Virus record (IMG/VR): IMGVR_UViG_3300048924_000191
Span: 124,001 to 188,000 of that record
DNA: 64,000 nt
Direction: 5' to 3' (one strand)
The number at the start of each line of letters is the position of its first letter. Positions within the stretch are counted from its first letter, which is position 1. The position numbers were made by a program, and so were the translations under genes. Under the pieces are notes generated by a model. It made no database searches and was not told the DNA's origin. It saw nothing but the letters and a program-made list of their open reading frames with translations. Positions 1 through 64,000 of this stretch are shown one piece after another.

Positions 1-1317
1 CGCAATCTGTCCTGGACATTCGAACGTATTGCAGCAACGTAGAGTCGGTCCTCGGCTGCTGTCGTAAAGAAGGAAGCTATTGCATGCCGGACAGTGTTCA
101 GGAATCTCTACCGGACTAGCGTCCACGGCGCGGGGTTCATCTACACGTTTGCTGAACACGAAGTCGACACTACCGTGATGACGACGAACCAAGATCTTGT
201 CGCCAATCCAGATCTTGGTTGCCTGTAGAAGACCCACACCACCCAACACCAGATCGTCTCTCTCCTTACCCATTACGGTAATCGGTTCGACCTCGACCCG
301 TGTATTGATAGCTCCATCGATGGCAACTTCGAACTTGATGTCGGTGACTGTCGTGCAGTTCCTGTTCCCGTATCTCCAGACAACACCCCATCCTGCACCG
401 AACCGAAAGTTTCTGCCGATCGGTCCCGGCTGATGAGATTGTCGATCCAACATGTCGTCGAGTTTAAGAAGAACGCCATCAACGGTGTACGGCTCCGTAT
501 CGATAACCTTCTCAAACTTTTCGATCTTCGCTGCGACCTCGACGTAGTCAACGGAAGGTGTGGGTTTGTTTACGCCGATGTGGAGGTAGTGGGCTCGACG
601 CAAGCGGTCAGTTGCCGTGAGATCGTTGGCAAACAGATTGGACTGTGGGCGATCGATCATCGGGACATCTTCAAGAATGAAGTCCAGCCGGTCTTCGCAA
701 CCCTCTAACGTCCGATCGAAGATCGCTGACGACATGGAGAACGGGTTCTTAAATACCCGGACCATGGTACCGTTAGTTAACTGCTCGTTGACTGCACGGA
801 ACTCCGAGATCGGCATGGTCACCGTGCCGTGGAACGTCCTGATGGCATCAAAGACCGGAATCTTCAACGGCACACCACGCACCTGACTGACGATATCGTA
901 AACATCGCTACCGGTCATGCCGTTACCACGAGCACCCACCCAAACCAGATTGCCGTGGGCGTAGACCAGCTCTACTTCATGACCTACGTAACGAGGTTCA
1001 ACCCGGTACGTACTTCGACCCGTATGCGTCAGGTAACGGTCCAACTCCTCCACTTCGTCTGCTTGCCGGAAATCCCAGATGCGCGCGACGTGAGGTAGAG
1101 TTGGTTGATTGGTGTAAAGATTGGTGAGTGGTCGATCCTCACCCATCGCATCGGCTATAGTCCACTCAGGATGGCGGTTCTCGAGCGCTTGGAGACAGTT
1201 CAGTAACTGTTCGTAAACACCCTCGGAGATTGTATTCAATCCGACCTCTCGCAACTTACGGTGGTCGATCACCGTGCTAGCAAGTAGGTTGTAGGTTTTC
1301 AGCAATGAGTTTTCCAT
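1..1317 (-). CDS. NAD+-dependent DNA ligase (LigA) homolog with degenerate catalytic motifs; 3' end runs off the window
   Basis: Absent from the ORF track (no stop in window). Manual translation from ATG 1317 found no stop: MENSLLKTYN..ISEGVYEQLL..ENRHPE..VEPRYVG..VYAHGNL..ARGNGMTGSDV..GVPLKI..FKNP..PYTVDGVLLKLDD..IGDKILVRR..PEHCPAC..RCCNTFEC. This is collinear with LigA domain Ia, adenylation domain, OB fold and Zn finger. Confidence 0.88.
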   Translation of the reverse strand, partial: MENSLLKTYNLLASTVIDHRKLREVGLNTISEGVYEQLLNCLQALENRHPEWTIADAMGEDRPLTNLYTNQPTLPHVARIWDFRQADEVEELDRYLTHTGRSTYRVEPRYVGHEVELVYAHGNLVWVGARGNGMTGSDVYDIVSQVRGVPLKIPVFDAIRTFHGTVTMPISEFRAVNEQLTNGTMVRVFKNPFSMSSAIFDRTLEGCEDRLDFILEDVPMIDRPQSNLFANDLTATDRLRRAHYLHIGVNKPTPSVDYVEVAAKIEKFEKVIDTEPYTVDGVLLKLDDMLDRQSHQPGPIGRNFRFGAGWGVVWRYGNRNCTTVTDIKFEVAIDGAINTRVEVEPITVMGKERDDLVLGGVGLLQATKIWIGDKILVRRHHGSVDFVFSKRVDEPRAVDASPVEIPEHCPACNSFLLYDSSRGPTLRCCNTFECPGQIA

Positions 1318-1912
1318 CACGAAGGCACTTCTCTCGGTGTTGTGCGTGGACGACGTTGCAGAAGAACTCCAGTCGCGCTTCCAGATCAGGTTCAATTAGG
1401 TTGAATACCGGGATATCCCTTTCGAGGGCTATCTTGACAGCCGTAGCTGTTCCACCAGTCACCTGCGGGCCGTTGCTTTTATACGGAGCCCAAGTCAGAA
1501 CGAAATCAACGGGGGAGTTCAGATCATCGCCAAGCACCTGATACGGGTTTCTGGAGTGGTGTGCGACACTACCACGTCCAGCGTTATGCCATCCACCTCT
1601 GGCTTTCTCACCGAGGGCGGCAGCTTCTTTGTAATTCTCAAAATGGTCCTGAGGGCAGTAGAAGCCATTCTCAGGATCGTGACGCAGTCCAGACATTCCT
1701 TCCCAGGAAATGTAGATACGGTTCTTGGACTTGTCGGAGTTCTTGTGAGAGTACGCTCCACGCAGCCCTGCGTAGTCCATTCCTTTCGGACAGCCGCCAC
1801 TGTACATCGAGTAGCCGAGCTCTGCCAGAATGTTCGTGAACCTGAACGTGAGTTTGAGGATATGTTGCGGAGTCTCTCTCGATCCAATGCAAGCGTATCG
1901 TTTGGTGATCAT
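1277..1912 (-). CDS. SLOG-superfamily (DprA/Smf-like) nucleotide-binding protein
   Basis: Motifs YACIGSRETP, YSGGCPKGMD, GGTATAVKIA..IPVFNL; GGAGG-type SD before ATG 1912. Confidence 0.75.
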   Translation of the reverse strand: MITKRYACIGSRETPQHILKLTFRFTNILAELGYSMYSGGCPKGMDYAGLRGAYSHKNSDKSKNRIYISWEGMSGLRHDPENGFYCPQDHFENYKEAAALGEKARGGWHNAGRGSVAHHSRNPYQVLGDDLNSPVDFVLTWAPYKSNGPQVTGGTATAVKIALERDIPVFNLIEPDLEARLEFFCNVVHAQHREKCLRDGKLIAENLQPTC

Positions 1913-2026
1913 CCCTTCCTCCAACGTGATTCTATGTGACCTAAATGCGGTGGTCAGACGCTATATGACTAATACATTAGGTAAAGATTCACCGCGAACT
2001 TTCCCATTCTCCAAGGACGTGTGTTC

Positions 2027-3286
2027 ATGAGCATCACGGGCGATCTGTCTCGGCGTTCCATCCAGCAATCTCAACAACTGTACCGCGACAATGCTGTCGC
2101 ACTAGGCAATGATGCTCTTACCGCCGAGATGGCGTCTTTCGAACACCTCCTTGATCGTCACCGCCGTGTGACTGAAGCGATGCGTTCGGTCGAAGACCTG
2201 ACTCGGATGTTCTTCAGTCAGCACCGTCTCGGTGTACCGATCGAACAAGCCAAGATGTACGAGTTCTCGGTCGAGTCGATTATCCGCGCCACTGGCGAGG
2301 AATTCCCACACGACATGCACGAACTCTCTTTCGAGTCGTCTTACGACTACTCGACTGAAGCTGAGTCGAAGGTCGGCAGTTCCCTGAAGAAGGTCGGCGC
2401 TTGGTTGATGGAAATCCTCACCAAGATCGCAGAAGGTCTCAAGGGTATCCTCACCAAGTTCACCACTTCCGTTCAAGGCAACAAACGCAAGCTGGAAGAA
2501 CGTCTTGCTCAGATGCGTGCCAAGGGCAGTAAGAAAGAAGGTGGCGAGAAGGACGACAAGGAACCCAAGCCAAGTACCGAGGCTAAGGGCCGTGCAATCG
2601 AAGTGCCAGACATCAAGATCCTAGGCGGCACTGGCGTACGTGTCGAAAACACCATCGACAAAGCCAACGCCAACACTCGTAAGGGTGGTCAGGATCTGCT
2701 GGGTATTGTGCGGGCATGTGGTGAAGCAGCCAAACGCTTCAATCCTTCGCAACACACCAGCAAGGACGGCCTGGATGACTTCATGAAAGACATCATGTTG
2801 TCGGTAGGGATGAAGACCGATGGCGGTAATGGTCATCGTGAGTTCCTCATCGTAAACGGTACTGGCGTCGAGATCACCTTCAACCGTAAGTCTGACGCAA
2901 CAGTCTCTGCCAAAGCTGGCAAGATCGCTTACGAGAAGAAGTCTGGTGAGATGCCTGGTCTGGATGAGGGCGAAGCCATGAAGTTGCTCGAGCACCTGAT
3001 TGAGTCGTACAACCAGATCGATAGTCTGCGTAAACCGCTCGACACCGTCTCCACCGTCTTTGGTCAATTGGCCAAGTCGATGAACGACGCGTACCGAGCT
3101 ACGCTGAACTCTCTGGCAGGCGCCGATAAGGACGCTGCCGATAAAGCTACTCAATCGAGCCGCGTGTACTCCACTCTGGGCCACGTCATGGCGACTCTGG
3201 GTCAGCTGCCGTCTAACCTGCTGAGTGGCTACCTCCAGGTTCACTACGCCGCCGACAACTACGCCGACAAAGCGTCTCGCGGTTAA
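2027..3286 (+). CDS. Internal head (inner body/ejection) protein, phiKZ internal-protein paralog family
   Basis: LSFESSYDYSTEAE prohead-protease motif followed by amphipathic helix (LKKVGAWLMEILTKI); similar layout to 3311, 4730 and 15974. Confidence 0.7.
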   Translation: MSITGDLSRRSIQQSQQLYRDNAVALGNDALTAEMASFEHLLDRHRRVTEAMRSVEDLTRMFFSQHRLGVPIEQAKMYEFSVESIIRATGEEFPHDMHELSFESSYDYSTEAESKVGSSLKKVGAWLMEILTKIAEGLKGILTKFTTSVQGNKRKLEERLAQMRAKGSKKEGGEKDDKEPKPSTEAKGRAIEVPDIKILGGTGVRVENTIDKANANTRKGGQDLLGIVRACGEAAKRFNPSQHTSKDGLDDFMKDIMLSVGMKTDGGNGHREFLIVNGTGVEITFNRKSDATVSAKAGKIAYEKKSGEMPGLDEGEAMKLLEHLIESYNQIDSLRKPLDTVSTVFGQLAKSMNDAYRATLNSLAGADKDAADKATQSSRVYSTLGHVMATLGQLPSNLLSGYLQVHYAADNYADKASRG

Positions 3287-3310
3287 TCACTCCTCATCAA
3301 GGAACAACAC

Positions 3311-4714
3311 ATGAGCACCATTTCTGAAGCACTGGCCAAACGCAACATGGCTGGCGGTACTGGTATCCGCGATACCCTCAGTCTGGAATCGGCCGCAGTG
3401 GACGCACGCGACGAAGTCGTAGGTCACATCGAAGGCCTGCATGAAATCGCCGCACAGATCGCCAAAGAAGGCGAGGATATCACCACCGGCACGTTGCTGG
3501 CGGACAACATCGACACGCTGGTCGATAACACCATCCAGGCTTACAAAGAAGGCGGTGTGGACGAGCGTGGTGCTGACCTGCTGGAAGTATCGATCGAATG
3601 TCTGATCCGTGCAACCAACCTGCCTCTGCATTATCGCGCCGTTGTACCTTCGTTCGAATCTGTTGCGCGACGTGAAGACTACTCGACCGAAGCCGAGAAG
3701 AAGAAAGACGGTTTCCTCTCCCGTCTGTTCACCATGCTGCGTGAAGCGCTGGCACGTCTCGGTTCTATTGTTCGTAGCTTCGTCGCTCGCATGCGCAAAA
3801 CCAGCGGTTCGCTGGAAAGCTACATCAAGTCGGTGAAGGCGCGTGCTGATCGTCTGCAAGGTGCCAGCAAAGGCGGTAAGGTCAAGATCGCCCAACAGGT
3901 GGCGTGGAACATGATCGACTTCGGTGGACATCTGCTGAAACCTGCCGACGCTATCGATCGCAACACCACTGCCTACGCTCGCTTCGTTGCCCAAGTGCAG
4001 AACGATCTCGGCAAGGTGACTCAGGTCGGTAAGCTGTCCACCACTCCTACCGACGCTGATGTCGATAAGTGGGTTAAGGAGCAGGCCGAAGGTCTGGGCG
4101 GTCACTACACCACCGGCCTGCCGCATTTGGTAAACGTGGCCTTCCTGCCGACCTGGAAGTTCAACATCAAGCACACTGCTGGTGTCGGTCGCGAGCACGG
4201 TGCCAACATCAAGAACAACCCGCTGATCGGCGCCAAGGCCGAAGTGTTCATGGAACACCAGGGCACTACCCCTACCGAGGCCGATGCACTGTCGGTGGCG
4301 GAAATCCATGCAACTGTCGACAAGGCTCTGCATGCGCTGTCGAACATCCAGCAAGTCGAGAAGAAAATAGACGCCTGGGTCACCAACAGCGATACCGCTG
4401 TACGCATCCTGACCAACATCTCCAAGTTCTTGGAGAGCAAAGAAATCAAGATGCCTGGCCACGACGATACCGTCCGCGCCATCAAGTCGCTCATGGCGGC
4501 GAACAACCTCTACTCCCAGGCATACACCCTGACGCTGCCGCACGCGATCACCATGATCCGTACCAACGTCTCGTTCGCCGACCGCTGCATCAGTCTGATC
4601 TCTCACGGCGAGCTCAAAGAAGTGAATGCCAACCAACACAAACTCCTGGGTCACTCCCCAGCGGCCAAGGCCGAGCCTGAGCACGAGTACGCCCACTTCG
4701 AGCCGGTTCACTGA
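3311..4714 (+). CDS. Internal head protein paralog
   Basis: PSFESVARREDYSTEAE then GFLSRLFTMLREAL; SD AAGGAA; strong codon bias. Confidence 0.75.
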   Translation: MSTISEALAKRNMAGGTGIRDTLSLESAAVDARDEVVGHIEGLHEIAAQIAKEGEDITTGTLLADNIDTLVDNTIQAYKEGGVDERGADLLEVSIECLIRATNLPLHYRAVVPSFESVARREDYSTEAEKKKDGFLSRLFTMLREALARLGSIVRSFVARMRKTSGSLESYIKSVKARADRLQGASKGGKVKIAQQVAWNMIDFGGHLLKPADAIDRNTTAYARFVAQVQNDLGKVTQVGKLSTTPTDADVDKWVKEQAEGLGGHYTTGLPHLVNVAFLPTWKFNIKHTAGVGREHGANIKNNPLIGAKAEVFMEHQGTTPTEADALSVAEIHATVDKALHALSNIQQVEKKIDAWVTNSDTAVRILTNISKFLESKEIKMPGHDDTVRAIKSLMAANNLYSQAYTLTLPHAITMIRTNVSFADRCISLISHGELKEVNANQHKLLGHSPAAKAEPEHEYAHFEPVH

Positions 4715-4729
4715 TAGGAAGGTTCTCCA

Positions 4730-6004
4730 ATGAACGTACATGAAGATGCATTGCAAGAAGCCATCGCCGCTGCTGCGCTGGCCGACACTCCCACCGAAGC
4801 GGTGGATGCCGAGCTGACCGCCAGTACCGATGACCTCAACGCAGCGTCCGAAGAATTGGGCGCCATGTCCCGTCAGGTGGAAAACGTTGGTGGTCTGCAC
4901 GAATCGATGGAGTCGTTTGTATTCGGCTTCATGGACCGTGTACCTGAAGGTGAGTGGGACGGTCGTGTCTCTCGTCAGTACCGCGTCGGTATCAACGCCC
5001 TGATGAATGCACATGGCTACACGACCAAACCCGACGCCATCTCCGCGTCGTTCGAATCGGCTGGCGTCAGTCAGACCAACGATGAGAACCGCAAAGAGAA
5101 CAAGGACAAAGCCACCGGTCTGCTGGGTCGTCTCTGGGACGCTTTGAAAGCTGCGCTGGCTTCGCTGGGCAAGATCATCGTTAGCTTCGGGTCGAAGATC
5201 ATCAATAACGGGTTCGTGGTGAGTAAGGCGGCTAAAAGCCTGCGTAACTCCCTCACCGTTCTGAAGGACGAAGTTCCTTCTGGTGACTTCGAAGGTAAAC
5301 CGGCCTGGGGTGTCTACTACCAGACCAAAGACGGTGCCGCTTCCAGTGCCTCCAGCATCGTTCACGAAACGCCGCTGGAAGTCAATACCCTGCTGGGTGG
5401 TTGGGACGCTTCGTTCAAGTCGCAGATCCGTCTGCTGGCTTTCCCTGGTCACACCGACGCTTCGGCTACTGTGGGTGGGGTGAAGAAGTTCAAGATCTCC
5501 GGCGGTATTGCGCTCGAGGTCGAATACGTCGACGAGCACCTGAAGGGCACTGGTAACAAACTGGCCGAAGCAACCATCAAGGTCAGCAAGGCTGAGTTCC
5601 CAACCGGCAAGATCCCTTACCTGAGTAAGGCCGAGATGCACAAGGTCGCGGATGCAATGGACAGCGCTGCGACCAGCATGAAGAACATGGCCGAACAAGG
5701 TAAGCCGATCGAACAGGAAATCGAGAAGCTGCTAGGCGAACTGAAGAAGCGTACCGGCGACTTCAAGGTCACTGCCAAGGCTGGTGTCGAGAAAGGTTCC
5801 GACGTCCCTGCTCTGGCGAAGAGCGGTAAAGACCAGGTGGCGATCGTGCGCAAGATGATCAGCCGCTACCCAATGGCCATGCAGGTGCTGGCACCTCAAG
5901 TGGCTCTGGTGGCAATGAATGCATGGCGTCACTGCCAAGCGTCCATCGGTAAGGCTCGCAAAGGTAAGAGCGACGACAAGGAAGGAATGCCTGTCGGCGC
6001 GTAA
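4730..6004 (+). CDS. Internal head protein paralog
   Basis: Acidic propeptide, ASFES site, GLLGRLWDALKAAL helix. Confidence 0.72.
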   Translation: MNVHEDALQEAIAAAALADTPTEAVDAELTASTDDLNAASEELGAMSRQVENVGGLHESMESFVFGFMDRVPEGEWDGRVSRQYRVGINALMNAHGYTTKPDAISASFESAGVSQTNDENRKENKDKATGLLGRLWDALKAALASLGKIIVSFGSKIINNGFVVSKAAKSLRNSLTVLKDEVPSGDFEGKPAWGVYYQTKDGAASSASSIVHETPLEVNTLLGGWDASFKSQIRLLAFPGHTDASATVGGVKKFKISGGIALEVEYVDEHLKGTGNKLAEATIKVSKAEFPTGKIPYLSKAEMHKVADAMDSAATSMKNMAEQGKPIEQEIEKLLGELKKRTGDFKVTAKAGVEKGSDVPALAKSGKDQVAIVRKMISRYPMAMQVLAPQVALVAMNAWRHCQASIGKARKGKSDDKEGMPVGA

Positions 6005-6009
6005 GCAGC

Positions 6010-6060
6010 AAAAAAAAAGAAGTGTACAGCAGGAGGCTCACGCCTCCTGCTGTATGCCGT
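6010..6060. terminator. Bidirectional hairpin: U-tract on minus side, TATGCCGT on plus side
   Basis: A-run + TACAGCAGGAGGC-tcac-GCCTCCTGCTGTA + TGCCGT between convergent genes. Confidence 0.85.
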
Positions 6061-6529
6061 CGTAGTTCTGAACTGAATACTTGGCGTGGTCTGGTAGTAG
6101 TACGCTATCGGCCCTCATCCCCCGATACACAGGATCGATGATCGATACGTACACGCGACCATCGCACAGACCTCGCTGAATCAGAATGTCTGCAACAGCG
6201 CCGATCACTTCACCCACCGTGAAATCCAACGTGTGTCGCCAGTTGGCTACGATGTCGTAGGTAGTGCCGTCATGCTCAGCAGAACCGATGATCAGATCCT
6301 GGGTCGGAAAGGTTGCAGACTCCAGAAGGATCTCTCTGGCGTATCGACTTTCCGAAAGCGGTAGGAGTGTCTTCTTGCGAAGAGACCCCGGCGCTCGTTT
6401 GGCAAGGTTGGCGGCTACTTGCTGGATCGTGTGGTTATCGTCATGCAGAAGCGTGGCGATTGCGAGGGTGGTGAAGATGTCTTCTCGTATTGCCCGGGCT
6501 TGGGTTCCTGGTGTATTGTCATTGGTCAC
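6038..6529 (-). CDS. Hypothetical protein
   Basis: ORF with AAGGAG SD before GTG; last gene of a 3-gene cassette. Confidence 0.6.
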   Translation of the reverse strand: MTNDNTPGTQARAIREDIFTTLAIATLLHDDNHTIQQVAANLAKRAPGSLRKKTLLPLSESRYAREILLESATFPTQDLIIGSAEHDGTTYDIVANWRHTLDFTVGEVIGAVADILIQRGLCDGRVYVSIIDPVYRGMRADSVLLPDHAKYSVQNYDGIQQEA

Positions 6530-6538
6530 GGACTCTCC

Positions 6539-6775
6539 TTAGATACGTTCTGTTGGTACGCGCAAACGCACATCCCCTATCTGAAGTGTGAGGATAGGCG
6601 CTGCGTGGTGGTGTTGGATATTGCGGGCCTTCAAGGCCTCCATGAGTAAAGACAGCGGATTGCCATTCGCTAGCCAACATTGGATCGACAGCGAGATGAG
6701 CATGGGTGCATCAGGATCGTTAGTGCTTAGAATCGCGTCGATATCGTCCAACAGTTTTCTTGCGCAAGGGTGCAT
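6539..6775 (-). CDS. Hypothetical protein (78 aa)
   Basis: TAAGGAGG SD before ATG 6775 (MHPCARK). Confidence 0.6.
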   Translation of the reverse strand: MHPCARKLLDDIDAILSTNDPDAPMLISLSIQCWLANGNPLSLLMEALKARNIQHHHAAPILTLQIGDVRLRVPTERI

Positions 6776-7415
6776 AGATCGCCTCCTTAGCCAGAACCAG
6801 ATCGGATTTCTTCGCGCGGACAGTGATTCCGATATCAAGCTTCGGATACTGACCTTTGAGGTATTGCGTTATTGCTTGAGTAAGGATGTCGTCAAGGTCA
6901 TCCGGAATGGGGTAATCCGGTGGGCCGATCAGATCCAGCACTATTTGCTCGGATAATGCTTCATCGTCGAGGAAGATTCTGACTTGCGCCAGCGTGTCGC
7001 CTTGATCGATCTTCAGCAGGTGGAGATCCCCAGCTCGACATTCGATGCTGAGATAAAGGTCATTCACTTCCCGTGCCAACGCCCGGAGCATTTCATGTCT
7101 GGAGTTGTACGTGTAGCGCCCAGCCTCCTGTAACGCTCTGGAAGCCCTTCCTCGCTCTCCTACGTCCAAGATGCATGCATCTGCTTTCCAGACGTAACCT
7201 CGCTCTAAAACGAGCTCACAGAAGCGTTTAGAGACATCTTCTGACATGATGATGCCTTCACCCCGCACTTCCTCCATTACAGCGTGGTAATCGAAAGCTT
7301 CCACCGCGATAAACGATTGTGTTTCCAACTTGCCTTCCGGTGACGTAAGCGTCACGTAGAAGATATTACCCACTCCTACCTTTGACAACCCTGGACTCAG
7401 GCTGGTTGTGTTCAT
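6720..7415 (-). CDS. Hypothetical protein
   Basis: GAGGT SD before ATG 7415; downstream of promoter motif at 7513. Confidence 0.65.
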   Translation of the reverse strand: MNTTSLSPGLSKVGVGNIFYVTLTSPEGKLETQSFIAVEAFDYHAVMEEVRGEGIIMSEDVSKRFCELVLERGYVWKADACILDVGERGRASRALQEAGRYTYNSRHEMLRALAREVNDLYLSIECRAGDLHLLKIDQGDTLAQVRIFLDDEALSEQIVLDLIGPPDYPIPDDLDDILTQAITQYLKGQYPKLDIGITVRAKKSDLVLAKEAIYAPLRKKTVGRYRRDSKH

Positions 7416-7512
7416 GTCGTTTGACCTCAATTCGAATAAACATCAAACTGTTCCTTTCACCGAGGTGGAAGTGACGGGTCGAATCCGAAGACTCAACCCA
7501 TTAATCACTTCT

Positions 7513-7522
7513 GTAATGTATC
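7513..7522 (-). promoter_or_regulatory. Putative early promoter core GATACATTAC
   Basis: Copy of the motif also found at 11366, 42766, 47810, 58173 and 58230. Confidence 0.55.
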
Positions 7523-7525
7523 ACT

Positions 7526-8947
7526 TTAATTGACTTGGATCGTGGAGATCTCAGGTAGTGCCGAAACCTCTCCGCCTGCTTGCAGGTACTTCTGGAACTC
7601 AGGGGATGAACGATCTACTGCGATCACCAACGACGACTTGGCGCGTGCACGATCACCCACCATACCCGTACCCTCAACTTCGAGTGAGGAGATCTGGTGA
7701 CGTACCACGCCTGGGAGCGTTTGGATCTCGTTGTTGTACTCGTAGATGATCTCGGTAGGCATCCCCGGGATGATCTTCGATGGATCACTGCGCAACCATG
7801 TCACGATCACTGAAGCACAACCACGCTTAGCCATCTTACTGGCTTCGAGGTAGACGTTGTCGGTCACCTTGGTCTTGGCCACACGCATGAGGTTCGACCC
7901 ATCCCCAACGACAGTCGTTGCAAACTCACTGTTGTTCTTGGAACGGGAAGCGACCATCTTGTTGTTGCCGACCTGGACTGGTGCGTTCAACACCTGAGAC
8001 GCCATCTGGAACCGAACCCCGTTACCTTCGGTGTTCAGCTTATCCAGCGTATCGTCCACTACCTTAGCCATACCGGCGGCATAGATCGTGAGGGTCCGCT
8101 CGGTGTCTCGCCAAGTACGGTCGATCATCTGTGAGTTCTTGTTAGGTGACATGATCACCTGCAAGACCCGCGGAGCTTTATCGAACCGCGTGGTGTCGTA
8201 CACCGGGAAGATGTAGACGATCCGATTCTTGATGAAGAACCCAAGGCCTGTCGAGTAGATCCCACCCTGCTTGTTCTGAATGTGGTCAGGCAAGTCAGGC
8301 AACATCGTGCCGTCAGGCACAATCACAAACGGCCTTGACGTCTTGTTGTTCGGAGTCACCACGTCCACTCGTTGGATGGTTTCGTCCTTACCGAGACGCA
8401 GCGCTTGAGTGGCCCTGTTCATCAAGGTCTCGAGCACCACGTACGGCGGAACGACTTCACCGATCACACCGGTAGATTGCTTGCGCAGTTGGCTGATGGC
8501 AGCCTCCTCCAGATAGAAGGTAACAGCACGCATCGAAGTGCGGTTAGCCGTCTCCTTGTCTTGGAGGGTGATATCGTTACCTACTTCCGCAGGAGACTCG
8601 GTATCGTCGCCCAAATACGCTTTGTAGGTCCTGGTCTCAACAGCAGCATCGGGAATCACATCTCCCATCTCTGTCATTGGAGAACGCAGTACCGTGATCT
8701 TCAGGTCATCCTGAAAAGGCGCCACGTCTTGGAGAAGATCGCCCGCTCCAAGATAGATCACGATCGTTGCGCTCTCGAACCATGCAGACGTGAAGTCCTC
8801 ATCGGAATCCAACCGCATGGTCTTGAGGGGGAGGATGTCCTTACCGCCAGCGTGAATCAACGACTGGAACTTCCAGTAAGGACTACCGGGTGCCGCTGCG
8901 ATCTTGGTCAGCTCCTCCAGGAGTGCGGAGCTTTGAAGATCAGCCAT
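7526..8947 (-). CDS. Virion structural protein, phiKZ gp101-like (tail/baseplate hub candidate)
   Basis: 473-aa ORF; position after gp98-100-like genes; GIYSTGLGFF motif. Confidence 0.55.
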   Translation of the reverse strand: MADLQSSALLEELTKIAAAPGSPYWKFQSLIHAGGKDILPLKTMRLDSDEDFTSAWFESATIVIYLGAGDLLQDVAPFQDDLKITVLRSPMTEMGDVIPDAAVETRTYKAYLGDDTESPAEVGNDITLQDKETANRTSMRAVTFYLEEAAISQLRKQSTGVIGEVVPPYVVLETLMNRATQALRLGKDETIQRVDVVTPNNKTSRPFVIVPDGTMLPDLPDHIQNKQGGIYSTGLGFFIKNRIVYIFPVYDTTRFDKAPRVLQVIMSPNKNSQMIDRTWRDTERTLTIYAAGMAKVVDDTLDKLNTEGNGVRFQMASQVLNAPVQVGNNKMVASRSKNNSEFATTVVGDGSNLMRVAKTKVTDNVYLEASKMAKRGCASVIVTWLRSDPSKIIPGMPTEIIYEYNNEIQTLPGVVRHQISSLEVEGTGMVGDRARAKSSLVIAVDRSSPEFQKYLQAGGEVSALPEISTIQVN

Positions 8948-9599
8948 TGCCGTATTGCTCCAGGTAACGTTCGATAGCGTCCAGCTTTCTGAGAGGCGCT
9001 GCGGTCACTTCTTCCATCTCCACCTCTGGAGCTTGGAAACCTTCCTGACGCAACTTCTCTTCTTCGGCCATACGCAGCGAATCGGAGAAACGTGGGAACA
9101 TACGCATGCCACGCTTGATGGTCTTCTTGGCACCTGGGTTGTCGACGTCGGTATCGTAGATCTTGACGATCGAGCGAATCTTCATCGCGAACTCCGCAGC
9201 GTCCTTGAAGAACTGTGGATCAGGCGCTTCGTACATCTTGTCGGTACGCATCAGACGCGCATGCAGAGACAAGTGATCGAGGATACGTTTGTAGGCGACA
9301 TGCGCTACCTTCGGGTCCGAGAACCCTACGCTGGCACCTTCAGTGAACAACTCGATCATTTCGAGCACAGTACCCGCTGTTGGGATCATCTGCTCGGTGA
9401 TCCGCGCCATGTCCTGATAACTGCCATCGGACACGATACCCGTCTTCATTCGGCCAGCACGGGCTACGAAGTGAGGGTACGACAGATTGAACAACAGCTC
9501 TTCGGATTTATTCGACAGGTAGTACCACGTGGTACGTTCCACCGGTTGGGTGGGTTTTGGATTGCAGACGGCTCGCATGTCAGAGCACTCCAGGGGCAC
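8940..9599 (-). CDS. Conserved hypothetical protein, phiKZ gp100-like (start uncertain)
   Basis: Synteny; overlaps both neighbours. Confidence 0.5.
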   Translation of the reverse strand: MPLECSDMRAVCNPKPTQPVERTTWYYLSNKSEELLFNLSYPHFVARAGRMKTGIVSDGSYQDMARITEQMIPTAGTVLEMIELFTEGASVGFSDPKVAHVAYKRILDHLSLHARLMRTDKMYEAPDPQFFKDAAEFAMKIRSIVKIYDTDVDNPGAKKTIKRGMRMFPRFSDSLRMAEEEKLRQEGFQAPEVEMEEVTAAPLRKLDAIERYLEQYGNG

Positions 9600-10953
9600 G
9601 TTTAATCAGGTTGATGATGATCGGGATGTAGTAGTAGCGCTCGAGGTTGTTGAACTTCTGAGCGTACTCTGCAAGGTCGGCCAAGTCCTTGAGGTTGATC
9701 GAACGATTACGCAGACGATCGAGAACCATGGACTCCAACATACTCATCTCGCCTTCGTCCTCGTAGAACTCTTTGCTGAAGATGTAGTAGTTGTCGACCA
9801 GTACGCGTTTGATGTACCGCGTGTGATCCGGATGCGTCTCTTCCTCATGCAGGCCGAGTGCAGGGAGGATGTAGTCGATGTCCTTGAACAGGACGTTGGC
9901 CTTGGACGTTTCCACACCGATGTACGGCAACATCTGAGACGTCGACACGCGATACTTCGGATCTTGCGGAGACATCACGTAACGAACGCCACTGTAGTAG
10001 ACGCCGTGCATCAATGGGTGAGAGTAGAAGTTGTTGACGTCGACCAGATTCCACTTCTGAGCGCAGCTGTAGAGCAGCGTGTCATCCTTGTTCAGGATCA
10101 CGTCAACCAGCGACGGCGTTGCGGAATACAGGTCATCCCCCACACCCAGCTCAACGACCTTTACGATCGATGGCATGTCGACCACCGAGATCATCCGTTT
10201 CACGAACCGGGTGATGTTCGGGTCGTACGCTGGTGTACCGGCTTCCCTTGTACCAGGCATGATGAAGGTCATGAACTGATCGTCGAAGAAGTCACGGAAG
10301 TACGTGCCCATCAAACGACGGTGGGCGCGCTCGAGGCGCTTCATGACGTCCACGTCTTCGTTGGTCAGCAGACACTTCAAACCGTTCCGGAAGTTCTCCC
10401 GGTCGAAGAACGCGGTTTCCACCACAGAACGCTGGAGAGTAGCAAGACCTTCTTTGTCCAACCACTTCTGTGCTTTAAGCGTTACCCGATAACCAGACTC
10501 CTCAAAAGGACTCAGACGCTCAGGGTTGTTGATCTGGAACAGTACGTTGCGCCACGATCCGAGTTGACCGACGAAGATATCGCCAGATTGTGGTACCAAC
10601 CCAGGGATGCCGTACACGACAGCATCAGCCGTGGTATTGAACCCGTTGGTATCGGAAGTGTTCTGTTTGTGGTTGAGTTGACCGTCAACAATCAACTCGA
10701 ATCCACGAATCACGCGGCGTTGACCGTAGATGACTGGGATGTCGGCTTGATACGACGCAGCAGCGCTATCACGGCGCTGATGCATTTGGTAATAGTCGCC
10801 AGGAAGCTTCGAACCACTGTAGAAAGTGGCGAGGCTGTCGTAGCCTTCTTTGCGAGTATCGACTACGGGGGAGTCGTACTGCTGATCGGCGATCTGGAGC
10901 GTGGGTTCTGGAAGATCTTGTGGTTGATCTTCGTCTTCAATAAACGCAGGCAT
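9580..10953 (-). CDS. Virion structural protein, phiKZ gp99-like
   Basis: 457 aa; LVPQSGDIFV, YDPNIT, LERYYYIPI motifs; synteny. Confidence 0.6.
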   Translation of the reverse strand: MPAFIEDEDQPQDLPEPTLQIADQQYDSPVVDTRKEGYDSLATFYSGSKLPGDYYQMHQRRDSAAASYQADIPVIYGQRRVIRGFELIVDGQLNHKQNTSDTNGFNTTADAVVYGIPGLVPQSGDIFVGQLGSWRNVLFQINNPERLSPFEESGYRVTLKAQKWLDKEGLATLQRSVVETAFFDRENFRNGLKCLLTNEDVDVMKRLERAHRRLMGTYFRDFFDDQFMTFIMPGTREAGTPAYDPNITRFVKRMISVVDMPSIVKVVELGVGDDLYSATPSLVDVILNKDDTLLYSCAQKWNLVDVNNFYSHPLMHGVYYSGVRYVMSPQDPKYRVSTSQMLPYIGVETSKANVLFKDIDYILPALGLHEEETHPDHTRYIKRVLVDNYYIFSKEFYEDEGEMSMLESMVLDRLRNRSINLKDLADLAEYAQKFNNLERYYYIPIIINLIKRAPGVL

Positions 10954-11002
10954 GAAAGTACCCTCGGTTGGAAATGCTCATACCACTCGACCTAAATTGA
11001 AC

Positions 11003-11050
11003 AAAAAAAAAGAAAGGGACTGGATGAGCCGAAGCCCACCCAGTCGTCCG
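11003..11050 (-). terminator. Intrinsic terminator after small membrane gene
   Basis: Imperfect stem with TTCG loop followed by TTTCTTTTTTTTT on minus strand. Confidence 0.75.
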
Positions 11051-11332
11051 TTAACGATGACGGTTTGTTTCAGTGTGGATCATGTCCACTAGCAATACAC
11101 CACAGGCTGTAGGTCCAACCAGCCAGGACGATCCAAGATCAAACAACACTACAAAGCCCGCGTAGACAGCAGCAAAAGCACTGATGCTGGTGGCGTGGAA
11201 GATGTACTGGTGCGATATCTCAGCGGTTCGACCCTTCCTGAATCTACCCAGTCGACGATAGGCTACGAGCAACACCAACAGTGCGCCTAACGTAGCCGAG
11301 AGATCAATGTACCAAAATACATCACGAGTCAT
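11051..11332 (-). CDS. Small membrane protein (about 3 TM segments)
   Basis: Three hydrophobic stretches with a basic loop RRLGRFRKGR; AAGGAC SD; own promoter and terminator. Confidence 0.7.
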   Translation of the reverse strand: MTRDVFWYIDLSATLGALLVLLVAYRRLGRFRKGRTAEISHQYIFHATSISAFAAVYAGFVVLFDLGSSWLVGPTACGVLLVDMIHTETNRHR

Positions 11333-11365
11333 GGCTTAGTCCTTGTCAAGTTTCATGACAAGTGA

Positions 11366-11388
11366 GTAATGTGTCATTATTTTTCTTT
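11366..11388 (-). promoter_or_regulatory. Putative early promoter AAAGA-N8-GACACATTAC
   Basis: Motif copy about 35 nt upstream of 11332. Confidence 0.55.
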
Positions 11389-13026
11389 ATCTTGCATAGC
11401 GACAATGGCCAGCCACTGCACGTAACGACCACCGCTATGCCCACGGCGACCACCGTCGCCTCCGTCGGTCGGATCAGGATACTTGTCCTGTCCTGGCGAC
11501 TCACCCCCACCTCCAGGCTTAATGCCCCCGCCCGGCCCTTCTGGCCAACCAATACCCCGATCAAGCAGATACCGATAGAACCACCGAATGTACGGATACG
11601 GCAACGAGTCGTCATCCAACAGCAACGTCTGAGCGTATTCGACATCCAGTTCAGGGACGATCGATTGGAACACCTGAAGAGTAGCTGCCCAATGTCCGGC
11701 CATCTGGTCAATAGCCTTTGGCGTGAACGCAGCGTACTGCACTGGGAAAGACAACCGAACGTGATACGTGTGTCGCAAGTCCAGAGGTTTTACCGAACGC
11801 ACCTGCAACTGTTCGTTGATCTCAATCGCGTCCTCACCCATGGGGATGTTGTTCTGATAGAGCGTGATGAGACACGACCCACCAGACCGACGATTGAGGG
11901 TCTTGTGAACGGACACGAAGTAGTCGTCCATTTCTTTGGTCAGCGTGATCGCCGGAAGTTCCCGCAACTTGATGATGTCTTGCGGATCTTTCGGATTGAG
12001 CAATACCAACCAACTGACCGCTGGGATGGTTTTCGGTGGTACGTTGCGATACCCGGGAATCCACTCATCCCAATACGGGAACCTCAATCCATCAGTAGGA
12101 GGAGGGAGGGAGTCCACATGTCCATCCAACACATCCAGTGCTCTCACACCGATGGGTCCATTCTTACGGACTTCTTCGACGCTGAAGTTCTGGTGTTTAT
12201 CGTACCACTTCTTCCCGATGTGGGATTGGTGCACAACCAATGGATAGGCGATGTAGAAATGACGCGGGCGTTTGTAGACGGCCTTGTAGCTGAACTCCAC
12301 CGTCCACGAGGTATCGCCTTCTACCTTTTGCTCCTCAGGGATCTCATCGAACTCGAACCATCCTTGAGCCTGCACCTGACCTTCATCGATAGCAAGCGTC
12401 AGCTTGTTCACGTCGTGGTCGACGGCACCCAGCGGTACGAGCTCGCGTAAGGCGATTTCACGCACGTACTCTTCAAAGGTCTGTCCATATCCGGCAATCT
12501 TCTCACGCAGCGTGTAAAGATGCAGGAGGAGCTCCCAGACACCATCTTGGAACGGGATCTGGTAACGGACCTGATGTTGGATCGATTCCCGGTTCTCGCC
12601 ACGGTCGGAAGAGAGTGAGTCTTTCCAATCCACCGCCTGTTGTCGGCTGGAGGCTGTGTACTTGAACTCAAACGTGATTTCCGAGGTGACGTAGTTGGGG
12701 CGCAGACTGAATCCAATCCGACGGTCTTCAAGGAACGGCGGCTCCTCGTTGGTGCGGATGTTTTCATTCAGCGTCTTCTCGTGCTTGATTCGTTCGATAG
12801 CCCTGACACGCAAACGTTGGTCGCTTTCGAACGTAGCCGAGTCTGTACCAGCAGCGTTTACCAGAGGTGAGTCTGGCTGGTTGACCTGATCGAACTCGTT
12901 AGTCACATAGACCGGAACAGTGTCAGGAATACGCATCAACTTCATCACGTCGCGAGCGATAGACAACGCAACGGGACGTGAGATGTTTTCATACGTGACG
13001 GGGAGAGGTACTTTGATTCTTGGCAT
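11377..13026 (-). CDS. Virion structural protein, phiKZ gp98-like
   Basis: MPRIKVPLP start with GAGG SD; YPLVVHQ and PYWDEW motifs; Gly-rich C-terminal segment; synteny. Confidence 0.6.
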   Translation of the reverse strand: MPRIKVPLPVTYENISRPVALSIARDVMKLMRIPDTVPVYVTNEFDQVNQPDSPLVNAAGTDSATFESDQRLRVRAIERIKHEKTLNENIRTNEEPPFLEDRRIGFSLRPNYVTSEITFEFKYTASSRQQAVDWKDSLSSDRGENRESIQHQVRYQIPFQDGVWELLLHLYTLREKIAGYGQTFEEYVREIALRELVPLGAVDHDVNKLTLAIDEGQVQAQGWFEFDEIPEEQKVEGDTSWTVEFSYKAVYKRPRHFYIAYPLVVHQSHIGKKWYDKHQNFSVEEVRKNGPIGVRALDVLDGHVDSLPPPTDGLRFPYWDEWIPGYRNVPPKTIPAVSWLVLLNPKDPQDIIKLRELPAITLTKEMDDYFVSVHKTLNRRSGGSCLITLYQNNIPMGEDAIEINEQLQVRSVKPLDLRHTYHVRLSFPVQYAAFTPKAIDQMAGHWAATLQVFQSIVPELDVEYAQTLLLDDDSLPYPYIRWFYRYLLDRGIGWPEGPGGGIKPGGGGESPGQDKYPDPTDGGDGGRRGHSGGRYVQWLAIVAMQDKEK

Positions 13027-13042
13027 GATGTCCTCACGGATA

Positions 13043-13082
13043 GGGCATACTGCGGAGAGGGACAACGCCCTCTCCGCAGTAC
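13043..13082 (-). terminator. Hairpin followed by TATGCCC
   Basis: TACTGCGGAGAGGG-loop-CCCTCTCCGCAGTA. Confidence 0.7.
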
Positions 13083-13093
13083 CGTAGACAGAC

Positions 13094-14386
13094 TCAGTCC
13101 TGGAAGACGGACTCTTCTACCAGCGTGAGGACGGCGTCCAAACGAGCGAGCAGGTCGGCTTGCAGACGACTCAGACGATCGCAGATGCGACCGATCTCAC
13201 TCACCAGTTGGGACTCCAGACGCAGCAGGTCAGCGGTGTTGATATCGCTGTCCAGTTCGTAGTCGTATTCGACCTCGACGTCGTCAGTCGACATGTTGGT
13301 CAACTTCTTGATGGTCACACCGACGCTGGCGTAAGACACCTTGACGGCGTCCGACACTTTCTCCAGCAAACGGATCTGTTCGCCAATCACCCGATCCAAC
13401 TCCTGACAGTATTGCAGGATGGTTTCGGTAGACAGGGATTTGATCTGATCGGTGTACTTGACCACGTCGGTAGCCAACGTGCCATCTTGTTGCAGGTGGA
13501 ACGCCATCAGGCGACCCATACGCTCTTCGTTGCGGGCGTACTTGACGTTACCCAGCAGCGGGAGTGGTTGGGCCTTGATAGCCGCATCCAGGCGCTGGAA
13601 CAGATCGTCCTGCTGGATACCTGCGAACAGGTCATGCGGAAGATCTTGCGCGCTGATAGCCTGCACCAAATGCGTCTTGACCGTGTGGTCACAACGACGG
13701 TGGTATTCCATCACGATGTCGGTCAGGGTACGACTGGTTGTGGCGAACGCAGTCAGGTCGTGAGTCGGTGCCTGAGAGTAGTTACTCCCATTGACCAGTA
13801 ACTCAAGAACCTTTTGCGGGAGACGGATGTCTACACCACCACTGCCTTTGCGAGACCGCACCTTGTCGCGAACACGACGGGTACGATTCTGAAGACCGAC
13901 GGTGCTTTGGTTCAGACGAACGAACGACAGTGCCAAACGACCACCGGTGCGAGCAGCGGCGGCGGAGAACGCTTTCACAGCAGAACCGAACCAATCGGAC
14001 AGCGACTCCAGCGACACTTCATCAACACCGCCGTCACTCCCCATGGCAAGCTTGGGGATGGTGGTCTCCAAGACTTGTTCTGCGGTGGCGATGTTCATGT
14101 TAGCCGTAGCGACGAAAGCATCAGCAGCAGCGGCTGGCATGTCTTCAGCGGCTTTGGCAGCGGCACCGATAGCGGTAACCACAGCAGCACCGGCTTCCAT
14201 GTCCTTGGCCGAATTGTTCGTCTGGACTTCGTGCAGAGCTTCAGCCATCTCACTGCGTTCTTCGCGCGCTTCTTGCACGTCTTCGACAGTGAGTTCGTGG
14301 GAGGGTGGTGGGATCACCACTTCGGAGGCTTCGAGCGAGAGTTTACCGCGCAACGCCTCTTGCAGAGTAGTTTTGAATACAGACAT
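13094..14386 (-). CDS. Internal head protein (phiKZ gp92-97 cluster-like)
   Basis: LSLEA and VSLES sites; Ala/Glu-rich propeptide. Confidence 0.6.
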   Translation of the reverse strand: MSVFKTTLQEALRGKLSLEASEVVIPPPSHELTVEDVQEAREERSEMAEALHEVQTNNSAKDMEAGAAVVTAIGAAAKAAEDMPAAAADAFVATANMNIATAEQVLETTIPKLAMGSDGGVDEVSLESLSDWFGSAVKAFSAAAARTGGRLALSFVRLNQSTVGLQNRTRRVRDKVRSRKGSGGVDIRLPQKVLELLVNGSNYSQAPTHDLTAFATTSRTLTDIVMEYHRRCDHTVKTHLVQAISAQDLPHDLFAGIQQDDLFQRLDAAIKAQPLPLLGNVKYARNEERMGRLMAFHLQQDGTLATDVVKYTDQIKSLSTETILQYCQELDRVIGEQIRLLEKVSDAVKVSYASVGVTIKKLTNMSTDDVEVEYDYELDSDINTADLLRLESQLVSEIGRICDRLSRLQADLLARLDAVLTLVEESVFQD

Positions 14387-14389
14387 GGA

Positions 14390-15556
14390 TCACCTGTAGG
14401 TTTTAATGGAGGCGTAGCAGTATTGAATCGCAGCGCGGCAGACCGACATCGAGTGGATCAGCAGCGAACGGGTGGGTTGTTGCAACCAGTGCGTGAGGGT
14501 GTTCACCGTCTTGCGCACTGCGTCCATGTCAGACGGAGCGAAGGAGCTCGTCTTCAGGAACGTATCCAACGAGGTACGCGAACGGTTAGCCGCTGCACGT
14601 ACACCGGAGTTACTGGACTTGGAGATGTCGTCCAACAGACTGCGGATCACTTTCGGCAGTTCGCCGATCTGACCAGGCTGAAGAGTAGTCAACGTATATT
14701 CACGTTGAACCTTCAGTTCGTTCCGACCAGTCTTCTCGAAGAGGAATCCGTGGAAGCGGAACGCGTCGATACCACGCTCACGCAGATCACCGCGTAGGTA
14801 GAACAAACTCATCCCACCCAGCAGGGAAGGAGTAGCCTGAACATTGTTGCGCTTGAAGCGATCGTACGGCGCTGCGTGCATACCGCACTGAGATGCCATC
14901 TTGTCGAACGGGATCTTGGTGATCACAGCTACCATGGCATCAGTCAGTACCTTACCGGTCTTACCACGAGCTGCGGCTTGCAGTTCAGCAGACGCGTCGA
15001 TGACTTCCTTACGGTAGTCCATCGCCATGACCTTGACCACATTGTGCAGCTGATGGATTTGAGACTCGAGCTTACCAGCGTCGTCGATCTGGATACCGTG
15101 CACACGCATGTACCGACCGATACGACCCAACTCAACGGTAGGTTCGCTAGGACGCATGCCTTTGGTGGTAGCCACCTGACGTTCCAGGAAACTCAGTTTA
15201 CGCGAGAGCCACGTAGCGGCAAGGTCGATGTTCGAGAAGAAGTCGAGCAATGCCTTGAAGAACTGTTGGAGCGCACTGATGGCAGCACGGACTACCGACG
15301 CCGCTACCGTCTTGACCGACTCCACGCTGATCTCATCCAAGGACCAGCAGTGACCGATCTCACCCGTGACTGCCGTCATCAAAGGACGGGCAGATGCTTC
15401 GAACGAAGCCTTGGGCATTTCACCGGCTTGACTGAGCAAGTCTTCAAACGCGGTGTGGGAATTCATGAATCGAGAGAAAGCTTCGAACGCGATCGTAACT
15501 TCGTGATCCGCTCTTACCAGCTCCTCGAAAGGATCTTCTTCCAGCAGCAAGTCCAT
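14390..15556 (-). CDS. Internal head protein (phiKZ gp92-97 cluster-like)
   Basis: AFE, SFE and SVE sites, then helix ALQQFFKALLDFF; LLGG motif. Confidence 0.65.
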   Translation of the reverse strand: MDLLLEEDPFEELVRADHEVTIAFEAFSRFMNSHTAFEDLLSQAGEMPKASFEASARPLMTAVTGEIGHCWSLDEISVESVKTVAASVVRAAISALQQFFKALLDFFSNIDLAATWLSRKLSFLERQVATTKGMRPSEPTVELGRIGRYMRVHGIQIDDAGKLESQIHQLHNVVKVMAMDYRKEVIDASAELQAAARGKTGKVLTDAMVAVITKIPFDKMASQCGMHAAPYDRFKRNNVQATPSLLGGMSLFYLRGDLRERGIDAFRFHGFLFEKTGRNELKVQREYTLTTLQPGQIGELPKVIRSLLDDISKSSNSGVRAAANRSRTSLDTFLKTSSFAPSDMDAVRKTVNTLTHWLQQPTRSLLIHSMSVCRAAIQYCYASIKTYR

Positions 15557-15598
15557 GAGGGTTACCTTTCACAGTAAGGCTTAGTTATACCATCTGCA

Positions 15599-15631
15599 GC
15601 ATAAAGCGGGAGCCGAAGCCCCCGCTTTATG
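15599..15631. terminator. Hairpin flanked by CATA/TATG
   Basis: GCATAAAGCGGG-AGCCGAAGCC-CCCGCTTTATG. Confidence 0.8.
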
Positions 15632-15644
15632 TTTTACGGCCTGA

Positions 15645-15977
15645 CTATTTCTTCTTCAGATAATCGTGGACCTCAACCAGATGGTTGAACCGTTTCTCCG
15701 AGAAGTTAGTCTTCAGGTAGACTTCCTGAAGGTGGAAGTAGTCCTCATTCCATTTCGACTTATCCGTTTCCAATTCGCGGGCGAAGGATTTCTCTTCGTA
15801 CGGTTGCCACAGGTCTTTGACCTGTTTGGCCGCGGCGCGAGCCGTCGCTTTGATATCGGCACCGGAAAGCTTGGAATTATTGAACTCCAACCGCAAGGCA
15901 GTTCTGACGAGGAGGGCGTCCGACTTCCCCGACTTATATTCACGAATGAATTTGTCGACGTTGTCGGACCCAGTCAG
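15645..15977 (-). CDS. 110-aa C-terminal extension, predicted to be reached by -1 frameshift from the upstream head protein
   Basis: Frame is -1 relative to 15974..17278, open across its stop, has no ATG, and is entered at G_GGA_AAC. Confidence 0.7.
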   Translation of the reverse strand: MTGSDNVDKFIREYKSGKSDALLVRTALRLEFNNSKLSGADIKATARAAAKQVKDLWQPYEEKSFARELETDKSKWNEDYFHLQEVYLKTNFSEKRFNHLVEVHDYLKKK

Positions 15978-17278
15978 TTTCCCGCAGCACCTTTGTCGTC
16001 GGCGGCAGCCGGTTCTTCCTTCGCCTTGGCACCGTGGGCACCCAGGGAGGCTTTACCGAAGTTGTAGGCATCTTTACCCAGCTGCGACAGGTAGTTGACG
16101 TAGGTCGGAACCACGCCTTCGCCGGCCTTGATGATGCGGGCAGCGGTGGTAACGACTTTCGCCACGCCTTGACGCTTGGCTTTGGCATCGTCGCCTTCGG
16201 TCTTGTTGGCGGCCGCTTGGGCAGCTTTCATGACCTTCTCGGCGTCGTCCAGGTACTTCTCGGCTTTCGCCTCGGCCAGCTTCATGCGGCGACCCAGGGT
16301 CACCAGCTTACCGCCCAGAGCGGAAACTTCCGAAGGAGACAGCGGAGCGGTCTTCTCGGCGCCTGGAGAAGGCTTGGTGACGTTGAAGGTGATCTTGTCG
16401 CCGTTCAGCTTCAGCTCGGCCTTCACGCCGCCTGGCAGTTCGATGGAAGTATCGCGCAGACCCATGGAGGCGAACTTGGCTTGCCAGTTGGCATCGGTCA
16501 GGTCGTTGGCACCGACGTCGCCTTTCAGCGCGGCAACAACAGGCTGCAGGACCTTCTTCATCGGCTCGACCACCTTGGAGGTGAACTCGCCGTCGAAGAC
16601 CTGGAGGGCCTTGTCGATCGCTTGGCCAGGATTACCGCCCAGACGACCGTAACCGGTGGTCTTCAGTTCGGTTTTCTTGGCTTCGCCTTTGGTCTTGGAA
16701 GCCAGACGCTGCAGTTGCTGACCGCCGGTCACGATGGCGTCGGCGGAACGACCCATGGTGCCGAAGAACTGCTTGATGCTGGTGCGAGCGGAGTTGAAAG
16801 CCTGGACCAGAACTTTCCACAGACGGGACAGAACGCCCTCGGTCTTCTCTTCAGCTTCGGTGGTGTAGTCTTCCACCTGAGCCGATTCGAAGCTGTGTTG
16901 CATGGCCATGACTTCATCACGGACCAGGGACGACGGCAGCTCGCGAGCTTCTACCGACAGGGCAACGTTCTGGATGTACCAGCGCATACCGCTGTTGTCC
17001 AGAGGTTGACCGCCAGCGGCCATAGCGCGCAGTTGAGCCAGGTTGCTTTCCAGCGAGTCGACGGCTTCGGCGACTTTCTCGGCAGCAACGTCCGAGGCTT
17101 GCATCTTCTCGACCTTCTCGGCGGTGTCGGCGATGGCCTCTTCCAGCTCGGTGGCGGTCTCGTCGGTGACGACGGTGATTTCCTCGGCACCGAGGTAGCT
17201 GTGATCTTCATCGGACTCAGGCGCTACCGCACCCGATTCGACCGACAGCTGGTTCAACATTTTAGCGAGTTCGCTCAT
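15974..17278 (-). CDS. Abundant internal head protein, phiKZ gp93-family
   Basis: HSFESAQVEDYTTEAE, GVLSRLWKVL, LPGG; AGGAG SD; very strong codon bias. Confidence 0.75.
   Translation of the reverse strand: MSELAKMLNQLSVESGAVAPESDEDHSYLGAEEITVVTDETATELEEAIADTAEKVEKMQASDVAAEKVAEAVDSLESNLAQLRAMAAGGQPLDNSGMRWYIQNVALSVEARELPSSLVRDEVMAMQHSFESAQVEDYTTEAEEKTEGVLSRLWKVLVQAFNSARTSIKQFFGTMGRSADAIVTGGQQLQRLASKTKGEAKKTELKTTGYGRLGGNPGQAIDKALQVFDGEFTSKVVEPMKKVLQPVVAALKGDVGANDLTDANWQAKFASMGLRDTSIELPGGVKAELKLNGDKITFNVTKPSPGAEKTAPLSPSEVSALGGKLVTLGRRMKLAEAKAEKYLDDAEKVMKAAQAAANKTEGDDAKAKRQGVAKVVTTAARIIKAGEGVVPTYVNYLSQLGKDAYNFGKASLGAHGAKAKEEPAAADDKGAAGN
15977..15983 (-). other. -1 ribosomal frameshift slippery heptamer G_GGA_AAC
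   Basis: GCG GGA AAC TGA: correctly phased X_XXY_YYZ directly before the stop. Confidence 0.72.
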
Positions 17279-17338
17279 CTTGGTATTGCTCCTAGGCAAA
17301 TTGAACGTCGGTATGCAAGCCGACGGCGTATACGCACA

Positions 17339-17854
17339 TTATTGCAATGGAGGCGCGACTGTACGGTCACCCACATAGAGTTCTAGGGATGCGGACAGGT
17401 CGTCGACACCGGCGACCGTAACCCACAGCTGGATCAAGGCTTCCGGCGTATACTGCGCCAATTCTTCAACCGCTTGCCGTTCGATGTCAGTAAACGAAGG
17501 TAGGCGGGTCTGCACCACACTATCCTGTTTGATCATCAGCGCCCGATCCTGGAAACAGATACGACGACGCGTGATGTTCTTCATCAGGAACATGGCGGTT
17601 TCGGCAATGAACGACTGAACGTTATTGCCAATGCGGCAGGCTGGGTCGAGTGCTGCGCGGAAGAAACCGTTGGTGTACTTCCACTCTTTCGACAGCACCG
17701 CGATCTGAGCGAGTTCTACATCGAAGGTCGGACGGGTCTGCCCCGAACGCTGACGGTAGATGTCACTCACCCTGGGCGATTCATAGACCGACCCCAGGGT
17801 GGGAACAGCAGCGATCAACGTCGGAAACCCACGGTGGGTATAGATGACGTTCAT
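17339..17854 (-). CDS. Virion protein, phiKZ gp91-like
   Basis: Synteny; ATGA overlap with upstream gene. Confidence 0.5.
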   Translation of the reverse strand: MNVIYTHRGFPTLIAAVPTLGSVYESPRVSDIYRQRSGQTRPTFDVELAQIAVLSKEWKYTNGFFRAALDPACRIGNNVQSFIAETAMFLMKNITRRRICFQDRALMIKQDSVVQTRLPSFTDIERQAVEELAQYTPEALIQLWVTVAGVDDLSASLELYVGDRTVAPPLQ

Positions 17855-18765
17855 CGTGCTTTGATCTCCATCTTCCGCTCCATCTCCTTGATACGTTCAC
17901 GAATCAGAACCAGCTCGTTTTCGTAGTTGTTGACGATGGCTTCGGCACCGGCGTCTTGGCGACCGGCCAGGCGTTCACGGCGGGCTTCGAGACGCAGCTC
18001 AATGATGCGCTTCTCTTTGACCGCACGTTCAAAACGATCCAGCTCCCAGTGAGCGTGGCGGATACCTACCCAGCGGAAGATGTTCGAGACCAGCGGGATC
18101 AGGCCGAGGTGCAGCGGGTCAGCCGAAGCACCGGCCAGTGCAGGTACAGCACCGACATCCATATCGCCCAAGACGATCTCAGGGATGTCGTTGACCTGCT
18201 TGAGCATGCCCTTCGGATCATCCTGGAGCATGGCCATCAACTTGATCCAGGTACCTCGATTGGTCTCGAGGAAGCGCAGTTCATCCGGCGTGAAGGCCAG
18301 ACCGTCGGGACGACCGTACTCGTCGATGTTGGTCTCGGAGGCGGTGATGTAGGCCAGGTGACGGATGCTGTAATCCGAGAAGAAGTCCAGCAACTCAATG
18401 AGTCGCAGTACCGTGGCCTTCTGGTAGTTGATGCCTTCGATGTGGATCGAGGCTGCCAGGTTCTTACCCACGTACTGCTCGAGTGAATCCAGCAGTTGTT
18501 GAGCGTGAGTGATCGCCTTCGGTAGGAAGGTGGTGACTGGCCGACGCTCGTTCTTCAGGCGGGTTGGAAGAGCCACGCTGAAGTCTTTGGCAACCGACTT
18601 GGCGAAGGCCGATTTGAACTGACTTTCGTCAAGTGCTTCGACCATCAAGTCGTACGATGGTCGTACGATGGTCAGCAATTTCTTGCTGACGTTCTTGATC
18701 TTCTCCAAGACGTCGTTTCGAGTGAACGTCGGCATGATGTTGCGGAGGAAAGCTGGGATATCCAT
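17851..18765 (-). CDS. Inner-body/head protein, phiKZ gp90-like
   Basis: ADPLHLGLIP and C-terminal coiled coil IELRLE; synteny. Confidence 0.6.
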   Translation of the reverse strand: MDIPAFLRNIMPTFTRNDVLEKIKNVSKKLLTIVRPSYDLMVEALDESQFKSAFAKSVAKDFSVALPTRLKNERRPVTTFLPKAITHAQQLLDSLEQYVGKNLAASIHIEGINYQKATVLRLIELLDFFSDYSIRHLAYITASETNIDEYGRPDGLAFTPDELRFLETNRGTWIKLMAMLQDDPKGMLKQVNDIPEIVLGDMDVGAVPALAGASADPLHLGLIPLVSNIFRWVGIRHAHWELDRFERAVKEKRIIELRLEARRERLAGRQDAGAEAIVNNYENELVLIRERIKEMERKMEIKAR

Positions 18766-18792
18766 AGGGCACTCTCGGCTGGACGTGATGGG

Positions 18793-20043
18793 TTAGATGC
18801 GACCTGGCACGCGGCCTTCCAGGTAGTTCTTCATGATGTCGGCCAGGTCGTTGTTGTTCGAGCTTGCCGAGGACTTCAAGTCGCGCAGGGTGTACTTGGC
18901 GACGTCGTCGATGTCACGGGTGTAGATAGTGACAACTTCGGCATCTTCGTCCAGCACGATCATCATCATCATCATCCCGCGGTCGAACACGTTCTGACGG
19001 ACTTCGAAGTCGCTGATTGGGCCGTCCATCTTCTCTTCAGCTTCGAGCAGAGTCTGACGAGTCACGATGGCGATAGACACAGCGTCGCCGATCGATGGAG
19101 TGCCGGTCATGGCAGTAGCCAACAGCGCCTTGTTGCTGCGAGCCAACGCCTTGCGGAAGTAGCCGGACTTGTCGGCGTACAGCGCTTGACGGTAGCGGCG
19201 TACCTGGTCCTGCTTGGTGACGAGGTCCATGAACGACGGGATGTCGCCCAGACGGAACTTCTGCCAGCGCGGACCGATCTTGTCGCTCTCACCACCCAAG
19301 GCAATGATTTCAGACAAGGCGTGTGGGTCCATGCCCAGAGGACGCATGCGTACCATCACCGGAATGGTACCGGACTGGTTGCCGTCTGTGATGGTCACGT
19401 CGAGCATTTGACCTACAGCGAGGTTCTGCACGTCGGTGATGACGTTGTTGGTCTTGAAGCTCGCACCATCGCCATTCTTGTTACCTTCGGGCTTGGCGCC
19501 TTTGGTTGGGTCGTTGGCTTCGGTGGAGTAATCTGCCCAGCGATTCAGCCCAGCCGCCTCGCCGACGAACGGCAAGCCGAATTGATATGACTCGAGGGAC
19601 AGGTATTCCGGCGCTTTGGCTTCCATACCCAGGAAGTGGGTGGTAGCACTACGCAGGTCGCGATCGGTCGCGAACTTGTCCAGACGTTTGCTGATCTTCG
19701 CACCGGCGATGGTGTTCTCAGCAGCGTTCGCCAGCAGGTAGTAGCTGGAGTAAAGCTTTTGCGCCAACATCATGGCGTCTTTGGTGTACGGTAAGCGCGT
19801 GGCGCGGGCGTCGACCAGGACGTACGGTTCGACACGAACGGAAGCCGAGGCAGAGACCAGACTCTGGCCGTGACCTTGTTTCCATGCAGCGAAGACCGCA
19901 GAAATGGTTTTGTCCAGAGCGTTACCCACCCGCTCGGCAACAACGTTTTCCGCCACTTTGTCGACGATTGCTTCGCCGAGCTTTCTGGCGACAGGTGTGG
20001 CCAACTTCAATCCAGCACCAGCCATGATACCGATGATGCTCAT
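18793..20043 (-). CDS. Inner-body/head protein, phiKZ gp89-like
   Basis: VRVEPYVLVD, NLAVGQMLDV, TIPVMVRM motifs; LSLES and YSTEA sites; GGAG SD at ATG 20043. Confidence 0.65.
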   Translation of the reverse strand: MSIIGIMAGAGLKLATPVARKLGEAIVDKVAENVVAERVGNALDKTISAVFAAWKQGHGQSLVSASASVRVEPYVLVDARATRLPYTKDAMMLAQKLYSSYYLLANAAENTIAGAKISKRLDKFATDRDLRSATTHFLGMEAKAPEYLSLESYQFGLPFVGEAAGLNRWADYSTEANDPTKGAKPEGNKNGDGASFKTNNVITDVQNLAVGQMLDVTITDGNQSGTIPVMVRMRPLGMDPHALSEIIALGGESDKIGPRWQKFRLGDIPSFMDLVTKQDQVRRYRQALYADKSGYFRKALARSNKALLATAMTGTPSIGDAVSIAIVTRQTLLEAEEKMDGPISDFEVRQNVFDRGMMMMMIVLDEDAEVVTIYTRDIDDVAKYTLRDLKSSASSNNNDLADIMKNYLEGRVPGRI

Positions 20044-20103
20044 CTCGTACTCCCGGGTTTCAATTAATTTTCGCAGGCTGATTATTCGATCGAGATCACT
20101 GTA

Positions 20104-21171
20104 ATGTCGGACATTATCTACAAAGAGCTTCTCGAACAGATCCGCACCAGTGGCGGTATGAAAAGCACCGAGGAACTGCTCGATTCCATTTCTCGGTCGA
20201 TGGGCGGTGGTGCCGAATACAGTCGGTACAACGACGTGTTCTACGGCATCAACCGTTTGCCGAACATGGCCCCGATCCCACTGCATAAGGAAACACAGGG
20301 TCTCGTGCTGTTCACGAGGCCAAATCTCAACTTGTCATACGATAATATCGCAACCACCCGTATTCTGACCAACTTCTTGGTTCAGGACCCGTCTTCGTAC
20401 CAGTACGCCGTTCGGATGATGCTCGATCCAACGACCTATCTGGTTCCTGACGCGCGGCTCTCACCGCTGGTTGATCCACATATACCTTACATCACATTAC
20501 TGACGAACAGCATCATGACCATGACTCCGCCACCGGATATTGGTCTGAACATGTACACTTCTCCTGAGGGGCAATTCAAGGAGCAGTGGATGATGAACGA
20601 CAGTATCAGTGAGTACAACGGTAAGTACGACATCACCTGCACCTTCAGCAACTTCAAGGGTAACGCGATCCTTGGGTTGTTCCAGTTGTGGTTGGCGTAC
20701 ATGTCGGCCCTGCGTATCGGTCCCGTCATCCCTCACCCCTACAACCGTAGGGCAGACGAGATGGACTACTGGACTCGTATCGAGCGTTACAAGTTCGATG
20801 AGTCAGGGCGGTATGTCGTGGGGTGGTTCCACACCGGCGGTAGTGTTCCTCAGAACCTGTCGATTGGTGCTTCGTTCGGTTACGACCGGTCGAGTGGGTT
20901 TGACTTCGAGAACAAAGAGATCAGCGTTCAGTTCGCATCGATCGGTGCGGTCTACAACGATCCGATCCAGTTGCTCGAGTTCAACCTGCGTGTGCAGATG
21001 TGGAACAAGGACATGGCTGACGGCAAGCGTGAACGGTATTACACCAAGGTTCCGATGGCCGCAACGAAAGCCTGTAACTTCAACGGGTATCCTCGCATCA
21101 ACCTCGCTACTCAAGAAATGGAGTGGTGGGTGGCGAACGACGAATTCCAATCTCTGATCAAAACGGTTTAA
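20104..21171 (+). CDS. Virion structural (tail/baseplate) protein, phiKZ gp88-like
   Basis: GLVLFTRPNLNLS, MDYWTRIER, GYPRIN..EMEWW motifs; synteny. Confidence 0.65.
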   Translation: MSDIIYKELLEQIRTSGGMKSTEELLDSISRSMGGGAEYSRYNDVFYGINRLPNMAPIPLHKETQGLVLFTRPNLNLSYDNIATTRILTNFLVQDPSSYQYAVRMMLDPTTYLVPDARLSPLVDPHIPYITLLTNSIMTMTPPPDIGLNMYTSPEGQFKEQWMMNDSISEYNGKYDITCTFSNFKGNAILGLFQLWLAYMSALRIGPVIPHPYNRRADEMDYWTRIERYKFDESGRYVVGWFHTGGSVPQNLSIGASFGYDRSSGFDFENKEISVQFASIGAVYNDPIQLLEFNLRVQMWNKDMADGKRERYYTKVPMAATKACNFNGYPRINLATQEMEWWVANDEFQSLIKTV

Positions 21172-21181
21172 GGGGCTCTTG

Positions 21182-24130
21182 ATGACTATCACGGGTGATG
21201 AAATCCTCGCTCAGTTTTCGAGCTTTGGATACGAGCCGACTCGAGTGATGCAGTACATGATCTCGATTCAGGAACGACTGCGTAATGGCGAACAGCTGTA
21301 CGTCGACCCGTCGAGTCCTGCGGTAGAGATCATGGAGATGTACGCTCTGATGACGCATGGTGCGATCCTGCGTAACGAAGCGATCGACTACCACTCCTAC
21401 CCCAACATGTCGCAGACTGTGGGTGACCTGCGGTACCACAAGACAGACCGGGACTACGTGGGCGACTTCACTACACCGGGTGGCGCGTGGTTCGACATCT
21501 ACGTGGCTGAAGATGAGTTGGTCAGCAAAGCGGTGCGAGTGGGTAACTCCAAGACGCGTAAACTGACGTTCCCCAAACATTCGAATATTGTCGTGAACGG
21601 GATGACCTTCACGTTCCAGTATCCGATCAACGTCATCGTCAAGAGCCACAACGGCATCGACATCGTCTACGACATCAGCCGTCCGTCTCCGCTTCAACAG
21701 ATGGGTGGTAACGTCGTAGACTGGGGCGTGGTGACCACTCCGCTTGCGACCGATACCCAAGGTCGTATTCGCATGGTTTGGATGCGGGTCTATCTGCGAC
21801 AGATGGGTCTGTCGACAACCGTGCACAGCGTAAGTGACGCGAAGATCCTGAAGAAGACATTGGCGCTGTCTGATAACTTCTTCTTTGTCCGGGCATTCAA
21901 CCGCAACAACGGGAAGTGGGTGGAGATGAAAACCACCAACTCCCAGCAGGTCTTTGACGCATCCGATCCTACGCTGCTCTACACGCTGGAGAACGATGAA
22001 CTCACGATCGAGTTGCCGTACGTCTACAACAAGTCGACGTTGGTGAACGATAGCATTCGGGTTGACGTCTATACGACGAAAGGTCCGATCAACGAGAACT
22101 TCGAAGGTCTGACGCCGGGTGACTTCACGGCAACGTGGCTTGATCTCGACAAGGACGATAATGGGATCTACTACGCACCGCTGAACACCATGAGCACCAT
22201 CTCGGTCTTCTCGACGGATATCGCTTCGGGTGGTGCGGCTGCGCCTACGTTCGAAGTCATGCGCGATCGTGTGAAGAACAACGCCATTGGTGATCCGGTC
22301 ATTCCAATCAGTAATGCGCAGTTGGGTGTGGAGCTCGCCAACATGGGCTTTGACGTCGACACCAAGATTGACGACATCACCACCCTGACTTACCTTGCGT
22401 CCAAACCAATGCCGACCAACACCGGTGGGCGGGCAAGTACTGGTATCGACTCAGCTGTCATCACGCTCAAGTCGACCCTGACCGATCTGGTTAAGTACAA
22501 GACTGTGGTGGACAACACTGATCGAATCACGCTCACGCCAAAGACGCTGTACCAATACGTCGACGGTGTGCTCAAGATCGTTCCGGATGACCTACGTGAA
22601 GCTATCGATGTACTCGAAGGCGACGCTAAGGTCAACAAACTCAATGGCCAGCACTACATGTGGACACCGTTCCACTACGTGTTTGACTTCGAGGAGGAAA
22701 AGTTCGAGGCACGTCCTTATTACCTGAATGATCCGAAGTTCGGTCTGTCGTCCTACGAGGACAGTAACGACACGTTGGGTCTGACGATTGGCAGCAGCAA
22801 GGTCAAATCGATTGTCAGGGATGAGAACGGCTACCAGATCGATATCATGGCCACGTCCAACGACACCTGGAAGGAGTTGAAGGATGAGCAGGTCCATGTA
22901 CAGTTGGGCTTCGTTCCTATCGGTGAGAGTAAGCTCGCTTTCGTGAGCGGCACTCAGATGGCCGTTGATCCGGGTTCGAAGGAACGCATCTTCCGGTTCC
23001 GTATCAACACTCGTTGGGACATTGACGACGACCATGCGTTGATCACCACCAACTTCTCGATGTTCGAAGCGATCGAGCGTAAATATTCAACACCGTTAAG
23101 CGCACCGTTCACGTTGGTGTGGGCTGTGAGTGATTACGTGGCCGATGGTTCTGAGCCGACCGACATCGATCAGGTCATGGGTACGTGGTTGCTGCCGAAG
23201 GGCTCTGTTGGCGTCTATCAGGAATCGGTGATCGTTAACCTCGGTGCGGAGCTCTCCGGGCTGTGGGCACGGTGCCGGAGCATGATCGGTAACCGTAAGG
23301 TCCTGACGTACGAAGAAGACGTCTACAAGAAGTATTCGAAGAACGAGTACGAGAAGGACCCAGTCACCGGCCAGTACGTCATCATCACCGGCAGTGATGG
23401 CAAGAAGAGCCTCAAACTCCTCCACGCCAAGGGTGACTTGGAACTCGACGAGACCACCGGTGAAGCCATCATCCAACATCCGAAAGGATACGCTGTGTTG
23501 GACGAGAACGGTAACCCGGTGTATGAGTCCGATCGAAACATCTTGCGGTGGGTTGACTTGACGTTGTTTGACGCGGTCTATCGTTACGCTACGTACGCCG
23601 GTGACGTGTCCTACACTGCCAGCGTGCCGAACGTGCTGGTGGAGTGGATCAACGATCAGTTGGGCAGTCTGCGCCCAAACCTGTTGGCAGAAACCATCAT
23701 GCTGTTCCAACCGCTTACGACGTTGCGTTATGTCGACACGCGGGTGGAGGATGGCGAGCTCAAGACACTACACAGTGCTCAACAGCTCACGATCGACCTG
23801 TACGTCACGGACGACGTCTACAAAGATACCGACCTGCGCAAGTCTCTCAAGGCAAGCGCTATCGCACAAACGGTGGCCGGCCTCAACGCCGTCACTGTGG
23901 CAAGGAACGTCATCGAGAAGGCCATTACCGACAACCTCGGTACGGACATCATCGGTGTACACCTGTCGGGTCTGGGTGGTCTCAAGAACGACTACAACGT
24001 CATCGTGCTGCTTGACGAGACGACGCGTCTTGGATTGGCTAAAGCGCTGGAAACTACTGCGGACGGTAAGTACGCTGTGGTCGATGCGATCGAAGTCAAC
24101 TTCAAACGCAACGACGCTTTGGGGACATAA
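21182..24130 (+). CDS. Large baseplate protein, phiKZ gp87-like
   Basis: About 980 aa; DPSSPA, FTFQYPINV, VYTTKGPI, TPFHYV motifs; synteny. Confidence 0.65.
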   Translation: MTITGDEILAQFSSFGYEPTRVMQYMISIQERLRNGEQLYVDPSSPAVEIMEMYALMTHGAILRNEAIDYHSYPNMSQTVGDLRYHKTDRDYVGDFTTPGGAWFDIYVAEDELVSKAVRVGNSKTRKLTFPKHSNIVVNGMTFTFQYPINVIVKSHNGIDIVYDISRPSPLQQMGGNVVDWGVVTTPLATDTQGRIRMVWMRVYLRQMGLSTTVHSVSDAKILKKTLALSDNFFFVRAFNRNNGKWVEMKTTNSQQVFDASDPTLLYTLENDELTIELPYVYNKSTLVNDSIRVDVYTTKGPINENFEGLTPGDFTATWLDLDKDDNGIYYAPLNTMSTISVFSTDIASGGAAAPTFEVMRDRVKNNAIGDPVIPISNAQLGVELANMGFDVDTKIDDITTLTYLASKPMPTNTGGRASTGIDSAVITLKSTLTDLVKYKTVVDNTDRITLTPKTLYQYVDGVLKIVPDDLREAIDVLEGDAKVNKLNGQHYMWTPFHYVFDFEEEKFEARPYYLNDPKFGLSSYEDSNDTLGLTIGSSKVKSIVRDENGYQIDIMATSNDTWKELKDEQVHVQLGFVPIGESKLAFVSGTQMAVDPGSKERIFRFRINTRWDIDDDHALITTNFSMFEAIERKYSTPLSAPFTLVWAVSDYVADGSEPTDIDQVMGTWLLPKGSVGVYQESVIVNLGAELSGLWARCRSMIGNRKVLTYEEDVYKKYSKNEYEKDPVTGQYVIITGSDGKKSLKLLHAKGDLELDETTGEAIIQHPKGYAVLDENGNPVYESDRNILRWVDLTLFDAVYRYATYAGDVSYTASVPNVLVEWINDQLGSLRPNLLAETIMLFQPLTTLRYVDTRVEDGELKTLHSAQQLTIDLYVTDDVYKDTDLRKSLKASAIAQTVAGLNAVTVARNVIEKAITDNLGTDIIGVHLSGLGGLKNDYNVIVLLDETTRLGLAKALETTADGKYAVVDAIEVNFKRNDALGT

Positions 24131-24136
24131 ACCTCA

Positions 24137-24175
24137 CCACACTACAGACCGTAAGGTCTGTAGTGTGGCTTTATG
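24137..24175. terminator. Hairpin between convergent genes
   Basis: CCACACTACAGACC-gtaa-GGTCTGTAGTGTGG-CTTTATG. Confidence 0.8.
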
Positions 24176-26008
24176 TCAGCTCATTTCTTCTTCTTTCATT
24201 TCTGCTTTAGCGGCTTCGAGCCATTCATCCATGGTAGGTGCGTTGCAAACAGTCTGCAGAATCTCAATCGAGTTCACAGGACCTGCGGTGAGGTTGATAG
24301 ACGCCTTACGCTGCGTCTCTGAACCCACCCCATCGATTCGACATGGTTCTGCAACTGTCGTCTCTTTGGAAAGGTTCTGGATGATCTCAGCGGTCGGGTA
24401 AGTCGTTTCAACGTCGGCGTCAGCACAGTACCTGTTGATCATCGACTGGATAGTCGGCATGTCGTAGAACAAGAACACGCCAGAGTCCACAACGTTGTAC
24501 GAAGGGAACGTGACAATCCAACCTTCCTTAGGCAGAACCTTGAAGTCCAGTTCTGTCTTCATCTGGTCAGAGGTCGAACAAATAACCTTACGACGCTTCT
24601 TCAAGACACTGAAGAGCATGTCGTTACTATTGACCTTCGGTTGCGAGTTGAAGTTCGAATAGTCGGTCGGACCTGCCAGCGAGGAGATCTGGGAAGACAA
24701 GTCGTTGTTCTTCTTGTCGAGTACCCACACACCCAAGGAGTCGAAGATGTTGTACACGCCGTACCGTACTTTGTACTTGCGTTGCATCTCCATGTGCCAG
24801 TGGAGCGTTCCGCCAGGGATGCTGGAGTCTTCGGTCGGGTAGGTAATCTTACCCAACTTCAGTTGACGGTCGAGGATCGCGCCTAAGCCGTATCCGCCCG
24901 ATTCCTTACCCTTGGCCTTACGCAACTGCCAATACGTCTGCATCGCGTCCTGGAAGCGCCAGGAGGCCGAGTGCATCGCGACGTTCCAACGTTCCTGTGG
25001 TTCCAGGTCCATTTCACGACCTGACGACATCTTCTTCTTGCGAGGACCTTCCCGAAGATACTGGTACTGGTACTCGAAAGGCACACGGGGGTCGGATGTA
25101 ATCGTGGCCGTATCATGACCAGCATACGTACACGACAGATCTACCACGTTAGCATCGAAGAACACGTTCCATCCGGTCACAATGTCCGGCTGGGTTTTGT
25201 GTAGGTTGTCGATCATCGCTTTGGTGATGTCGAAGTGAGTGTCGAGCACTTCTACGCGCACCGGGATTTTCAGGATGTGGTCAACCCACTCAGGGTACTG
25301 ACCTTTGGTCTTACCCTTCTTCTCCTTCATGGTTTCGCGCAGGTTGGTCACCCACTCTTCACGAACGAGCTTGTACTCGGCAATGACTTCATTGACGTAG
25401 TTCGTCTCGTCGTACATCCACTGCTTGTTGGCGAAGAGGATGATCTCATCGTCATCAACGTGCGACCACAGGATCGGCAATTGCTTACGGTTGTCGATAA
25501 CACCGTTTACGTCAGTCTCGGCGTCGACTACCGCGATGCGGTTAGGCTGGAATGCTTCCGGCCATTTGTTCATGTAGCTGTACTTGAGGAAAACCTCAGG
25601 TCCTTGGTCAAGACCGTAGACGTAAGGACTGCGCGCCAATTGCTTGATAGGGTTGGTTGGGTTACCAGAGCCTAATCGGAAACAGATGTCCCGACGCAAT
25701 TGACATTGTGGAATCTTGAACATGTCCAGTCGATCAACATCTTCGAACTGGATTTTATCCGGGTGGGTTCGGAAGTGCGGCTTGGTGACCCAATACGGCC
25801 GCGGGAAGTTCTCGTACAACTTAAGGGTCGGATAACGACTGCCGTCATCCAGGGTTACCCATTCCTTCACCACGAGCATGTCTTTCAGCTCGTCTCGGTG
25901 AGTCACGTACGTCGCGTGTTTACATTCACGGGAAACGATACGTTCCTTCGGGATCGAACGTAAAAACGCGTCGATATCACGTGGTCCAGCAAAAGTCTGT
26001 ATGGACAT
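24176..26008 (-). CDS. Split family-B DNA polymerase, 3'-5' exonuclease + motif A subunit (phiKZ gp82-like)
   Basis: ExoI DAETD, ExoII GWNVFFD, ExoIII YNIFD, motif A-like DADVETTYP. Confidence 0.85.
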   Translation of the reverse strand: MSIQTFAGPRDIDAFLRSIPKERIVSRECKHATYVTHRDELKDMLVVKEWVTLDDGSRYPTLKLYENFPRPYWVTKPHFRTHPDKIQFEDVDRLDMFKIPQCQLRRDICFRLGSGNPTNPIKQLARSPYVYGLDQGPEVFLKYSYMNKWPEAFQPNRIAVVDAETDVNGVIDNRKQLPILWSHVDDDEIILFANKQWMYDETNYVNEVIAEYKLVREEWVTNLRETMKEKKGKTKGQYPEWVDHILKIPVRVEVLDTHFDITKAMIDNLHKTQPDIVTGWNVFFDANVVDLSCTYAGHDTATITSDPRVPFEYQYQYLREGPRKKKMSSGREMDLEPQERWNVAMHSASWRFQDAMQTYWQLRKAKGKESGGYGLGAILDRQLKLGKITYPTEDSSIPGGTLHWHMEMQRKYKVRYGVYNIFDSLGVWVLDKKNNDLSSQISSLAGPTDYSNFNSQPKVNSNDMLFSVLKKRRKVICSTSDQMKTELDFKVLPKEGWIVTFPSYNVVDSGVFLFYDMPTIQSMINRYCADADVETTYPTAEIIQNLSKETTVAEPCRIDGVGSETQRKASINLTAGPVNSIEILQTVCNAPTMDEWLEAAKAEMKEEEMS

Positions 26009-26105
26009 GAATGCCTCTATAACTCGATCCGTCTAAATCATTCGACAGTCTCTTAGGAAGTTACTGGAGTGCTATGAGTCTGAACTATTCCCCTGGGGAG
26101 TCCGT

Positions 26106-27416
26106 ATGTCTATCCTTTCTGCTTCTTTCGAGGCGGTGGCTTGGCAGCGTAACAGTACGCTGAAGCCTCGAATGACCGAGTTGTTCCAGAAGATCATCAA
26201 CAATCACACCGACGAATCTTTCGTGCGTCGTGTGTTCCTCGAGATCAATGACCTTATCTTCCAGGAGACTGGTCTCAAGTTCGAATCGACGTTGGTCGAT
26301 CGTTCGTGGTTCTTTGGGCCCTACGAGATCAGTGTCGAACTACCGAACCTCAACACCTTCTCACCCGTCAACCCGCAAGCCGTTAAACGGATGCGCAACT
26401 ACGATCTGGATAACCTGTCGATCTACGACACCATCACGGGTCGGGTCGACTATTCGAAAGGTCGGGTGAGTGGGTTCTTCAGCACACTAATTCATCGTAC
26501 GTCGTATTCACGCAAGACGTTCGAGGGCGAGATCCCGGCTAACGAATTGGCAGCTGCTAACCTACATGAAGTCGGGCACGCTTACGTCAACTGCGCCTAC
26601 ATGGGTGAGACGCTGGCTACCAACGTGGTGTTGGCTGAGCTGGTGGGTCAGTACGACATGGAAGCCGATGTCAAGAAGAAGTTCCTCATCGGTAAGGCTG
26701 CAATCCGGATGTCTGGTTCTCCTGCTGATATCCGTGACGATTACACCGCTGCTGACATCACTGCCTTTGTGCTGGAAGGTCAGGTACGCCGGATGCAGAC
26801 CTCGGTAGGCACTCGCTGGTACGACCAGCGCTTGGCTGAGACCATGGCCGATCAGTTTGCCGTACGGTTCGGTGCAGGCGCCGACCTCGTCAAAGCCATG
26901 ACTCGGTTTGAGCGTTCTCGCCACATCTGGGCAGGTACTGGCTACGATCCGAAGTGGTTGGGCGTGCTCTTCAACTTTACCAACATCGTCATGTTGCCGT
27001 TCAGTATCAGCGCTGAGGTAGCGGCACCTGCCGTTATTCAGTTGTTGAAGCAGGCGAGTAAGTCGTTCACCTTCAACTTCTTCCTGACTGGTATCGGTGG
27101 TGAGCTGAAGGGGCGGATGAGCGGCAGTAACCACGCCCCACTGCGTGAGCGGCTGCAAGTCATCCGTCGTGACGTGGTCTCGGAATTGAAGAATCCGAAC
27201 CTCGATGAAGCGACACGGAAACTCATCCTCAATGACCTTGAGGTGATCGACGAAGAGGTTGCAACGGCACATCCTTTCACTGATGTGTACTCGCAGCTCT
27301 CTCGCTGGATCGTCAATGTGGCTACTGGCCGCAAGTCCGAGTTCGGTCACCAACACATGGTGGATGACCTGGCTAACAACAGACTGTATGAATTCTCCGC
27401 GAAATTAAAGGGATGA
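26106..27416 (+). CDS. Virion protein with M48/HtpX-like zinc metallopeptidase motifs (phiKZ gp86-like)
   Basis: ELAAANLHEVGH and ETMADQFAVRFG; N-terminal ASFEA site. Confidence 0.7.
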   Translation: MSILSASFEAVAWQRNSTLKPRMTELFQKIINNHTDESFVRRVFLEINDLIFQETGLKFESTLVDRSWFFGPYEISVELPNLNTFSPVNPQAVKRMRNYDLDNLSIYDTITGRVDYSKGRVSGFFSTLIHRTSYSRKTFEGEIPANELAAANLHEVGHAYVNCAYMGETLATNVVLAELVGQYDMEADVKKKFLIGKAAIRMSGSPADIRDDYTAADITAFVLEGQVRRMQTSVGTRWYDQRLAETMADQFAVRFGAGADLVKAMTRFERSRHIWAGTGYDPKWLGVLFNFTNIVMLPFSISAEVAAPAVIQLLKQASKSFTFNFFLTGIGGELKGRMSGSNHAPLRERLQVIRRDVVSELKNPNLDEATRKLILNDLEVIDEEVATAHPFTDVYSQLSRWIVNVATGRKSEFGHQHMVDDLANNRLYEFSAKLKG

Positions 27417-27420
27417 TCCC

Positions 27421-27849
27421 ATGAATGCACTGAAAATCCACGGCCACTTCAACGCCACCCCGGAAGGCTTCGACATCGGTAAGGTGTCTCAGCGTACCTG
27501 CTGCCAGATCGGCATGGCCATCGGCGCAATCGTACCGCTGCCAGGCGCTGAAGTGTCTCGCACTGACCTGCGCAACTACTACATGGACAACAGCAAGGTC
27601 CTGCGTGAAGTCGCCTTCGACATCAACGAAGTCGTGCCTTTCAACGTTGACCGCGCTGTCGACTACGGCTACCGCGTTTACGCTCGTCGCTACGAGCTCG
27701 CGCACTTCTGCCACCCGCACGATCTGCTGGAGCCGATGAACACCGCTGACCACATCCCGGAGTTCGAAGAATGTGCTCTGGATCGTGAAACGCTGGCCAA
27801 GACCATCACCTGCCTGCGTGAAGGCGTCTCTGAAAAGACTGGCGCCTGA
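27421..27849 (+). CDS. Virion protein, phiKZ gp85-like
   Basis: Synteny; strong codon bias. Confidence 0.5.
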   Translation: MNALKIHGHFNATPEGFDIGKVSQRTCCQIGMAIGAIVPLPGAEVSRTDLRNYYMDNSKVLREVAFDINEVVPFNVDRAVDYGYRVYARRYELAHFCHPHDLLEPMNTADHIPEFEECALDRETLAKTITCLREGVSEKTGA

Positions 27850-27877
27850 TCACCCCACTTAGAAGGACGGAAACACC

Positions 27878-29212
27878 ATGACTGTACACGTAAGCCTGGG
27901 CGACCTGTCGTTCGAATCGAACGAGGTGCTGGCAGTCGATGTTGATCCGAGTGAGTCGTTTGCTGGCGTGCCCTCGGATATTGCCGAGAGTGCTGGTATC
28001 GATCAAGCCGATCGACTGCTCGACGTCTACAGCGCCATCATCAACCGCGGTTGTGTCTGCCGCGCCGACATGGACCAGATCAAAGATCTGACCGAGACGT
28101 TCCCGTCGTTGGCGAAGTTGTTCAAGCGTTACCCGATCAATAGCTTCTCCGTCGAACCCAGTAACATCAACTACGAGGTTTCGACTGAAGGCTTCGCCAG
28201 AACCGCTTACGACGCAGTCGTCAACGCACTGCGCGACGTACTCAGGTTCCTGGTCAACAACCTCTCCCGTCTGTGGAAGTTCCTCACCCAGAACGCTCAA
28301 CGGACTGCTGCCGTGGACGACGTACAAAACAAACTGGCTGACATCCAGCGATTCATCCTGGAAGTCGACAAGATCATGTCCGACACTCCGGTAGCTGCTG
28401 ACTACGCCAAGGCTCGTAAGGCCGTCATGGAAAGCGAGCGCCACAATGTCTCGAAGAGCTGGAACGAGTTCCGTAACTTCGTGGTCACTCGTCCTGCCGA
28501 TTCGTTCGAGCTGATCGACATGTTGTCTGGCGTGTTGAAGGTCAGTGTCCCAGCGTTTGGTGAGGCGGTAGAAACCCTACTGACCGATCTGACCAATTCG
28601 GCTACCGAACAAGACGTCATGGCAGCGGTTGCCAAGATGGAGCTGTTCCAGACTCCCAACGGGAAACTGGCGGCACTGTCGTCGAAGTATGGTTACCGAC
28701 CAGGGCAGATCCGTATCGCAGACAACATGACTCCGTTCCATGCGAATGCGTCGTTCATCAAGTCGATCTTCCGCAGTTGGAGTAACCACCGTATGGACAT
28801 CAGTCCAGAAGCCTTCTCCCAGGCTGTGGTGAGTCAAACAGTCATGAACTGGGGTGAGGTCGTCACAGACGCCGTACGGTCCTCCAGTCAGCGCACAGAG
28901 CGTCTCCTGTCGAAGATCAACAGCTTCAACGAGAACTCGCTCAAGCCTGGCATGGATCAGATCTACTCCACAGTCCTGGTTCCGTTCTTCAAAGCACTGC
29001 TCAGCATCATCCAGGGCTATACGCTCATGGAAGGTTGCTTGGGTGAGTTGGTAGCAAACCGCGACAACGCCGTAATCTCCATTTCCAAAGCGTCGCTCAA
29101 CGTCGCCAAGGATTTGGATAAATTCGTGCGTAAGAATGGTGACCACCTCACCATAGGCGGGAAGACCGTTCTGGCCAGTCGTCGCAGAGCCGTCATCGCA
29201 GCCATGTCGTAA
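27878..29212 (+). CDS. Head protein, phiKZ gp84-like
   Basis: FSVEPSNINYEVSTEG motif followed by amphipathic helix. Confidence 0.6.
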   Translation: MTVHVSLGDLSFESNEVLAVDVDPSESFAGVPSDIAESAGIDQADRLLDVYSAIINRGCVCRADMDQIKDLTETFPSLAKLFKRYPINSFSVEPSNINYEVSTEGFARTAYDAVVNALRDVLRFLVNNLSRLWKFLTQNAQRTAAVDDVQNKLADIQRFILEVDKIMSDTPVAADYAKARKAVMESERHNVSKSWNEFRNFVVTRPADSFELIDMLSGVLKVSVPAFGEAVETLLTDLTNSATEQDVMAAVAKMELFQTPNGKLAALSSKYGYRPGQIRIADNMTPFHANASFIKSIFRSWSNHRMDISPEAFSQAVVSQTVMNWGEVVTDAVRSSSQRTERLLSKINSFNENSLKPGMDQIYSTVLVPFFKALLSIIQGYTLMEGCLGELVANRDNAVISISKASLNVAKDLDKFVRKNGDHLTIGGKTVLASRRRAVIAAMS

Positions 29213-29223
29213 GTGACGAGACA

Positions 29224-29259
29224 GCATAGAGCCGGGGCACTTGCCCCGGCTCTATGCCC
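29224..29259. terminator. Hairpin flanked by CATA/TATG between convergent genes
   Basis: GCATAGAGCCGGGGCA-ct-TGCCCCGGCTCTATGC. Confidence 0.8.
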
Positions 29260-29264
29260 TTACT

Positions 29265-29768
29265 TCACTGTTTACCGTTACGTTGAGCCTCAGCGATCGC
29301 TCGCTTAAGCTCTTCAGCTGTCTGTGCGTCTTTCTGTGCACCCGGCCTGTAGCGTTTGATCATCCGATCCAACACGTACTTAGGCCATTCCAACAGCGTG
29401 TGTACCGATGTGTTTGTCATCTCGGGGATTCGACAGGAGACGAGCTCATCCATGAGCGCATACATCTTCGATTCTCCGTACAACATCTCCGCGTCGTGAG
29501 CGCCCACTACCGACATGATTCCGTCCGGTCCATCCACCTCGCCATGAGGGAACAGGCCGTAGTCGATATCGTACGCCTCCATCAACAACAGTTGAGCCGT
29601 CATCCCGTCTGGAGCCGAATGGTTCATGATCAAATCGAACGACTCGGTACCCTCTTGGAATGGCGAGATGCCATGCCCAAAGAAGGGAGCAGCGACGTGG
29701 TGTATCGTCGTGTTCCCTTCGTCGTCCACTACTTTCCGGAGTTCCGGATTTTGTGGCGGAGTAGGGTA
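29265..29768 (-). CDS. Tail-assembly chaperone-like C-terminal part (GT-type), predicted -1 frameshift partner of the upstream gene; alternative GTG start at 29729
   Basis: -1 frame is open from G_TTT_TTT (29774-29768); SVHTLLEWPKYVLDRMI resembles GT/T4 gp51-type motifs. Confidence 0.55.
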   Translation of the reverse strand, partial: YPTPPQNPELRKVVDDEGNTTIHHVAAPFFGHGISPFQEGTESFDLIMNHSAPDGMTAQLLLMEAYDIDYGLFPHGEVDGPDGIMSVVGAHDAEMLYGESKMYALMDELVSCRIPEMTNTSVHTLLEWPKYVLDRMIKRYRPGAQKDAQTAEELKRAIAEAQRNGKQ

Positions 29769-31465
29769 AAAAACAGCTCGACCGTATTGACTTGTACCAA
29801 CGCAGGATGGTTGGCAATGTCGTCACCGGTGATCGACTTCCCGCACTCAGGGTTCGGGCAGCAGGTCTTCGGAATGGCGAACACGGCCAGGGTCATGTCG
29901 TTGATGAACTTACGGATCTCGGCAACGATACGCTGAGTCTGACCACCGTCGGCAGACAGATCGATCAGTTCCTGGTCCACCGCCTGGTCAGCGGCGTACT
30001 GTTCGTCAGGATCAGTCACGAGACGAGTCACTACGGTCTTCGGCGGAGCGTCGATGGTAGGGACGTGTTCGAAGGCCACGATCCAGTGAGCGTACGCCAT
30101 GATCAGCGCGATGTTGGCCTGACGCTCGATGAAGTCTTCACGTTCCCCGCGGTTGGCGTTGGAAACGATCAGGTCTTTCGCACCGTTGGTCAGGTTGGAC
30201 ATCCAGCTGCCGGCGATACGCTTGTACTGAGCAATGGTCGGCACTTGCAGACGCAGCTTATAACCACCGCCCAGATCCACCAGACGAGAGATGTCTGGAC
30301 GGGTCATGTCCTGGTAGTTGCGGATAGTGGCAACGTCGTGACGACCGCTGCGCTTGGTCATGAAGTTCTTCTGGTGTTCGGACACCCGTTCCCAGCGAAC
30401 GAACAGACCACGGCGCAATTGGATCTTGCGACGTACTACGGTACCGCAACCACCGTTGGACTTCAGGCAAGGACGCTCAAGAACAAAGCCGTCCGGATAC
30501 ATCGAAGCAGCTACACTACCGGCCAGAGGTTCGAGGTCTGTCAGCAGGACGACTTTCTCGAGGTCGGCTCGGTTGGTCGTACCCAGAGTGGACGAGATAA
30601 CACGGTCCAGGCAGAACTCAATCACCGGAATGTTCATGTAGATCTCGCTGGCACTCAGCGAGTACCCGAGCGTATCACGCGCCTGCTCAATCTTCTCGAG
30701 TGCGATCTTGGTCTCAAGACGCAGACCTTCGATAGCGCCTGGAGAAACGGTCTTCAGGTGCATGCCGGTACTCCACAGCGGAGTTGGGAACTCACCGGAC
30801 ATGCCAAGCGCGCCGCGCATCTTCAGACGTTCGTTATTGGAGTTCTCGAACGAGGTCTTGCCTGGAGCCAGGATGTGTTCGCCCACTTGCGGCAGGTTGG
30901 TCCACTGGTCCTGTTCGAAGAGGTCTTTACCAAGACCGTGACGCGCCATCTTCCGGAAATAGGAGATGGCAGCCATCGCAGTGCGTTCTTTCTCAGTTAC
31001 GAACAGAACGGTACCGCGATCGTCGATCGGAGCGCCCAGCAAGTGTCCACCCTGACCGACATCTACCAGTTTCTTACGTTTGGCTTGATGCCGCACGATA
31101 GTCGTGGTGATGTGGGTGTAGATCCGGTCGAGCATCTCGTGATCGTCGTTACCGGCGATGAACGAGCCTTTCTCGAGCAGCTTGTCGAGCTCTTCTTCGG
31201 TCGCTTCTTCGAAGATCTCAACACCGATGTCGATGTTGGGACTGGAGGTCATCTCGCCGCCGAAGACTTCTTCTTGCGGTTGATCTTCCAGCTCTGGATG
31301 GGTCGGCATGTTCTCGAGTTCAGCGAGCTGTTTTGCCAACTTGTCTTCGATCTCAGCTGCCGTCGGCTTGGGTGCTGATACTTGCTCTGCAGCTGGTGTA
31401 GGTGCAGCTTCGGCTGGAGTCACCGGTACTTCAGCGCCAGTATTTTCGTTTTCGTTTTCAGTCAC
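29729..31465 (-). CDS. Conserved protein (phiKZ gp77-like) with T4 gp26/tail-chaperone-like Cys motifs
   Basis: Acidic N-terminus; YPDGF..RPC..GCG, LQVPTI, CPNPECG and terminal ELFFTL. Confidence 0.55.
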   Translation of the reverse strand: MTENENENTGAEVPVTPAEAAPTPAAEQVSAPKPTAAEIEDKLAKQLAELENMPTHPELEDQPQEEVFGGEMTSSPNIDIGVEIFEEATEEELDKLLEKGSFIAGNDDHEMLDRIYTHITTTIVRHQAKRKKLVDVGQGGHLLGAPIDDRGTVLFVTEKERTAMAAISYFRKMARHGLGKDLFEQDQWTNLPQVGEHILAPGKTSFENSNNERLKMRGALGMSGEFPTPLWSTGMHLKTVSPGAIEGLRLETKIALEKIEQARDTLGYSLSASEIYMNIPVIEFCLDRVISSTLGTTNRADLEKVVLLTDLEPLAGSVAASMYPDGFVLERPCLKSNGGCGTVVRRKIQLRRGLFVRWERVSEHQKNFMTKRSGRHDVATIRNYQDMTRPDISRLVDLGGGYKLRLQVPTIAQYKRIAGSWMSNLTNGAKDLIVSNANRGEREDFIERQANIALIMAYAHWIVAFEHVPTIDAPPKTVVTRLVTDPDEQYAADQAVDQELIDLSADGGQTQRIVAEIRKFINDMTLAVFAIPKTCCPNPECGKSITGDDIANHPALVQVNTVELFFTLLRHKIRNSGK

Positions 31466-31911
31466 GACGATGCCTCTTCAGTCGAAGATGGTTGCAGGAG
31501 TTCAGCGATCTGTTCGACCAGACCACCAGACACGTTCATCACCCGCTGGTTCAGCTCGATCGCCTCACCACCTACAGCAAAGCAACGAGTGTAGTGGTCG
31601 GCGTAATGGCGTGGGCGTGAGGGTCTGGATTGCAGAACCCGGTCTTGTTTTTCTTCCAGGCCTTTGAGTTCTTTCTTGAAACGTTCAGCGTCATCGTTGG
31701 CGGTGCCGGTAAGAACGAGGAGTTTCTTAATCCCATCCCGATCGCCGCGTGATGCCAGCACTTCGATACTGTCCGGCAACGTGCGGATGGACTCATCGAT
31801 CACGTCGATGGTTTCGCGCACAGCGTTTACCGAATTCTTGGTGTCTTCTTCAACTTGCGCAACATTGACCTTCTCGGTCGTATTGCGGCTGGTATAACGA
31901 CCGTCGGTCAT
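31462..31911 (-). CDS. Hypothetical helical/coiled-coil protein
   Basis: GAGG SD; GTGA overlap with next gene. Confidence 0.6.
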   Translation of the reverse strand: MTDGRYTSRNTTEKVNVAQVEEDTKNSVNAVRETIDVIDESIRTLPDSIEVLASRGDRDGIKKLLVLTGTANDDAERFKKELKGLEEKQDRVLQSRPSRPRHYADHYTRCFAVGGEAIELNQRVMNVSGGLVEQIAELLQPSSTEEASS

Positions 31912-31998
31912 GATTGGCCTCTACTATGAAGCGATTTGATTACCCATATATAGGGGCATAATTGTTCAATTTTTACGCACATCGATGGGAGCCGTCCG

Positions 31999-32910
31999 AT
32001 GGAAGAATCTGAGATCGTAGCAGCTGAAGGGCAGGACCTGCGTGGGGCGTATGCCAACGCTGCTACCGACATGATCGAAGAGCTGTGCTTCGGCCGTTGT
32101 GCCGAGGAATTGACGCGTTGTTACGTCCAGCTGAGTAACACCCTGTTAGGTTGCAACATGCCAGTCCACATGGACGAACTGGACATGCTGCGCAGCAAGA
32201 TGAACAGTCAGACCATCGACATCCTGGGCATTGTACCGGCGGTTGATGAGATCCTGCGGGTCGGTATTGCTCGCTCTCTGCTCAACCTGGGTATTGAGTT
32301 CGCTGACACCATCCGTATCGAAATGCTGGCTGAAGCCGCTGAACAGTTGTTGCTGTTCGATCCAACCGACAACCCAACGCTTATCAGCGAAACCATGGCT
32401 GATACCGAAGATGATGCAGACGCTCTCTGCCGTCTTCTGGAACTGATTGGTACGTACACCTACGACGATTGGTTTGAAGTCGTGGTTGACGTGGTGGATA
32501 CGTTCACCAAGAACCTGGTCAAGGTCTGCAATAAGGCTGAAGCATTCAACGAGTCGCCTGCTGGTGATCCTGAGTACCAGACCAAGTTGCTCCAGCGTAT
32601 CGGTCGGATGATGAAGGCCGCGGGCGATTCCTTCGCTGCTGACTTGGTTTCGAATCAGGTGGGTGTGGGTACTTCGCTCGAATCTCTGTATCAGGTGCAC
32701 GTTGGTCGTTATATCGACATGCAACCAGAGCAGGCGGTGGGTGAACTCTACGCATTGGCTGCCATGAGTTCTGAATCGTTCGAATCAGCTCAAGTCAGTA
32801 TCGGCAATTGCCTTGATGACCTCTACACTGACGGCATGGAGCGCGCTGCAGCCGAACGCGCCCGTGCTCGCATCCACGAGAGCTACAAGCCTGTCTTCGG
32901 GGATAACTGA
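31999..32910 (+). CDS. Virion-associated protein, phiKZ gp79-like
   Basis: Acidic 303-aa ORF coupled (TGATG) to the vRNAP gene. Confidence 0.5.
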   Translation: MEESEIVAAEGQDLRGAYANAATDMIEELCFGRCAEELTRCYVQLSNTLLGCNMPVHMDELDMLRSKMNSQTIDILGIVPAVDEILRVGIARSLLNLGIEFADTIRIEMLAEAAEQLLLFDPTDNPTLISETMADTEDDADALCRLLELIGTYTYDDWFEVVVDVVDTFTKNLVKVCNKAEAFNESPAGDPEYQTKLLQRIGRMMKAAGDSFAADLVSNQVGVGTSLESLYQVHVGRYIDMQPEQAVGELYALAAMSSESFESAQVSIGNCLDDLYTDGMERAAAERARARIHESYKPVFGDN

Positions 32911-34211
32911 TGGATAAGTACAACTTCTTCATCGGATCGATGAAGGCCAAGGCGCACTATCAGCGCCGTTGGATGCTCCGTGCGTTTACCGTGGTGTTGA
33001 CTCCTACTCGCAATGGTGGAGTCACACCGGAAGACCACTGGATGCTCCGCCACACTACACAGCACGTTGAAGTCTGTGTGCCGAACAATGGTCAGTTCGC
33101 CTGGGAAGTGCTGGAGGGCGCTAAGCCCTACGACATCCCGTTCGTCTACCACGATCCTGTTCCTCGGGTCATGGCAGGCGATGTAGAGAACCTCAAGCAG
33201 GACATCACTGACGCTACTTGGGGTGACCTGCTCTTCAACAGCCGTGTGCTCGTGTACGCAGCTGGCGAGAAGATCCCATACCGGATTGGTCCTATCGATC
33301 TCGGTAAGCTCGAGGAAGACATCATCTCGATCATGGTCTCCAACGTCCCTGAAGATCAGGAAGACGACAAGACCATCTACGTGCGCAACTACCAGCGCTT
33401 CGGGAAAGCGATCTCTGACCTTGCCGGTTATGAGATCTTCATCCCGTCCGTGACCGAGGCTGTTCTCCAAGCGCCCGCCGACAACGTCGAGCTGCGTGAT
33501 AAGTTGTTCGAGGAGAACAAGGACACGCTGGACGATCCGGTGACGCACGTCAAGATCCAAGATGCGCTGGTCAAGAACTACATCGACAAGTGCATCAAGG
33601 GAACTCCTGCCGAAGGCTTCCTCTACAAGACGAAGTCGCTCAACACGGCATTGAAGCGGATGTTCCTGATCCACGGTCCTGAGGCTGGGTTCAATGAGGG
33701 CGGTCGTGCCGTATTGGTACCGACCAGTCTTCAAGAACAGACCGACCTCAAGTACTACCCGGAGATGGTGAACTCGCTGCGTGCGGGTTCCTACTTCCGT
33801 GGTGCATTGACCGCAATGGCGGGTGAGGACGTTGACCTCTTCGGCCGTATCTTCCAGAACGCCAAGATCGTTCCTGGCTATTGCGGTACTCAGGATACGT
33901 GGTCGTTCCCGATCATTACGCGTAACCTGGGTCGTAACCTCCTCATCGATGGTGAGGTGGTGAAGATCACCCCAGAGAACATCGAAGGGTATCTGGGTAC
34001 CGTCCAACCATTGTTGTCTCCGATGTACTGTCTGACCGAGCACGGTGATATGTGTGAGGTGTGTGCGGGCAAGAAACTGACAGCATACAGGGATGGTGTG
34101 GGGTCCATGATGCAAGACATGCCGTCTACCATGATGGCCCGAATGATGGCTTCCGCTCACGCCAAGGCGCTCAAAACCGTGCGCCTGGACATCAAGAATT
34201 TCCTGAGGTAA
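32910..34211 (+). CDS. Virion RNA polymerase beta' middle subunit (phiKZ gp80-like)
   Basis: NSLRAGSYFRGALTAMAGE bridge-helix-like segment; YCGT..SPMYC..CEVCAG Zn site; MMASAH trigger-loop-like end. Confidence 0.85.
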   Translation: MDKYNFFIGSMKAKAHYQRRWMLRAFTVVLTPTRNGGVTPEDHWMLRHTTQHVEVCVPNNGQFAWEVLEGAKPYDIPFVYHDPVPRVMAGDVENLKQDITDATWGDLLFNSRVLVYAAGEKIPYRIGPIDLGKLEEDIISIMVSNVPEDQEDDKTIYVRNYQRFGKAISDLAGYEIFIPSVTEAVLQAPADNVELRDKLFEENKDTLDDPVTHVKIQDALVKNYIDKCIKGTPAEGFLYKTKSLNTALKRMFLIHGPEAGFNEGGRAVLVPTSLQEQTDLKYYPEMVNSLRAGSYFRGALTAMAGEDVDLFGRIFQNAKIVPGYCGTQDTWSFPIITRNLGRNLLIDGEVVKITPENIEGYLGTVQPLLSPMYCLTEHGDMCEVCAGKKLTAYRDGVGSMMQDMPSTMMARMMASAHAKALKTVRLDIKNFLR

Positions 34212-35786
34212 ATGACCATGGGCAGAAAGAACAGGAACCGGAACAACGATGAAAACCTTAAGGACGATCAGTCTCTGGACGGCACTGGAATTGAGTCTGG
34301 CGCTGAAAATGCAACAGGCGAGCTGGTGGAAGGAGTTTCGGAGCAGCCACTGGATGAAACACTCGATCCGGTAGAGGATGAGGTCATTGACTTCTCCGAA
34401 CTGCCTGAGACTCCAGTTCTGCTGGAACCGGGTAGTCATTCCGCCGACCACGTCGCTCTGCAACCGACCGATGACGAACTGATCGTACTCGACGGTGACG
34501 ACGTCGTAGCCGAGACGCCGGTTGTCGAGCAAGAGGGCGGGCGTTATAAAGACATCCTCCTACACCCGGAACTGGCAGCAAATCGGCCGGTGCCTGAAAT
34601 CGATCTGGAATACGCCGGTATGCCCGGACTACCTCCTCAGGAAGCCGAAGTAGTTCAACCAACACCTGAGGTCGACGCTCCGGTGGCTGAGTTGACTGAA
34701 CCGGAGCCAGAAACTCCGGAGCCTGAGTCGACTGCACCAGCAGTGGTCGAGACGCCAGAGCCTGAACCTGAAGCTCCTCTGGAAGAAGCAGTTGAAGACG
34801 CTGCGCCGGAACGTAACCTGCGTCTGGAGCTCGCTCATGTCCTCCCTGCTCAAGCCCTCAAGGCCTGGCCTGAGAAACACCTGGTCCTCTTCGAGAAGAC
34901 CGGTGCGTGGCCTGAGAAGACCCGTCGGGGCAACTGGTTGGAAGACATTCGTCGTCAGGCCAACTTGAAAGACTGGCAGACCAGCGAACTCGAAGACTGG
35001 CTCGATGGCAAGATCGCTACGCCTCGTGGTGTGGACTCCGATCTGATCGTCGACGAGATCTTCCGCCGGTGGCGTCTGCCTGGCAACTGGACGCTGGATG
35101 CGGTACGTGCCTTCATCGCTACCGGTGAGAAACCAGGGTACACCAAAGACGGTGTACTGATCGAAGACCGTACCCGCGACACCGCGCCGATCTCCCACTG
35201 GACCTATCTGGAACTGCGCGCTGCGCTGCTGGGTCAGATCGAAGTCCGTCACGAACGTAAAGATGTGGTCGCCCAGTTCCGTACCCGCCTGGGTCTGCGG
35301 GATAGCTACTCCGAAGAGAAGCTGCTGGCCGACCTCGACAAGTCTCAGACCGAGGTCAATATGGACATGGTTGTACTGAAACACAAGCTGGAAGAATACA
35401 AGACTGCGATGACGCAGCACGGCCCTCACCTGACCGAGGCTACCGCGGCCAAGGCTCAGCTGATGCTTTACAAGGTCATTCGTGACGTGATGAAGCAAGA
35501 CCCAGCAACCTTCGCTGAAGGCTGGCTGATCATCCTCAACTGGATCAACGTCGAGTACAACACCCTGTTCAACATGGGTCGTGCGTACTACGGCTGGAGT
35601 AAGATCAGTCTCTCCAAGCCTGCGCTGACCAGCTTCGAAGAACTGCTGGGTCTGATGATCGACACCCGCACCCCTGCTGCTCGCATGGCCGGTACTGGGT
35701 TCCGCAACGTCGAAACCATCCTGCGCCACATCCCGAGCGAGGAAGAGCGTCAGAATATCATTCAGTTCTACGCCAAGCCTTTCTAA
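34212..35786 (+). CDS. Hypothetical protein: acidic Pro-rich N-terminus, two Trp-rich repeats, helical C-terminal domain
   Basis: 524-aa ORF with strong codon bias. Confidence 0.65.
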   Translation: MTMGRKNRNRNNDENLKDDQSLDGTGIESGAENATGELVEGVSEQPLDETLDPVEDEVIDFSELPETPVLLEPGSHSADHVALQPTDDELIVLDGDDVVAETPVVEQEGGRYKDILLHPELAANRPVPEIDLEYAGMPGLPPQEAEVVQPTPEVDAPVAELTEPEPETPEPESTAPAVVETPEPEPEAPLEEAVEDAAPERNLRLELAHVLPAQALKAWPEKHLVLFEKTGAWPEKTRRGNWLEDIRRQANLKDWQTSELEDWLDGKIATPRGVDSDLIVDEIFRRWRLPGNWTLDAVRAFIATGEKPGYTKDGVLIEDRTRDTAPISHWTYLELRAALLGQIEVRHERKDVVAQFRTRLGLRDSYSEEKLLADLDKSQTEVNMDMVVLKHKLEEYKTAMTQHGPHLTEATAAKAQLMLYKVIRDVMKQDPATFAEGWLIILNWINVEYNTLFNMGRAYYGWSKISLSKPALTSFEELLGLMIDTRTPAARMAGTGFRNVETILRHIPSEEERQNIIQFYAKPF

Positions 35787-35788
35787 GC

Positions 35789-35838
35789 AAAAAAAAGAAA
35801 GCTACAGCCCGGGCGTAATGCCCGGGCTGTATGCCGTC
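35789..35838. terminator. Bidirectional hairpin (A-run / TATGCCGT)
   Basis: TACAGCCCGGGC-gtaat-GCCCGGGCTGTA-TGCCGTC. Confidence 0.85.
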
Positions 35839-36838
35839 AAAGCATGTACTGACGAGGGTCAGTCTTACCAGCACAGAACATCTCGAGGAAATGAACCGTG
35901 TGTTCAGGCGTATCCATGTCGTCAATTGGGAACGGCTTAGGGGCAAGACGTCGCGATGTAATACCTTCACGGATCTCGGCTTCTGGTTTATCTTCGCATT
36001 GTTTACAGGCGATGTAGCCGGTACCAATCCACCAGCCGTTCTTCATACTGCGCTTTTTCGTGAAGAGCGCTTTAGTGCAGCATTTGGGAAACCCGTAGTA
36101 GACGCCATGACAATACGCTTTATAGTCGGACTTCCTGACGTATACGGCGTAGAGCGTGCCCGTCGTCTCGTTGTATAGGACTATCTCCGAGCTCTCAAGA
36201 TCCTCTTCAACACCGTTACGTAACATCGAGTAGTGCTGTCGATGTAAATCGAGATACGTACCTTCTTCAAACGGTAGGTTGGTAAGTACTGCCAATCTTT
36301 CGATTTGTTCTGGCGTCACCTTACTCCCTTTCGGTTTACGGCCGTTGCTGGACAACTTACCTTTATGCGAAACTAACCGGTATATGTGCACATCACCCAC
36401 AGCGGTGGTATCAGGCGATTCAAAGACGGTACGTTCGAAGATCTTACCTCGAGTTTCCCGTTCCTGAGGTTCTTTGCCAAATAATAGCCATTCAATCAGA
36501 TCTCTCGCAACGTCATCGACCTGATGTTCGCTGTATTCGATGCGAGTTACTCGACCTACCGCCTGGTTCGAAGTACGGTCGTATTCACTGCTGGGACCGT
36601 AGTTGATTGCGATCCCGTCACACACTCGTTCTTCGGTCAGGTTTGCTGATCGTTTACTGCGGGTGGTGGCGAAATGCAGTCCGGTTACCGCAAGGGTGTT
36701 GAATCCCGTAACTTCAATAGCGTCATTCGACCCATCTTCATCTTCTGCATACTGTCCCCAAATGCTCAACATGCGTTCGTGAACACGTAGTGCTGTCTTC
36801 AATCCTGGACTCATGAAAATATACGGTCTATCCGACAT
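35837..36838 (-). CDS. Hypothetical protein with C-terminal Cys cluster
   Basis: YYGFPKCC..GTGYIACKQC; flanked by hairpins. Confidence 0.6.
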   Translation of the reverse strand: MSDRPYIFMSPGLKTALRVHERMLSIWGQYAEDEDGSNDAIEVTGFNTLAVTGLHFATTRSKRSANLTEERVCDGIAINYGPSSEYDRTSNQAVGRVTRIEYSEHQVDDVARDLIEWLLFGKEPQERETRGKIFERTVFESPDTTAVGDVHIYRLVSHKGKLSSNGRKPKGSKVTPEQIERLAVLTNLPFEEGTYLDLHRQHYSMLRNGVEEDLESSEIVLYNETTGTLYAVYVRKSDYKAYCHGVYYGFPKCCTKALFTKKRSMKNGWWIGTGYIACKQCEDKPEAEIREGITSRRLAPKPFPIDDMDTPEHTVHFLEMFCAGKTDPRQYML

Positions 36839-36853
36839 TTCTGCCCCCTGCAA

Positions 36854-36883
36854 CATAAAGCCAGGGCAGTAGACCTGCCCTGG
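36854..36883 (-). terminator. Hairpin followed by CTTTATG after helicase
   Basis: CCAGGGCAG-loop-CTGCCCTGG. Confidence 0.7.
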
Positions 36884-36886
36884 AAA

Positions 36887-38428
36887 TCAAATGGAAAATG
36901 GTGCCATGTCAGTGCATTGAGCCTTGACTTTATTCTTGAAGTAGTCCCTCTTGGCTTCGTGATACGTGACGTGCTTATCGATCGTCTGACATACGAAGTA
37001 ACAGAACTCCGCATCGACGTCCGGCCAGTCACGCAACGGTCGTGTGCGCAACATCGCCTGTTCGTTGGACTCCCACGAGTTCAGTGCGATCGTCATGAGA
37101 CTTACGCGCAGGTTCGGGATGTCTACCGCTGTACCGCAAGACAGCACGGTACTGACGATAATGTCAGCGTTCTTCAGGACCTCATCTTTGACCTTCTGCT
37201 TCTCGGTACTGACGTAGATACCGATCTTCAGGTGAGGCCAGAGTTTCTGTAGCTGCTTGACCACGACTTGGCAGAATTTGATCGTCGAACAGAACACGAG
37301 CATCTTCTGTCCAGGTGAGCGCACCGAGACGTACTTGATGTTCACGTAGTACGCAATCATATCCACGTACATCTTGAGACGATCGCGGTTCTTAGCCAGC
37401 TGCAGAGTTTCTTCGAACTTGGCGTGGTTATACGCCCCACCGTAGCCCGTGCACTTGATGGAGTTCATCTGCTTCAGCTGATACATGCAGGCGGTCACAA
37501 CGATGTACTTGTTGTAGTAGTCTGCCGTAAAGCGCTGAGACGTCGGGAACATCAGGTCGCGCATCCGAGTCTTGAATGGGTCCTGAGTTTCCAGGGTACC
37601 GGACAAGTTGACGAACTTGTGGATGTGCAGATACGAGAAGAACTTCATGATCGCATGCGTGAACTGGTGAGCCTCGTCCAGTACCCCAAGACCAATCCCC
37701 AACTTGTGGAAGAAGTCAATGGGGGCGATCGGATACATGTCCGTGGTGCCGTATTGCTCAAACGACTCCAGGTACAGCGATAGCGTCTTGGTCGAGAAGA
37801 ACAACGTCTTGGCAGCCAAACTACCTTCGAGCGCGTCCTCCATGATGGAGTTCATTGCCGAACCGCCGGAAATCTCCAGCAACTCTCCTTTCTTATAAAC
37901 GAAGGAGTCTTCCATGTCCGGAATCCATCGGTCGATGTAACTCGACTTCATGATACAACCGGTCCGCAGTTGAGTGCGGTACATGGCGTGTTTGGAAATC
38001 TCGGTCTTACCACCACCTGCTTGCAGGTTGATGATTTTGTTGTGCGGGTTATTGACATCGTCCAGGATGTGGTCGATGCATTTGATCTGGTGTTCTTTTG
38101 GGTCCCAGAGGTGCGTCTTCTCCAACTGGATGATTGAGCGCTCATCAACGACCGGCTTCCAACGAAACACTTTGATGTTCGTCTTAGGGACGCCGTAGAA
38201 CATGATGGTGCGCAGGAAGTCGTTTGCCAGATTGATGTGGAACCGTGCGTAGGTCCCATGCTCATCTCTGGAGTAGAATTCCTTGTCGGGTATCCAGTGT
38301 TTGCGTCCCCCTTCGTAGGACATCTTTTTGGACACGAGATTGCGCGAAACGTATTGTTCGATTGCGATACGCTCGTCTCGCGACATCTCGGTCACACAGA
38401 AGTTGTGACTGTATACGTCGATCCTCAA
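36887..38428 (-). CDS. SF2 DExH helicase (phiKZ gp75-like, UvsW/Rad25-like)
   Basis: LQAGGGKT, LDEAH, LSGT, GTAVDIPNL. Confidence 0.9.
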   Translation of the reverse strand: MRIDVYSHNFCVTEMSRDERIAIEQYVSRNLVSKKMSYEGGRKHWIPDKEFYSRDEHGTYARFHINLANDFLRTIMFYGVPKTNIKVFRWKPVVDERSIIQLEKTHLWDPKEHQIKCIDHILDDVNNPHNKIINLQAGGGKTEISKHAMYRTQLRTGCIMKSSYIDRWIPDMEDSFVYKKGELLEISGGSAMNSIMEDALEGSLAAKTLFFSTKTLSLYLESFEQYGTTDMYPIAPIDFFHKLGIGLGVLDEAHQFTHAIMKFFSYLHIHKFVNLSGTLETQDPFKTRMRDLMFPTSQRFTADYYNKYIVVTACMYQLKQMNSIKCTGYGGAYNHAKFEETLQLAKNRDRLKMYVDMIAYYVNIKYVSVRSPGQKMLVFCSTIKFCQVVVKQLQKLWPHLKIGIYVSTEKQKVKDEVLKNADIIVSTVLSCGTAVDIPNLRVSLMTIALNSWESNEQAMLRTRPLRDWPDVDAEFCYFVCQTIDKHVTYHEAKRDYFKNKVKAQCTDMAPFSI

Positions 38429-38518
38429 AGCCCATCTCCCGTAGTCTACAACGACCCAGCAGAGAAGCAGGGCCTATCATTCCATTAGTATCTCCCGTAG
38501 CTCCTTACTGTATTGGGC

Positions 38519-38560
38519 AAAAGAAGAAACACTAGGGGAGGGTTGCCCCTCCCCTAGTGG
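38519..38560 (-). terminator. Terminator after nvRNAP beta' C-terminal gene
   Basis: CACTAGGGGAGGG-loop-CCCTCCCCTAGTG plus T-rich tail. Confidence 0.8.
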
Positions 38561-38561
38561 A

Positions 38562-40547
38562 TCAGATCTGCGACAGGCAGTCCATCAAGTGCTGATCGCG
38601 GTCCGTGTTCAGGTATTGCTCCATGTCGTTCAGTGCGGCTGCACCGCCTTGATACGCCAGGAGTGGTCCCATGGAACGGTACTGCATGATCTGGTCGTAC
38701 TTACCGAAACGTGCAGGCTCACCCAGAGGAGGAATCCGCATGTCAGTGGTTGCGTAACGACCAACCAGCATCGACGTCATTACGACGGCGCAGTGAGTGA
38801 ATGCCACAGGAACCTTGGCGGTCTCTGCAATCAGCTCGTGCATGTCCAACAAAGCTTCTGTTGGATCGTCGTAGTGCCGCAGTTGTTTCAAACCACCCAG
38901 ATGCCGCATGGAGGAATCGCGGGTGGAACGGATGAACACCTCGATTTCAGCAGCCAGGTCTTTCATGGAGGTCTGGCGGTTCGGCAATGCGAACGCTGAC
39001 TTCTTGAAATCCCATTCGTCCAGTTCGATGTGATAGTAACCATCGTCACGGATCTTGAACTTCTGATCGAGGAAGAAGCGCAGGAACTCGCTGGTGAGGT
39101 AGGACAGACGACCACCACGGGATACGGCTACGTGATAGCGCTGTGGGTTCTTCCCTTCCTCAGCCGCTGCGATTTCGAACGTCACATCCTTGAACTGACT
39201 GAGGCGGGCTGCCGCAGCCGGCTCGGTGATGTGGGACGCTTTCATCGTCGGCAGGCGCGATGCGTTCAGCAGACCCTGGTGGGCGTTTGCCTTCAGCAAC
39301 AACTTCACGCCTTTCCCTTTCATCTCCGGGTTAAGCCGGATTTCGTTGGGACTTGGTGCGTGGATGATGTACGCCCGTTCTTCCTGGCTGATGTTGATGC
39401 GTTCGATCGAACCCGATGCTTCGGAGTGCTTAACCTTCAGTACCCGCTGCGAGATCACGGACTGAGTCATGGTGGAAGCCAAGTGACCCAGGTTGAACCC
39501 GTACGGGATGTTGAACGCCAGCAGACCGTAACACTTCTCGCAAATACAGTTGTGATGACGGTAGTTGCAGAAGAACGGCAGGCGGAACTGACGAGTTTCC
39601 CCGATCAGGTGCTTGTCGGTCTGGCGGATCGGTTTCAGGCGCTGGGTGTCCGGGTCCAGGTAATAGAGGCCATCCATGTCCTTGAAGCGACTTGGGGTGA
39701 TCTCGATTGTCCCGTACGTCGTTGACCCACAGTCGTTCATAACCAGCAAATCCACCTGGTGGGAACTGAACTGCATTTTCCGGTTAGCGTACTCGGTTTG
39801 CTCAAGCGGCTGACCGGTAAAGATGATCGCCTTCGCAGCCAGCGTCGATTCCATGGCAGCTTCTGCAGCATCGATGATGCCAGAGTGGTAGTTGCCGAGG
39901 ATCGGTTTGCTGTAGCGGTACGAGTCGATGTCGGTGTTGAACCCACGGACCAGCAGGATTTGCAGCAGCTGTTCCATCTTCACCAACTTCGCCCGCAGTT
40001 GCGACACCACGGTATTGCGTTGCAGGAGCGGATCTTTCATCAATACTTCAACGGCTTTGGCATAACCATCGTCGATATTGATGTCCGTCGGATCTGCCAA
40101 GATCTCGTTACGGATCGCAGCGATCGGTGGATAGAAGTACAGCTCGTCGTAAGTGAACGAGTTAGCCCCGCGCACGTATTCCGAATACTCCGTACTCCAC
40201 TCGTTGTACAGTTTCTGCATCGTCTCGTAGACGGTTCGCCAGACTTCCTCGCGGTTGTAGTCCGGATCTCCGTAGTAGAGGATGTGGATGTCCTCCACGA
40301 TTGCAGACATGATGTCCTGGAGACGATCGTTCGACAGCGATCCTGTCCCGACGTGATGTCGTTTCAGAACGTCCAGCTTTGGGTACCTGGCATGGATAGA
40401 CCAGATTCGGAATGAGTCCTCCGTTCGATACGTGTTGGTAACGATCTCGTCACCATCATCGAAGATGAGCTTGAACTTCTCCAGATTCCCGCACGGCCAA
40501 CGATGGCGTGGGGTATCCAGCAATGTTCTGGCTTGAAATGAGCGCAT
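38562..40547 (-). CDS. Non-virion RNA polymerase beta' C-terminal subunit (phiKZ gp74-like)
   Basis: TEYANRKMQ, NDCGS, CNY..CICEKCYG, ISQRVLKVKH. Confidence 0.88.
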   Translation of the reverse strand: MRSFQARTLLDTPRHRWPCGNLEKFKLIFDDGDEIVTNTYRTEDSFRIWSIHARYPKLDVLKRHHVGTGSLSNDRLQDIMSAIVEDIHILYYGDPDYNREEVWRTVYETMQKLYNEWSTEYSEYVRGANSFTYDELYFYPPIAAIRNEILADPTDINIDDGYAKAVEVLMKDPLLQRNTVVSQLRAKLVKMEQLLQILLVRGFNTDIDSYRYSKPILGNYHSGIIDAAEAAMESTLAAKAIIFTGQPLEQTEYANRKMQFSSHQVDLLVMNDCGSTTYGTIEITPSRFKDMDGLYYLDPDTQRLKPIRQTDKHLIGETRQFRLPFFCNYRHHNCICEKCYGLLAFNIPYGFNLGHLASTMTQSVISQRVLKVKHSEASGSIERINISQEERAYIIHAPSPNEIRLNPEMKGKGVKLLLKANAHQGLLNASRLPTMKASHITEPAAAARLSQFKDVTFEIAAAEEGKNPQRYHVAVSRGGRLSYLTSEFLRFFLDQKFKIRDDGYYHIELDEWDFKKSAFALPNRQTSMKDLAAEIEVFIRSTRDSSMRHLGGLKQLRHYDDPTEALLDMHELIAETAKVPVAFTHCAVVMTSMLVGRYATTDMRIPPLGEPARFGKYDQIMQYRSMGPLLAYQGGAAALNDMEQYLNTDRDQHLMDCLSQI

Positions 40548-40577
40548 ACATCAGGTCTCCTTTTGTTACAGCTCTCC

Positions 40578-42731
40578 CTAGTCCCGGGAGAGCTGCTTGC
40601 CAGAACAGTAGAAGTGGTGGGCAATGAAGTTGGCTGGGCGGTGTCCCACAGGCCGGAACTTGCGACGATCGATCAACCGTGGAATGTTGGTCGGCGTGCG
40701 AGTGTCCAGGATTGTGTTTACTGCTTCTTTGTGGACCACCGGGTTGTTGTTCATTTCCATGACGTCAGCTACTACGCCCGGCCCTACCGACTTGGCTTCG
40801 CCACGAGCCTCAGCTTCACCGGTAGACCGAGTACCGGTCTCACGCGCTGGGGTCGAGTGCTTGTCCGCATTGGTCAGCTTCGAGGTTACGCCGAAGTGGT
40901 TGGTCTTCGCCGAGGAAACACCAGAACCGTCCGCAGCAGTCTTCTCCAGTACCATGTACGGGTTAGGGCCGATGAGGAACGAGTCTTTGGTACGAGTGCG
41001 CTTCCCAGCGTGGTCGACGTACCAGACAGGCGACATTTTCGGGCAGTAATCGGAATGACGGATCGTGTGGATCACCTCAGCCATATCCAGGCCTTGGTCA
41101 GACCGCATCCGAAGGAACAGGCCATAAGGCTCGTTACCATCGAGAATGACTTCCACCAGATGACGCAGGTGACGACCACTCGGAATGACGGACGGCTTGG
41201 CCAGATACTTGCCTTCACCAGTCGGTGCTACCAGCTTGTAGAAACCCATCAGCCATTCAAACTGTTTAAGGCCGTTTTCCGCGTTCTTCTTGGCGTGGAC
41301 CACCTTCTCTACTTCGTCACGTTCCAGAACCGCATGGGTATCCAGACCGTAGCTGTGACGAATAGTGCGGATGATATCACGACCAGCTGCACCGATACAC
41401 GCCGAATGGTCACGGGCATTATTCTGCCGGTTCACAGTGGAGCCGTCGAACGTTACCACGTCTGCACGGTTGCCGAAGTCATCGATGGGCATGTCTTCGT
41501 CTTCAGTTACCTGAGAGACTACGCCTTTACCACCGTTTTCGTCGGAGAGTTTCGGACCGTCACCAATAGACGTCATGTACCGGTAGGTGATGTCCACCCG
41601 ATACTCGTCCATGGTGCTACCACGGTAGTTGGTCTTCGCTCGCAGGATATCCACGTACTCTTTGTCGCAGATACCTTCTTCAACCAGGTAGTCGCCTGCA
41701 AAGACAATGGCTTCATCCAGCAGCACGCGCAGCTGGTCAGTCATGTCGATGTCATCGCTTTCCCGTATAACGCCACCACGGCGCGCTAGACACGCTTTAA
41801 CGATCGCCATGTAGAACCGGCGGTCTGCTTCGTAATACTTACGCAGCTGGCGTGTCATGGCCTCTGGGAGGCGCTTGTTCGGTGCATGTGGGTTGTGATA
41901 CACCTTGATGTCCACAACTTCCGCATCTACCTTCCCGTACGTCAGGATGTCCAGGTTGTACACCGGCTTGAACAGACGCTTCTCGGTCATGTAGACCGCG
42001 TCAAGCTTCGCATCGAACGGGCGGAGCGCACAGATCAAACCGTTGCTCTGGATTCGCTCACCGATATCAGGGATCGGTCGATACGCCTGACTGTTCCCGT
42101 AACTGTTGATCGGATAATGCGAACGACCGAACTCAAACGTCCTGGTCTCGAATGCCGTACTGCGCATCCGGTTGGCAAACGATCGGGAGATCTTGATGGC
42201 GTCTTCAGTCACTGCCGGATCAGACATCCGGATGACGTTGACTTCCATACAGCTCATGTAATCGCCATCGTCGGTAATGGCCGGCGATGTTGCGATCACC
42301 GTACCGGCTTTGAACTTCGGCCGGTGCTCGGTCTTCAGACGTTCGTACAACTCTTCACGAAACTTGAACTCGAATCCATAATGCTGGTGCATTACGTGAA
42401 ACTTAGTCAGCTCAACAAACCCCAGTTGTTCGGTGCGGTAGTCCTCGTAGATGACGATGTCCTTCGGGTTCAGCGCGAAATCTTCGCCGAACTTCTCCCC
42501 CTGAAAGCGAGGGATAACTGCCAGAACGACACAGTCGGTTGGAAACGTATGACTGAAGGTACCTTTTGCGAATTCACGGTCAAGGCCAGAACGTTGACGC
42601 TTCCTGGTCAGACCGGCGGTAACCAGACGCTGATCCTGGTTACCTGTAAACATGGCTTGGCGGGCACCAGCCACGCAGTGAAACAGAGCGTTCATCCCGC
42701 TGATCGGGACCATCTCCGGTGGAATGAGCAT
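40578..42731 (-). CDS. Non-virion RNA polymerase beta C-terminal subunit (phiKZ gp71-73-like), uninterrupted
   Basis: ARQAMF, TEDAIKISRSFA, GPKLSDENGGKGVVS, GNRADVV, YMVLEK, TGEAEAR; AAGGGAG SD at ATG 42731. Confidence 0.9.
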   Translation of the reverse strand: MLIPPEMVPISGMNALFHCVAGARQAMFTGNQDQRLVTAGLTRKRQRSGLDREFAKGTFSHTFPTDCVVLAVIPRFQGEKFGEDFALNPKDIVIYEDYRTEQLGFVELTKFHVMHQHYGFEFKFREELYERLKTEHRPKFKAGTVIATSPAITDDGDYMSCMEVNVIRMSDPAVTEDAIKISRSFANRMRSTAFETRTFEFGRSHYPINSYGNSQAYRPIPDIGERIQSNGLICALRPFDAKLDAVYMTEKRLFKPVYNLDILTYGKVDAEVVDIKVYHNPHAPNKRLPEAMTRQLRKYYEADRRFYMAIVKACLARRGGVIRESDDIDMTDQLRVLLDEAIVFAGDYLVEEGICDKEYVDILRAKTNYRGSTMDEYRVDITYRYMTSIGDGPKLSDENGGKGVVSQVTEDEDMPIDDFGNRADVVTFDGSTVNRQNNARDHSACIGAAGRDIIRTIRHSYGLDTHAVLERDEVEKVVHAKKNAENGLKQFEWLMGFYKLVAPTGEGKYLAKPSVIPSGRHLRHLVEVILDGNEPYGLFLRMRSDQGLDMAEVIHTIRHSDYCPKMSPVWYVDHAGKRTRTKDSFLIGPNPYMVLEKTAADGSGVSSAKTNHFGVTSKLTNADKHSTPARETGTRSTGEAEARGEAKSVGPGVVADVMEMNNNPVVHKEAVNTILDTRTPTNIPRLIDRRKFRPVGHRPANFIAHHFYCSGKQLSRD

Positions 42732-42765
42732 TTGACTCTCCCTTGCGGCCTTATACTTCAATTAG

Positions 42766-42788
42766 GTAATGTATTACCCAAACTCTTT
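42766..42788 (-). promoter_or_regulatory. Putative early promoter AAAGA-N8-AATACATTAC
   Basis: Motif copy 35 nt upstream of nvRNAP beta gene. Confidence 0.65.
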
Positions 42789-42801
42789 AGGGAATATTGC
42801 G

Positions 42802-43146
42802 ATGTCTCTTCTCGACAGCATGGCGGTAGCATCTCCAGACGCGTACACCCTGACCGAGGATTACCGCATTTTCGTGGAATCCATGACTGGTTGGTTACGC
42901 ACTCAATCACAAGACCGGGTGGTTTCCATCATTCCAGAGACCGGTTATCTCTACCGGTTTGATCTAACGTCGTTCCTGCTCGACAATAAAGTGCCTTTGG
43001 AGGACCATTGGCTCGTTATGCGGGTCAATGGAATGACCACGCCCCAAGAGTTCGATGAAACAGTAACGGCGCTGATCGTCCCTGCTCAAGAGTTGATCAC
43101 GCGTTTGAAGCAGGCCTACCGTACAAAGCTCACGGCAAGCGGGTAA
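42802..43146 (+). CDS. Small protein on the opposite strand, LysM/T4 gp53-like wedge candidate
   Basis: YRFDL..HWLVMRVNGMTTP..LIVP pattern. Confidence 0.5.
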   Translation: MSLLDSMAVASPDAYTLTEDYRIFVESMTGWLRTQSQDRVVSIIPETGYLYRFDLTSFLLDNKVPLEDHWLVMRVNGMTTPQEFDETVTALIVPAQELITRLKQAYRTKLTASG

Positions 43147-43194
43147 AAGAAAGAAAGAAGAGCGGGGAGGTCACCCTCCCCGCTTTATGCCGTC
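43145..43194. terminator. Bidirectional hairpin (A-rich / TATGCCGT)
   Basis: AGCGGGGAGG-tcac-CCTCCCCGCT-TTATGCCGTC. Confidence 0.85.
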
Positions 43195-43202
43195 AGCAAC
43201 CG

Positions 43203-44462
43203 TTACCAGTCGCGGCGGCTGCTGCTACCGCGACGGTCATCACGGCTGTCACGGCTGTCACGACGGAACGGATTGCCCGAACGGCGGTCGTCACGACGAT
43301 CATCCCGACGGTCGTCGCGGTCACGATCCCGATCACGGTCGCGGCGGTCATCGCTACGGGAGCTCTTGCCTTTCAGCAGGTCTCCCATGGACTTACCGCT
43401 GGAACGACGCGATTCACGGCGATCGCTGTCATCGTCATCCCACGGCAGGTCGACGTCTTTCTTCTCGCTTCTTTCACGACGCTCACCAGCACCGACGTCG
43501 TCAGCGTCCGATTCGTAAACCGAGGAAGCGTTACTGCTTTCTTCTTCGATCTCGTCATCGTCCACACCAACGTTGCCAGGCAGCGCAGGTACAGAGACGC
43601 CGTAGGTACGGACGAACTCATCGAACTTCGGCAGGTGGTGCGCCCATTCCAGACCGTACTTCAGGGGGGTCAGGGTTTGGCAGGCCTTGCCGTGGATTTC
43701 GATCAGCTTGTTCTGCCGCTCGGCCAGTGCGTCGAAGGACTTCAGCAGGGAGTTCAGGTACGGTGCATCACCATCCTTGACGCTCTGCGTGTACAGGGTG
43801 TTGCGTTCTTCTTCATTGCCCAGGACGTACTCGAGCAGAGCGATGATCAGCGCCTTGTCCTTGGTCTTGCGCGGCATCTTCACGCCGAAGAAGGTGGTTG
43901 GGTCGGATGCGTCGTCGTTCTCCATGAATGGGAACGATACCTGGCAGGTACGCAAGGCTCCGTCTTTACCGCCGTTCTGGAGGAACAGGTTGATGAACCG
44001 TTTCTCCGGAACATTGCTGGTGGCCTTGAGCACAGCGCGCAGGGTCTTCAGCGTGGTGGCATCGAACTCCTGACCGTTGAACAACGACAGGTATTGTGCG
44101 GCCTTGGCCGACAGCGGCTTCTGACGCTTGGTGTCGGATGCCAGTTCGCCCAGTGCGTCGATGATCGACTTGAAGGTTTCTTTGGTGCGCTCGACGATGT
44201 AGTTCTTCAGCGCGTTGAGGATTGGGGATGGACCCTGGGTGATCTGTTCGCATTCTGGGTGGAACGCAATGCGCTCTTCCCAGTCGCCTTCGCGCAGCAG
44301 GTTCTTCAGAGTCAGGACCAGGCGCTTACCGCCGATGGTTACCGGAGTAGGGGAACCGGCCAGATCGACCAGCATGAAACCGTTATCGTCCTTGTCGTAA
44401 ATGCCGACATCGAGCAACAGACTGCGGTCAAACTCCAGTTTGGTATCCAGTTTGGAGGACAT
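43203..44462 (-). CDS. Conserved core protein (phiKZ gp70-like) with long RD-rich tail
   Basis: GKRLVL, IAFHPECE, GPSPILN, VSFP; synteny after PicA. Confidence 0.7.
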   Translation of the reverse strand: MSSKLDTKLEFDRSLLLDVGIYDKDDNGFMLVDLAGSPTPVTIGGKRLVLTLKNLLREGDWEERIAFHPECEQITQGPSPILNALKNYIVERTKETFKSIIDALGELASDTKRQKPLSAKAAQYLSLFNGQEFDATTLKTLRAVLKATSNVPEKRFINLFLQNGGKDGALRTCQVSFPFMENDDASDPTTFFGVKMPRKTKDKALIIALLEYVLGNEEERNTLYTQSVKDGDAPYLNSLLKSFDALAERQNKLIEIHGKACQTLTPLKYGLEWAHHLPKFDEFVRTYGVSVPALPGNVGVDDDEIEEESSNASSVYESDADDVGAGERRERSEKKDVDLPWDDDDSDRRESRRSSGKSMGDLLKGKSSRSDDRRDRDRDRDRDDRRDDRRDDRRSGNPFRRDSRDSRDDRRGSSSRRDW

Positions 44463-44500
44463 GTGTTACCTCGTGATTTTCCTAATGGGTGTAGCGTGAC

Positions 44501-46081
44501 TTACCAGTCACGCTGCGAACGGGTGCGGCGATCACTGCGACGGTCGTCGCTGCGGTCGTCTCGATCTCGGGTCCGATCATCGCGTGCGCTGCGCATGTCG
44601 GAGGACAAGCTGATCTTCGGCGAGTCCGTGTGGGTAGGCATTGCATCCAGACGACGGGCGGACAGTTCTGCTGCCAGGCCGACGATACCTTTGGCCAAGG
44701 AGTCGAATGCCTTGTTGTCGGTTTCCAGCGTAGGCGCAACTGCGCCGGACATGCATGCCGGGAACTCGAAGTAGGCTTCTTCGCCATGGTCGATACGAAT
44801 CCAGATCTTGATCAACCGGTCCAGGTTCGCATCGATACGGGCAGTCACTTGGAATCGACCACCGCAGGTCGCTTCGCGCAACAGGATGTTGCTGCAAGCG
44901 CTCTCGAAATAAGGCCAGCTGCCTTGAGTCGAGATACCGTCTACGAATGGCCAGACCTTGGAGATCTCGACTTCGTTCTGACCGCTACGGACAGTACTGT
45001 CGAGAACCAAGTGCTCTACCTCGTTGTACATCGACTGAATCATCAGGTTCGGCAACGACTGAGCGATGATGCGAGCCGCTACAGTTTCGTTGTCGGTACC
45101 GTTCCAGCCCGCCTGGTTTGCCAGACTGATACCGCGACCACCACGCCCAGTGCGGCCAAAGATGATCTTGTCCCAGTCGTAGTCTGGGTTCATCCGCTGA
45201 AGCTGACCGAAGGTGATGTAGCCGTCATCCAGGATGCGGTACTGTTCCTTCATCTGTTCGATCCACGGATCGAGTTCCAGATCGTTCTCCTCGACACGAT
45301 CATGGGCATGGTTCAGCGTATCGTGCTGACCCTCGTCGTAGTGGTGTGCTTGCTCAGGATCGGCTGCAGAAGCCATGTACGCCGACAGAGTCCGCGACAG
45401 ATACATCGAGGTGCTGTTGTTATCCAGCGTCGATGCTTTCAGCTGACTGGTAAACGCACCACACATGTTGGTAACGTTCTCATCACCGCTGAAGTGCTTG
45501 GCAAACTGCGTAGCGCCAGTACGACGACGGAAGATATCCGTCGGACGCAGACTGACTGGCCGATCCCGCAGACCGATGTTGTCGCGATCGTAACCGGTCA
45601 ACGAAGCACGGTTGAGGATCTGGTCATGCGCCTGGATCTTCGGTACCCACACGTTACGGTCGCGGTGACGCGACTCGTTCATGTGAACGCGAGTCACCTT
45701 GTCGAAGTACAGCTTCATCTTCTTGTCGAAGACGATCTTCGAATCGGTACCGGCATGCATGTCCTCGTCAGTGGTGCCGACGATGTAGTGGTACGTCTTG
45801 CTGTGGTTACGGTTGTTGACCGCAATCACCATGGCGAAAGCCAAGCGGTCGGCATCCCAACCGTTCGCAACGTGAGATTTGATCCGCCGCTCACGGGCGG
45901 TGTTCGGTACGAACAGACCGGCTGCGGTTTTGGCCAGACGGAACGGTGACACGTTGGTGCCTTCGTTGGTCGCTTTGGCGAACTCGTCGACCATGTGCTT
46001 ACGCAGGTCCAACGCATGCGGGGTGATCGGAATATCCAACTGTGGGGCCAGTTGGGTAAAGACCAGTTTAATAAGTTCCAC
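44501..46081 (-). CDS. picA: Phage-nucleus protein importer PicA/Imp1 (phiKZ gp69-like)
   Basis: Position between gp68-like and gp70-like genes; ANGW...RLAF, YIVGTTD, LRPTDIF motifs. Confidence 0.75.
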   Translation of the reverse strand: MELIKLVFTQLAPQLDIPITPHALDLRKHMVDEFAKATNEGTNVSPFRLAKTAAGLFVPNTARERRIKSHVANGWDADRLAFAMVIAVNNRNHSKTYHYIVGTTDEDMHAGTDSKIVFDKKMKLYFDKVTRVHMNESRHRDRNVWVPKIQAHDQILNRASLTGYDRDNIGLRDRPVSLRPTDIFRRRTGATQFAKHFSGDENVTNMCGAFTSQLKASTLDNNSTSMYLSRTLSAYMASAADPEQAHHYDEGQHDTLNHAHDRVEENDLELDPWIEQMKEQYRILDDGYITFGQLQRMNPDYDWDKIIFGRTGRGGRGISLANQAGWNGTDNETVAARIIAQSLPNLMIQSMYNEVEHLVLDSTVRSGQNEVEISKVWPFVDGISTQGSWPYFESACSNILLREATCGGRFQVTARIDANLDRLIKIWIRIDHGEEAYFEFPACMSGAVAPTLETDNKAFDSLAKGIVGLAAELSARRLDAMPTHTDSPKISLSSDMRSARDDRTRDRDDRSDDRRSDRRTRSQRDW

Positions 46082-46111
46082 GTTGACTCTCCCTTGGGTC
46101 GATGTATCGAA

Positions 46112-47776
46112 TTAGCGGCTGAAATCGTTGAGCTTGATCAGCAACTGCGCGCACTGGTCGCGGAAGTCGGGCGAGACTTCAATTCGTTTGGTCTTGTCGC
46201 TGCGATAGTAGCTCGCAGCCAGTTCTTTGCAGCACCGTGGTTCCCACTCGTTCTTGATGAACTCGTTGGCCACCATGTCGATGCCGCGGACGGCCGTGTT
46301 GACAGCCAGGGTTACGTCAGAGCCTTTGCTATCGGTGTAGTCGTACGGACTGATGGCTTGAAGCGTTTGGATGTTGGCGTTACTGACGGGCAATCGAGTA
46401 ACTCCCATCAACATCTCGCCATCGGCCAATTCGATCTTCTTGGCAGTCAGCAGAATCGCCAACTGCGGAAGACCCCACTCCCACAGTACCGCCTGAGCGA
46501 TACCCATGGAAACCAGAAGCGGTTCTTTACGGTCGTAGACTTCAACGATACAACCAGCAATAACGGTTGACATGATCCAGATGCAAAGGGTCGTCTGGGC
46601 TTCTGTCGGGATGAATCGGTCGATAGCCATGGTGCTACTGACGCACATCTCGATCCGTTCTTTGCTGAGGTTCGGTTCGATCGTCTGCGCGGCATTGATG
46701 TACCGCATGACGTACTTCTGACTGATCATGAGATCGCCAGCCGAAACCTGCTCTTTCATTTTGTACACGCAGAGCACCGAGCTGTTATCATCCAGCGCAG
46801 TTTCTGCGTCCACCTTCGGTTTGATGTTGCTGCCGAAGACGGAAGGTTTACGGTTGTTGTTGGAGCAGCAGTAGTTGAAGATAATCTTCATCATGTGCTG
46901 TTTGTCATGCTCCGGCGACAGTGGGGCTACTGCCGCTTTCCGGATCAGGCCTTGCGCCATCAGGTATTCAGGCACTTCATCGCTGGACAGGTGTTTGAAC
47001 GACACCGCGAGTTCGTACTCTTCTTCCTTCAGGTTTGCCGCAAGATACGTCTCCAACCGTGCGAAGACCGAGAGGTTCGGTTCTTCATCATCCAACACAT
47101 CGCCAAACCAACGAGAGTCTGGGGAGATTATCCCTTGTGCTCGATAGATAGACGACTTGGCCAGGAGCTTATAAGCATTGAGCTCCTTCATGGAGATCCG
47201 ATCTTCCTTACCAGAGATTGGCAGGTATCGGCCCCAGACCGGGATCATCAGACGCAGGCCGAGTGCAACGGCCACGAGATCGATGTACTCGTTACGCAGA
47301 TAGGTCCGCTGCATGTAGCGCGGCGTAACCTTGTCGGCTGTGGCGTAACTGTCCATTAAGTCAGCTGGAATCTTGAACTTGCGGCTGAACACCACAAACT
47401 CTCGCAGATCCTCGAACTTGACAATCTCGTAAATCCTGGCGACTTGCTCAGACAGCAACTCCGCCAGAAGTTTCGAACTGCTGACGCCTTCAGCTGACAT
47501 TTCGGTTGTCCCGAACTGGCTGAAGATTTCATCGATTCGATAATAAATTTCGTACATCGTGTCCTGCTGATCTTTAGTCAACTTCTGCAGGAACTCGTTG
47601 ATCTCCTCGAACAGTTCTACGCGGACACCGGTTTCAGAAGTATCGTCTTCCTTCATTGCACCGGGTTTTGCGGTAGAATAACCTTTGGCTGAGAATGTCA
47701 GCTCTTCTTCTGTCCCATGTCGAATCGACACGAGAGAAAAACTGCTCTTCGTAAAACCCGTGATGACAAGTTCCAT
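46112..47776 (-). CDS. nvRNAP promoter-specificity (sigma-like) subunit, phiKZ gp68-like
   Basis: LFEEINEFL, RTYLRNEYIDL, MIPVWGRY; GGAG SD at ATG 47776; synteny. Confidence 0.78.
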   Translation of the reverse strand: MELVITGFTKSSFSLVSIRHGTEEELTFSAKGYSTAKPGAMKEDDTSETGVRVELFEEINEFLQKLTKDQQDTMYEIYYRIDEIFSQFGTTEMSAEGVSSSKLLAELLSEQVARIYEIVKFEDLREFVVFSRKFKIPADLMDSYATADKVTPRYMQRTYLRNEYIDLVAVALGLRLMIPVWGRYLPISGKEDRISMKELNAYKLLAKSSIYRAQGIISPDSRWFGDVLDDEEPNLSVFARLETYLAANLKEEEYELAVSFKHLSSDEVPEYLMAQGLIRKAAVAPLSPEHDKQHMMKIIFNYCCSNNNRKPSVFGSNIKPKVDAETALDDNSSVLCVYKMKEQVSAGDLMISQKYVMRYINAAQTIEPNLSKERIEMCVSSTMAIDRFIPTEAQTTLCIWIMSTVIAGCIVEVYDRKEPLLVSMGIAQAVLWEWGLPQLAILLTAKKIELADGEMLMGVTRLPVSNANIQTLQAISPYDYTDSKGSDVTLAVNTAVRGIDMVANEFIKNEWEPRCCKELAASYYRSDKTKRIEVSPDFRDQCAQLLIKLNDFSR

Positions 47777-47809
47777 CAAGTACTCCGATGTATGGGTTCG
47801 TTCGAGTTG

Positions 47810-47832
47810 ATAATGTATCGTTGTAAATCTTT
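47810..47832 (-). promoter_or_regulatory. Putative early promoter AAAGA-N8-GATACATTAT
   Basis: Motif copy 34 nt upstream of gp68-like gene. Confidence 0.65.
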
Positions 47833-47930
47833 GGACATTATATATGGCGGCACAGTAAGTTTTAACCGTGAGCGGCATACAGGACTGTCCTCTACATGCC
47901 CATGGACATGTAGAGGATCGAGGTAACCTA

Positions 47931-48746
47931 TCAGTAAGGCAGGTCTTCGTCGAACGAATCGAAGCTATCGTGACCAGGTGCCGCTGGAGCTTGAGCTTGA
48001 GATTGTCCTTGCCCTTGCTGCTGGTATTGCTGTTGACCGCCTCCACCACCTCCGCCACCATTGTTGCGGTTCTGGTACTGGCCGCCACCACCGCCACCAC
48101 CGCCGTTATTGCGCTGAGCGCGTTCGGCTTGTTGCTTGAGGCGCCATTCCTTCTTGTATTCCGGTTCTTTCCAGTCGCGCTCGACTTTATTGACCAGAAT
48201 GGTTTTCCACATCTCGGCCCAGGCCAGTGCCGCTTCGGACGAACTGATGTCGACAGACACCGGCTGGCCGTTTTGGGTAATAGCCATGTAGTCGTTCTGC
48301 TTGAAGTCGAAGCGCATTTCTGGCTTGTTGCGAGCAGTCACCGACAGGGAAACCTGACCATCTGCACGCTTCTCGATGAGCATGCGGCCGACGTGCAGCT
48401 TTTCCTTGGACTTGACGTTCTTGCCCTGACCGCGATCGTAGACCCACGGGTGACCGTAGATATCGGTTTCAAACGCCAGACCACCGCCTTGATGGCTGGC
48501 TACCCGACGGATCAAGTTCAGAACGGTGAGCATGTTGGCGAGCATGATCGGCATCTCGACATCGACTTTGTAGCCTTTGTCGGTCTTGGTGCCGGAGTCG
48601 ACGGTCAGGATCGGGCCGTTTTCGTCGAAGGAGAACTTGCCGCGAATTGGGAAACCGTCGGGCCGGATAGGCGGACCCCAAAGCATCAAAGCCTTGTCGT
48701 CGGTTACGTCATAGTCGCGGGGCGGTTTGCGTGGAGCTTGGCTCAT
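47931..48746 (-). CDS. chmC: Nucleus-associated nucleic-acid-binding protein ChmC (phiKZ gp67-like)
   Basis: Immediately upstream of gp68-like and picA; G/Q/N-rich disordered tail ending FDEDLPY. Confidence 0.68.
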   Translation of the reverse strand: MSQAPRKPPRDYDVTDDKALMLWGPPIRPDGFPIRGKFSFDENGPILTVDSGTKTDKGYKVDVEMPIMLANMLTVLNLIRRVASHQGGGLAFETDIYGHPWVYDRGQGKNVKSKEKLHVGRMLIEKRADGQVSLSVTARNKPEMRFDFKQNDYMAITQNGQPVSVDISSSEAALAWAEMWKTILVNKVERDWKEPEYKKEWRLKQQAERAQRNNGGGGGGGGQYQNRNNGGGGGGGGQQQYQQQGQGQSQAQAPAAPGHDSFDSFDEDLPY

Positions 48747-48803
48747 GGTGCCTACCTCTGGGGGTTAATCGGTGAACATCTTATCTAAGAGTTGTGTAAC
48801 GAC

Positions 48804-49661
48804 TTACTTGCGGTACAAGTCTTTGACCAACACTTCCAACGCAGGGTCGCGGTTCTGCTCGATCGAGTAGATCACAAAGTCCTTCGTGGTTGCTGGAGTC
48901 CAGGCGTTCTTCGTAGCCACCTTGTACACTCGCTGACGGATCTTTACCGCCATCGGAACAAAGAGCACGTTATCGCCAAAGATCTGCAACGACATTCTGT
49001 CAAACGGGATGATTTCCAAATCCCGTCCTTCATGCAGCTTGGTGTTCCACATCATAGGCGGCTTTATAGCGCCTGTGTGGGACTCTAGGAGCACGAGCGA
49101 CTTGAACTTATACCGTTGCAGCAGGTCGATCGGATAATGCGTCAGAATCGCTGTATCGGCGTCTATGTTAGGGAAGTCCGTGGTGTACTTCTCAACAGGC
49201 GCCTGATCCTTCATCTCACCCAAGATGTATTTGATCACCGACATCTCCGAAGCGGCGTTCTGCTTCTGGAGGATGGTGTTCGCCGTCTTGGGGATCGACT
49301 TGGTGAACTTACGCAGGAAGTCGTCGTACGAGCAGTAGTAGAACATCGTTTGGCACACACCGTCTGACTCTTCGGTGATGATACCTTCGATAGTCCGCAT
49401 CTCTGCAATCAACGATTCCGCTACGTTGTACTCGTCGACCTTCGCTCGCTGGTCTTTATCCATCGACCCGAAGATGTTTCGGATCAGAGTGCGGATATTG
49501 ACCATCAGCAAATCCCGGCGACGAATCTCCGGGTCAGCAGTAGGAGCTTCTGGGAGCTTACCGATGAAAGACTCGATGGCCTGACTTGTAGCGATGGAGA
49601 TGGGAAAGTTCCCCATCGTCCGTTGCGACAGTGCGTCTCTGGATATAGAGTCGACTGACAT
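48804..49661 (-). CDS. Conserved core protein (phiKZ gp66-like)
   Basis: FPISIATSQA, NIRTLIRN, LLESHTG, QIFGD; synteny. Confidence 0.6.
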   Translation of the reverse strand: MSVDSISRDALSQRTMGNFPISIATSQAIESFIGKLPEAPTADPEIRRRDLLMVNIRTLIRNIFGSMDKDQRAKVDEYNVAESLIAEMRTIEGIITEESDGVCQTMFYYCSYDDFLRKFTKSIPKTANTILQKQNAASEMSVIKYILGEMKDQAPVEKYTTDFPNIDADTAILTHYPIDLLQRYKFKSLVLLESHTGAIKPPMMWNTKLHEGRDLEIIPFDRMSLQIFGDNVLFVPMAVKIRQRVYKVATKNAWTPATTKDFVIYSIEQNRDPALEVLVKDLYRK

Positions 49662-49670
49662 GGTAGCTCC

Positions 49671-50849
49671 TTAACTGTTTAGCTCTTGCTCAGCGAACTT
49701 CAGCGCCTCAGGGCTCAGATTACTCAACCTTGGTACCACCAGCCCCGACAACGTGTCAGAACGGATGGAGGTCAGGATAGGACGTTCTACGGGAGACTCG
49801 TAGGCGCCGGTAATCTTCTTAGCCTCAACGGTGTCGTGGGTGAGTTTGAAATGAGGGAAGCGGGTCTTCAAGCGGGAGAAGTTGGAATAGGTCTCATCCG
49901 AACGACTAAGCCGTAGACGATAGTTACTGCCGTCAGGACTGTCCTCCAGAGAAGACAACAGCTTCTCAACCTCAGGATACGACTTCCCGACTACGTCTAA
50001 CGTCGTGAAGATGACCGCGCGGTGGTTAACAATGAACTGCTCGTCGTGAACGCCTTTCTCTGGCGAGAAGGAGAACTGGAGGTGACCTTTGGCTTCCTCC
50101 TGCCGGTGTTTATGCCGGTCTGGCGATCCTGGGATACGAATGATCCCTAAGACCTTGTGCGTATGGTCGTGGCCGTTAACGATCAGGTGGCGGACAATGC
50201 CTTGATACCTGTCCTCATCATGACTCGAAACTGTCTCTACCGGCGCTTGGAACCGGAAGAAACCGTGCATGAATCCGAAGTCAACCTTATCCAGCGCTCT
50301 GTCTCGCATCAGGGCTTGGACTTCAAGCCAAGTACGGTTCGCGTCGTGGTTGACCTCATCCGGCACCCAAAGGACCATCGGCCCGCCGGGAAACAGTTCG
50401 TCAATCGAAAGTTCCGGGTAGTACCGCAGATCCACACCAAGGCAAGTCATCTCGTTGTACGTGACCATCCACTGCGATTGCCGCTGGTCATGACTCGGAG
50501 TGCCTTCCAGGATACGGATAGCGACGTTGTACTGTTTACAAGCTCGCAGGAGACGTTCCATCCACCGACTGATCAGATACGCTTCGGTACTGTCGTGCGG
50601 CAGACGTTGGTCAAACAGATCCCCTGTGATGATGATGAAGTCGATGAGTTTCAGACGGTCAGGGTTGAGAAACAACTCCAGGTCTTCAATCATCTTGCGG
50701 GTCGGAACCCGACCGTGTCCTAAATGGACGTCACTCAGGATAACAACGTGAAACGTGCCGGGGGCAGGAGTAGGATTGATGTAATCTACCCACTCCACCT
50801 GCCGGACTGGATTAGTATTCGAAAGCGCCTGGTTCATCGTCATCGTCAT
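49671..50849 (-). CDS. SbcD/Mre11-like metallophosphoesterase nuclease (start uncertain)
   Basis: SDVHLGH, GDLFD, GTPSHD, MHG, NGHDH, PGS. Confidence 0.88.
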   Translation of the reverse strand: MTMTMNQALSNTNPVRQVEWVDYINPTPAPGTFHVVILSDVHLGHGRVPTRKMIEDLELFLNPDRLKLIDFIIITGDLFDQRLPHDSTEAYLISRWMERLLRACKQYNVAIRILEGTPSHDQRQSQWMVTYNEMTCLGVDLRYYPELSIDELFPGGPMVLWVPDEVNHDANRTWLEVQALMRDRALDKVDFGFMHGFFRFQAPVETVSSHDEDRYQGIVRHLIVNGHDHTHKVLGIIRIPGSPDRHKHRQEEAKGHLQFSFSPEKGVHDEQFIVNHRAVIFTTLDVVGKSYPEVEKLLSSLEDSPDGSNYRLRLSRSDETYSNFSRLKTRFPHFKLTHDTVEAKKITGAYESPVERPILTSIRSDTLSGLVVPRLSNLSPEALKFAEQELNS

Positions 50850-51507
50850 TGCCGTTATCGGTAGTGGACTGTTTTACCACCCCCGATTCTGCTTCGAGCA
50901 ACGGGGCCAGCTGGGCAGCGCCTTCTTCCCCGAGGATTTCTACCAAGGGGAGTTTGTAGTAGTGGTACATCCTGACCAATTGGGTCAGGGCATGGGCCAT
51001 GCTGTGTTCAGCTGGTTTTGCCATGTTGTCCTGGACGAGGCTTTCCTCGATACCCCAGAATTCCCGTAGGTTGGTGTTGTCCGCATACACGCCTTGCAGG
51101 TTGATGGCGTGAAGCATCGACTTCTTACGGGCGGCCTTGTGGTCGGTGGTGTTCAACTGGATATCGACGAACGCTGGAGGTACGACGAACAGGATGTTGT
51201 CGTTAGCATCCACAACGTTGATCGGGTTGTGCAGGCCGTCGGCTACGTTGAGCCAATGACCAATTTCTGGAGCAGGATCGGCTTTAGTGACCCATGCTCG
51301 CACAACATGTAGCAAATGTTTAGCAAAGTACGGTTCAGGTACACGGCGGATACGCGCTGCCGTCATGCGGTTGATTTCGTCCGCAGCGCTGTCAAGGGAA
51401 GACAGGCTTTCCTGAAGATACCGCTGGTAGGCGGTAGGAGCCATCGGCTTTACGTTCTTTGGCGGAACGAAAGGGTTCTCGCCCATTGCCACATCTTTGC
51501 GAATCAT
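50812..51507 (-). CDS. Conserved hypothetical protein
   Basis: VPEPYF..WLNVA..LFVVPP. Confidence 0.6.
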   Translation of the reverse strand: MIRKDVAMGENPFVPPKNVKPMAPTAYQRYLQESLSSLDSAADEINRMTAARIRRVPEPYFAKHLLHVVRAWVTKADPAPEIGHWLNVADGLHNPINVVDANDNILFVVPPAFVDIQLNTTDHKAARKKSMLHAINLQGVYADNTNLREFWGIEESLVQDNMAKPAEHSMAHALTQLVRMYHYYKLPLVEILGEEGAAQLAPLLEAESGVVKQSTTDNGNDDDDEPGAFEY

Positions 51508-51553
51508 AAAAGAAAACCTCCAGTATACGACGGCCTTGCGGCCGTCGTATACG
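51508..51553 (-). terminator. Hairpin terminator
   Basis: GTATACGACGGCC-ttgc-GGCCGTCGTATAC then T-rich ..TTTTATG on minus strand. Confidence 0.7.
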
Positions 51554-51559
51554 CAGCAC

Positions 51560-52042
51560 TTAGCCTTGGGTGACGTTCTGCCCGATCATCGAGTCCTGGA
51601 ACTTGTGGACTTCGGCGGTGGTGGTGATGAACCACACGTCGCCATCGTGGGTGACCTGAGACAGAACCAGTTTCTTGGCGCCGGCGATCACGTAGTCCGG
51701 ACGCTCCAGCGGTTTCCAGCCGTCGGTGCCGTCACGCTCTTCCAGGACCACGTCGAAGCCTTCAGCGGCGGCCACGACGGTCGCACGGGCAGCGCCCGGG
51801 TATTCGACGCGAACCAGTTGTGGGTGAGCTTCCATACGCTGGTTGATGATGTTGACTTGTTGCAGGGCGCCGGCCTGAGCGCTGGCAACCGACATGGCCA
51901 GCTGCTGGATGTTTTCCGGGAACGACAGGATGCGGCCGACGGCTTCAGCCACGATCAAGTGCAGTTCCTCGTGGGTAGTCGGGAACGGACGCTCGATTTG
52001 AGCTTGGGCTTGTTCGGCTTGTTGCGGAGCTGCTGCGGACAT
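51560..52042 (-). CDS. Hypothetical protein
   Basis: AAGGT SD; strong codon bias. Confidence 0.65.
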   Translation of the reverse strand: MSAAAPQQAEQAQAQIERPFPTTHEELHLIVAEAVGRILSFPENIQQLAMSVASAQAGALQQVNIINQRMEAHPQLVRVEYPGAARATVVAAAEGFDVVLEERDGTDGWKPLERPDYVIAGAKKLVLSQVTHDGDVWFITTTAEVHKFQDSMIGQNVTQG

Positions 52043-52056
52043 GATGTCTACCTTGC

Positions 52057-52482
52057 TTAGTTGCTAATAAGGGTGGTGCCGTTGGAGAGATTGATCAGAC
52101 GCTTGAGTTTCGAGTCCTTCGTGAGGAGTGAATAACCCACGCTGGTGGACGAAGCGTTAATGTCGTCTCCTGTGCTTACCATTGCATTGATCTGTAACTT
52201 AATACCAGGATCGGCACTGTCGCTTTCTTCACGAACGACAACAGTTGCACTGGCGAATGTGCGCCGCAAGAATGTACCGAGTTGGTTTTCGATCTCTACA
52301 CGCAAACCAGTAGCATCCGTGGCGTTCATCTGGATGATCTTGGTGAGTGAAGTAACCCGTCCACGGTAGAGTGTGGATTGACTGTACTTCGAATAAAAGA
52401 AACAGCACATCAAATAGTCGATGGCCTTATCGACATCCCGGGTGACGCCTTGGATGCCCAATGTGACGACACTGACGCCCAT
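52057..52482 (-). CDS. Conserved core protein (phiKZ gp62-like)
   Basis: VVTLG..KAIDYLM..FFYSKYSQS; GGAG SD at ATG 52482. Confidence 0.55.
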   Translation of the reverse strand: MGVSVVTLGIQGVTRDVDKAIDYLMCCFFYSKYSQSTLYRGRVTSLTKIIQMNATDATGLRVEIENQLGTFLRRTFASATVVVREESDSADPGIKLQINAMVSTGDDINASSTSVGYSLLTKDSKLKRLINLSNGTTLISN

Positions 52483-52518
52483 GTGAATTCTCCAGATAGC
52501 TAACATCCTATTGGAAAC

Positions 52519-52569
52519 AAAAAAAAGAAAGTCGTGTAGCGACCCCGTAGGGTCGCACACTATGCCGTC
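52519..52569. terminator. Hairpin with A-run and TATGCCGT flanks
   Basis: GTGT(A)GCGACCC-cgta-GGGTCGCACAC-TATGCCGTC. Confidence 0.8.
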
Positions 52570-53134
52570 AGGCAGGGGTCTTTGGAAACGTGAAGCTGAT
52601 CTGGTTGCGACCGGTCCAGAGCACCATGGTTTCTTCCTTGGTGAGTGGGTCGATCATCTTGGTCAGGTCCGAGTCGTGTTCGTTCATGTTTTCAAGAACG
52701 GCTTTAACGACTGGATCGCTGTTGAGTTGTGGGCCGGCGTAGGTATCGAAATACTCGCCGATCATGGTCTTGCCTTCACCGACCTTTCTCGAGAAGTCTT
52801 CGCTCCAGGGTAGGCGACCCCAATTGATCAGGTAGTTCACCAGATCGCCGTCGGTCCAGGCGTGAACCATGGTATTCGACTTGGTCACGTCGCTGTCGGT
52901 CAGCTCGCCGCGTTTACAGGTTAGGCTGTAATCGAGTTCGACAACGCGACTACGAAGCCCAATCTTCAAGATCCCGTCCTTGGTCAAAACATAGAACCAA
53001 GGATTAGAAGACTCGCGATGGTATTCGTTGGGGATTTCGTGAATGCTGATCGGTTCGATGCGGGCCAGTAGCAATACAGCTTCCAGTTGTTTGCGATTCA
53101 ATGTCATTCTCCTAACGTCTATGCCACAGGTCAA
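52568..53134 (-). CDS. Hypothetical accessory protein (start uncertain)
   Basis: ORF in a 2-gene cassette between hairpins. Confidence 0.55.
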   Translation of the reverse strand: MTCGIDVRRMTLNRKQLEAVLLLARIEPISIHEIPNEYHRESSNPWFYVLTKDGILKIGLRSRVVELDYSLTCKRGELTDSDVTKSNTMVHAWTDGDLVNYLINWGRLPWSEDFSRKVGEGKTMIGEYFDTYAGPQLNSDPVVKAVLENMNEHDSDLTKMIDPLTKEETMVLWTGRNQISFTFPKTPA

Positions 53135-53630
53135 GGGCCAAACTGTGTTCGACTCGATTGACGCGGTTACCGTCCTTGTCCAGAATCACGTAGCCGTGAT
53201 TGTGGATGGTATCGAAGATGGTTTCGGCCGCCGTACCGTACCCTTCAGTCCAGGCGCGATCTTCCGTCGTATGCTTACGCTCCGTATCGCGCTCTCGAGC
53301 ACTTTGGAGAAGCTTGACGAATTCGGTTTGCGGGTTTTCAGGTTGGTGTGCGCTCACTATTCCATCGGACGGACTGTTAACGGCAGCTTCTGGAAAGAAC
53401 AATTTCCAGCAATCGGTGTCGATATCTGCGCCTTCCCCGACCAGATTCAACCGCACTGCGTCGCAGGAGGTCTCTTCCCACTCAGGTTCGCTGAGCATTC
53501 CTTTCTGCCGACAGTGCTCGAGAGCATTCTCCACGACAGCGGCGACGCGTTTACCATCAACGGGATCGCCAGAGTAACTGACTGTAACGGCCAGATGAAT
53601 CTGTTGTTGTTTGCTCATTCTTACCTCCAA
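53112..53630 (-). CDS. Hypothetical accessory protein (start uncertain)
   Basis: GGAGG SD before MSKQ. Confidence 0.55.
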   Translation of the reverse strand: MEVRMSKQQQIHLAVTVSYSGDPVDGKRVAAVVENALEHCRQKGMLSEPEWEETSCDAVRLNLVGEGADIDTDCWKLFFPEAAVNSPSDGIVSAHQPENPQTEFVKLLQSARERDTERKHTTEDRAWTEGYGTAAETIFDTIHNHGYVILDKDGNRVNRVEHSLALDLWHRR

Positions 53631-53644
53631 TGGATTGTTAACGA

Positions 53645-53680
53645 CATAAAGCCCGGCGCGAGGCCGGGCCCTATGCTGTC
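53645..53680. terminator. Hairpin flanked by CATA/TATG
   Basis: CATAAAGCCCGGC-gcgag-GCCGGGC-CCTATGC. Confidence 0.7.
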
Positions 53681-53683
53681 GGT

Positions 53684-54310
53684 TTACAGGGTCTTGCGTT
53701 TCACGCTGGTCGGGTCTTGCGTACCGCGGTTGAGGATCTCTTCCATGGTGCGCATGTTTACCCGCAGATCCTGACGTCGCGCGCCAGTCAGCGGTTGTTC
53801 ACCCTCGTCGTCTTCCACGCCGAGATAAGTAACGAAGGTATCCTCGTCCTCATTCTCCTCGACGTAGGAACCGTTCATCATTTCCCGGTACGGCGTGTGG
53901 TTCCGGCCAATGGCGCCTGGTTCCTCGTCGTGGTACAGATCGCCATAGCCATCACTGCGACCAGCCTGCCAGAGCGCCCGCAGTCGCGGAATTGCCATGA
54001 TGTACCGGCGATTCGACGGCTTGGCGTTCTGGAAGTCCGAGATTGACGGAAGACGGCAAACCCGGTCTTCGTCCCAACGTTTGGTGAAACGGTCGCGCAT
54101 CGCCTCCACGCGATCCCGCAGCCTGTCCAGGTTGAAGCTCGCCAGATTGTCGTAGGCCGAACGCAGATATTCGCTAGCGCCCGCACCTGCGGAGCGTATC
54201 GCTGTATCCATCCGGTCTCGAAAGAATCGCAGATCCTCCCGTGACATCATCCCATGGGAGCTCGTCCGGATCAGATCTGCGTCATCATCCAAACAAAACA
54301 CAATTGCCAT
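53684..54310 (-). CDS. Conserved core protein (phiKZ gp59-like)
   Basis: TGATG-coupled to nvRNAP gene; RYIMAIP..DGY..YREMMNG..DPTS. Confidence 0.6.
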   Translation of the reverse strand: MAIVFCLDDDADLIRTSSHGMMSREDLRFFRDRMDTAIRSAGAGASEYLRSAYDNLASFNLDRLRDRVEAMRDRFTKRWDEDRVCRLPSISDFQNAKPSNRRYIMAIPRLRALWQAGRSDGYGDLYHDEEPGAIGRNHTPYREMMNGSYVEENEDEDTFVTYLGVEDDEGEQPLTGARRQDLRVNMRTMEEILNRGTQDPTSVKRKTL

Positions 54311-55833
54311 CAGTCCTCCATAGCTACTGAAAGGGCGTCCCCTTCCTCATAGCGTGCGTTCACGGTTGACAGTACCGTTGCTGGGATTGCCGCGTGATTG
54401 CTTACACGGAACGGGTGCTTCAGGTCCATCAGACCGGTGTGGGATTCCATGCGCAGGTACTTCTGGGTTGTCCAGTTGTCCAACGTCAGTTGTCCAGTCA
54501 TGTAGTCGCCGTCGAAGTCGGCGTTGAATGCCACGGTGGTCAGCAGCGGCAGCGAGGTGCTGAGCTGCGTTGGGTCGCGCTTGATCTCATCGATCCAGTA
54601 CAACTGCGTCGAGCCGTGCATGAGCGATGGGAACCGAGTAAACTTCGTCGGTATCCCACGGCCGCCAGGGCTTTCAGCGATCATCCGGTCGAACAGCTCT
54701 TCGAGCTTGTAGTGCGTTCGCAGGACGTTGTCGTAGATCAGGGACGCGATTTCGTTCGGCGTGTAATCCTCAGCCAACAAGTAGGACGACAAATGCGTCT
54801 TCATCGTCAGCACAGCCGTTCCCCACGGCCACGACAGAGAGTTGTACTTGTGCGGCTTGAACTGCGGGGTGATCACAGTCCGCCATACCCAGTGAGGGCT
54901 CGTACCGAATACCAGCTTCCGGTAGACACCTTTCTTGTCGAAGATCTTCGACCCTTCGTACCCTGAGTAGTACTCGATCAACTTCATCATCGATCGGGCA
55001 ATACGACTTTCCACCACTTTCGCGCCGCTGGTGGTGTTACCGGCGTTGGCGATGGAAATAAGGGCACTAAGTGCTGGGGCCATCTTTGGATCGACGAAGG
55101 TCTGCTCGTTCACGTTCTCGACGATGAAGCCGATCTTGGACGGGAACGGGAGATGCTTACACCACACGATATCCCGGTGGATCTTGAGGAATCGCTGCGT
55201 GGTGGTCGCTTTAGCGGCCTTCAGGAAATGCCTGCTTTTACACAGACCTTCCATGATGTCGTCGAAGTTGTCGTGGAAGTACGTCAGACCTCGACGTTCG
55301 ATCAGTCTGTTGACGATCAGTTCTTCCTGACTATCCGACTTGGGCGGCGTGTACTTCGGATCAAGCAGGTAATCGATCACGCTGAACCCGCTTTTGGTAA
55401 AGCGAGCTTTGAGCAGCCGATAGATCTGCAAGTTCATGAAGCCCGGAATCTGCTCAGGCGCGGATACCCAGATGATGGGCTCGATTGTCTGCTCAGTCAG
55501 CGGCACCACTGGGTAGCCACATTCCTCACAGTTCTCTCCGATGAACGGAGTTCCTTTGGTGTGTCGACAAGGACACGCCGGGATATTCGAGAACACATCT
55601 CCATCGTACCGGCTATACACCAACCGGTTGAACTTCTCCCGTCCAGGCTCAGTGCTCAAATCGAGCTCGTTTGCCAGAATGGGCCGAATCTCCAGCCGGC
55701 GGAAGACGTCATCAAAGTCAACCACCGTCGGGTAGATCCCCTTACGACCCGGATACCGCTGTCTGGGTGCGTGTATATCTTCGAGGATCTGGTCCGTGAA
55801 GTCTTCGTAAACCGCGGTAGAGAGTTGCGCCAT
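54310..55833 (-). CDS. Non-virion RNA polymerase beta' N-terminal catalytic subunit (phiKZ gp55/56.1-like), uninterrupted
   Basis: AFNADFDGD active-site motif; N-terminal CPC..CEEC Zn ribbon; KKGVYRKLVFG, RTVITP, RFPSL. Confidence 0.93.
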   Translation of the reverse strand: MAQLSTAVYEDFTDQILEDIHAPRQRYPGRKGIYPTVVDFDDVFRRLEIRPILANELDLSTEPGREKFNRLVYSRYDGDVFSNIPACPCRHTKGTPFIGENCEECGYPVVPLTEQTIEPIIWVSAPEQIPGFMNLQIYRLLKARFTKSGFSVIDYLLDPKYTPPKSDSQEELIVNRLIERRGLTYFHDNFDDIMEGLCKSRHFLKAAKATTTQRFLKIHRDIVWCKHLPFPSKIGFIVENVNEQTFVDPKMAPALSALISIANAGNTTSGAKVVESRIARSMMKLIEYYSGYEGSKIFDKKGVYRKLVFGTSPHWVWRTVITPQFKPHKYNSLSWPWGTAVLTMKTHLSSYLLAEDYTPNEIASLIYDNVLRTHYKLEELFDRMIAESPGGRGIPTKFTRFPSLMHGSTQLYWIDEIKRDPTQLSTSLPLLTTVAFNADFDGDYMTGQLTLDNWTTQKYLRMESHTGLMDLKHPFRVSNHAAIPATVLSTVNARYEEGDALSVAMED

Positions 55834-55850
55834 AATACCTCCGCAAAGAC

Positions 55851-55891
55851 AATAAAGAAAAAATCAAGAGGGGTGGAAACCCACCCCTCGA
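55851..55891 (-). terminator. Terminator after chimallin
   Basis: GAGGGGTGG-aaac-CCACCCCTC with TTTTTCTTT tail on minus strand. Confidence 0.8.
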
Positions 55892-55914
55892 GATCTCACT
55901 TGCCTGCGAAGCGA

Positions 55915-57966
55915 TTAACGACGATCCCAGTCATCGCTGAAGAAGCGACCACCACGACCTTCGCGATCACGATCGCGGTCACGACCACGACGACGGCTCA
56001 CGCCGCCTTCGGAGATTGCCTGCGACGAGAACAGACGGTTACCCACCGAACGACGACCCGACAGGGTGTCGCCACCGGCGATGTACGGGCTCATGCGGGA
56101 CTTGTCCAGGGCGGACGCGAGAGCCGGCAGCAGGTTCTTCTGGAAGACCAGCTGTTCGGCAGTCTGTACGACATGGATGTCCGGCACGAACTTGCGCAGG
56201 ATGTGGTAACGCTCGGACAGGTTGTAGTCGACGGTGTGGCGGCTGTCTTCGAAGGTGAACTGGTAGTCGCGAACGAGCTCCAGATCTTTCGAACCAGCAC
56301 GGGTCAGCACAGCCGGTACGTTCCACTCGCTCAGCGGACGCAGAGTCGAGGTGTCCGGGTCGGTCCAGGTACCGATCAGAACGCGAGTACCCGCGGATTC
56401 AACAGGCAGAGGCATGCTGCCGCCGTTCATTTCGCGGTATTCTTCGCGGAAGCGGTCGTCGGTCAAAACGTCCCAGGCATCGTACAGCTTGGTGCACAGG
56501 GCGTCGACTTTCGACTTGCTTTCCTCGGTGGCGATCTTCTCGAAGATCGACAGGATTGCGGCGTTCTGGCCGGAACTGGCGGTGACCATACCGAACGACA
56601 CGTCGCGCTTGAAGAACGCGTCGATGAAGTCGGCGAAGTCGTCGTCGTTCATGTTGCTGGTGACCAGGTCCATTGCGTCGCGACGCTGATCATCTTCCAG
56701 ATCCGCCAGCAGGGCGATATCCTTCAGATCGAACACCGGCTTGACTTTGCCACCGACGGTCTTGCGAGGACGCGCCATGTTGGTCCAGCGGTAGTCGTTC
56801 GACAGCAGAGCCACGGAGCCCAGCGCCAGACCTACCAGACCCAGGCTGTTCGGGTAACCGTCGACCGGGGCGATGGAGTTGATGTTGATAACGCCCTGCA
56901 TGAAGGCGGTTTCGTCATCTTCGTCGCGGCGGCGGGTACGCTTACGGCTCAGGCGGTTGCGGTCACGATCGTTGTCGTCGTCCTGGATGAACATATCCAG
57001 AGAGCAACGGGCTTCGACCATCGGAGTACGCTCGTACAGATCGTCCTCGTCATCGTCGGTCCGTTCCGAGTAGTGCGAAGTTACCAACGCATCGGTACGG
57101 ATCGGCAGGCCGGAGGTGTCGTGGCCGAACGGCTGGTTGTAATCGATGGTGGCTTCCAGACGGTCGCCGCTGTCGATCAGTTCCGGACGCAGAGCGAACT
57201 CGCTGATTGCGTCTGGATTGCTGGCGTCCAGGATTTCCTGACGGTAACCGCACAGGGCATCGATGGCATTGTCGAAGATCTGAGCAACCACGCGGTTGTT
57301 TTCTTTCTCGGAGACTTCCGAGATCAGATCCGCCAGGATCACCTGCGAGTTGACCAGCACGACACGTTTGCAACCCAGGCCGGCCGCTTCTTCACGAATG
57401 CCTTTGGTGTAGGCGTCGTTCATGCGGTCTTCCGGCAGCACCAGCGCCTCGTAGTTGTCGCCACGAGATACCGCGTTGCGGGTGGTCTGGGAACCCGGCT
57501 GCTCGATGCAGAGGGTGTAGACCAGAGTTACGCCGCCCGGGATCAGTTTCGGCAGAGGCAGGCAGACCAGCAGGGACGGCAGAGCACGCGAGCCTTTACG
57601 GCCGGTATACGGCAGAACCTGGAAGCGCGACTGCTGGATGTCCGGGTGGATGTTTGGATTGTCGAAGGTCTTGGCAGCCTTGAAGGTATCCATCAGGATA
57701 GCCAGGGCAGCGTCAGAAACACCCGACATTTGCGGGCGGTTCATGGCACGACCGAGGGACGCCATGTTGAAGCCACGGCCTTCGTCTTCTTCTTCACCAC
57801 GACGCCCGCGCTTACCGCCACGGTCGCTGCGGTCACGGTCGCGGCCACCACGATCTTCATCACGGTCGCGGTCACGGTTTTCGGTGCGGTTCTCGCGGCC
57901 TTGATCGCCGGTCGACTTGTCGCCGCCGGTTGGTTCGTCGTCGAGTACCAGATCGTCATTGCTCAT
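55915..57966 (-). CDS. chmA: Chimallin (ChmA/PhuN), phage nuclear shell protein (phiKZ gp54-like)
   Basis: 683 aa, directly upstream of nvRNAP beta' N; strongly biased codons; AGGAG SD; SGLPIRTD, LKDIALL, LIGTWTD..LRPL motifs. Confidence 0.85.
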   Translation of the reverse strand: MSNDDLVLDDEPTGGDKSTGDQGRENRTENRDRDRDEDRGGRDRDRSDRGGKRGRRGEEEDEGRGFNMASLGRAMNRPQMSGVSDAALAILMDTFKAAKTFDNPNIHPDIQQSRFQVLPYTGRKGSRALPSLLVCLPLPKLIPGGVTLVYTLCIEQPGSQTTRNAVSRGDNYEALVLPEDRMNDAYTKGIREEAAGLGCKRVVLVNSQVILADLISEVSEKENNRVVAQIFDNAIDALCGYRQEILDASNPDAISEFALRPELIDSGDRLEATIDYNQPFGHDTSGLPIRTDALVTSHYSERTDDDEDDLYERTPMVEARCSLDMFIQDDDNDRDRNRLSRKRTRRRDEDDETAFMQGVININSIAPVDGYPNSLGLVGLALGSVALLSNDYRWTNMARPRKTVGGKVKPVFDLKDIALLADLEDDQRRDAMDLVTSNMNDDDFADFIDAFFKRDVSFGMVTASSGQNAAILSIFEKIATEESKSKVDALCTKLYDAWDVLTDDRFREEYREMNGGSMPLPVESAGTRVLIGTWTDPDTSTLRPLSEWNVPAVLTRAGSKDLELVRDYQFTFEDSRHTVDYNLSERYHILRKFVPDIHVVQTAEQLVFQKNLLPALASALDKSRMSPYIAGGDTLSGRRSVGNRLFSSQAISEGGVSRRRGRDRDRDREGRGGRFFSDDWDRR

Positions 57967-58172
57967 GTGTTGCTCCTAAAGGACAATTGTCTTGCGATAA
58001 TGGATTGCACAACTTCTCCTAATCGCGTCAGAGATTCCCGATCACGACTCACCGTCGTGAGCCCATCGGGCCTAGATTTCCCGGTGTGCAGCCGGGTATA
58101 ATGCGATTCGGTTCAAACCTTATATTGCCAAAGTAAAGTCTTACATCGAATCTCCCCTTCTGAATCAGTACA

Positions 58173-58253
58173 GTAATGTACTAACGTGATATTTTTAATC
58201 ACAATCATCGTCACGTTTGTATCACGATGATAATGTATCACCCACGAATCTTT
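58173..58253 (-). promoter_or_regulatory. Tandem putative early promoters for chmA
   Basis: AAAGA-N9-GATACATTAT (58230-58253) and AAAAA-N9-AGTACATTAC (from 58173) in an AT-rich intergenic region. Confidence 0.65.
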
Positions 58254-58389
58254 AAACGTGGTGGTAATACAATGAAGGCGGAGTTGCGTAATTCTCCCCG
58301 GTCCAGGGACCTGCGGCAGACAGGTCATGTGAGTTCTTCACATATAATGGATATTGTCCGTAACTTTTTACATAGCGAGGGTAGAGTGG

Positions 58390-59502
58390 ATGTTCCAGCT
58401 ATTTGATTCGAGGAATATCTTTGATCGCTCGCCGTTCCAGTACGCCAGGATGGACTACCTGCGAGAGCGGGTTGGTGAGAACTACAAGAAACTGGTGGAC
58501 CAGCGGCGCTGGACTACGGGGCGGTTGGACAGCTCGCATTTACTGCGGTCTATCCTGCTCGGCCTCGCTGTTGAATTCAAGGGAGATCTACAGCAATACA
58601 TTCAGGCAGTGGGGGCAGCTGAGCGAAGAGTCGTACCTACGCTGAACCTGACATCTTCCTACAGCCGTGGGCGGTTGTTCACCGAAGGCGTCTTCTACAA
58701 CGACTGTCCTGAAATCATCATCGCCGCTCCAAGCTTTGATTGGACGGTCATGGATCTGTGGAAGGACTACCGGAAACTCAGTGCAGTAACGGTACTGTCT
58801 CACCCCATCACAGACATCGATGTAGTCGAGTTGGGGGTGATGAACAACTTCACCGTCAACAAACGGTTGGACTTGGCAATCATCGCTATCGACATTCCGC
58901 TCCTGGCGGCGCAATGGCAGCTGTGGAGAGCCGGTAACCCAGACGGTACACCAGAACACTTCCTGACGGAGGTTCCTCTGGTAGGGGCGGTGAAGAGCCA
59001 CCTCAACATCGCTTTCTTCAACAAGGTACGTGCGGCCATGGGGATCATCCCCTACATCAAGGCACGCACCAACCTGACGTTCCAGCAGTTCCCGGCAGAT
59101 GGCCCAGCCAACGACTTGGCAGCAACTGTAGTCAAGAACATCACGTCCAAGGCTATGCATGAGAACCAGATCCTCTCCAGCATCCCTGTGATCTTTGGCG
59201 ACAACTATCTGGACAGCGTCAGGTTCCCTGATGTGATGACGAGTTTCCAGATTGCCTGGGCGGATCAGGCTTTCAAGATGGACCCGGCTTCTGTAGTGCT
59301 TGAATGCATGAAGTACGTCGGAGACTCTCGTCTTCTGGATGTTCTCAAAATCATCCGCAGGACTTTGATTCAGAACGAAGAAGCCAAGACGCTGACGACA
59401 GGTTTGACCACCGCCGCTAGCGCCCTTCTCATGGATCGATTGACGGGGCTGGTAGTATCGCGTTTACCTAATCCGTTGGGTGTTGAAGAACCAACAGCAT
59501 AA
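58390..59502 (+). CDS. Conserved protein divergent from chmA (phiKZ gp52-like, virion-associated)
   Basis: SHLL..IL, GVFY..PEIII, LSHP, IDIPLLAAQW; synteny. Confidence 0.6.
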   Translation: MFQLFDSRNIFDRSPFQYARMDYLRERVGENYKKLVDQRRWTTGRLDSSHLLRSILLGLAVEFKGDLQQYIQAVGAAERRVVPTLNLTSSYSRGRLFTEGVFYNDCPEIIIAAPSFDWTVMDLWKDYRKLSAVTVLSHPITDIDVVELGVMNNFTVNKRLDLAIIAIDIPLLAAQWQLWRAGNPDGTPEHFLTEVPLVGAVKSHLNIAFFNKVRAAMGIIPYIKARTNLTFQQFPADGPANDLAATVVKNITSKAMHENQILSSIPVIFGDNYLDSVRFPDVMTSFQIAWADQAFKMDPASVVLECMKYVGDSRLLDVLKIIRRTLIQNEEAKTLTTGLTTAASALLMDRLTGLVVSRLPNPLGVEEPTA

Positions 59503-59543
59503 GACTACAGGGAGTGGGGAATCCCCACTCCCTGTATGCCGTC
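59497..59543. terminator. Hairpin flanked by CATA and TATGCCGT
   Basis: TACAGGGAGTGGGGA-a-TCCCCACTCCCTGTA-TGCCGTC. Confidence 0.85.
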
Positions 59544-59958
59544 AAAGGACGGAGACGGCTTGTTGGGCCAGGTCTTCTTGTTCTTCGGTGTTGACGATAC
59601 GCTGTTGGCTGAAGTGCAGGTGCAGGATCTCGCCATCGGTGACGTCGTTTGCTGCACGGATCATCAGCTCTTGCACCGATTCGCCTTCTTTACCTTCGTA
59701 CACGGCCGACAAGATCTCACCGCCGTTGGCAGGTCGGATTGCCAGATAGATAGTCGGCGGACCTAACGTTACCGACGCTACGTTTTGAATCACTTCGTTG
59801 ACTATTGCTTGTGCCATCACAAAACCCTTCATGGTCGGCAAACGTTTAGCGACATCCCGCATGACTTCTTCCGAAGACTGTTGGGCGGCTTGAGGGACCC
59901 TGATCGACGTACGGCAACTCTGGGCCCGCTGACTCAGTTCGAACACATCGATATTCAT
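59542..59958 (-). CDS. Hypothetical protein
   Basis: TAAGGAG SD. Confidence 0.65.
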   Translation of the reverse strand: MNIDVFELSQRAQSCRTSIRVPQAAQQSSEEVMRDVAKRLPTMKGFVMAQAIVNEVIQNVASVTLGPPTIYLAIRPANGGEILSAVYEGKEGESVQELMIRAANDVTDGEILHLHFSQQRIVNTEEQEDLAQQAVSVL

Positions 59959-60113
59959 TGTCGATTCTCCTTATTCTGACAATGGGCGCAGAAGCCGCAA
60001 TACTCACACCAAGGCACAGGTGGTGGCGCTGTCGGAACCGTTGTCGGCAGTGGTTTGCGGACTATCTCTGGACCAGCCGTGATGCGGTAGAGCAGATACA
60101 TTAACCATTTCAT
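59955..60113 (-). CDS. 52-aa Cys-rich microprotein (CxxCxxCxxC)
   Basis: MKWLMYLLYRITAGPEIVRKPLPTTVPTAPPPVPWCEYCGFCAHCQNKENRQ; ATGA overlaps at both ends; below ORF-track cutoff. Confidence 0.65.
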   Translation of the reverse strand: MKWLMYLLYRITAGPEIVRKPLPTTVPTAPPPVPWCEYCGFCAHCQNKENRQ

Positions 60114-62236
60114 ATTTTCATCCCAAGGAAGTCGAACACCAAACGGTAGTTGTTTCGGTCAACAATGTGCAGACCGGTGGATTCCAGCGTGCGGTAGAAA
60201 CCTTCGTTGATCTGGTAGGTCAGCTTACGCACGTTGGCCGCAGACTGGATCTCTACAGGCAACCCACACTGCTTGATCGACATGGTCGGCAGATACACTG
60301 TCGGCAGTTCTGTACGGCCGTGCTTCGCCATCCACGCAATCATACGTTCAGCCAACGCTCGGTCTTCGATCTCAGCCAGCCATTCCTGCGTTTTGGTTTT
60401 GTTCACCAACTCGGTAGTGACTTTAACCACAGGGATAGGCGGTTGAATCGATTCACCGTACTTTGGACCAAACACTTCTTGCCACATCTCGAAGTAAGGG
60501 ACCTTGTTGGTCTCAGGTTTGATCGACGCAGACTTCAGGTAGGTGTACTCACCGCGCATGATCGAACGGATAGTGTCCAGTTCGAACTTAGCCACTTCTT
60601 CCAGCAGCTCTTTGGCCGAGATCTGTTCACTGTTGTTGGCAGCGTCCAGGATCTTACGGCGCATGCGGTCACCGCCTTGCAGCGTTTGTTTCTGGGTGGA
60701 CGAACCACGCAGCCCCACGCCTTTGGTTTCAGTCTCGTCTTCTTCGTAGATGTTACCTTCCCGCATCGACATCAAGGCGTAATAGTGCTTCGCCAAGTTA
60801 GTCCGAGCAAAGACTGGGAAGCCGTACTCGTTCTTCATCGCCAGACGGAAGGTGTTGGCAACTTCCACACCAACGTTGGCAGACAACATAGCCAGCGAGT
60901 GCGCAATGCACTGACACGCCATGTACGTCGCCAGATACCAGATCCGGTCGTTAACCTCACCACGAATCATGTTACCCGAGTACCACTGCACCCAGTATTC
61001 GGTAGTGAAGATCGAGGAGTCAGTATCCGCTGCCAGACAGGCACGACGCTGGATAGACTTCAGACTCGCCACAGTGGGAGGCAGGTGATCAGGTACGAAC
61101 AGACCAGAGATAAAGTCGGACCACTTCGCAGAGGACTGCATGAACTTCTGAGCAGTCTTACCGATGGTCTTCCAACCTTCCGGATTGTTCTCTTTCACCA
61201 GCTCGTGAGTTGTACCCTTGAGCACAGAGGCACACAAGGCGTTCACGTAAGCGATGTCAGTAGCATCCAGAGACTTCAGTGCTACGTCGGTATCGATATC
61301 GTCGGGAATGTCCGAAAGATCCAACGCGATCAGCTCGGACATCATTTGTCGAATGATGTCCGGGTTGTGCTTGGCTACGTGGAACATGTCGCCAGAATAC
61401 ACGACAGCTGCGCGCTCCAGCGGAGTCATGCCCTCAGCCAGCTGCAAGAACTTCTCCAGCTCGTGCGGGATACGCCAGTACAGTCTACCAGAGTACTCGA
61501 CCATGTCGACCACATCTTGAGCGGTCGGATAAACCAGATCGTACTTGGTGATGGTCTCCTGCATCCGATCGAGGTTTTCGATCGTTAAGATAGCCATTAA
61601 GTTTGCCCTGGCTATCTCTGGCGTATGGTAGTGCTTCGATCCCATGAGGAACCGTTCTACCGTGGCGTTACCGTAACCTGCGGCAGCACGGCAAAGCGAA
61701 GTCAGACTGGAGTGACCTGTCGCCAGATACAGCGCGTTACCTTCAAAGCCCCGCTGTCCAGATACCGAGTTGATTCGGATCTTACGGGCATTCTGGTCGT
61801 AGTCCGCCAATGCAGACTTGAGCATCTCGCCCAACTGCTTGAACTGGAACATCGCCTTCTTGGACGTCTTACGGGCTTTGATGTTGTCGTCCTGCCATTC
61901 CGCAGTAACTGACTTCTCAACTTCCGGACGTTCATACACCACCATCGACGGCGAAACAATACGACCGCTGTCAGTGATCTCCTGCACGTAGTTCAGGAAA
62001 CTGGTGGTATCTTCTACCCGATGTCCTTTGGCTTTGCTGATCAGCTGGGTCATGGCCGGATCTTTGATCGCGAGCTCTTTCCCTTCCTTGATCTTTTCTT
62101 GAACGAACTTCAGACTCCCCGTGTAACCACGACGGAGCATCAGCGAAATGTACTTGGCGTTCTGCCTGACGTAACCACGGCGAATGTCCAGGTTACGACG
62201 GTACTGCTCTACTGGGCGAACAAACGGGTTAGCCAT
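60110..62236 (-). CDS. Split family-B DNA polymerase, catalytic subunit (phiKZ gp50-like)
   Basis: Motif B QNARKIRINSVSG, SSLTSLCR, motif C ADTDS, KNEY, AKHY, TKGV. Confidence 0.9.
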   Translation of the reverse strand: MANPFVRPVEQYRRNLDIRRGYVRQNAKYISLMLRRGYTGSLKFVQEKIKEGKELAIKDPAMTQLISKAKGHRVEDTTSFLNYVQEITDSGRIVSPSMVVYERPEVEKSVTAEWQDDNIKARKTSKKAMFQFKQLGEMLKSALADYDQNARKIRINSVSGQRGFEGNALYLATGHSSLTSLCRAAAGYGNATVERFLMGSKHYHTPEIARANLMAILTIENLDRMQETITKYDLVYPTAQDVVDMVEYSGRLYWRIPHELEKFLQLAEGMTPLERAAVVYSGDMFHVAKHNPDIIRQMMSELIALDLSDIPDDIDTDVALKSLDATDIAYVNALCASVLKGTTHELVKENNPEGWKTIGKTAQKFMQSSAKWSDFISGLFVPDHLPPTVASLKSIQRRACLAADTDSSIFTTEYWVQWYSGNMIRGEVNDRIWYLATYMACQCIAHSLAMLSANVGVEVANTFRLAMKNEYGFPVFARTNLAKHYYALMSMREGNIYEEDETETKGVGLRGSSTQKQTLQGGDRMRRKILDAANNSEQISAKELLEEVAKFELDTIRSIMRGEYTYLKSASIKPETNKVPYFEMWQEVFGPKYGESIQPPIPVVKVTTELVNKTKTQEWLAEIEDRALAERMIAWMAKHGRTELPTVYLPTMSIKQCGLPVEIQSAANVRKLTYQINEGFYRTLESTGLHIVDRNNYRLVFDFLGMKI

Positions 62237-62238
62237 CG

Positions 62239-62505
62239 TTACAGAATCTCTCGTTGTTGACACACTGGGGGTTGGTCTGGCGTATCGCCGAAGTGGCCGG
62301 CAGCGCCTTGGGACGACTCAAACCTCGACCCGCAGTGGAAACATACCCACGCCTTATCGTGCATGGTGTACGACACGGAATCATCTTCCGTACCACGGAC
62401 CAGATCGACTCGCATGCCGAATTTGGTCCTGAACTCCGTCATTGCTTTGTAGAGTTCTTCTTCGTCGACAATGGGATCGACGACGGTGAGTGTGAGTCGG
62501 CTCAT
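62239..62505 (-). CDS. Small protein with Zn-finger-like motif
   Basis: WVCFHCGSRF..AAGHFG..PVC; GGAGG SD. Confidence 0.65.
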   Translation of the reverse strand: MSRLTLTVVDPIVDEEELYKAMTEFRTKFGMRVDLVRGTEDDSVSYTMHDKAWVCFHCGSRFESSQGAAGHFGDTPDQPPVCQQREIL

Positions 62506-62548
62506 GACCTTCCCTCCTGTTAACTACATCAGTTGGACGTTCGTTAAC

Positions 62549-62593
62549 AAAAAAAAAGACCACCCTACCCGCCCCTTTCGGAGCGGGTAGGTG
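62549..62593 (-). terminator. Intrinsic terminator
   Basis: CCTACCCGC..tttc..GCGGGTAGG with T9 tail on minus strand. Confidence 0.8.
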
Positions 62594-62597
62594 TGCG

Positions 62598-63002
62598 TCA
62601 CGGGTTGACGTACTCGAACGAGAAGTTCTCGATACCAGACTTGAGCGCCATGGTCTTGAGCGATTCGATCTGCTCGTCGGTGGCGTCAGGTAGACGCATG
62701 ATCCGAGGGACGTTACCGCCACTCTCGATCGAGGTCTCGATGATCCACGGAATGCCGTAGTAACTCGGCACGCTGTTCGCGTCAATGAATTTGGCATAGA
62801 GGTAATCGGTATATCTCACCGGCTTTGGGTCGGGGATGAACGGCAGGTACTGGCGGTGATCTGCCACCGGGTCCTCACCGATCGCCAGGAGAGTCTGTGC
62901 ATCCAAGAAGCTAATCAACTTCAAGTTACGCAGTTTCTCCCCGGCAACAGTGGTGAAGGTCAGCGTTTGGCCGACCGCATTGTTGTCCAACTTCATCGTC
63001 AC
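62598..63002 (-). CDS. Conserved small protein (phiKZ gp49-like)
   Basis: H..YLP..YLY..YGIPWI; GGAGGA SD. Confidence 0.5.
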   Translation of the reverse strand: MTMKLDNNAVGQTLTFTTVAGEKLRNLKLISFLDAQTLLAIGEDPVADHRQYLPFIPDPKPVRYTDYLYAKFIDANSVPSYYGIPWIIETSIESGGNVPRIMRLPDATDEQIESLKTMALKSGIENFSFEYVNP

Positions 63003-63337
63003 TCCTCCAAGACAGCCAGGTAATAGCCGTCCTTATCAAACTCCAGGGACTTCACTTGACCCGTACGCATCAGGTCGAAGAGATTCACATCATCCACTTG
63101 AAGGAAGAGTTGTTCCAGATAGAAGCACCCGTAGCCCAGCTCTATTTCTTCGAAAGCCTTATCGTTGCCAGACATGGCATTGAGGCACAACTGGACATGC
63201 TCCTCATAATCCATGGGGTGGCAACTGTGTTGCGGCGGGTAAGTGTCACAGGGCTCGTACTGGAACTCTTGATAGGCTAATGCCTGCAGAGCTAAGTAGA
63301 ACTTAGGACTATACCCAATGAAGGAATGTTCTCCCAC
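62999..63337 (-). CDS. Hypothetical protein
   Basis: GGAG SD; GTGA overlap with next gene. Confidence 0.55.
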   Translation of the reverse strand: MGEHSFIGYSPKFYLALQALAYQEFQYEPCDTYPPQHSCHPMDYEEHVQLCLNAMSGNDKAFEEIELGYGCFYLEQLFLQVDDVNLFDLMRTGQVKSLEFDKDGYYLAVLEE

Positions 63338-63355
63338 TCGGGTTCTCCAGTCAGT

Positions 63356-63814
63356 TTAAACGACCATCATTATCACGTTACAGTATATCTTCCGGTTAGC
63401 GCCGGTGAGACTGACTGTACCTTCGACTACCTTTGCTCCAACATACCCTAAGTGCTTTGTGTAACGAGCTATTGCTGGGTAGAAGGAGTTGACTACGTAA
63501 TCGGCAACGATCAGCGCGTCTTCGAAATCTTTGACTCGGCCTTTGTCACACAACTCCATGGCTTTCTTCGCGAGTAGCCCTGGATCGGTAGTCGGTGGAG
63601 ACTTAATCGAATCGTAATCCGTGAGAATGCCGGCAAGGTCATACCCCAAATCACATACTTCGTAATCCACCTGGTTAATGAACTTGCGGGTCAGGTCAGT
63701 CACATCAACTACGACGTAGGACTTATCGCCGCGGTTATTGGACGCTGATGACCTGTCGTCGCTTGTTGAGTTCGATGACCGTAAGTGATTTCGGATCATG
63801 GGAGATGACCTCAA
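63356..63814 (-). CDS. Hypothetical protein (start uncertain)
   Basis: ORF in minus-strand operon. Confidence 0.5.
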   Translation of the reverse strand: MRSSPMIRNHLRSSNSTSDDRSSASNNRGDKSYVVVDVTDLTRKFINQVDYEVCDLGYDLAGILTDYDSIKSPPTTDPGLLAKKAMELCDKGRVKDFEDALIVADYVVNSFYPAIARYTKHLGYVGAKVVEGTVSLTGANRKIYCNVIMMVV

Positions 63815-63998
63815 TGTCTTCCAGGGCCGTTACGGGAAACCCGCACTGACCCACTGTGTTGTACAGCAAGTCGTACAGCCTGAGTGCTGGGTGACCCCGC
63901 GGTAAGTCCGGAAACATCCCAAACGGTGGTGGCCACGACAGCTGATGATTGGCAAACGGCATTTGCTCTGCAAACTGCCCAGCTCGGATACGCAGGAT
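63735..63998 (-). CDS. 3' part of a hypothetical gene entering from beyond the window
   Basis: Frame open to window edge (ILRIRAGQFAEQMPF...). Confidence 0.45.
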   Translation of the reverse strand: MLRIRAGQFAEQMPFANHQLSWPPPFGMFPDLPRGHPALRLYDLLYNTVGQCGFPVTALEDIEVISHDPKSLTVIELNKRRQVISVQ

Positions 63999-64000
63999 TG

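What the first reader, a model, noticed from the sequence alone, without database searches (positions are those of the whole stretch)
1..1317. Apparently catalytically dead NAD+-dependent DNA ligase (KxDG replaced by RYVG), missed by the ORF track
Seen: an open frame of 439 codons that follows the LigA architecture. The adenylated Lys position (codon 991-993, residue 109) is Arg in EPRYVG. Other motifs are also changed: RGDG to RGNG, ANPRN to KNPFS, motif V AFKF to VWRY, RRAGDVIP to RRHHGSVD. Motif IV (DGVLLK), the OB fold and the Zn-finger cysteines are kept. Established: the motif I Lys is essential for ligase adenylation. Inference: an intact frame with selective loss of catalytic residues suggests a repurposed pseudo-ligase rather than decay. 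Possible roles are a nick/DNA-binding clamp, a dominant-negative or decoy for host LigA-directed functions, or an NAD/AMP-binding protein.
Basis: partly seen in the sequence, partly recalled or inferred. Interest (0 to 1): 0.8.

Follow-up and report, generated by a model that had tools for sequence, protein, structure and literature searches.

The report
Dead DNA ligase kept by phage
A giant, nucleus-forming phage from plant-root soils carries a full-length copy of the bacterial-type NAD+ DNA ligase that has lost the residues needed to join DNA, yet natural selection still preserves the protein, so it must now do a different, non-enzymatic job.

Summary
Window 1317..1 (minus strand) holds the first 439 of 601 codons of a LigA homologue (P0001). 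Arg (CGT, 991-993) sits where all 122 intact homologues compared have the adenylated Lys. Also changed are D117V, E173T, R200F, R277I, K314R, Y225E and Y22R (E. coli numbering). D285, G286, K290, R136 and the four Zn cysteines are kept.

It is not decaying. A strain variant differs by 22 synonymous and 3 non-synonymous changes (dN/dS 0.04, p = 1e-11). A third variant has no indels. AlphaFold gives a confident LigA fold (pLDDT 90).

The gene is the positional orthologue of a BRCT-less LigA in related chimallin/PhuZ-encoding jumbo phages. It always overlaps an upstream DprA-like gene. In its subclade a DarG/AdfM-like macrodomain gene follows. Seven clade members keep every catalytic residue. P0001 and a second group (P0043, P0044, P0194) have lost them, probably independently, and that group is also constrained (dN/dS about 0.16).

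NAD/AMP binding looks unlikely. The actual role and the source of nick sealing remain untested. No second ligase was found in about 100 of 243 kb.

The parts
1..1317 (-). First 439 of 601 codons of the LigA-like pseudo-ligase gene. The rest lies left of the window. The full gene is L003 10001-11806.
1129..1317 (-). Domain Ia (residues 1-63). NMN-contact positions are changed: Y22R (1249-1251), D32E, D36E. Y35 is kept.
364..1128 (-). Nucleotidyltransferase (adenylation) domain, residues 64-318.
   Evidence: Pfam PF01653, residues 75-289; AF2 model
991..993 (-). Codon CGT = Arg109 at the motif I position of the adenylated Lys (E. coli K115).
   Evidence: K in 122 of 122 intact homologues
985..987 (-). 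Val111 at the motif I Asp position (E. coli D117).
823..825 (-). Thr165 at the motif III Glu position (E. coli E173).
739..741 (-). Phe193 at the invariant Arg of NPRN (E. coli R200).
670..672 (-). Glu216 at the aromatic position (E. coli Y225) that, from memory, stacks on the adenine. It is Y/F/H/W in intact homologues.
502..504 (-). Ile272 at the Arg conserved in intact homologues (E. coli R277).
463..480 (-). Motif IV DGVLLK (D280, G281, K285), retained.
373..375 (-). Codon AGA = Arg315 at the motif V Lys position (E. coli K314).
118..363 (-). OB-fold domain (residues 319-400). R379 is kept. The GRTG and VIP motifs are changed, as in the whole clade.
   Evidence: Pfam PF03120 E 2.7e-5, below cut-off
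10..117 (-). Cys4 zinc finger (residues 401-436), with all four cysteines kept (C409, C412, C428, C434).
1277..1912 (-). Upstream DprA-like gene (211 aa). Its last 41 nt (1277-1317) overlap the ligase-like start. This overlap recurs in all six phages examined.
   Evidence: PHROG 768 E 5.6e-48

Best explanation
The gene is this phage's orthologue of a BRCT-less NAD+-ligase (LigA) found in a small clade of chimallin/PhuZ-encoding, phiKZ-like jumbo phages.

Shown. In this lineage the chemistry of nucleotidyl transfer has been dismantled. The Lys nucleophile is Arg, and D117, E173, R200, R277, K314, the adenine-stacking aromatic and the domain Ia NMN contacts are replaced. The whole Ia-NTase-OB-Zn-HhH fold and a clade-specific C-terminal helix are kept by strong purifying selection. 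On sequence evidence, then, it is a pseudoenzyme and not a decaying gene.

Inferred. It most likely works without catalysis as a DNA-binding or scaffolding component of the phage's intranuclear DNA replication, recombination and repair machinery. It probably acts together with the DprA-like protein, to which it appears translationally coupled, and next to the DarG/AdfM-like DNA de-ADP-ribosylase. Nick sealing would then be done by another ligase, either host LigA or a phage enzyme elsewhere in the genome.

Confidence breakdown: about 0.85 that it is a non-catalytic protein maintained by selection, and about 0.35 for the specific scaffold/DNA-binding role.
For: Catalytic loss. R109, V111, T165, F193, I272 and R315 sit at positions where all 115 canonical LigAs and all 7 intact clade members have K, D, E, R and K, and at R277 R or rarely K. 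Only 18 of 32 near-invariant LigA columns are kept, against 31-32 in the intact clade members.

Selection.
- P0001 against strain variant P0203: 22 synonymous and 3 non-synonymous changes, dN/dS 0.04, binomial p = 1.2e-11. Neighbouring genes give 0-0.15.
- A third variant shows 64 substitutions in 2,901 nt with no indels.
- Neutral decay to the observed divergence at formerly invariant sites would predict about 15-17 stop codons (P of none about 1e-7).
- The second active-site-less lineage (P0044 against P0194): dN/dS about 0.16. Domain Ia (dN 0.09) and Zn (0.21) are constrained and OB (0.67) is relaxed.

Fold. AF2 gives pLDDT 90 and pTM 0.85. The best structural matches are E. coli LigA 2owo and 4glx, TM 0.68-0.69.

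Orthology and context.
- The order IP genes | DprA-like (overlapping the start) | LigA-like | macro | Arc | Tmk | ThyA recurs in five phages. The sixth (P0046) has the same order but lacks the macro gene.
- The clade has 100/100 support.
- The macro gene matches DarG at E 1e-30. Such chimallivirus macrodomains (AdfM) act inside the phage nucleus (PMC13309987).
- PhiPA3 LigA gp257 and RAY DprA are nuclear proteins (PMC10245766, PMC10299810).
- A chimallin-like gene, PhuZ and a divergent PolB lie in or beside the window.
Against: - No biochemical data exist. Inactivity is inferred from sequence and from mutational knowledge of E. coli LigA recalled from memory.
- No expression data were obtained.
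- The proposed DNA-binding role is weakened because several DNA-contact residues (R200, R277, OB R333/T334, HhH glycines) are lost. Some of these are lost in the whole clade.
- In the sister dead lineage the OB domain evolves almost neutrally.
- No partner interaction was tested.
- A replacement ligase was not found in the roughly 100 kb inspected. About 140 kb remain unseen.
Confidence: 0.6

Rival explanations
1. Decoy or dominant-negative. The dead ligase occupies nicks or host partners of LigA to block host DNA repair. Alternatively it mimics a ligase to divert a host immune sensor or inhibitor aimed at phage or host LigA.
For: The full LigA shape is preserved while chemistry is lost. Amino-acid evolution is fast compared with the neighbours: 36% identity against 57-69%, and the terminal branch is twice that of P0039. 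This fits an arms-race surface. The gene also lies next to a known type of counter-defence gene, the DarG/AdfM-like macro (PMC13309987).
Against: - The BRCT domain is absent. From memory, this domain mediates LigA partner contacts.
- Within-population dN/dS is very low (0.04), not diversifying.
- Intact orthologues occupy the same operon, which points to a shared housekeeping DNA-transaction role.
- No host or defence target is identified.
Confidence: 0.12
2. Nucleotide or ADP-ribose reader. The crippled adenylation domain still binds NAD+, AMP, AppDNA or ADP-ribosylated DNA. It then acts as a sensor, sponge or lesion recogniser for the neighbouring DarG-like hydrolase.
For: K115R and K314R keep the positive charge. 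E113, R136, D285, G286 and K290 are retained. Mutated LigA adenylation domains can bind NAD+ reversibly, as shown by the PDB titles 5tt5 (K115M with NAD+) and 8jyd (LigA-based sensor). The adjacent gene handles ADP-ribosyl-DNA.
Against: - The adenine-stacking aromatic is Glu, the ribose contact E173 is Thr, and R200 and R277 are lost.
- Domain Ia residues Y22, D32 and D36 are changed.
- In P0043, P0044 and P0194 the pocket is degraded further (K to T/I, D285 to R/G, R136 to Y/F), yet the protein is still conserved.
- The more distant subclade has the DprA-LigA pair but no macro gene.
Confidence: 0.12
3. It is still a working ligase with unconventional chemistry, for example another nucleophile, step-3-only sealing of pre-adenylated nicks, or a trans-acting partner that supplies the missing residues.
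For: Motif IV, R136, the Zn finger and the overall clamp fold are intact. No other ligase was seen in the roughly 100 kb inspected.
Against: At least six residues invariant in 122 intact homologues are replaced at once, including both catalytic lysines and the motif I Asp. There is no Lys near motif I. Sister lineages lose even more residues. From memory of the ligase literature, K-to-R at motif I abolishes adenylation in this superfamily.
Confidence: 0.05
4. It is a recently inactivated gene drifting toward loss, with the frame open only by chance.
For: LigA does not appear among the chimallivirus core genes discussed in PMC10299810, so catalysis is evidently dispensable in some relatives. 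The gene is the most diverged in its locus.
Against: - dN/dS is 0.04 with p = 1e-11.
- There are no indels or stops in three strain variants or in four diverged active-site-less sequences.
- About 15-17 stops would be expected under neutrality.
- The fold is confident.
Confidence: 0.03

Closest known systems
Bacterial NAD+-dependent DNA ligase LigA (E. coli LigA, PDB 2owo/4glx/5tt5)
   Same: Same domain order Ia-NTase-OB-Zn finger-HhH. Sequence E-value 1e-23 and structural TM 0.68-0.69. The Cys4 finger, motif IV and R136 are conserved.
   Different: No BRCT domain. The Lys nucleophile and D117, E173, R200, R277, K314, Y225 and Y22 are replaced. It scores 167 bits against the 444-bit equivalog cut-off of TIGR00575.
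BRCT-less LigA of related jumbo phages (P0039, P0041, P0042, P0045-P0048; metagenomic, uncharacterised)
   Same: Positional orthologues: same length class (554-577 aa), same overlap with the DprA-like gene, same C-terminal ERGxxLLxRMGxLL helix, and one clade with 100/100 support.
   Different: They keep every catalytic residue and 31-32 of 32 near-invariant LigA columns. P0001 keeps 18.
P0043 / P0044 / P0194 ligase-like proteins (sister phages)
   Same: These are also active-site-less orthologues in the same operon and are also under purifying selection.
   Different: The replacements are more radical (K115 to T/I, K314 to P/Q/E, D285 to R/G) and there is no Pfam hit at all. They are probably an independent loss: P0001 shares 31 exclusive residues with intact P0039 against 11 with this group. 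A single loss is not rejected, however (AU p = 0.415).
LigA of cultured chimalliviruses (PhiPA3 gp257, Goslar gp121, Moabite gp088)
   Same: Jumbo-phage LigA. PhiPA3 gp257 localises inside the phage nucleus (PMC10245766).
   Different: These are 680-691 aa with BRCT and an intact KxDG, and they lie outside the BRCT-less clade. Identity to P0001 is only 22-24%.
T4 RNA ligase 1 (gp63), a ligase with a separate non-catalytic tail-fibre-attachment role (recalled from memory, not tested here)
   Same: A precedent for a phage nucleotidyltransferase-fold ligase having a second, non-catalytic function.
   Different: It belongs to a different family (ATP-dependent RNA ligase) and retains catalysis. There is no sequence relationship.

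Membership tests
NAD+-dependent DNA ligase LigA (EC 6.5.1.2) | Domain architecture Ia - nucleotidyltransferase - OB - Cys4 Zn finger - HhH (- BRCT) | tested here: met
   Pfam, PHROG and NCBIfam matches cover residues 28-575. AF2 pLDDT 90. Foldseek top hits are LigA structures. BRCT is absent, as in the whole phage clade.
NAD+-dependent DNA ligase LigA (EC 6.5.1.2) | Motif I KxDG with the Lys that forms the covalent enzyme-AMP intermediate | tested here: not met
   RYVG: R109 for K115 and V111 for D117. K and D are present in 122 of 122 intact homologues.
NAD+-dependent DNA ligase LigA (EC 6.5.1.2) | Motifs III, IIIa, IV and V catalytic and nucleotide-contact residues (E173, R200, Y225, R277, D285, K290, K314) | tested here: not met
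   E173T, R200F, Y225E, R277I and K314R. Only D285, G286 and K290 are kept.
NAD+-dependent DNA ligase LigA (EC 6.5.1.2) | Domain Ia NMN-binding residues (Y22, H23, D32, Y35, D36) | tested here: not met
   Y22R, H23E, D32E and D36E. Y35 is kept.
NAD+-dependent DNA ligase LigA (EC 6.5.1.2) | Score above the curated equivalog threshold | tested here: not met
   TIGR00575: 167 bits against a 444-bit cut-off. NF005932: 166 against 369. Intact P0039 reaches 349 and 342.
NAD+-dependent DNA ligase LigA (EC 6.5.1.2) | Self-adenylation with NAD+ and nick sealing | not testable with these tools
   Needs purified protein.
BRCT-less LigA clade of phiKZ-like jumbo phages (orthologous group) | Monophyly, conserved gene neighbourhood, and start overlapping the DprA-like gene | tested here: met
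   Clade support is 100/100, and 100/99 for the inner 7-member group. Synteny holds in six phages.
Pseudoenzyme (non-catalytic homologue retained by selection) | Loss of catalytic residues together with purifying selection and a preserved fold | tested here: met
   (loss). (dN/dS 0.04, no indels). (fold).
Pseudoenzyme (non-catalytic homologue retained by selection) | The protein is expressed and has a demonstrable non-catalytic function | not tested
   No usable RNA run was found. The only RNA candidate held 5% of the sampled words.
Decaying pseudogene | Frameshifts or stops, or neutral substitution pattern (dN/dS near 1) | tested here: not met
   There are no stops or indels in P0001, P0203, the X7 variant, P0043, P0044 or P0194. 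dN/dS is 0.04 and 0.16.

The most novel reading that the evidence does not exclude
Nucleus-forming jumbo phages have, probably twice, turned their intranuclear NAD+ ligase into a non-catalytic reader of damaged DNA ends or adducts (nicks, AppDNA or ADP-ribosylated DNA). In this reading a ligase fold has been repurposed as a lesion sensor or scaffold in an anti-DarT and repair module, while sealing is outsourced.
Probability: 0.12. Interest if true: 0.85.

Novelty: new variant of a known kind. Interest (0 to 1): 0.62.

Why it matters
LigA is one of the best-studied essential bacterial enzymes and an antibiotic target. I found no report of a natural LigA homologue that has lost its nucleophile yet is kept by selection (literature searches; absence there is not proof).

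Intact and dead orthologues sit in the same operon of closely related phages. That gives a natural experiment for separating the catalytic and non-catalytic roles of a DNA ligase.

For nucleus-forming phages it raises a concrete, testable question. Who seals Okazaki fragments inside a compartment that excludes most host proteins when the phage's own ligase is dead?

There is also a practical point. Automatic annotation would call this gene 'NAD-dependent DNA ligase', which is probably wrong for its function.

Tried and rejected
- **Megablast of window 1-6000 against INPHARED:** no match. tblastn found only LigAs at about 25% identity or less.
- **Word-index protein search:** the single-protein search found only the protein itself plus ordinary bacterial LigAs. 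The same search with the clade alignment did not recover the clade members either. Only the exhaustive HMMER search found the relatives.
- **Collection scans:** IMG/VR and JGI metagenome scans returned only copies of the same phage plus distant LigAs.
- **dN/dS of P0001 against P0039:** unusable, because dS is saturated. YN00 often failed at these divergences.
- **Net charge per domain:** does not separate dead from intact proteins.
- **Second ligase:** Pfam hits were looked up or scanned for about 100 kb of the 243-kb genome (contig positions about 103.5-201.7 kb) and showed none. The rest of the genome is unexamined.
- **Assembly error at the Lys codon:** rejected. AAA/AAG to CGT needs at least two changes, and the codon is identical in independent assemblies.
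- **Single versus double loss:** left open. The ML tree and the exclusive-residue counts favour two losses, but the AU test does not reject one.
- **Model coordinates:** not available to scripts, so the pocket could not be inspected in 3D.
Full report
**1. The observation**

On the minus strand an open frame runs from the ATG at window 1317-1315 to base 1 (439 codons) and leaves the window. The mechanical ORF list omits ORFs that run off an end, which explains why the ORF track missed it.

An exact-sequence hit gives the complete product, P0001, 601 aa. It lies on contigs of up to 243.7 kb. The window is positions 124001-188000 of IMGVR_UViG_3300048924_000191.

Homology to NAD+-dependent ligase is unambiguous:
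- Pfam adenylation domain E 7e-18, with OB and Zn-finger models weakly matched.
- E. coli LigA structures E about 1e-23 over residues 15-431.
- PHROG 3869 E 1e-39.
- TIGR00575 E 5e-49, but only 167 bits against a 444-bit equivalog cut-off.

**2. The active site**

I aligned P0001 with 115 canonical LigAs, 7 intact members of its own clade and E. coli LigA for numbering.

Replaced positions:

| E. coli residue | P0001 | Note |
|---|---|---|
| K115 | R109 (CGT, window 991-993) | motif I Lys |
| D117 | V111 | motif I Asp |
| E173 | T165 | motif III |
| R200 | F193 | NPRN |
| Y225 | E216 | aromatic position |
| R277 | I272 | |
| K314 | R315 | motif V Lys |
| Y22, H23, D32, D36 | R, E, E, E | domain Ia |

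K115, D117, E173, R200 and K314 are invariant in all 122 intact sequences.

Retained: E113, G118, R136, D285, G286, K290, R379 and all four zinc cysteines.

Of 32 columns that are at least 98% conserved in intact LigAs, intact clade members keep 31-32 and P0001 keeps 18.

- N in RGNG occurs in 24 of 115 canonical LigAs and in the intact nearest relative.
- The RRHHGSVD and OB 'GRTG' differences are shared by the whole clade, including members with intact active sites.

The statement that the motif I Lys is the adenylation nucleophile, and that these residues are essential in E. coli LigA, rests on established enzymology recalled from memory. The PDB entry '5tt5, LigA (K115M) in complex with NAD+' is consistent with it.

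**3. Relatives and orthology**

The word-index search found no close relative. The exhaustive HMMER search did. It found a group of 554-577-aa proteins without BRCT: P0039 (37% identical), P0041-P0048, and later P0194.

In a maximum-likelihood tree they form one clade (100/100), separate from the LigAs of cultured chimalliviruses and bacteria. P0039, P0041, P0042 and P0045-48 keep every catalytic residue. P0043, P0044 and P0194 have lost them more radically than P0001, and have no Pfam hit at all.

Gene order is conserved in five phages: phiKZ internal-head-protein paralogues, then a DprA-like gene whose end overlaps the ligase start, then the ligase-like gene, a macrodomain gene, small genes, Arc, thymidylate kinase and thymidylate synthase. 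The more distant P0046 phage has the same order but lacks the macro gene. P0001 is therefore the positional orthologue of an apparently functional ligase.

The ML tree places P0001 beside intact P0039, with weak support (78/47). P0001 shares 31 exclusive residues with P0039 and only 11 with the P0043 group. Long-branch attraction would push the other way. Two independent losses are therefore likelier, but the AU test does not reject a single loss (p = 0.415).

**4. Is it decaying?**

No. Four lines of evidence agree.

- **Strain variant.** P0203 comes from another sample and carries the same RYVG. It differs from P0001 by 22 synonymous and 3 non-synonymous codons: dN 0.0022, dS 0.055, dN/dS 0.04, binomial p = 1.2e-11. 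That is the same range as the ten flanking genes, 0-0.15.
- **Third variant.** Contigs from another run show 64 substitutions over 2,901 nt and no indels. The listed changes inside the gene that are not shared with P0203's amino-acid changes fall on third codon positions.
- **Stop-codon expectation.** If the 14 of 32 changed 'invariant' sites reflected neutral drift, about 15-17 stop codons would be expected in 601 codons. The probability of none is about 1e-7.
- **The other dead lineage.** P0044 and P0194 are 63% identical, with dN 0.30, dS about 1.9 and dN/dS about 0.16. That becomes about 0.4 if the locus-median dS is used. By domain, Ia (dN 0.09) and Zn (0.21) are most constrained. OB (0.67) is nearly unconstrained, which is the reverse of the intact pairs, where OB is the best-conserved domain.

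The gene does evolve fast at the protein level. It is 36% identical between this phage and the P0039 phage, against 69% and 68% for its two flanking genes and a locus median of about 57%. Its terminal branch is twice as long as that of P0039.

**5. Structure**

With a 100-sequence alignment, AlphaFold2 gives mean pLDDT 90.0 and pTM 0.85. All five domains are confident, and residues 569-600 form a long C-terminal helix. Foldseek's best full-length experimental matches are E. coli LigA 4glx and 2owo (the nicked-DNA-adenylate complex), TM 0.68-0.69.

**6. Biological context**

The window and its flanks encode:
- six phiKZ_IP paralogues and a tail tube protein;
- a chimallin-like protein at 55915-57966 (-);
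- a divergent family-B DNA polymerase at 60110-62263 (-);
- a PhuZ/TubZ-like tubulin just beyond the right end.

This is a deep-branching nucleus-forming jumbo phage. The closest isolates are only about 28-30% identical in a structural protein. It occurs in root and rhizosphere metagenomes sequenced from 2017 to 2025.

In cultured chimalliviruses the LigA homologue PhiPA3 gp257 and the DprA homologue of phage RAY localise inside the phage nucleus (PMC10245766, PMC10299810).

The downstream macro gene matches the DarG DNA ADP-ribosyl glycohydrolase model at E 1e-30. It has homologues in many phiKZ-like phages. It resembles AdfM, the chimallivirus nuclear anti-DarT2 macrodomain described in PMC13309987.

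The pseudo-ligase therefore sits in a compact, apparently translationally coupled module of intranuclear DNA-transaction proteins. LigA is not mentioned in the text of the core-genome paper. That fits catalysis being dispensable in some lineages.

**7. Most likely mechanism**

*Shown.* The residues needed for ligase adenylation and nick chemistry are lost, the fold is retained, selection is strongly purifying, and the gene is orthologous to intact ligases in a conserved operon.

*Inferred.* The protein acts without catalysis, most plausibly as a DNA-binding or scaffolding partner in phage replication, recombination and repair. The parts likely involved are those that remain constrained in dead copies: domain Ia, the Zn finger, HhH and the clade-specific C-terminal ERGxxLLxRMGxLL helix. 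Nick sealing would come from host LigA or an unseen phage ligase.

*Rivals.* A decoy or dominant-negative role and a nucleotide or ADP-ribose-reader role are not excluded. Residual ligase activity and neutral decay are both unlikely.

**8. What remains open**

- No second ligase was found in about 100 kb of the 243-kb genome. The remaining 140 kb could not be reached within the look-up limits.
- There is no expression evidence and no biochemistry.
- The number of independent losses is unsettled.

**9. Novelty**

Literature searches for inactive or pseudo-LigA proteins returned nothing relevant. I classify this as a new variant of a known kind: a LigA-derived pseudoenzyme, recurrent within one jumbo-phage clade.

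Noticed in passing
window 55915-57966 (-); L044 4654-5661 (-), about 3.5-4.5 kb right of the window end; window 60110-62263 (-): A chimallin-like shell protein (Pfam 25.9 bits, just under the cut-off, and listed without a weak mark in the precomputed hits). Also a PhuZ/TubZ-like tubulin and a divergent family-B DNA polymerase (666 bits). Together they mark a deep-branching nucleus-forming jumbo phage whose closest isolates are only about 28-30% identical.
   Followed up: partly
L003 11760-12215 (immediately left of the window; overlaps the ligase-like 3' end by 47 nt): A 151-aa macrodomain protein whose best NCBIfam hit is the DarG DNA ADP-ribosyl glycohydrolase (E 1e-30). It is probably a homologue of the chimallivirus anti-DarT2 factor AdfM (PMC13309987).
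   Followed up: partly
window 2021-3286, 3311-4714, 4730-6004 (+) and 13094-14386, 14390-15556, 15974-17299 (-): Six paralogous phiKZ-type internal head (inner body) protein genes in two clusters. The 803-aa ORF at 3287-5698 (-) is a shadow ORF antisense to the first cluster.
   Followed up: partly
L003 10001-11806 compared with L047 599-2404: All 22 synonymous differences between the two strain variants lie in codons 311-510, and none lie in codons 58-310. This looks like the edge of a recombination tract inside the gene.
   Followed up: no
L003 15379-16416 and 18022-19632; L042 18079-20421 and 20685-21325: The thymidylate kinase here is 345 aa, against 224-231 aa in relatives (a C-terminal extension). 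In the relative L042 the thymidylate synthase carries an intein (Hint/LAGLIDADG hits) and is followed by a GIY-YIG/I-TevI-like homing endonuclease gene.
   Followed up: no
P0044 versus P0194 (L042 9649-11325, L041 10001-11719): In the more degraded dead-ligase lineage the OB domain evolves almost neutrally (39% identity, dN 0.67), while domain Ia is 83% identical. This is the reverse of the pattern in intact ligases.
   Followed up: partly
H63/H64, Serratia phage 2050HW 195161-196848: The LigA gene of this cultured jumbo phage matches in three pieces and is annotated as three CDSs. This suggests an interrupted (intron, intein or split) ligase.
   Followed up: no
window 1-1924 (sequencing-run search): The phage recurs in root, rhizosphere and plant metagenomes from several studies, 2017 to 2025. 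It is therefore a persistent plant-root-associated phage whose host is unknown.
   Followed up: no

What the first reader, a model, noticed from the sequence alone, without database searches (positions are those of the whole stretch)
15645..17278. Programmed -1 frameshift (G_GGA_AAC) predicted to give a major internal head protein a 110-aa C-terminal extension
Seen: the gene ends GCG GGA AAC TGA, a correctly phased X_XXY_YYZ heptamer abutting the stop. The -1 frame continues LTGSDNVDKFIREYKSGKSDALLVRTALRLEFNN...KSKWNEDYFHLQEVYLKTNFSEKRFNHLVEVHDYLKKK and stops just before the terminator at 15599-15631. That frame has no ATG and only a late TTG without a clear SD. A small CGAC-aac-GTCG hairpin follows the slip site. 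Established: G_GGA_AAC is a known -1 slippery site, and T7 10A/10B-type frameshifts append domains to virion proteins. Inference: a fraction of this abundant, probably injected protein carries an extra helical domain, a way to deliver a low-copy cargo into the host at infection. The WxxDYF..NFS..R..HL.EV pattern looks like a bacterial protein family to me, but I cannot confirm that.
Basis: partly seen in the sequence, partly recalled or inferred. Interest (0 to 1): 0.85.

Follow-up and report, generated by a model that had tools for sequence, protein, structure and literature searches.

The report
Frameshift-extended jumbo-phage internal head protein
A giant phage from root metagenomes very probably uses a ribosome slip at the end of an internal head protein gene to give some copies an extra 110-residue domain, and that domain's only bacterial relatives are membrane-anchored proteins encoded beside a dynamin-like GTPase.

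Summary
A 434-aa PF12699 (phiKZ_IP) gene on the minus strand (17278..15974) ends GCG GGA AAC TGA. The -1 frame then runs 110 codons to TAG at 15647..15645, and its only canonical start is a TTG at codon 28.

The interpretation, a -1 programmed frameshift, is strongly supported by comparison with relatives:
- Eight of ten related junctions (five of seven lineages) carry an in-phase slippery heptamer in the few codons where a shift can work. They are G_GGA_AAC, C_CCA_AAG, G_GGA_AAG (twice) and A_AAA_AAG.
- No such heptamer occurs in 14,994 codons of neighbouring genes.
- The 27 codons before the TTG are under purifying selection and form part of a confidently predicted fold.
- A hairpin starting 6-8 nt after the heptamer is kept by compensatory changes.
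- In other internal head protein subfamilies the same domain is fused in frame.
- Independent assemblies rule out an assembly error.

Exceptions: one relative has a GTG start instead, and one may use UGA readthrough.

The appended domain has no Pfam family and no solved-structure match. Its bacterial homologues are tandem-repeat, tail-anchored proteins that always lie next to a dynamin-like GTPase gene.

The mechanism is a canonical one in a gene family where I found no earlier report. No protein-level evidence exists.

The parts
15974..17278 (-). Internal head protein gene (434 aa, 0 frame), member of PF12699 phiKZ_IP. It ends ...GCG GGA AAC TGA.
   Evidence: The identical 434-aa protein cluster is P0001. 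Orthologues at 51-68% identity lie in the same gene order.
15977..15983 (-). Slippery heptamer G_GGA_AAC in X_XXY_YYZ phase. It covers the last two sense codons and is followed directly by TGA (15976..15974).
   Evidence: It is invariant in L007, L010, L011 and L016, while the upstream tail and the preceding codon's amino acid vary. A published prediction has the same GGGAAAC+TGA arrangement in Burkholderia phage KL1 gp18/gp19 (PMC3483164).
15915..15971 (-). Predicted extended hairpin starting 6-8 nt 3' of the heptamer, the candidate frameshift stimulator. The core 7-bp stem pairs 15969..15963 with 15924..15918.
   Evidence: RNAalifold predicts it independently. The core stem is 100% paired in 4 distinct sequences, with 3 pairs changed on both sides; 9 of 500 shuffles reach this, and slid controls reach at most 50% paired. 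Minimum free energy is -24 to -33 kcal/mol over 70 nt, with z from -2.4 to -5.7 against mononucleotide shuffles.
15645..15977 (-). -1 frame ORF of 110 codons plus TAG. It encodes a five-helix domain with no family name, and the domain's conserved N-terminal helix starts at codon 5.
   Evidence: AlphaFold2 gives pLDDT 96.1 and pTM 0.88, with helix 5-15 part of the fold. There are 209 homologues at E<=1e-3. dN/dS for codons 2-27 is 0.07-0.41, and the other two frames contain stops in relatives.
15894..15896 (-). The only canonical start codon (TTG) in the -1 ORF, at codon 28. It lies inside the conserved domain, so it is not the real start.
   Evidence: (R25 is invariant and lies upstream of it).
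15601..15630 (-). Conserved GC-rich hairpin followed by TTTAT, terminator-like. It closes the transcription unit of the internal head protein gene plus extension.
   Evidence: In relatives without the extension ORF the same hairpin follows the internal head protein stop directly. The consensus scan did not flag it because it has fewer than 5 T.
14390..15556 (-). Next internal head protein paralogue (388 aa, PF12699). Given as context only; it is not part of the recoding unit.
   Evidence: A third, weak PF12699 paralogue lies at 13094..14386.

Best explanation
A canonical -1 programmed ribosomal frameshift.

Proposed mechanism: ribosomes translating the internal head protein mRNA reach G_GGA_AAC with tRNA-Gly in the P site and tRNA-Asn in the A site. 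A fraction slips back one base to GGG AAA. The slip is helped by the hairpin 6-8 nt downstream and probably by the adjacent UGA. Those ribosomes then read CTG ACT GGG... for 110 more codons. Two products result from one mRNA: the 434-aa protein and a 544-aa protein carrying a C-terminal five-helix domain.

Shown here: the heptamer and its phase; the absence of a start codon; protein-level constraint on the codons before the only start; conservation or replacement of slippery heptamers across lineages; a covarying downstream stem; and natural in-frame fusions of the same domain to other PF12699 proteins.

Inferred: that the fusion is actually made, and that it is the minor product. My guess from the site type is a few per cent to a few tens of per cent. 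It is also inferred that the internal head protein part carries the domain into the capsid, and that the domain is ejected into the cell with the DNA.

The domain's function is unknown. Its bacterial homologues are always paired with a dynamin-like GTPase, which suggests it binds that GTPase or the membrane.
For: 1. Junction survey. In-phase heptamers lie inside the short region where the -1 frame is open and the 0 frame has not yet stopped:
- G_GGA_AAC+TGA in the window, L007, L010 and L011. L016 is the same phage from a second metagenome.
- C_CCA_AAG in L014, where the -1 frame opens exactly at the heptamer.
- G_GGA_AAG in L033 and L051.
- A_AAA_AAG+TAA in L035.
The last three types are the ones the Atkins review calls most shift-prone in E. 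coli (PMC5009743).
2. Background. There are 0 X_XXA_AAG/C heptamers in 14,994 codons of 42 neighbouring genes, and X_XXA_AAN runs at 3.1e-4 per codon in the window. My arithmetic: about 0.03 expected in about 90 permitted codons across 7 lineages, against 5 lineages observed, which is P of order 1e-10.
3. No ATG, GTG or TTG precedes the conserved N-terminal helix in the window, L007, L010, L011, L014, L034 or L035. L014 has no near-cognate start there either (my reading).
4. dN/dS for the pre-TTG codons is 0.07-0.41. Helix 5-15 is modelled at pLDDT above 90.
5. The hairpin shows compensatory, non-synonymous double changes.
6. In-frame PF12699+domain fusions exist: P0043, P0063, P0088, P0058, P0055, P0067, P0079, P0081, P0087, and L015 and L026.
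7. Relatives without the extension ORF (L006, L009, L012) also lack the heptamer and the ...GN tail.
8. No indel appears at the junction in four independent runs.
9. Phage 0305phi8-36 gp205, which ends in this domain, is annotated as a low-copy virion protein found by mass spectrometry.
Against: - There is no protein, ribosome-profiling or reporter evidence. All loci come from uncultured phages.
- According to the review read, A_AAA_AAC is much less shift-prone than A_AAA_AAG in E. coli. G_GGA_AAC may therefore be inefficient, depending on the unknown host's tRNA-Asn.
- L008 has two substitutions that destroy the heptamer and create a GTG with a GAGGGG Shine-Dalgarno at exactly the position of the window's CTG. 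The domain can evidently be expressed alone, and NTG overlapping the stop (NTGA) is a classical coupling arrangement.
- L034, a true orthologue, has only GCA AAG TAA, which is not a full heptamer.
- Covariation rests on 4 distinct sequences.
- Downstream structures in L014 and L035 are not at the ideal spacing.
Confidence: 0.85

Rival explanations
1. The downstream ORF is a separate gene. It would be translated by termination-reinitiation or coupling at the CTG (15977..15975) that overlaps the internal head protein stop (CTGA), giving a free 110-aa protein.
For: In L008 the same position is a GTG overlapping the stop (GTGA), preceded by GAGGGG, and the gene caller took it as a 115-aa gene. The domain occurs as the repeat unit of stand-alone bacterial proteins.
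Against: - CTG is a very poor bacterial start (general knowledge). There is no Shine-Dalgarno at proper spacing in the window, L007 or L010.
- L014 and L035 have no ATG, GTG, TTG or CTG before the conserved helix, so this cannot be the general solution.
- It does not explain why four different canonical heptamers sit in phase at these junctions while being absent from 14,994 background codons.
- It does not explain why the third-position G before GGA is kept while the amino acid changes.
- In other lineages the domain is covalently fused to internal head proteins.
Confidence: 0.08
2. The arrangement is a decaying remnant. An ancestral in-frame fusion suffered a 1-nt frameshift mutation, and the extension is no longer expressed.
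For: In-frame fusions exist in other internal head protein subfamilies. Several close relatives have lost the extension ORF altogether (L006, L009, L012).
Against: The ORF stays open with dN/dS well below 1 across genomes whose dS is 0.6 to above 1. The -1 arrangement is shared by orthologues as distant as L014, L033 and L034, and each but L034 has a different canonical heptamer. The conserved RNA stem is kept by compensatory changes. A strain with 22 differences in the internal head protein body has none in the junction and the first half of the extension.
Confidence: 0.04
3. Assembly or sequencing error (a lost or gained base in GGG or AAA), or transcriptional slippage by RNA polymerase rather than ribosomal slippage.
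For: Short homopolymers are present at the site. L035 has six consecutive A.
Against: The same sequence appears in contigs of four independent runs from four studies with no indel, in L016, and in three other genomes assembled elsewhere. Runs of three G or three A are too short for known transcriptional slippage, which needs longer homopolymers (general knowledge).
Confidence: 0.01

Closest known systems
Phage T7/T3 gene 10A/10B capsid protein frameshift
   Same: A -1 frameshift in the last codons of a virion protein gene gives a minor product with a C-terminal extension from one mRNA. T3 uses C_CCA_AAG (my own knowledge), which is the heptamer found in L014.
   Different: There the protein is the major capsid shell protein and the extension is short and dispensable. 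Here the carrier is a PF12699 internal head protein, and the extension is an independently folding domain of about 105 aa with bacterial homologues.
Tail assembly chaperone G/GT-type frameshift (lambda G_GGA_AAG; Burkholderia phage KL1 gp18/gp19 GGGAAAC directly before TGA, PMC3483164)
   Same: The same heptamers are used. In KL1 the arrangement is identical: GGGAAAC abutting a TGA stop. The shift is conserved across lineages while the site sequence and position drift.
   Different: Those genes lie upstream of the tape-measure gene and the products are assembly chaperones that are not in the virion. The genes flanking this one are internal head protein paralogues, and a head-tail joining gene lies about 5 kb away. 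The product is presumably packaged.
Domains (for example Ig-like) added to phage structural proteins by programmed frameshift (my own knowledge: Fraser et al. 2006)
   Same: A modular accessory domain is appended to a structural protein. In some phages this is by in-frame fusion and in others by a -1 frameshift.
   Different: Those domains decorate the outside of the virion. This one is attached to an internal, presumably ejected protein and is all-helical, with no solved-structure match.
Bacillus phage 0305phi8-36 gp205, Edwardsiella phage pEt-SU gp029, Kosakonia phage Kc263 QYN80000
   Same: These are the only cultured-phage proteins that carry the same domain, always at the C-terminus (Foldseek TM 0.79-0.86). 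gp205 is a mass-spectrometry-verified low-copy virion protein.
   Different: The domain is fused in frame to carriers that are not annotated as internal head proteins (I did not scan them against Pfam). No frameshift is involved.
E. coli RdcA (YjdA/CrfC) - RdcB (YjcZ) dynamin-like GTPase pair
   Same: The gene order is analogous to that of the bacterial homologues of the extension: a dynamin-like GTPase of about 700-750 aa, followed on the same strand by a partner of about 295 aa.
   Different: RdcB/YjcZ (PF13990) is not detectably homologous to the extension domain (BLASTP E 0.95; hhalign probability 0.1%).

Membership tests
-1 programmed ribosomal frameshift site | Heptamer X_XXY_YYZ in phase with the upstream (0) frame | tested here: met
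   G_GGA_AAC at 15983..15977, in phase.
-1 programmed ribosomal frameshift site | The -1 ORF is open across the site, is coding, and has no initiation signal of its own | tested here: met
   It is open from 25 codons upstream. The first ATG, GTG or TTG is at codon 28, inside the fold. dN/dS for codons 2-27 is 0.07-0.41.
-1 programmed ribosomal frameshift site | Stimulatory RNA structure 5-9 nt downstream of the heptamer | tested here: met
   The predicted hairpin starts 6-8 nt downstream, and 3 pairs of the 7-bp core stem have compensatory changes. This is computational only, from 4 distinct sequences.
-1 programmed ribosomal frameshift site | The shift site is conserved, or replaced by another slippery site, in relatives | tested here: met
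   8 of 10 junctions and 5 of 7 lineages have an X_XXA_AAG/C heptamer, against 0 in 14,994 background codons. The exceptions are L008 (GTG start) and L034 (A_AAG+TAA only).
-1 programmed ribosomal frameshift site | The trans-frame protein is demonstrated | not testable with these tools
   All loci are metagenomic. The only RNA-labelled run among those listed held a fifth of the sampled words, and I did not lay it on the window. There are no proteomic data.
phiKZ-like internal head proteins (Pfam PF12699) | Score above the Pfam gathering threshold over most of the model | tested here: met
   53.1 bits against 27, covering model positions 5-379 of 387. There is also a PHROG 2497 'internal head protein' hit at E 0.0024.
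phiKZ-like internal head proteins (Pfam PF12699) | Located inside the capsid, processed by the prohead protease, and ejected | not testable with these tools
   This follows only from family membership. 'Major' and 'abundant' are untested.
T7 10A/10B-type capsid extension | The carrier is the major capsid (shell) protein | tested here: not met
   The carrier is PF12699, not a capsid fold family. It works like 10A/10B but is not a member.
Tail assembly chaperone G/GT frameshift | The gene pair lies immediately upstream of the tape-measure gene | tested here: not met
   The genes immediately flanking it are an internal head protein paralogue on one side and small proteins without a Pfam match on the other. 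A head-tail joining gene lies about 5 kb away.
YjcZ/RdcB (PF13990), as the identity of the appended domain | Sequence or profile similarity to E. coli RdcB | tested here: not met
   BLASTP E 0.95 and hhalign probability 0.1%. RdcB itself hits PF13990 at 1e-143, while the domain family hits no Pfam model.

The most novel reading that the evidence does not exclude
The appended domain copies the repeat unit of a host tail-anchored membrane protein that works with a bacterial dynamin-like GTPase. These jumbo phages would load a tuned, sub-stoichiometric amount of it into the capsid on an internal head protein and eject it with the DNA. There it would engage or block the host dynamin-like machinery at the entry site, either to help build or protect the early membrane-bound infection compartment, or to disarm a dynamin-based membrane defence. 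Frameshift, possible UGA readthrough (L036), full fusion and a separate gene (L008) would be alternative ways of setting its dose.
Probability: 0.2. Interest if true: 0.85.

Novelty: new member of a known kind. Interest (0 to 1): 0.62.

Why it matters
Internal head (ejection) proteins of phiKZ-like jumbo phages are the first phage proteins to enter the cell, and most have no known function.

If the frameshift is real, it has three consequences:
- Gene calls for this gene pair are systematically wrong in metagenomic jumbo phages. The domain is called as truncated ORFs of 67-101 aa, or not called at all.
- One internal head protein exists in two forms at a ratio set by translation.
- The minor form carries a domain whose only cellular relatives are partners of a bacterial dynamin-like GTPase. 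That gives a concrete, testable handle on what an ejected protein does, and on an uncharacterised bacterial two-gene module.

The set of lineages also offers a natural series for studying how frameshift sites drift while the recoding event is kept. It includes four heptamers, a possible readthrough, in-frame fusions and a separate gene.

Tried and rejected
- Megablast of the region against 50,697 phage records found no match. The phage has no close cultured relative; the best internal head protein hit is 24.7% identical, in pPa_SNUABM_DT01.
- Pfam, PHROGs, NCBIfam and PADLOC on the extension gave only sub-threshold noise. The protein-atlas search gave unnamed clusters only.
- Foldseek of the high-confidence model against the PDB gave nothing below E 4 and TM of at most 0.34.
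- Homology of the domain to E. coli RdcB/YjcZ was rejected.
- The bacterial dynamin-like neighbour as a known defence protein: a weak LeoBC hit in 1 of 3 proteins, so not established.
It overlaps the 5' arm of the conserved stem, so I rejected it as the stimulator.
- The window's 0 frame stays open for 86 codons after the TGA, but in L007 and L010 it closes after 26 and 5 codons. Readthrough in the window is therefore rejected.
- In-frame fusions as orthologues of this internal head protein: rejected. P0043 and the L015 protein belong to other PF12699 subfamilies.
- Extra IMG/VR scans with the L033, L034 and L035 extensions found no new loci.
- The consensus terminator and promoter scan did not flag the conserved hairpin and is uninformative for a phage with its own RNA polymerases.
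- No tRNA genes are present in the window.
- Two literature searches found no paper on frameshifting in jumbo-phage internal head proteins. The library is incomplete, so this is absence of evidence only.
Full report
**What is there**

The window is part of IMGVR_UViG_3300048924_000191, a 243-kb uncultured phage. On the minus strand an ATG at 17278, preceded by AGGAG, opens a 434-codon gene that ends GCG GGA AAC TGA at 15974. The protein is a Pfam PF12699 'phiKZ-like internal head protein' (53.1 bits, cut-off 27).

It lies in a head-gene block with two further PF12699 paralogues (14390..15556 and, weakly, 13094..14386) and, about 5 kb away, a head-tail joining protein gene.

The heptamer GGGAAAC (15983..15977) is in X_XXY_YYZ phase and abuts the stop. 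The -1 frame reads CTG ACT GGG... for 110 codons to TAG at 15647..15645. A conserved GC-rich hairpin plus TTTAT follows. In that frame no ATG, GTG or TTG exists before the TTG at 15896, which is codon 28.

**The extension is a real, translated domain that starts at the slip site**

An exhaustive HMMER search found 209 homologues at E<=1e-3, 96 of them at E<=1e-10.

- Alignments show that conservation begins at residue 4-5 (S-x-N-L-x-K-F-I...IRTALRLE), and the invariant R25 lies upstream of the TTG.
- AlphaFold2 on a 54-sequence alignment gives pLDDT 96.1 and pTM 0.88, with five helices. Helix 5-15 is part of the fold.
- Among the window's closest relatives, dN/dS for codons 2-27 is 0.07-0.41, while the two other frames carry stops.

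Translation must therefore enter this frame at or before codon 4. The only routes are a -1 shift from the internal head protein gene or initiation at the CTG that overlaps the stop.

**Comparative test of the frameshift**

Orthologues of the internal head protein at 51-68% identity lie in the same gene order.

- Three of them (L006, L009, L012) have no extension. Their stop is followed directly by the terminator hairpin, and they have neither the heptamer nor the ...GN tail.
- L007, L011 and L010 have the extension in the -1 frame and the identical GGGAAAC TGA C. Their low-complexity tails differ, and the codon before GGA encodes Ala, Lys or Gln but always ends in G.

More distant loci use other heptamers:

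| Locus | Junction |
|---|---|
| L014 | C_CCA_AAG, 8 codons before the stop; the -1 frame opens exactly at the heptamer |
| L033 | G_GGA_AAG, one codon before the stop |
| L035 (a different, 558-aa PF12699 paralogue) | A_AAA_AAG abutting TAA |
| L051 | G_GGA_AAG, 6 codons before the stop |

According to the Atkins review, these three AAG types are the most shift-prone in E. coli (PMC5009743). GGGAAAC directly before TGA is the predicted tail-chaperone shift site of Burkholderia phage KL1 (PMC3483164).

The background is very low. There are 0 X_XXA_AAG/C heptamers, and only 3 in-phase heptamers of any kind, in 14,994 codons of 42 neighbouring genes. X_XXA_AAN runs at 3.1e-4 per codon in a crude ORF set of the window. 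The permitted windows total about 90 codons over seven lineages, so about 0.03 sites are expected and five lineages have one. By my arithmetic the probability is of order 1e-10.

**RNA structure**

RNAalifold on five junctions predicts an extended hairpin beginning 6-8 nt after the heptamer.

- Its 7-bp core stem (15969..15963 with 15924..15918) is paired in all four distinct sequences.
- Three of those pairs are changed on both sides. The changes alter the encoded amino acids: D to S in one arm and S to E in the other in L007. Protein constraint alone therefore does not explain them.
- 9 of 500 shuffles match this, and slid controls drop to 25-50% paired.
- Single-sequence folds give -24 to -33 kcal/mol over 70 nt.
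- L033 has a comparable hairpin. L014 and L035 are less convincing.

**The domain is normally a C-terminal module of internal head proteins**

Ten proteins of 448-585 aa combine PF12699 with the domain at the extreme C-terminus in one frame. In one of them (P0095) the PF12699 match is below threshold. Two further fusions, L015 and L026, were confirmed on their contigs. These belong to other internal head protein subfamilies, so the domain is a mobile C-terminal module.

In cultured phages the domain occurs only at the C-terminus of pEt-SU gp029, Kc263 QYN80000 and 0305phi8-36 gp205. The last is annotated as a low-copy virion protein found by mass spectrometry.

**Exceptions and rivals**

- L008 carries GAG GGG AAG TGA. 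Two third-position changes remove the heptamer and create a GTG overlapping the stop, with a GAGGGG upstream. The domain is probably made separately there, which keeps the coupling-at-CTG rival alive for the window. That rival cannot explain L014 and L035, which have no ATG, GTG, TTG or CTG before the conserved helix. Nor can it explain the heptamer enrichment.
- L034 is a true orthologue (hhalign 100%) with only GCA AAG TAA, an A_AAG next to a stop and not a full heptamer.
- In L036, a 38% GC lineage, the domain follows in the same frame after a TGA, the only TGA among eight called genes. Treating TGA as sense merges only this gene pair among the called genes, so leaky-stop readthrough is a lead rather than recoding of TGA across the contig. 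The upstream proteins of L036 and L051 could not be shown to be internal head proteins.
- Assembly error is excluded. Contigs from four runs in four studies show no indel or substitution between 15690 and 16187. L016 is identical in the extension.
- Decay of an old fusion is contradicted by the purifying selection and the conserved stem.

**What the domain might do**

No Pfam, NCBIfam or PADLOC family matches it, and no PDB fold does.

Its bacterial homologues occur in Paraburkholderia, the Pseudomonas fluorescens group, Halomonas, Massilia and Pseudidiomarina. They are proteins of about 295 aa with two tandem copies, a proline-rich linker and a C-terminal transmembrane helix. In all 22 loci with enough flank, the gene lies directly downstream of a dynamin-like GTPase gene of about 700-790 aa on the same strand.

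The layout recalls E. coli rdcA-rdcB, but RdcB is not homologous. The GTPase is not a curated defence protein. That the phage domain targets this machinery is a hypothesis only.

**Verdict**

I put the probability of a canonical -1 programmed frameshift that produces a 544-aa internal head protein isoform at about 0.85. The mechanism is known, and its use on a jumbo-phage internal head protein was not found in the literature searched. I therefore file it as a new member of a known kind. The cargo domain and its link to a bacterial dynamin-like module are the more novel part. No protein-level evidence exists yet.

Noticed in passing
L018-L032 and L038-L050 (bacterial loci), e.g. L042:354-2609 and the following gene at about 2620-3500: An uncharacterised two-gene module in Pseudomonadota. 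A dynamin-like GTPase of about 700-790 aa is followed directly by a protein of about 295 aa made of two copies of the extension domain, a Pro-rich linker and a C-terminal transmembrane helix. The pairing held in 22 of 22 loci with enough flank. The partner is not homologous to E. coli RdcB/YjcZ.
   Followed up: partly
L036:1316-2743: In a 38% GC phage contig the same domain follows a 370-aa gene in the same frame, after a single TGA (…GAA TGA AAG…). This is the only TGA stop among eight called genes. It is a candidate UGA readthrough that appends the domain. The upstream protein could not be shown to be an internal head protein.
   Followed up: partly
L008:4305-4320: Two third-position substitutions relative to the window clade (GGA to GGG, AAC to AAG) abolish the slippery heptamer. 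They also create a GTG start overlapping the stop, with a GAGGGG Shine-Dalgarno. This looks like a switch from frameshift fusion to a separately translated gene. The downstream hairpin is still kept.
   Followed up: partly
L034:2430-2450: A true orthologue of the window's internal head protein has the extension in the -1 frame with no start codon, but only GCA AAG TAA at the junction (A_AAG next to a stop, no full heptamer). No clear downstream hairpin is predicted.
   Followed up: partly
window 15821-16783 (run X10): A related strain differs at 22 positions in the internal head protein gene body (16187-16783) but at none in 15821-16186. That stretch holds the gene's end, the slip site, the hairpin and the start of the extension. 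The cause could be strong constraint or a recombination mosaic.
   Followed up: no
Neighbouring genes in L006-L012, L014, L033-L035: In-phase slippery heptamers are nearly absent from ordinary genes of these phages: 3 of any kind and 0 of the X_XXA_AAG/C kind in 14,994 codons. This suggests selection against accidental shift sites.
   Followed up: partly
window 15601-15630 and the equivalent sites in L006-L012: The terminator-like hairpin (GCGGGGGC-TTCG-GCTCCCGC followed by TTTAT) is nearly identical in all relatives. Where the extension ORF is absent, it follows the internal head protein stop within about 20-45 nt. The extension therefore behaves as a cassette lying between the stop and the terminator.
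   Followed up: partly
window 15716-15973, minus strand, 0 frame: After the TGA the 0 frame stays open for 86 codons in the window. It closes after 26 and 5 codons in L007 and L010, so this looks accidental.
   Followed up: yes
window 16034-17386, plus strand: A 450-codon 'shadow' ORF on the opposite strand is longer than the real internal head protein gene. It displaced the real gene in a naive longest-ORF selection. This is a GC-rich codon-bias artefact to keep in mind for automatic annotation.
   Followed up: no

Follow-up and report, generated by a model that had tools for sequence, protein, structure and literature searches.

A very probable conserved -1 frameshift in a jumbo-phage gene with a predicted T4 gp26-like fold

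Introduction

A conserved gene of the phiKZ family ends, in one metagenomic virus, close to a run of six T, and a small open reading frame follows it without a good start of its own. We asked whether these are two genes, or whether some ribosomes slip back one base on the T run and join them into a longer protein. The window that we analysed is a 64,000-nucleotide stretch of IMG/VR record IMGVR_UViG_3300048924_000191 (positions 124,001 to 188,000 of that record), and all coordinates below refer to it. An earlier note made from the sequence alone had proposed a lambda G/GT-style -1 frameshift in a putative tail-assembly chaperone pair, producing forms of 578 and about 733 aa. We found that the frameshift reading is strongly supported by comparison with relatives, whereas three details of that proposal are not supported. 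Among the papers and GenBank records that we saw, no report of this frameshift was found.

Results

The proposed slip site and the overlapping reading frames

The upstream gene, here called A, is located on the minus strand at 29729..31465, with a GTG start and a TAG stop at 29731-29729, and its zero-frame product is 578 aa. Twelve codons before the stop it reads CTG TTT TTT ACC, so that the heptamer G_TTT_TTT occupies 29774-29768 (minus strand), as the earlier note stated, and spans the Phe565-Phe566 codons. The -1 frame is open from 29822 and reads ...FYPTPPQNPELRKVVDDEGN... into a 154-aa ORF (29729..29265), here called B. In the overlap at 29729..29768 (minus strand) the zero frame encodes TLLRHKIRNSGK* and the -1 frame encodes YPTPPQNPELRKV. 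The -1 frame extension at 29265..29768 (minus strand) contains 167 codons plus a TGA stop, and consists of a Pro-rich linker and the B domain (PHROG 12109). The predicted fusion, A(1-566) plus 167 residues, is therefore 733 aa, and the junction peptide predicted for this window is ...VQVNTVELFFYPTPPQNPELR. A perfect 15-bp palindrome with a 4-nt loop (29224..29257), directly after the B stop and between convergent genes, is the probable 3' boundary of the A-B transcription unit, although the terminator scan did not call it because it has no T tail.

The codon bias described in the note was confirmed. In 43 long ORFs of the window TTT:TTC was 179:593, and among the Phe-Phe pairs TTC-TTC was found 34 times, TTC-TTT 11 times and TTT-TTT 3 times, so the TTT TTT pair alone is unusual but not significant. 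The window has no T>=6 run on the plus strand and seven on the minus strand, five of which are 8-9-mers in a shared, apparently regulatory context.

We next considered whether the arrangement is an artefact or decay, in which a homopolymer sequencing error or a recent frameshift mutation split one originally continuous gene. Homopolymers are error-prone, and one GenBank record (RTH11) differs by one T in this run. However, contigs from four other public runs, one at depth 93, cover the site with no inserted or deleted letters, and the 3 strain differences within B are all synonymous. The two-frame arrangement, with A's own conserved zero-frame tail and stop, is also present in all 41 loci described below, from isolates and metagenomes. 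This explanation is effectively refuted.

Conservation of the T run and of the -1 frame

To test the frameshift reading, we compared the locus with its relatives. A DNA-level search of the phage collection and a single-protein scan of IMG/VR found nothing, and relatives were reached by protein and profile searches. We examined 41 loci spanning 17-100% identity and including PhiPA3, a Phikzvirus, Goslar, PCH45, phiEaH2, RSL2, a Bacillus phage and metagenomic relatives. In 41 of 41 loci B lies in the -1 frame relative to A's C-terminal frame and is stop-free from the T run for 134-190 codons, while A's post-site tail varies from 11 to 45 codons. The 686-aa protein of phiEaH2 is not a natural A-B fusion, but a longer A with the same T run and -1 extension. 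All loci have a run of 5-8 T in the same codon register at the homologous Phe-Phe (or Phe-Leu) codons, even at about 20% protein identity and in a 55% GC genome that prefers TTC. The homologous position carries U_UUU_UUC/U/G/A in 36 of the 40 loci with an intact record, and G_ or A_UUU_UUY in 4. Homologues do not replace the T run with TTC TTC.

These comparisons further bear on whether B could be a separate protein started on its own, with the T run and the frame relation as by-products of a conserved Phe-Phe motif. In the window a GTG at 29727..29729 (minus strand) overlaps the TAG stop (TAGTG) and is a possible secondary, independent start for B in this genome only, by termination-reinitiation; gene callers and annotators do call separate B genes, and PHROG 12109 exists as a family of such calls. 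No Shine-Dalgarno match lies upstream of this GTG, and the start is absent at the homologous place in most relatives. An alignment of 28 extensions is homologous throughout, and 17 of 28 lack any ATG, GTG or TTG between the site and the first conserved motif, H-x5-FG. None of the candidate starts has a Shine-Dalgarno match. Annotated B genes start at non-homologous places, cutting off 20-95 conserved residues, are 68-147 aa fragments, or are absent, as in the Phikzvirus record. The -1 frame stays open through 'spacers' of 17-200 nt in 41 of 41 loci, and Phe-Phe conservation does not require TTT TTY or a preceding T in a TTC-preferring genome.

Synonymous-codon identity is 0.80 from the Phe-Phe codons to the stop, against 0.53 upstream and 0.49-0.58 in the 20 codons just before Phe-Phe, which is in the top 0.2% and 0% of windows in two clades. 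The constraint thus starts at Phe-Phe, inside A. Taken with the lack of conserved starts, this makes an independently started B without any recoding very unlikely, although B could also be made alone in this genome. The second candidate site of the note, C_GGA_AAG directly before the stop, is absent in most relatives and lies downstream of the point where the dual-coding constraint begins, and was rejected.

No conserved RNA stimulator found

A local hairpin is located at 29723..29758 (minus strand), beginning 9 nt after the heptamer, with an outer stem GCCAC/GUGG and an inner stem UCCGG/CCGGA. The 70 nt after the site fold with z = -3.4 and the 100 nt with z = -4.0. However, the stem proposed in the note is specific to this genome and shows no covariation: alifold gave 0 pairs, the mean z of the 70 nt downstream is -0.74 across 29 loci, and 61% of cells pair in relatives, no better than shuffles. 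No conserved upstream Shine-Dalgarno-like stimulator was found either. Such an element is not obligatory for low-level phage frameshifts.

Predicted fold of the upstream protein

A is the homologue of phiKZ gp077, PhiPA3 gp074 and 201phi2-1 gp136 (PHROG 4585, E 2e-65). Its AF2 model has pLDDT 79.7 and pTM 0.77, and residues 222-572 match an ESM-Atlas cluster of PF12322 (T4 gp26) with TM 0.74 by the hit (249 aa aligned, rmsd 3.9). About 20 BFVD 'baseplate hub subunit/assembly chaperone' proteins also match, with probability 0.94-1.0 and TMt 0.40-0.57, although both sides of these comparisons are predictions. Both families share two Cys pairs and a C-terminal E-[LF]-F-F-x-L motif. In A, C333, C340, C536, C541, F565, F566 and L568 are invariant or nearly so, and in gp26 the corresponding features are C82, C84, C187, C190 and F204-F205. 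The link is weak at sequence level, since PF12322 matches 1 of 32 members at E 0.33 and hhalign against a gp26 alignment gave E 0.096 over 49 columns. T4 gp26 is listed as a hub assembly chaperone (PMC3004832), a role known only for T4, so that "tail-assembly chaperone" is plausible for A but inferred.

Other searches gave no further lead. Pfam gave no family for A, B or six neighbouring genes. PDB searches found no solved relative by sequence profile, by Foldseek or by VIA-align wide, and AFDB Swiss-Prot gave only noise. The model of the extension is poor (pLDDT 65.8, pTM 0.42); it matched only its own family in BFVD and nothing convincing in the ESM Atlas, so B has no recognisable fold. A complex prediction of A with the extension gave no answer and is not used as evidence. 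The neighbours of A are an RNA polymerase beta-like subunit, gp78/gp79-like proteins, unknown proteins and, in relatives, a helicase; the gene sits beside virion RNA-polymerase and helicase genes, not tail genes. A homologue was reported among proteins detected early in infection (PMC11849849).

Discussion

These results support that A and B very probably form one recoded gene. In this model most ribosomes translate A to its TAG stop and make the 578-aa protein, and at G_UUU_UUU a fraction of ribosomes slip one base back. The two tRNA-Phe re-pair, perfectly in the A site and at 2 of 3 positions in the P site in this genome, and the last 12 residues of A are replaced by the extension, giving a 733-aa A-B fusion at a fixed sub-stoichiometric ratio. 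The evidence is comparative, without peptide, ribosome-profiling or reporter data, and no RNA run holds this phage. The window's own heptamer is non-canonical because its first base is G, and U-run heptamers are less shift-prone in E. coli than A_AAA_AAG (PMC5009743). It is also inferred that A acts in baseplate-hub or tail assembly, with the extension adding a second binding activity.

That the shift is ribosomal is likewise inferred. The phage RNA polymerase could instead stutter on the T run and add one U to a fraction of transcripts, and normal translation of those would give an identical protein. The site is a homopolymer of 7-8 T in 34 of the 40 loci with an intact record, and the RTH11 record shows that the run is length-labile at some level. 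However, the runs of only 5-6 T in this window, PhiPA3 and HPP-Temi are short for known transcriptional slippage, which usually needs 8-9 or more (reviewed in PMC5009743), and the run always keeps the N_UUU_UUN codon register needed for tandem tRNA re-pairing. In the absence of RNA data, transcriptional slippage appears unlikely, but it remains the main alternative.

The arrangement resembles lambda G/GT and the conserved tail-assembly-chaperone (TAC) frameshift of long-tailed phages (Levin 1993; Xu, Hendrix, Duda 2004; reviewed in PMC5009743) in the -1 shift a few codons before the upstream stop, the downstream ORF without its own start, the two products sharing an N-terminal body with an expected fixed and low ratio, the conservation of the arrangement although sequences diverge, and the implication of the upstream protein family in tail assembly. 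The pair is, however, not a homologue of lambda G/GT. A is 450-690 aa rather than about 140 aa, has a predicted gp26-like Zn-Cys4 fold and not a TAC fold, and is not placed between tube and tape-measure genes. Its slip site is a U run and not G_GGA_AAG. No homology to G or T was detected, and the HK97 TAC 2ob9 appeared only at E 5.7 and probability 0.03. The proposed A-B fusion would also resemble phage P2 E/E+E', a myovirus pair that appears to use a -1 shift on U_UUU_UUG-type heptamers without an elaborate stimulator (Christie et al. 2002), although the P2 proteins are unrelated, seem to be much smaller, and E probably lies in the tail operon next to the tape-measure gene. E. coli dnaX tau/gamma likewise uses a tandem-slippage heptamer to give two forms of one protein at a set ratio, but there the shift shortens the protein and uses A_AAA_AAG with both a Shine-Dalgarno-like element and a hairpin as stimulators.

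T4 also makes two products from gene 26 (gp26 and gp26'), but the second comes from an internal in-frame start and not a frameshift. T4 gp26 is 208 aa and has no N-terminal 220-residue region, its Phe-Phe codons are TTC TTT with no T run, and the next gene (25) has its own ATG. A tentative and more speculative possibility is that gp26-family proteins are the functional counterpart, in T4-like and jumbo myoviruses, of the G/GT tail-assembly chaperones; these phages have never had a recognised G/GT pair. In the nucleus-forming phages the family would have independently acquired the same two-product logic by -1 frameshifting, with the body binding the hub or tape-measure protein and the B domain recruiting a second partner at a fixed low ratio.

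If the frameshift is real, a core gene of the nucleus-forming jumbo phages, a family that includes phiKZ, PhiPA3, Goslar, PCH45 and SPN3US-like phages, is mis-annotated in every record examined. About 245 GenBank phage records hold a homologue, and its second product appears as a truncated 'hypothetical protein' or is missing. Correcting this adds an unrecognised protein of about 700 aa to proteomic, Tn-seq and structural studies of these model phages. It would also be a second, independently evolved case of two-product frameshifting in a tail or hub assembly factor, which would tie the poorly understood T4 gp26 family to the G/GT paradigm.

Gene A has a TTT TTT pair near its end with an open -1 frame

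Gene A is a 578-aa ORF on the minus strand (31465..29729, GTG start, TAG stop), and its 3' end contains CTG TTT TTT ACC and closes with GGA AAG TAG. The heptamer G_TTT_TTT lies at 29774-29768, as had been claimed in the earlier note. The -1 frame is open from 29822, and after the two Phe codons it reads YPTPPQNPELRKVVDDEGN... and runs to a TGA at 29267-29265. The listed 154-aa ORF B (29729..29265) is the part of that frame after a GTG that shares one base with the stop of A (TAGTG), and a shift after Phe566 would give 566 + 167 = 733 aa. A perfect 15-bp palindrome with a 4-nt loop (29224-29257) is located between the convergent B gene (-) and a 444-aa ORF at 27878-29212 (+). It is a likely bidirectional terminator, although it has no T tail and was not called by the terminator scan. 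A 528-aa ORF antisense to gene A (29792-31378, +) has no support and is the usual shadow ORF of a GC-rich gene.

The window is 54.6% GC and its long ORFs use TTT:TTC at 179:593. Only 3 of 48 Phe-Phe pairs are TTT TTT, and therefore the pair is unusual, but not significant on its own. Five A8-9 runs on the plus strand (6010, 11003, 35789, 52519 and 62549) share the context AAC-A(8-9)-GAAAG, which reads CTTTC-T(8-9)-GTT on the minus strand. These runs lie at or near the 5' edges of minus-strand ORFs or in gaps, and they look like a repeated regulatory motif (promoter or 5'UTR) rather than coding slippery sites. Contigs from four other public metagenome runs, one at depth 93, cover the slip site with no insertion or deletion. 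Two of the other metagenome runs carry three substitutions within B (29355, 29370 and 29372), all synonymous in the B frame (AAA to AAG, Lys; TTG to CTT, Leu), consistent with purifying selection on the extension.

Genes A and B are found in phiKZ-like jumbo phages

Gene A belongs to PHROG 4585 and gene B to PHROG 12109, both of unknown function, and neither has a Pfam family. Using tblastn, we found A in 153-245 phage records, all of them phiKZ-like jumbo phages. The annotation of PhiPA3 equates its copy (gp074) with phiKZ gp077 and 201phi2-1 gp136, and equates the downstream ORF (gp073) with 201phi2-1 gp135. The neighbourhood is syntenic and holds an RNA polymerase beta-like subunit (PHROG 2962), gp79-like and gp78-like genes, then A and B, and in relatives a helicase follows.

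Comparative analysis supports a conserved -1 frameshift

To examine whether the arrangement is conserved, we collected 41 loci, counting the window. These included four metagenomic relatives at 53-61% identity, 17 IMG/VR contigs, and 19 GenBank phage records, namely pPa_SNUABM_DT01, PhiPA3, Goslar, pEa_SNUABM_54, RSL2, Xoo-sp14, RTH11, AH06, vB_pir03, Eowyn, HPP-Temi, Bacillus phage AgentSmith, LucasX, SA002, the Phikzvirus PhiPizzaParty, phiEaH2, PCH45, SPFM2 and Halocynthia phage JM-2012. Identity to the A of the window goes down to 17%. In every locus, the downstream coding frame is -1 relative to the C-terminal frame of A and is stop-free from the homologous Phe-Phe codons for 134-190 codons. 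Meanwhile, the number of zero-frame codons between the site and the stop of A varies from 11 to 45, and the apparent intergenic spacer varies from -1 to about 200 nt.

Every locus was also found to have a run of 5-8 T in the same codon register. The heptamer is T_TTT_TTC in 17 loci, T_TTT_TTT in 17, T_TTT_TTG in 1, T_TTT_TTA in 1, G_TTT_TTT in 3 (this window, and PhiPA3 twice) and A_TTT_TTC in 1. One record was irregular: Xanthomonas phage RTH11 (OQ790161, about 3013-3019) has T7 where its close relative LucasX has T8. This puts the tail of A out of frame in that record, such that the annotated 627-aa A reads a wrong frame after the run, and B is still -1 relative to that tail. The difference is a homopolymer length error or a genuine length variant at the slip site.

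The extensions align with each other over their whole length, with the conserved motifs YP at the junction, then H-[VI]-x5-F-G, E-x-Y-D-x3-G-I, H-x2-E-D, and T-G-x6-F-[LM]-x2-P-R. In 17 of 28 non-redundant loci, there is no ATG, GTG or TTG between the slip site and the H-x5-FG motif, and none of the candidate starts in the other 11 has a Shine-Dalgarno match. In several genomes the first ATG is at extension residue 84-96. Accordingly, the annotated B genes begin at non-homologous places and are 68-147 aa pieces. In the PhiPizzaParty record, the 165-codon open -1 extension homologous to B (3158-3652) is not annotated at all and only tiny opposite-strand ORFs are called over it, which is probably also true of other Phikzvirus records. 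In the genome studied here, the GTG at the stop of A could additionally allow some free B.

We further compared synonymous codon usage at conserved residues in two separate clades of eight sequences. Identity of synonymous codons is 0.53 in the gene body, 0.49-0.58 in the 20 codons before FF, and 0.80 from FF to the stop, the last being higher than 99.8% and 100% of equal-sized windows in the two clades. This places the start of dual coding at the T run, and not at the C_GGA_AAG that precedes the stop in this genome. The earlier note had proposed that motif as a second slip site, but it is not conserved and the proposal is not supported. Taken together, the frameshift interpretation is supported at the strongest level that sequence comparison allows and is held with high confidence, although without direct protein evidence as yet.

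Tandem slippage is the simplest mechanism

The simplest reading is tandem -1 slippage of the two tRNA-Phe on U_UUU_UUN. In this window the A-site tRNA re-pairs perfectly (UUU to UUU), whereas the P-site tRNA re-pairs with GUU, matching 2 of 3 positions, and this relaxed site is shared with PhiPA3. Transcriptional slippage on the T run would give the same protein and cannot be excluded for the T7-T8 genomes, but it is less likely for the T5-T6 ones and does not explain the strict codon register.

No conserved stimulator was found. RNAalifold predicted no pairs in the clade of the window, and the 70 nt after the site have a mean z of -0.74 over 29 loci, of which only 4 fall below -2. The hairpin of the window itself (z = -3.4 over 70 nt, -4.0 over 100 nt) pairs in only 61% of cells in relatives, which is no better than column shuffles, and thus the stem proposed in the earlier note is not supported. 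U-run heptamers are modestly shifty in E. coli compared with A_AAA_AAG (PMC5009743). A low shift efficiency, as for lambda G/GT at about 1:30, is therefore the natural expectation, although this is inferred.

The predicted fold of gene A resembles the T4 gp26 family

An AlphaFold2 model of A built on 20 sequences has pLDDT 79.7 and pTM 0.77, with the FF codons lying in the last helix (residues 561-576). Nothing in the PDB resembles the model. Among predicted structures in BFVD, the family of A itself is followed by a long series of 225-306-aa proteins, most of which, where named, are called baseplate hub subunit, baseplate hub assembly protein (T4-like) or baseplate hub assembly chaperone, with probabilities of 0.94-1.0 and TM by target of 0.40-0.57. 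In the ESM Atlas, a cluster in which 84% of members carry PF12322 (T4_baseplate, the gp26 family) matches residues 222-572, with TM 0.74 by the hit and 249 residues aligned at 3.9 A. At the sequence level, the link is below threshold (hhalign E 0.096; Pfam matches 1 of 32 members at E 0.33). Still, both families have two Cys pairs far apart in sequence, C333/C340 and C536/C541 in A and C82/C84 and C187/C190 in gp26, and both end in an E-[LF]-F-F-x-L helix.

T4 gp26 is listed as a hub assembly chaperone (PMC3004832). T4 itself has TTC TTT at these codons, with no T run, and makes its second product, gp26', from an annotated internal in-frame start. T4 gene 25 (2405-2803) starts at a TAATG overlapping the stop of gene 26 (2803-3429) and is thus also in the -1 frame, but it has its own ATG. 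Gene A is therefore best described as an enlarged gp26-like protein with a roughly 220-residue N-terminal addition, its membership in the gp26 family being supported by predicted fold and motifs but not by sequence statistics. The model of the extension B is poor (pLDDT 65.8), with a confident helical C-terminal half that ends in a long charged helix. It matched only its own family, and prediction of the A+B complex gave no answer.

Two points caution against a simple late-gene tail-chaperone picture. The gene is not in a tail module, and Churi gp256, the homologue of phiKZ gp077 and PhiPA3 gp074, is listed among proteins detected early in infection by proteomics, together with homologues of other phiKZ proteins (PMC11849849, Table 1). 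The latter is unexpected for a pure late tail-assembly factor and may reflect early expression or an incoming virion protein. A chaperone role, as suggested in the earlier note, is plausible by remote structural homology, though about as likely as not.

Relation to known frameshifted assembly genes

None of the 19 GenBank records examined annotates the frameshift, and no record carried a joined CDS for this gene. We found no mention of it in the literature searched on phiKZ-like phages, including the core-genome paper, a PCH45 Tn-seq preprint, the Goslar virion structure preprint and part of the 2016 recoding review (PMC5009743), although only open-access papers were covered and an earlier note in a subscription paper cannot be excluded. 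The pair is not a member of the tail-assembly-chaperone family, from which it differs in size and fold, and it lacks the tube/tape-measure gene context. In logic, however, it works like lambda G/GT and apparently P2 E/E+E', with a -1 shift just before the stop of an assembly factor, an extension with no start of its own, and conservation of the device despite sequence divergence. Programmed -1 frameshifts in phage assembly genes are already known, and what we describe here, on comparative evidence, places such a frameshift in a new protein family and phage family.
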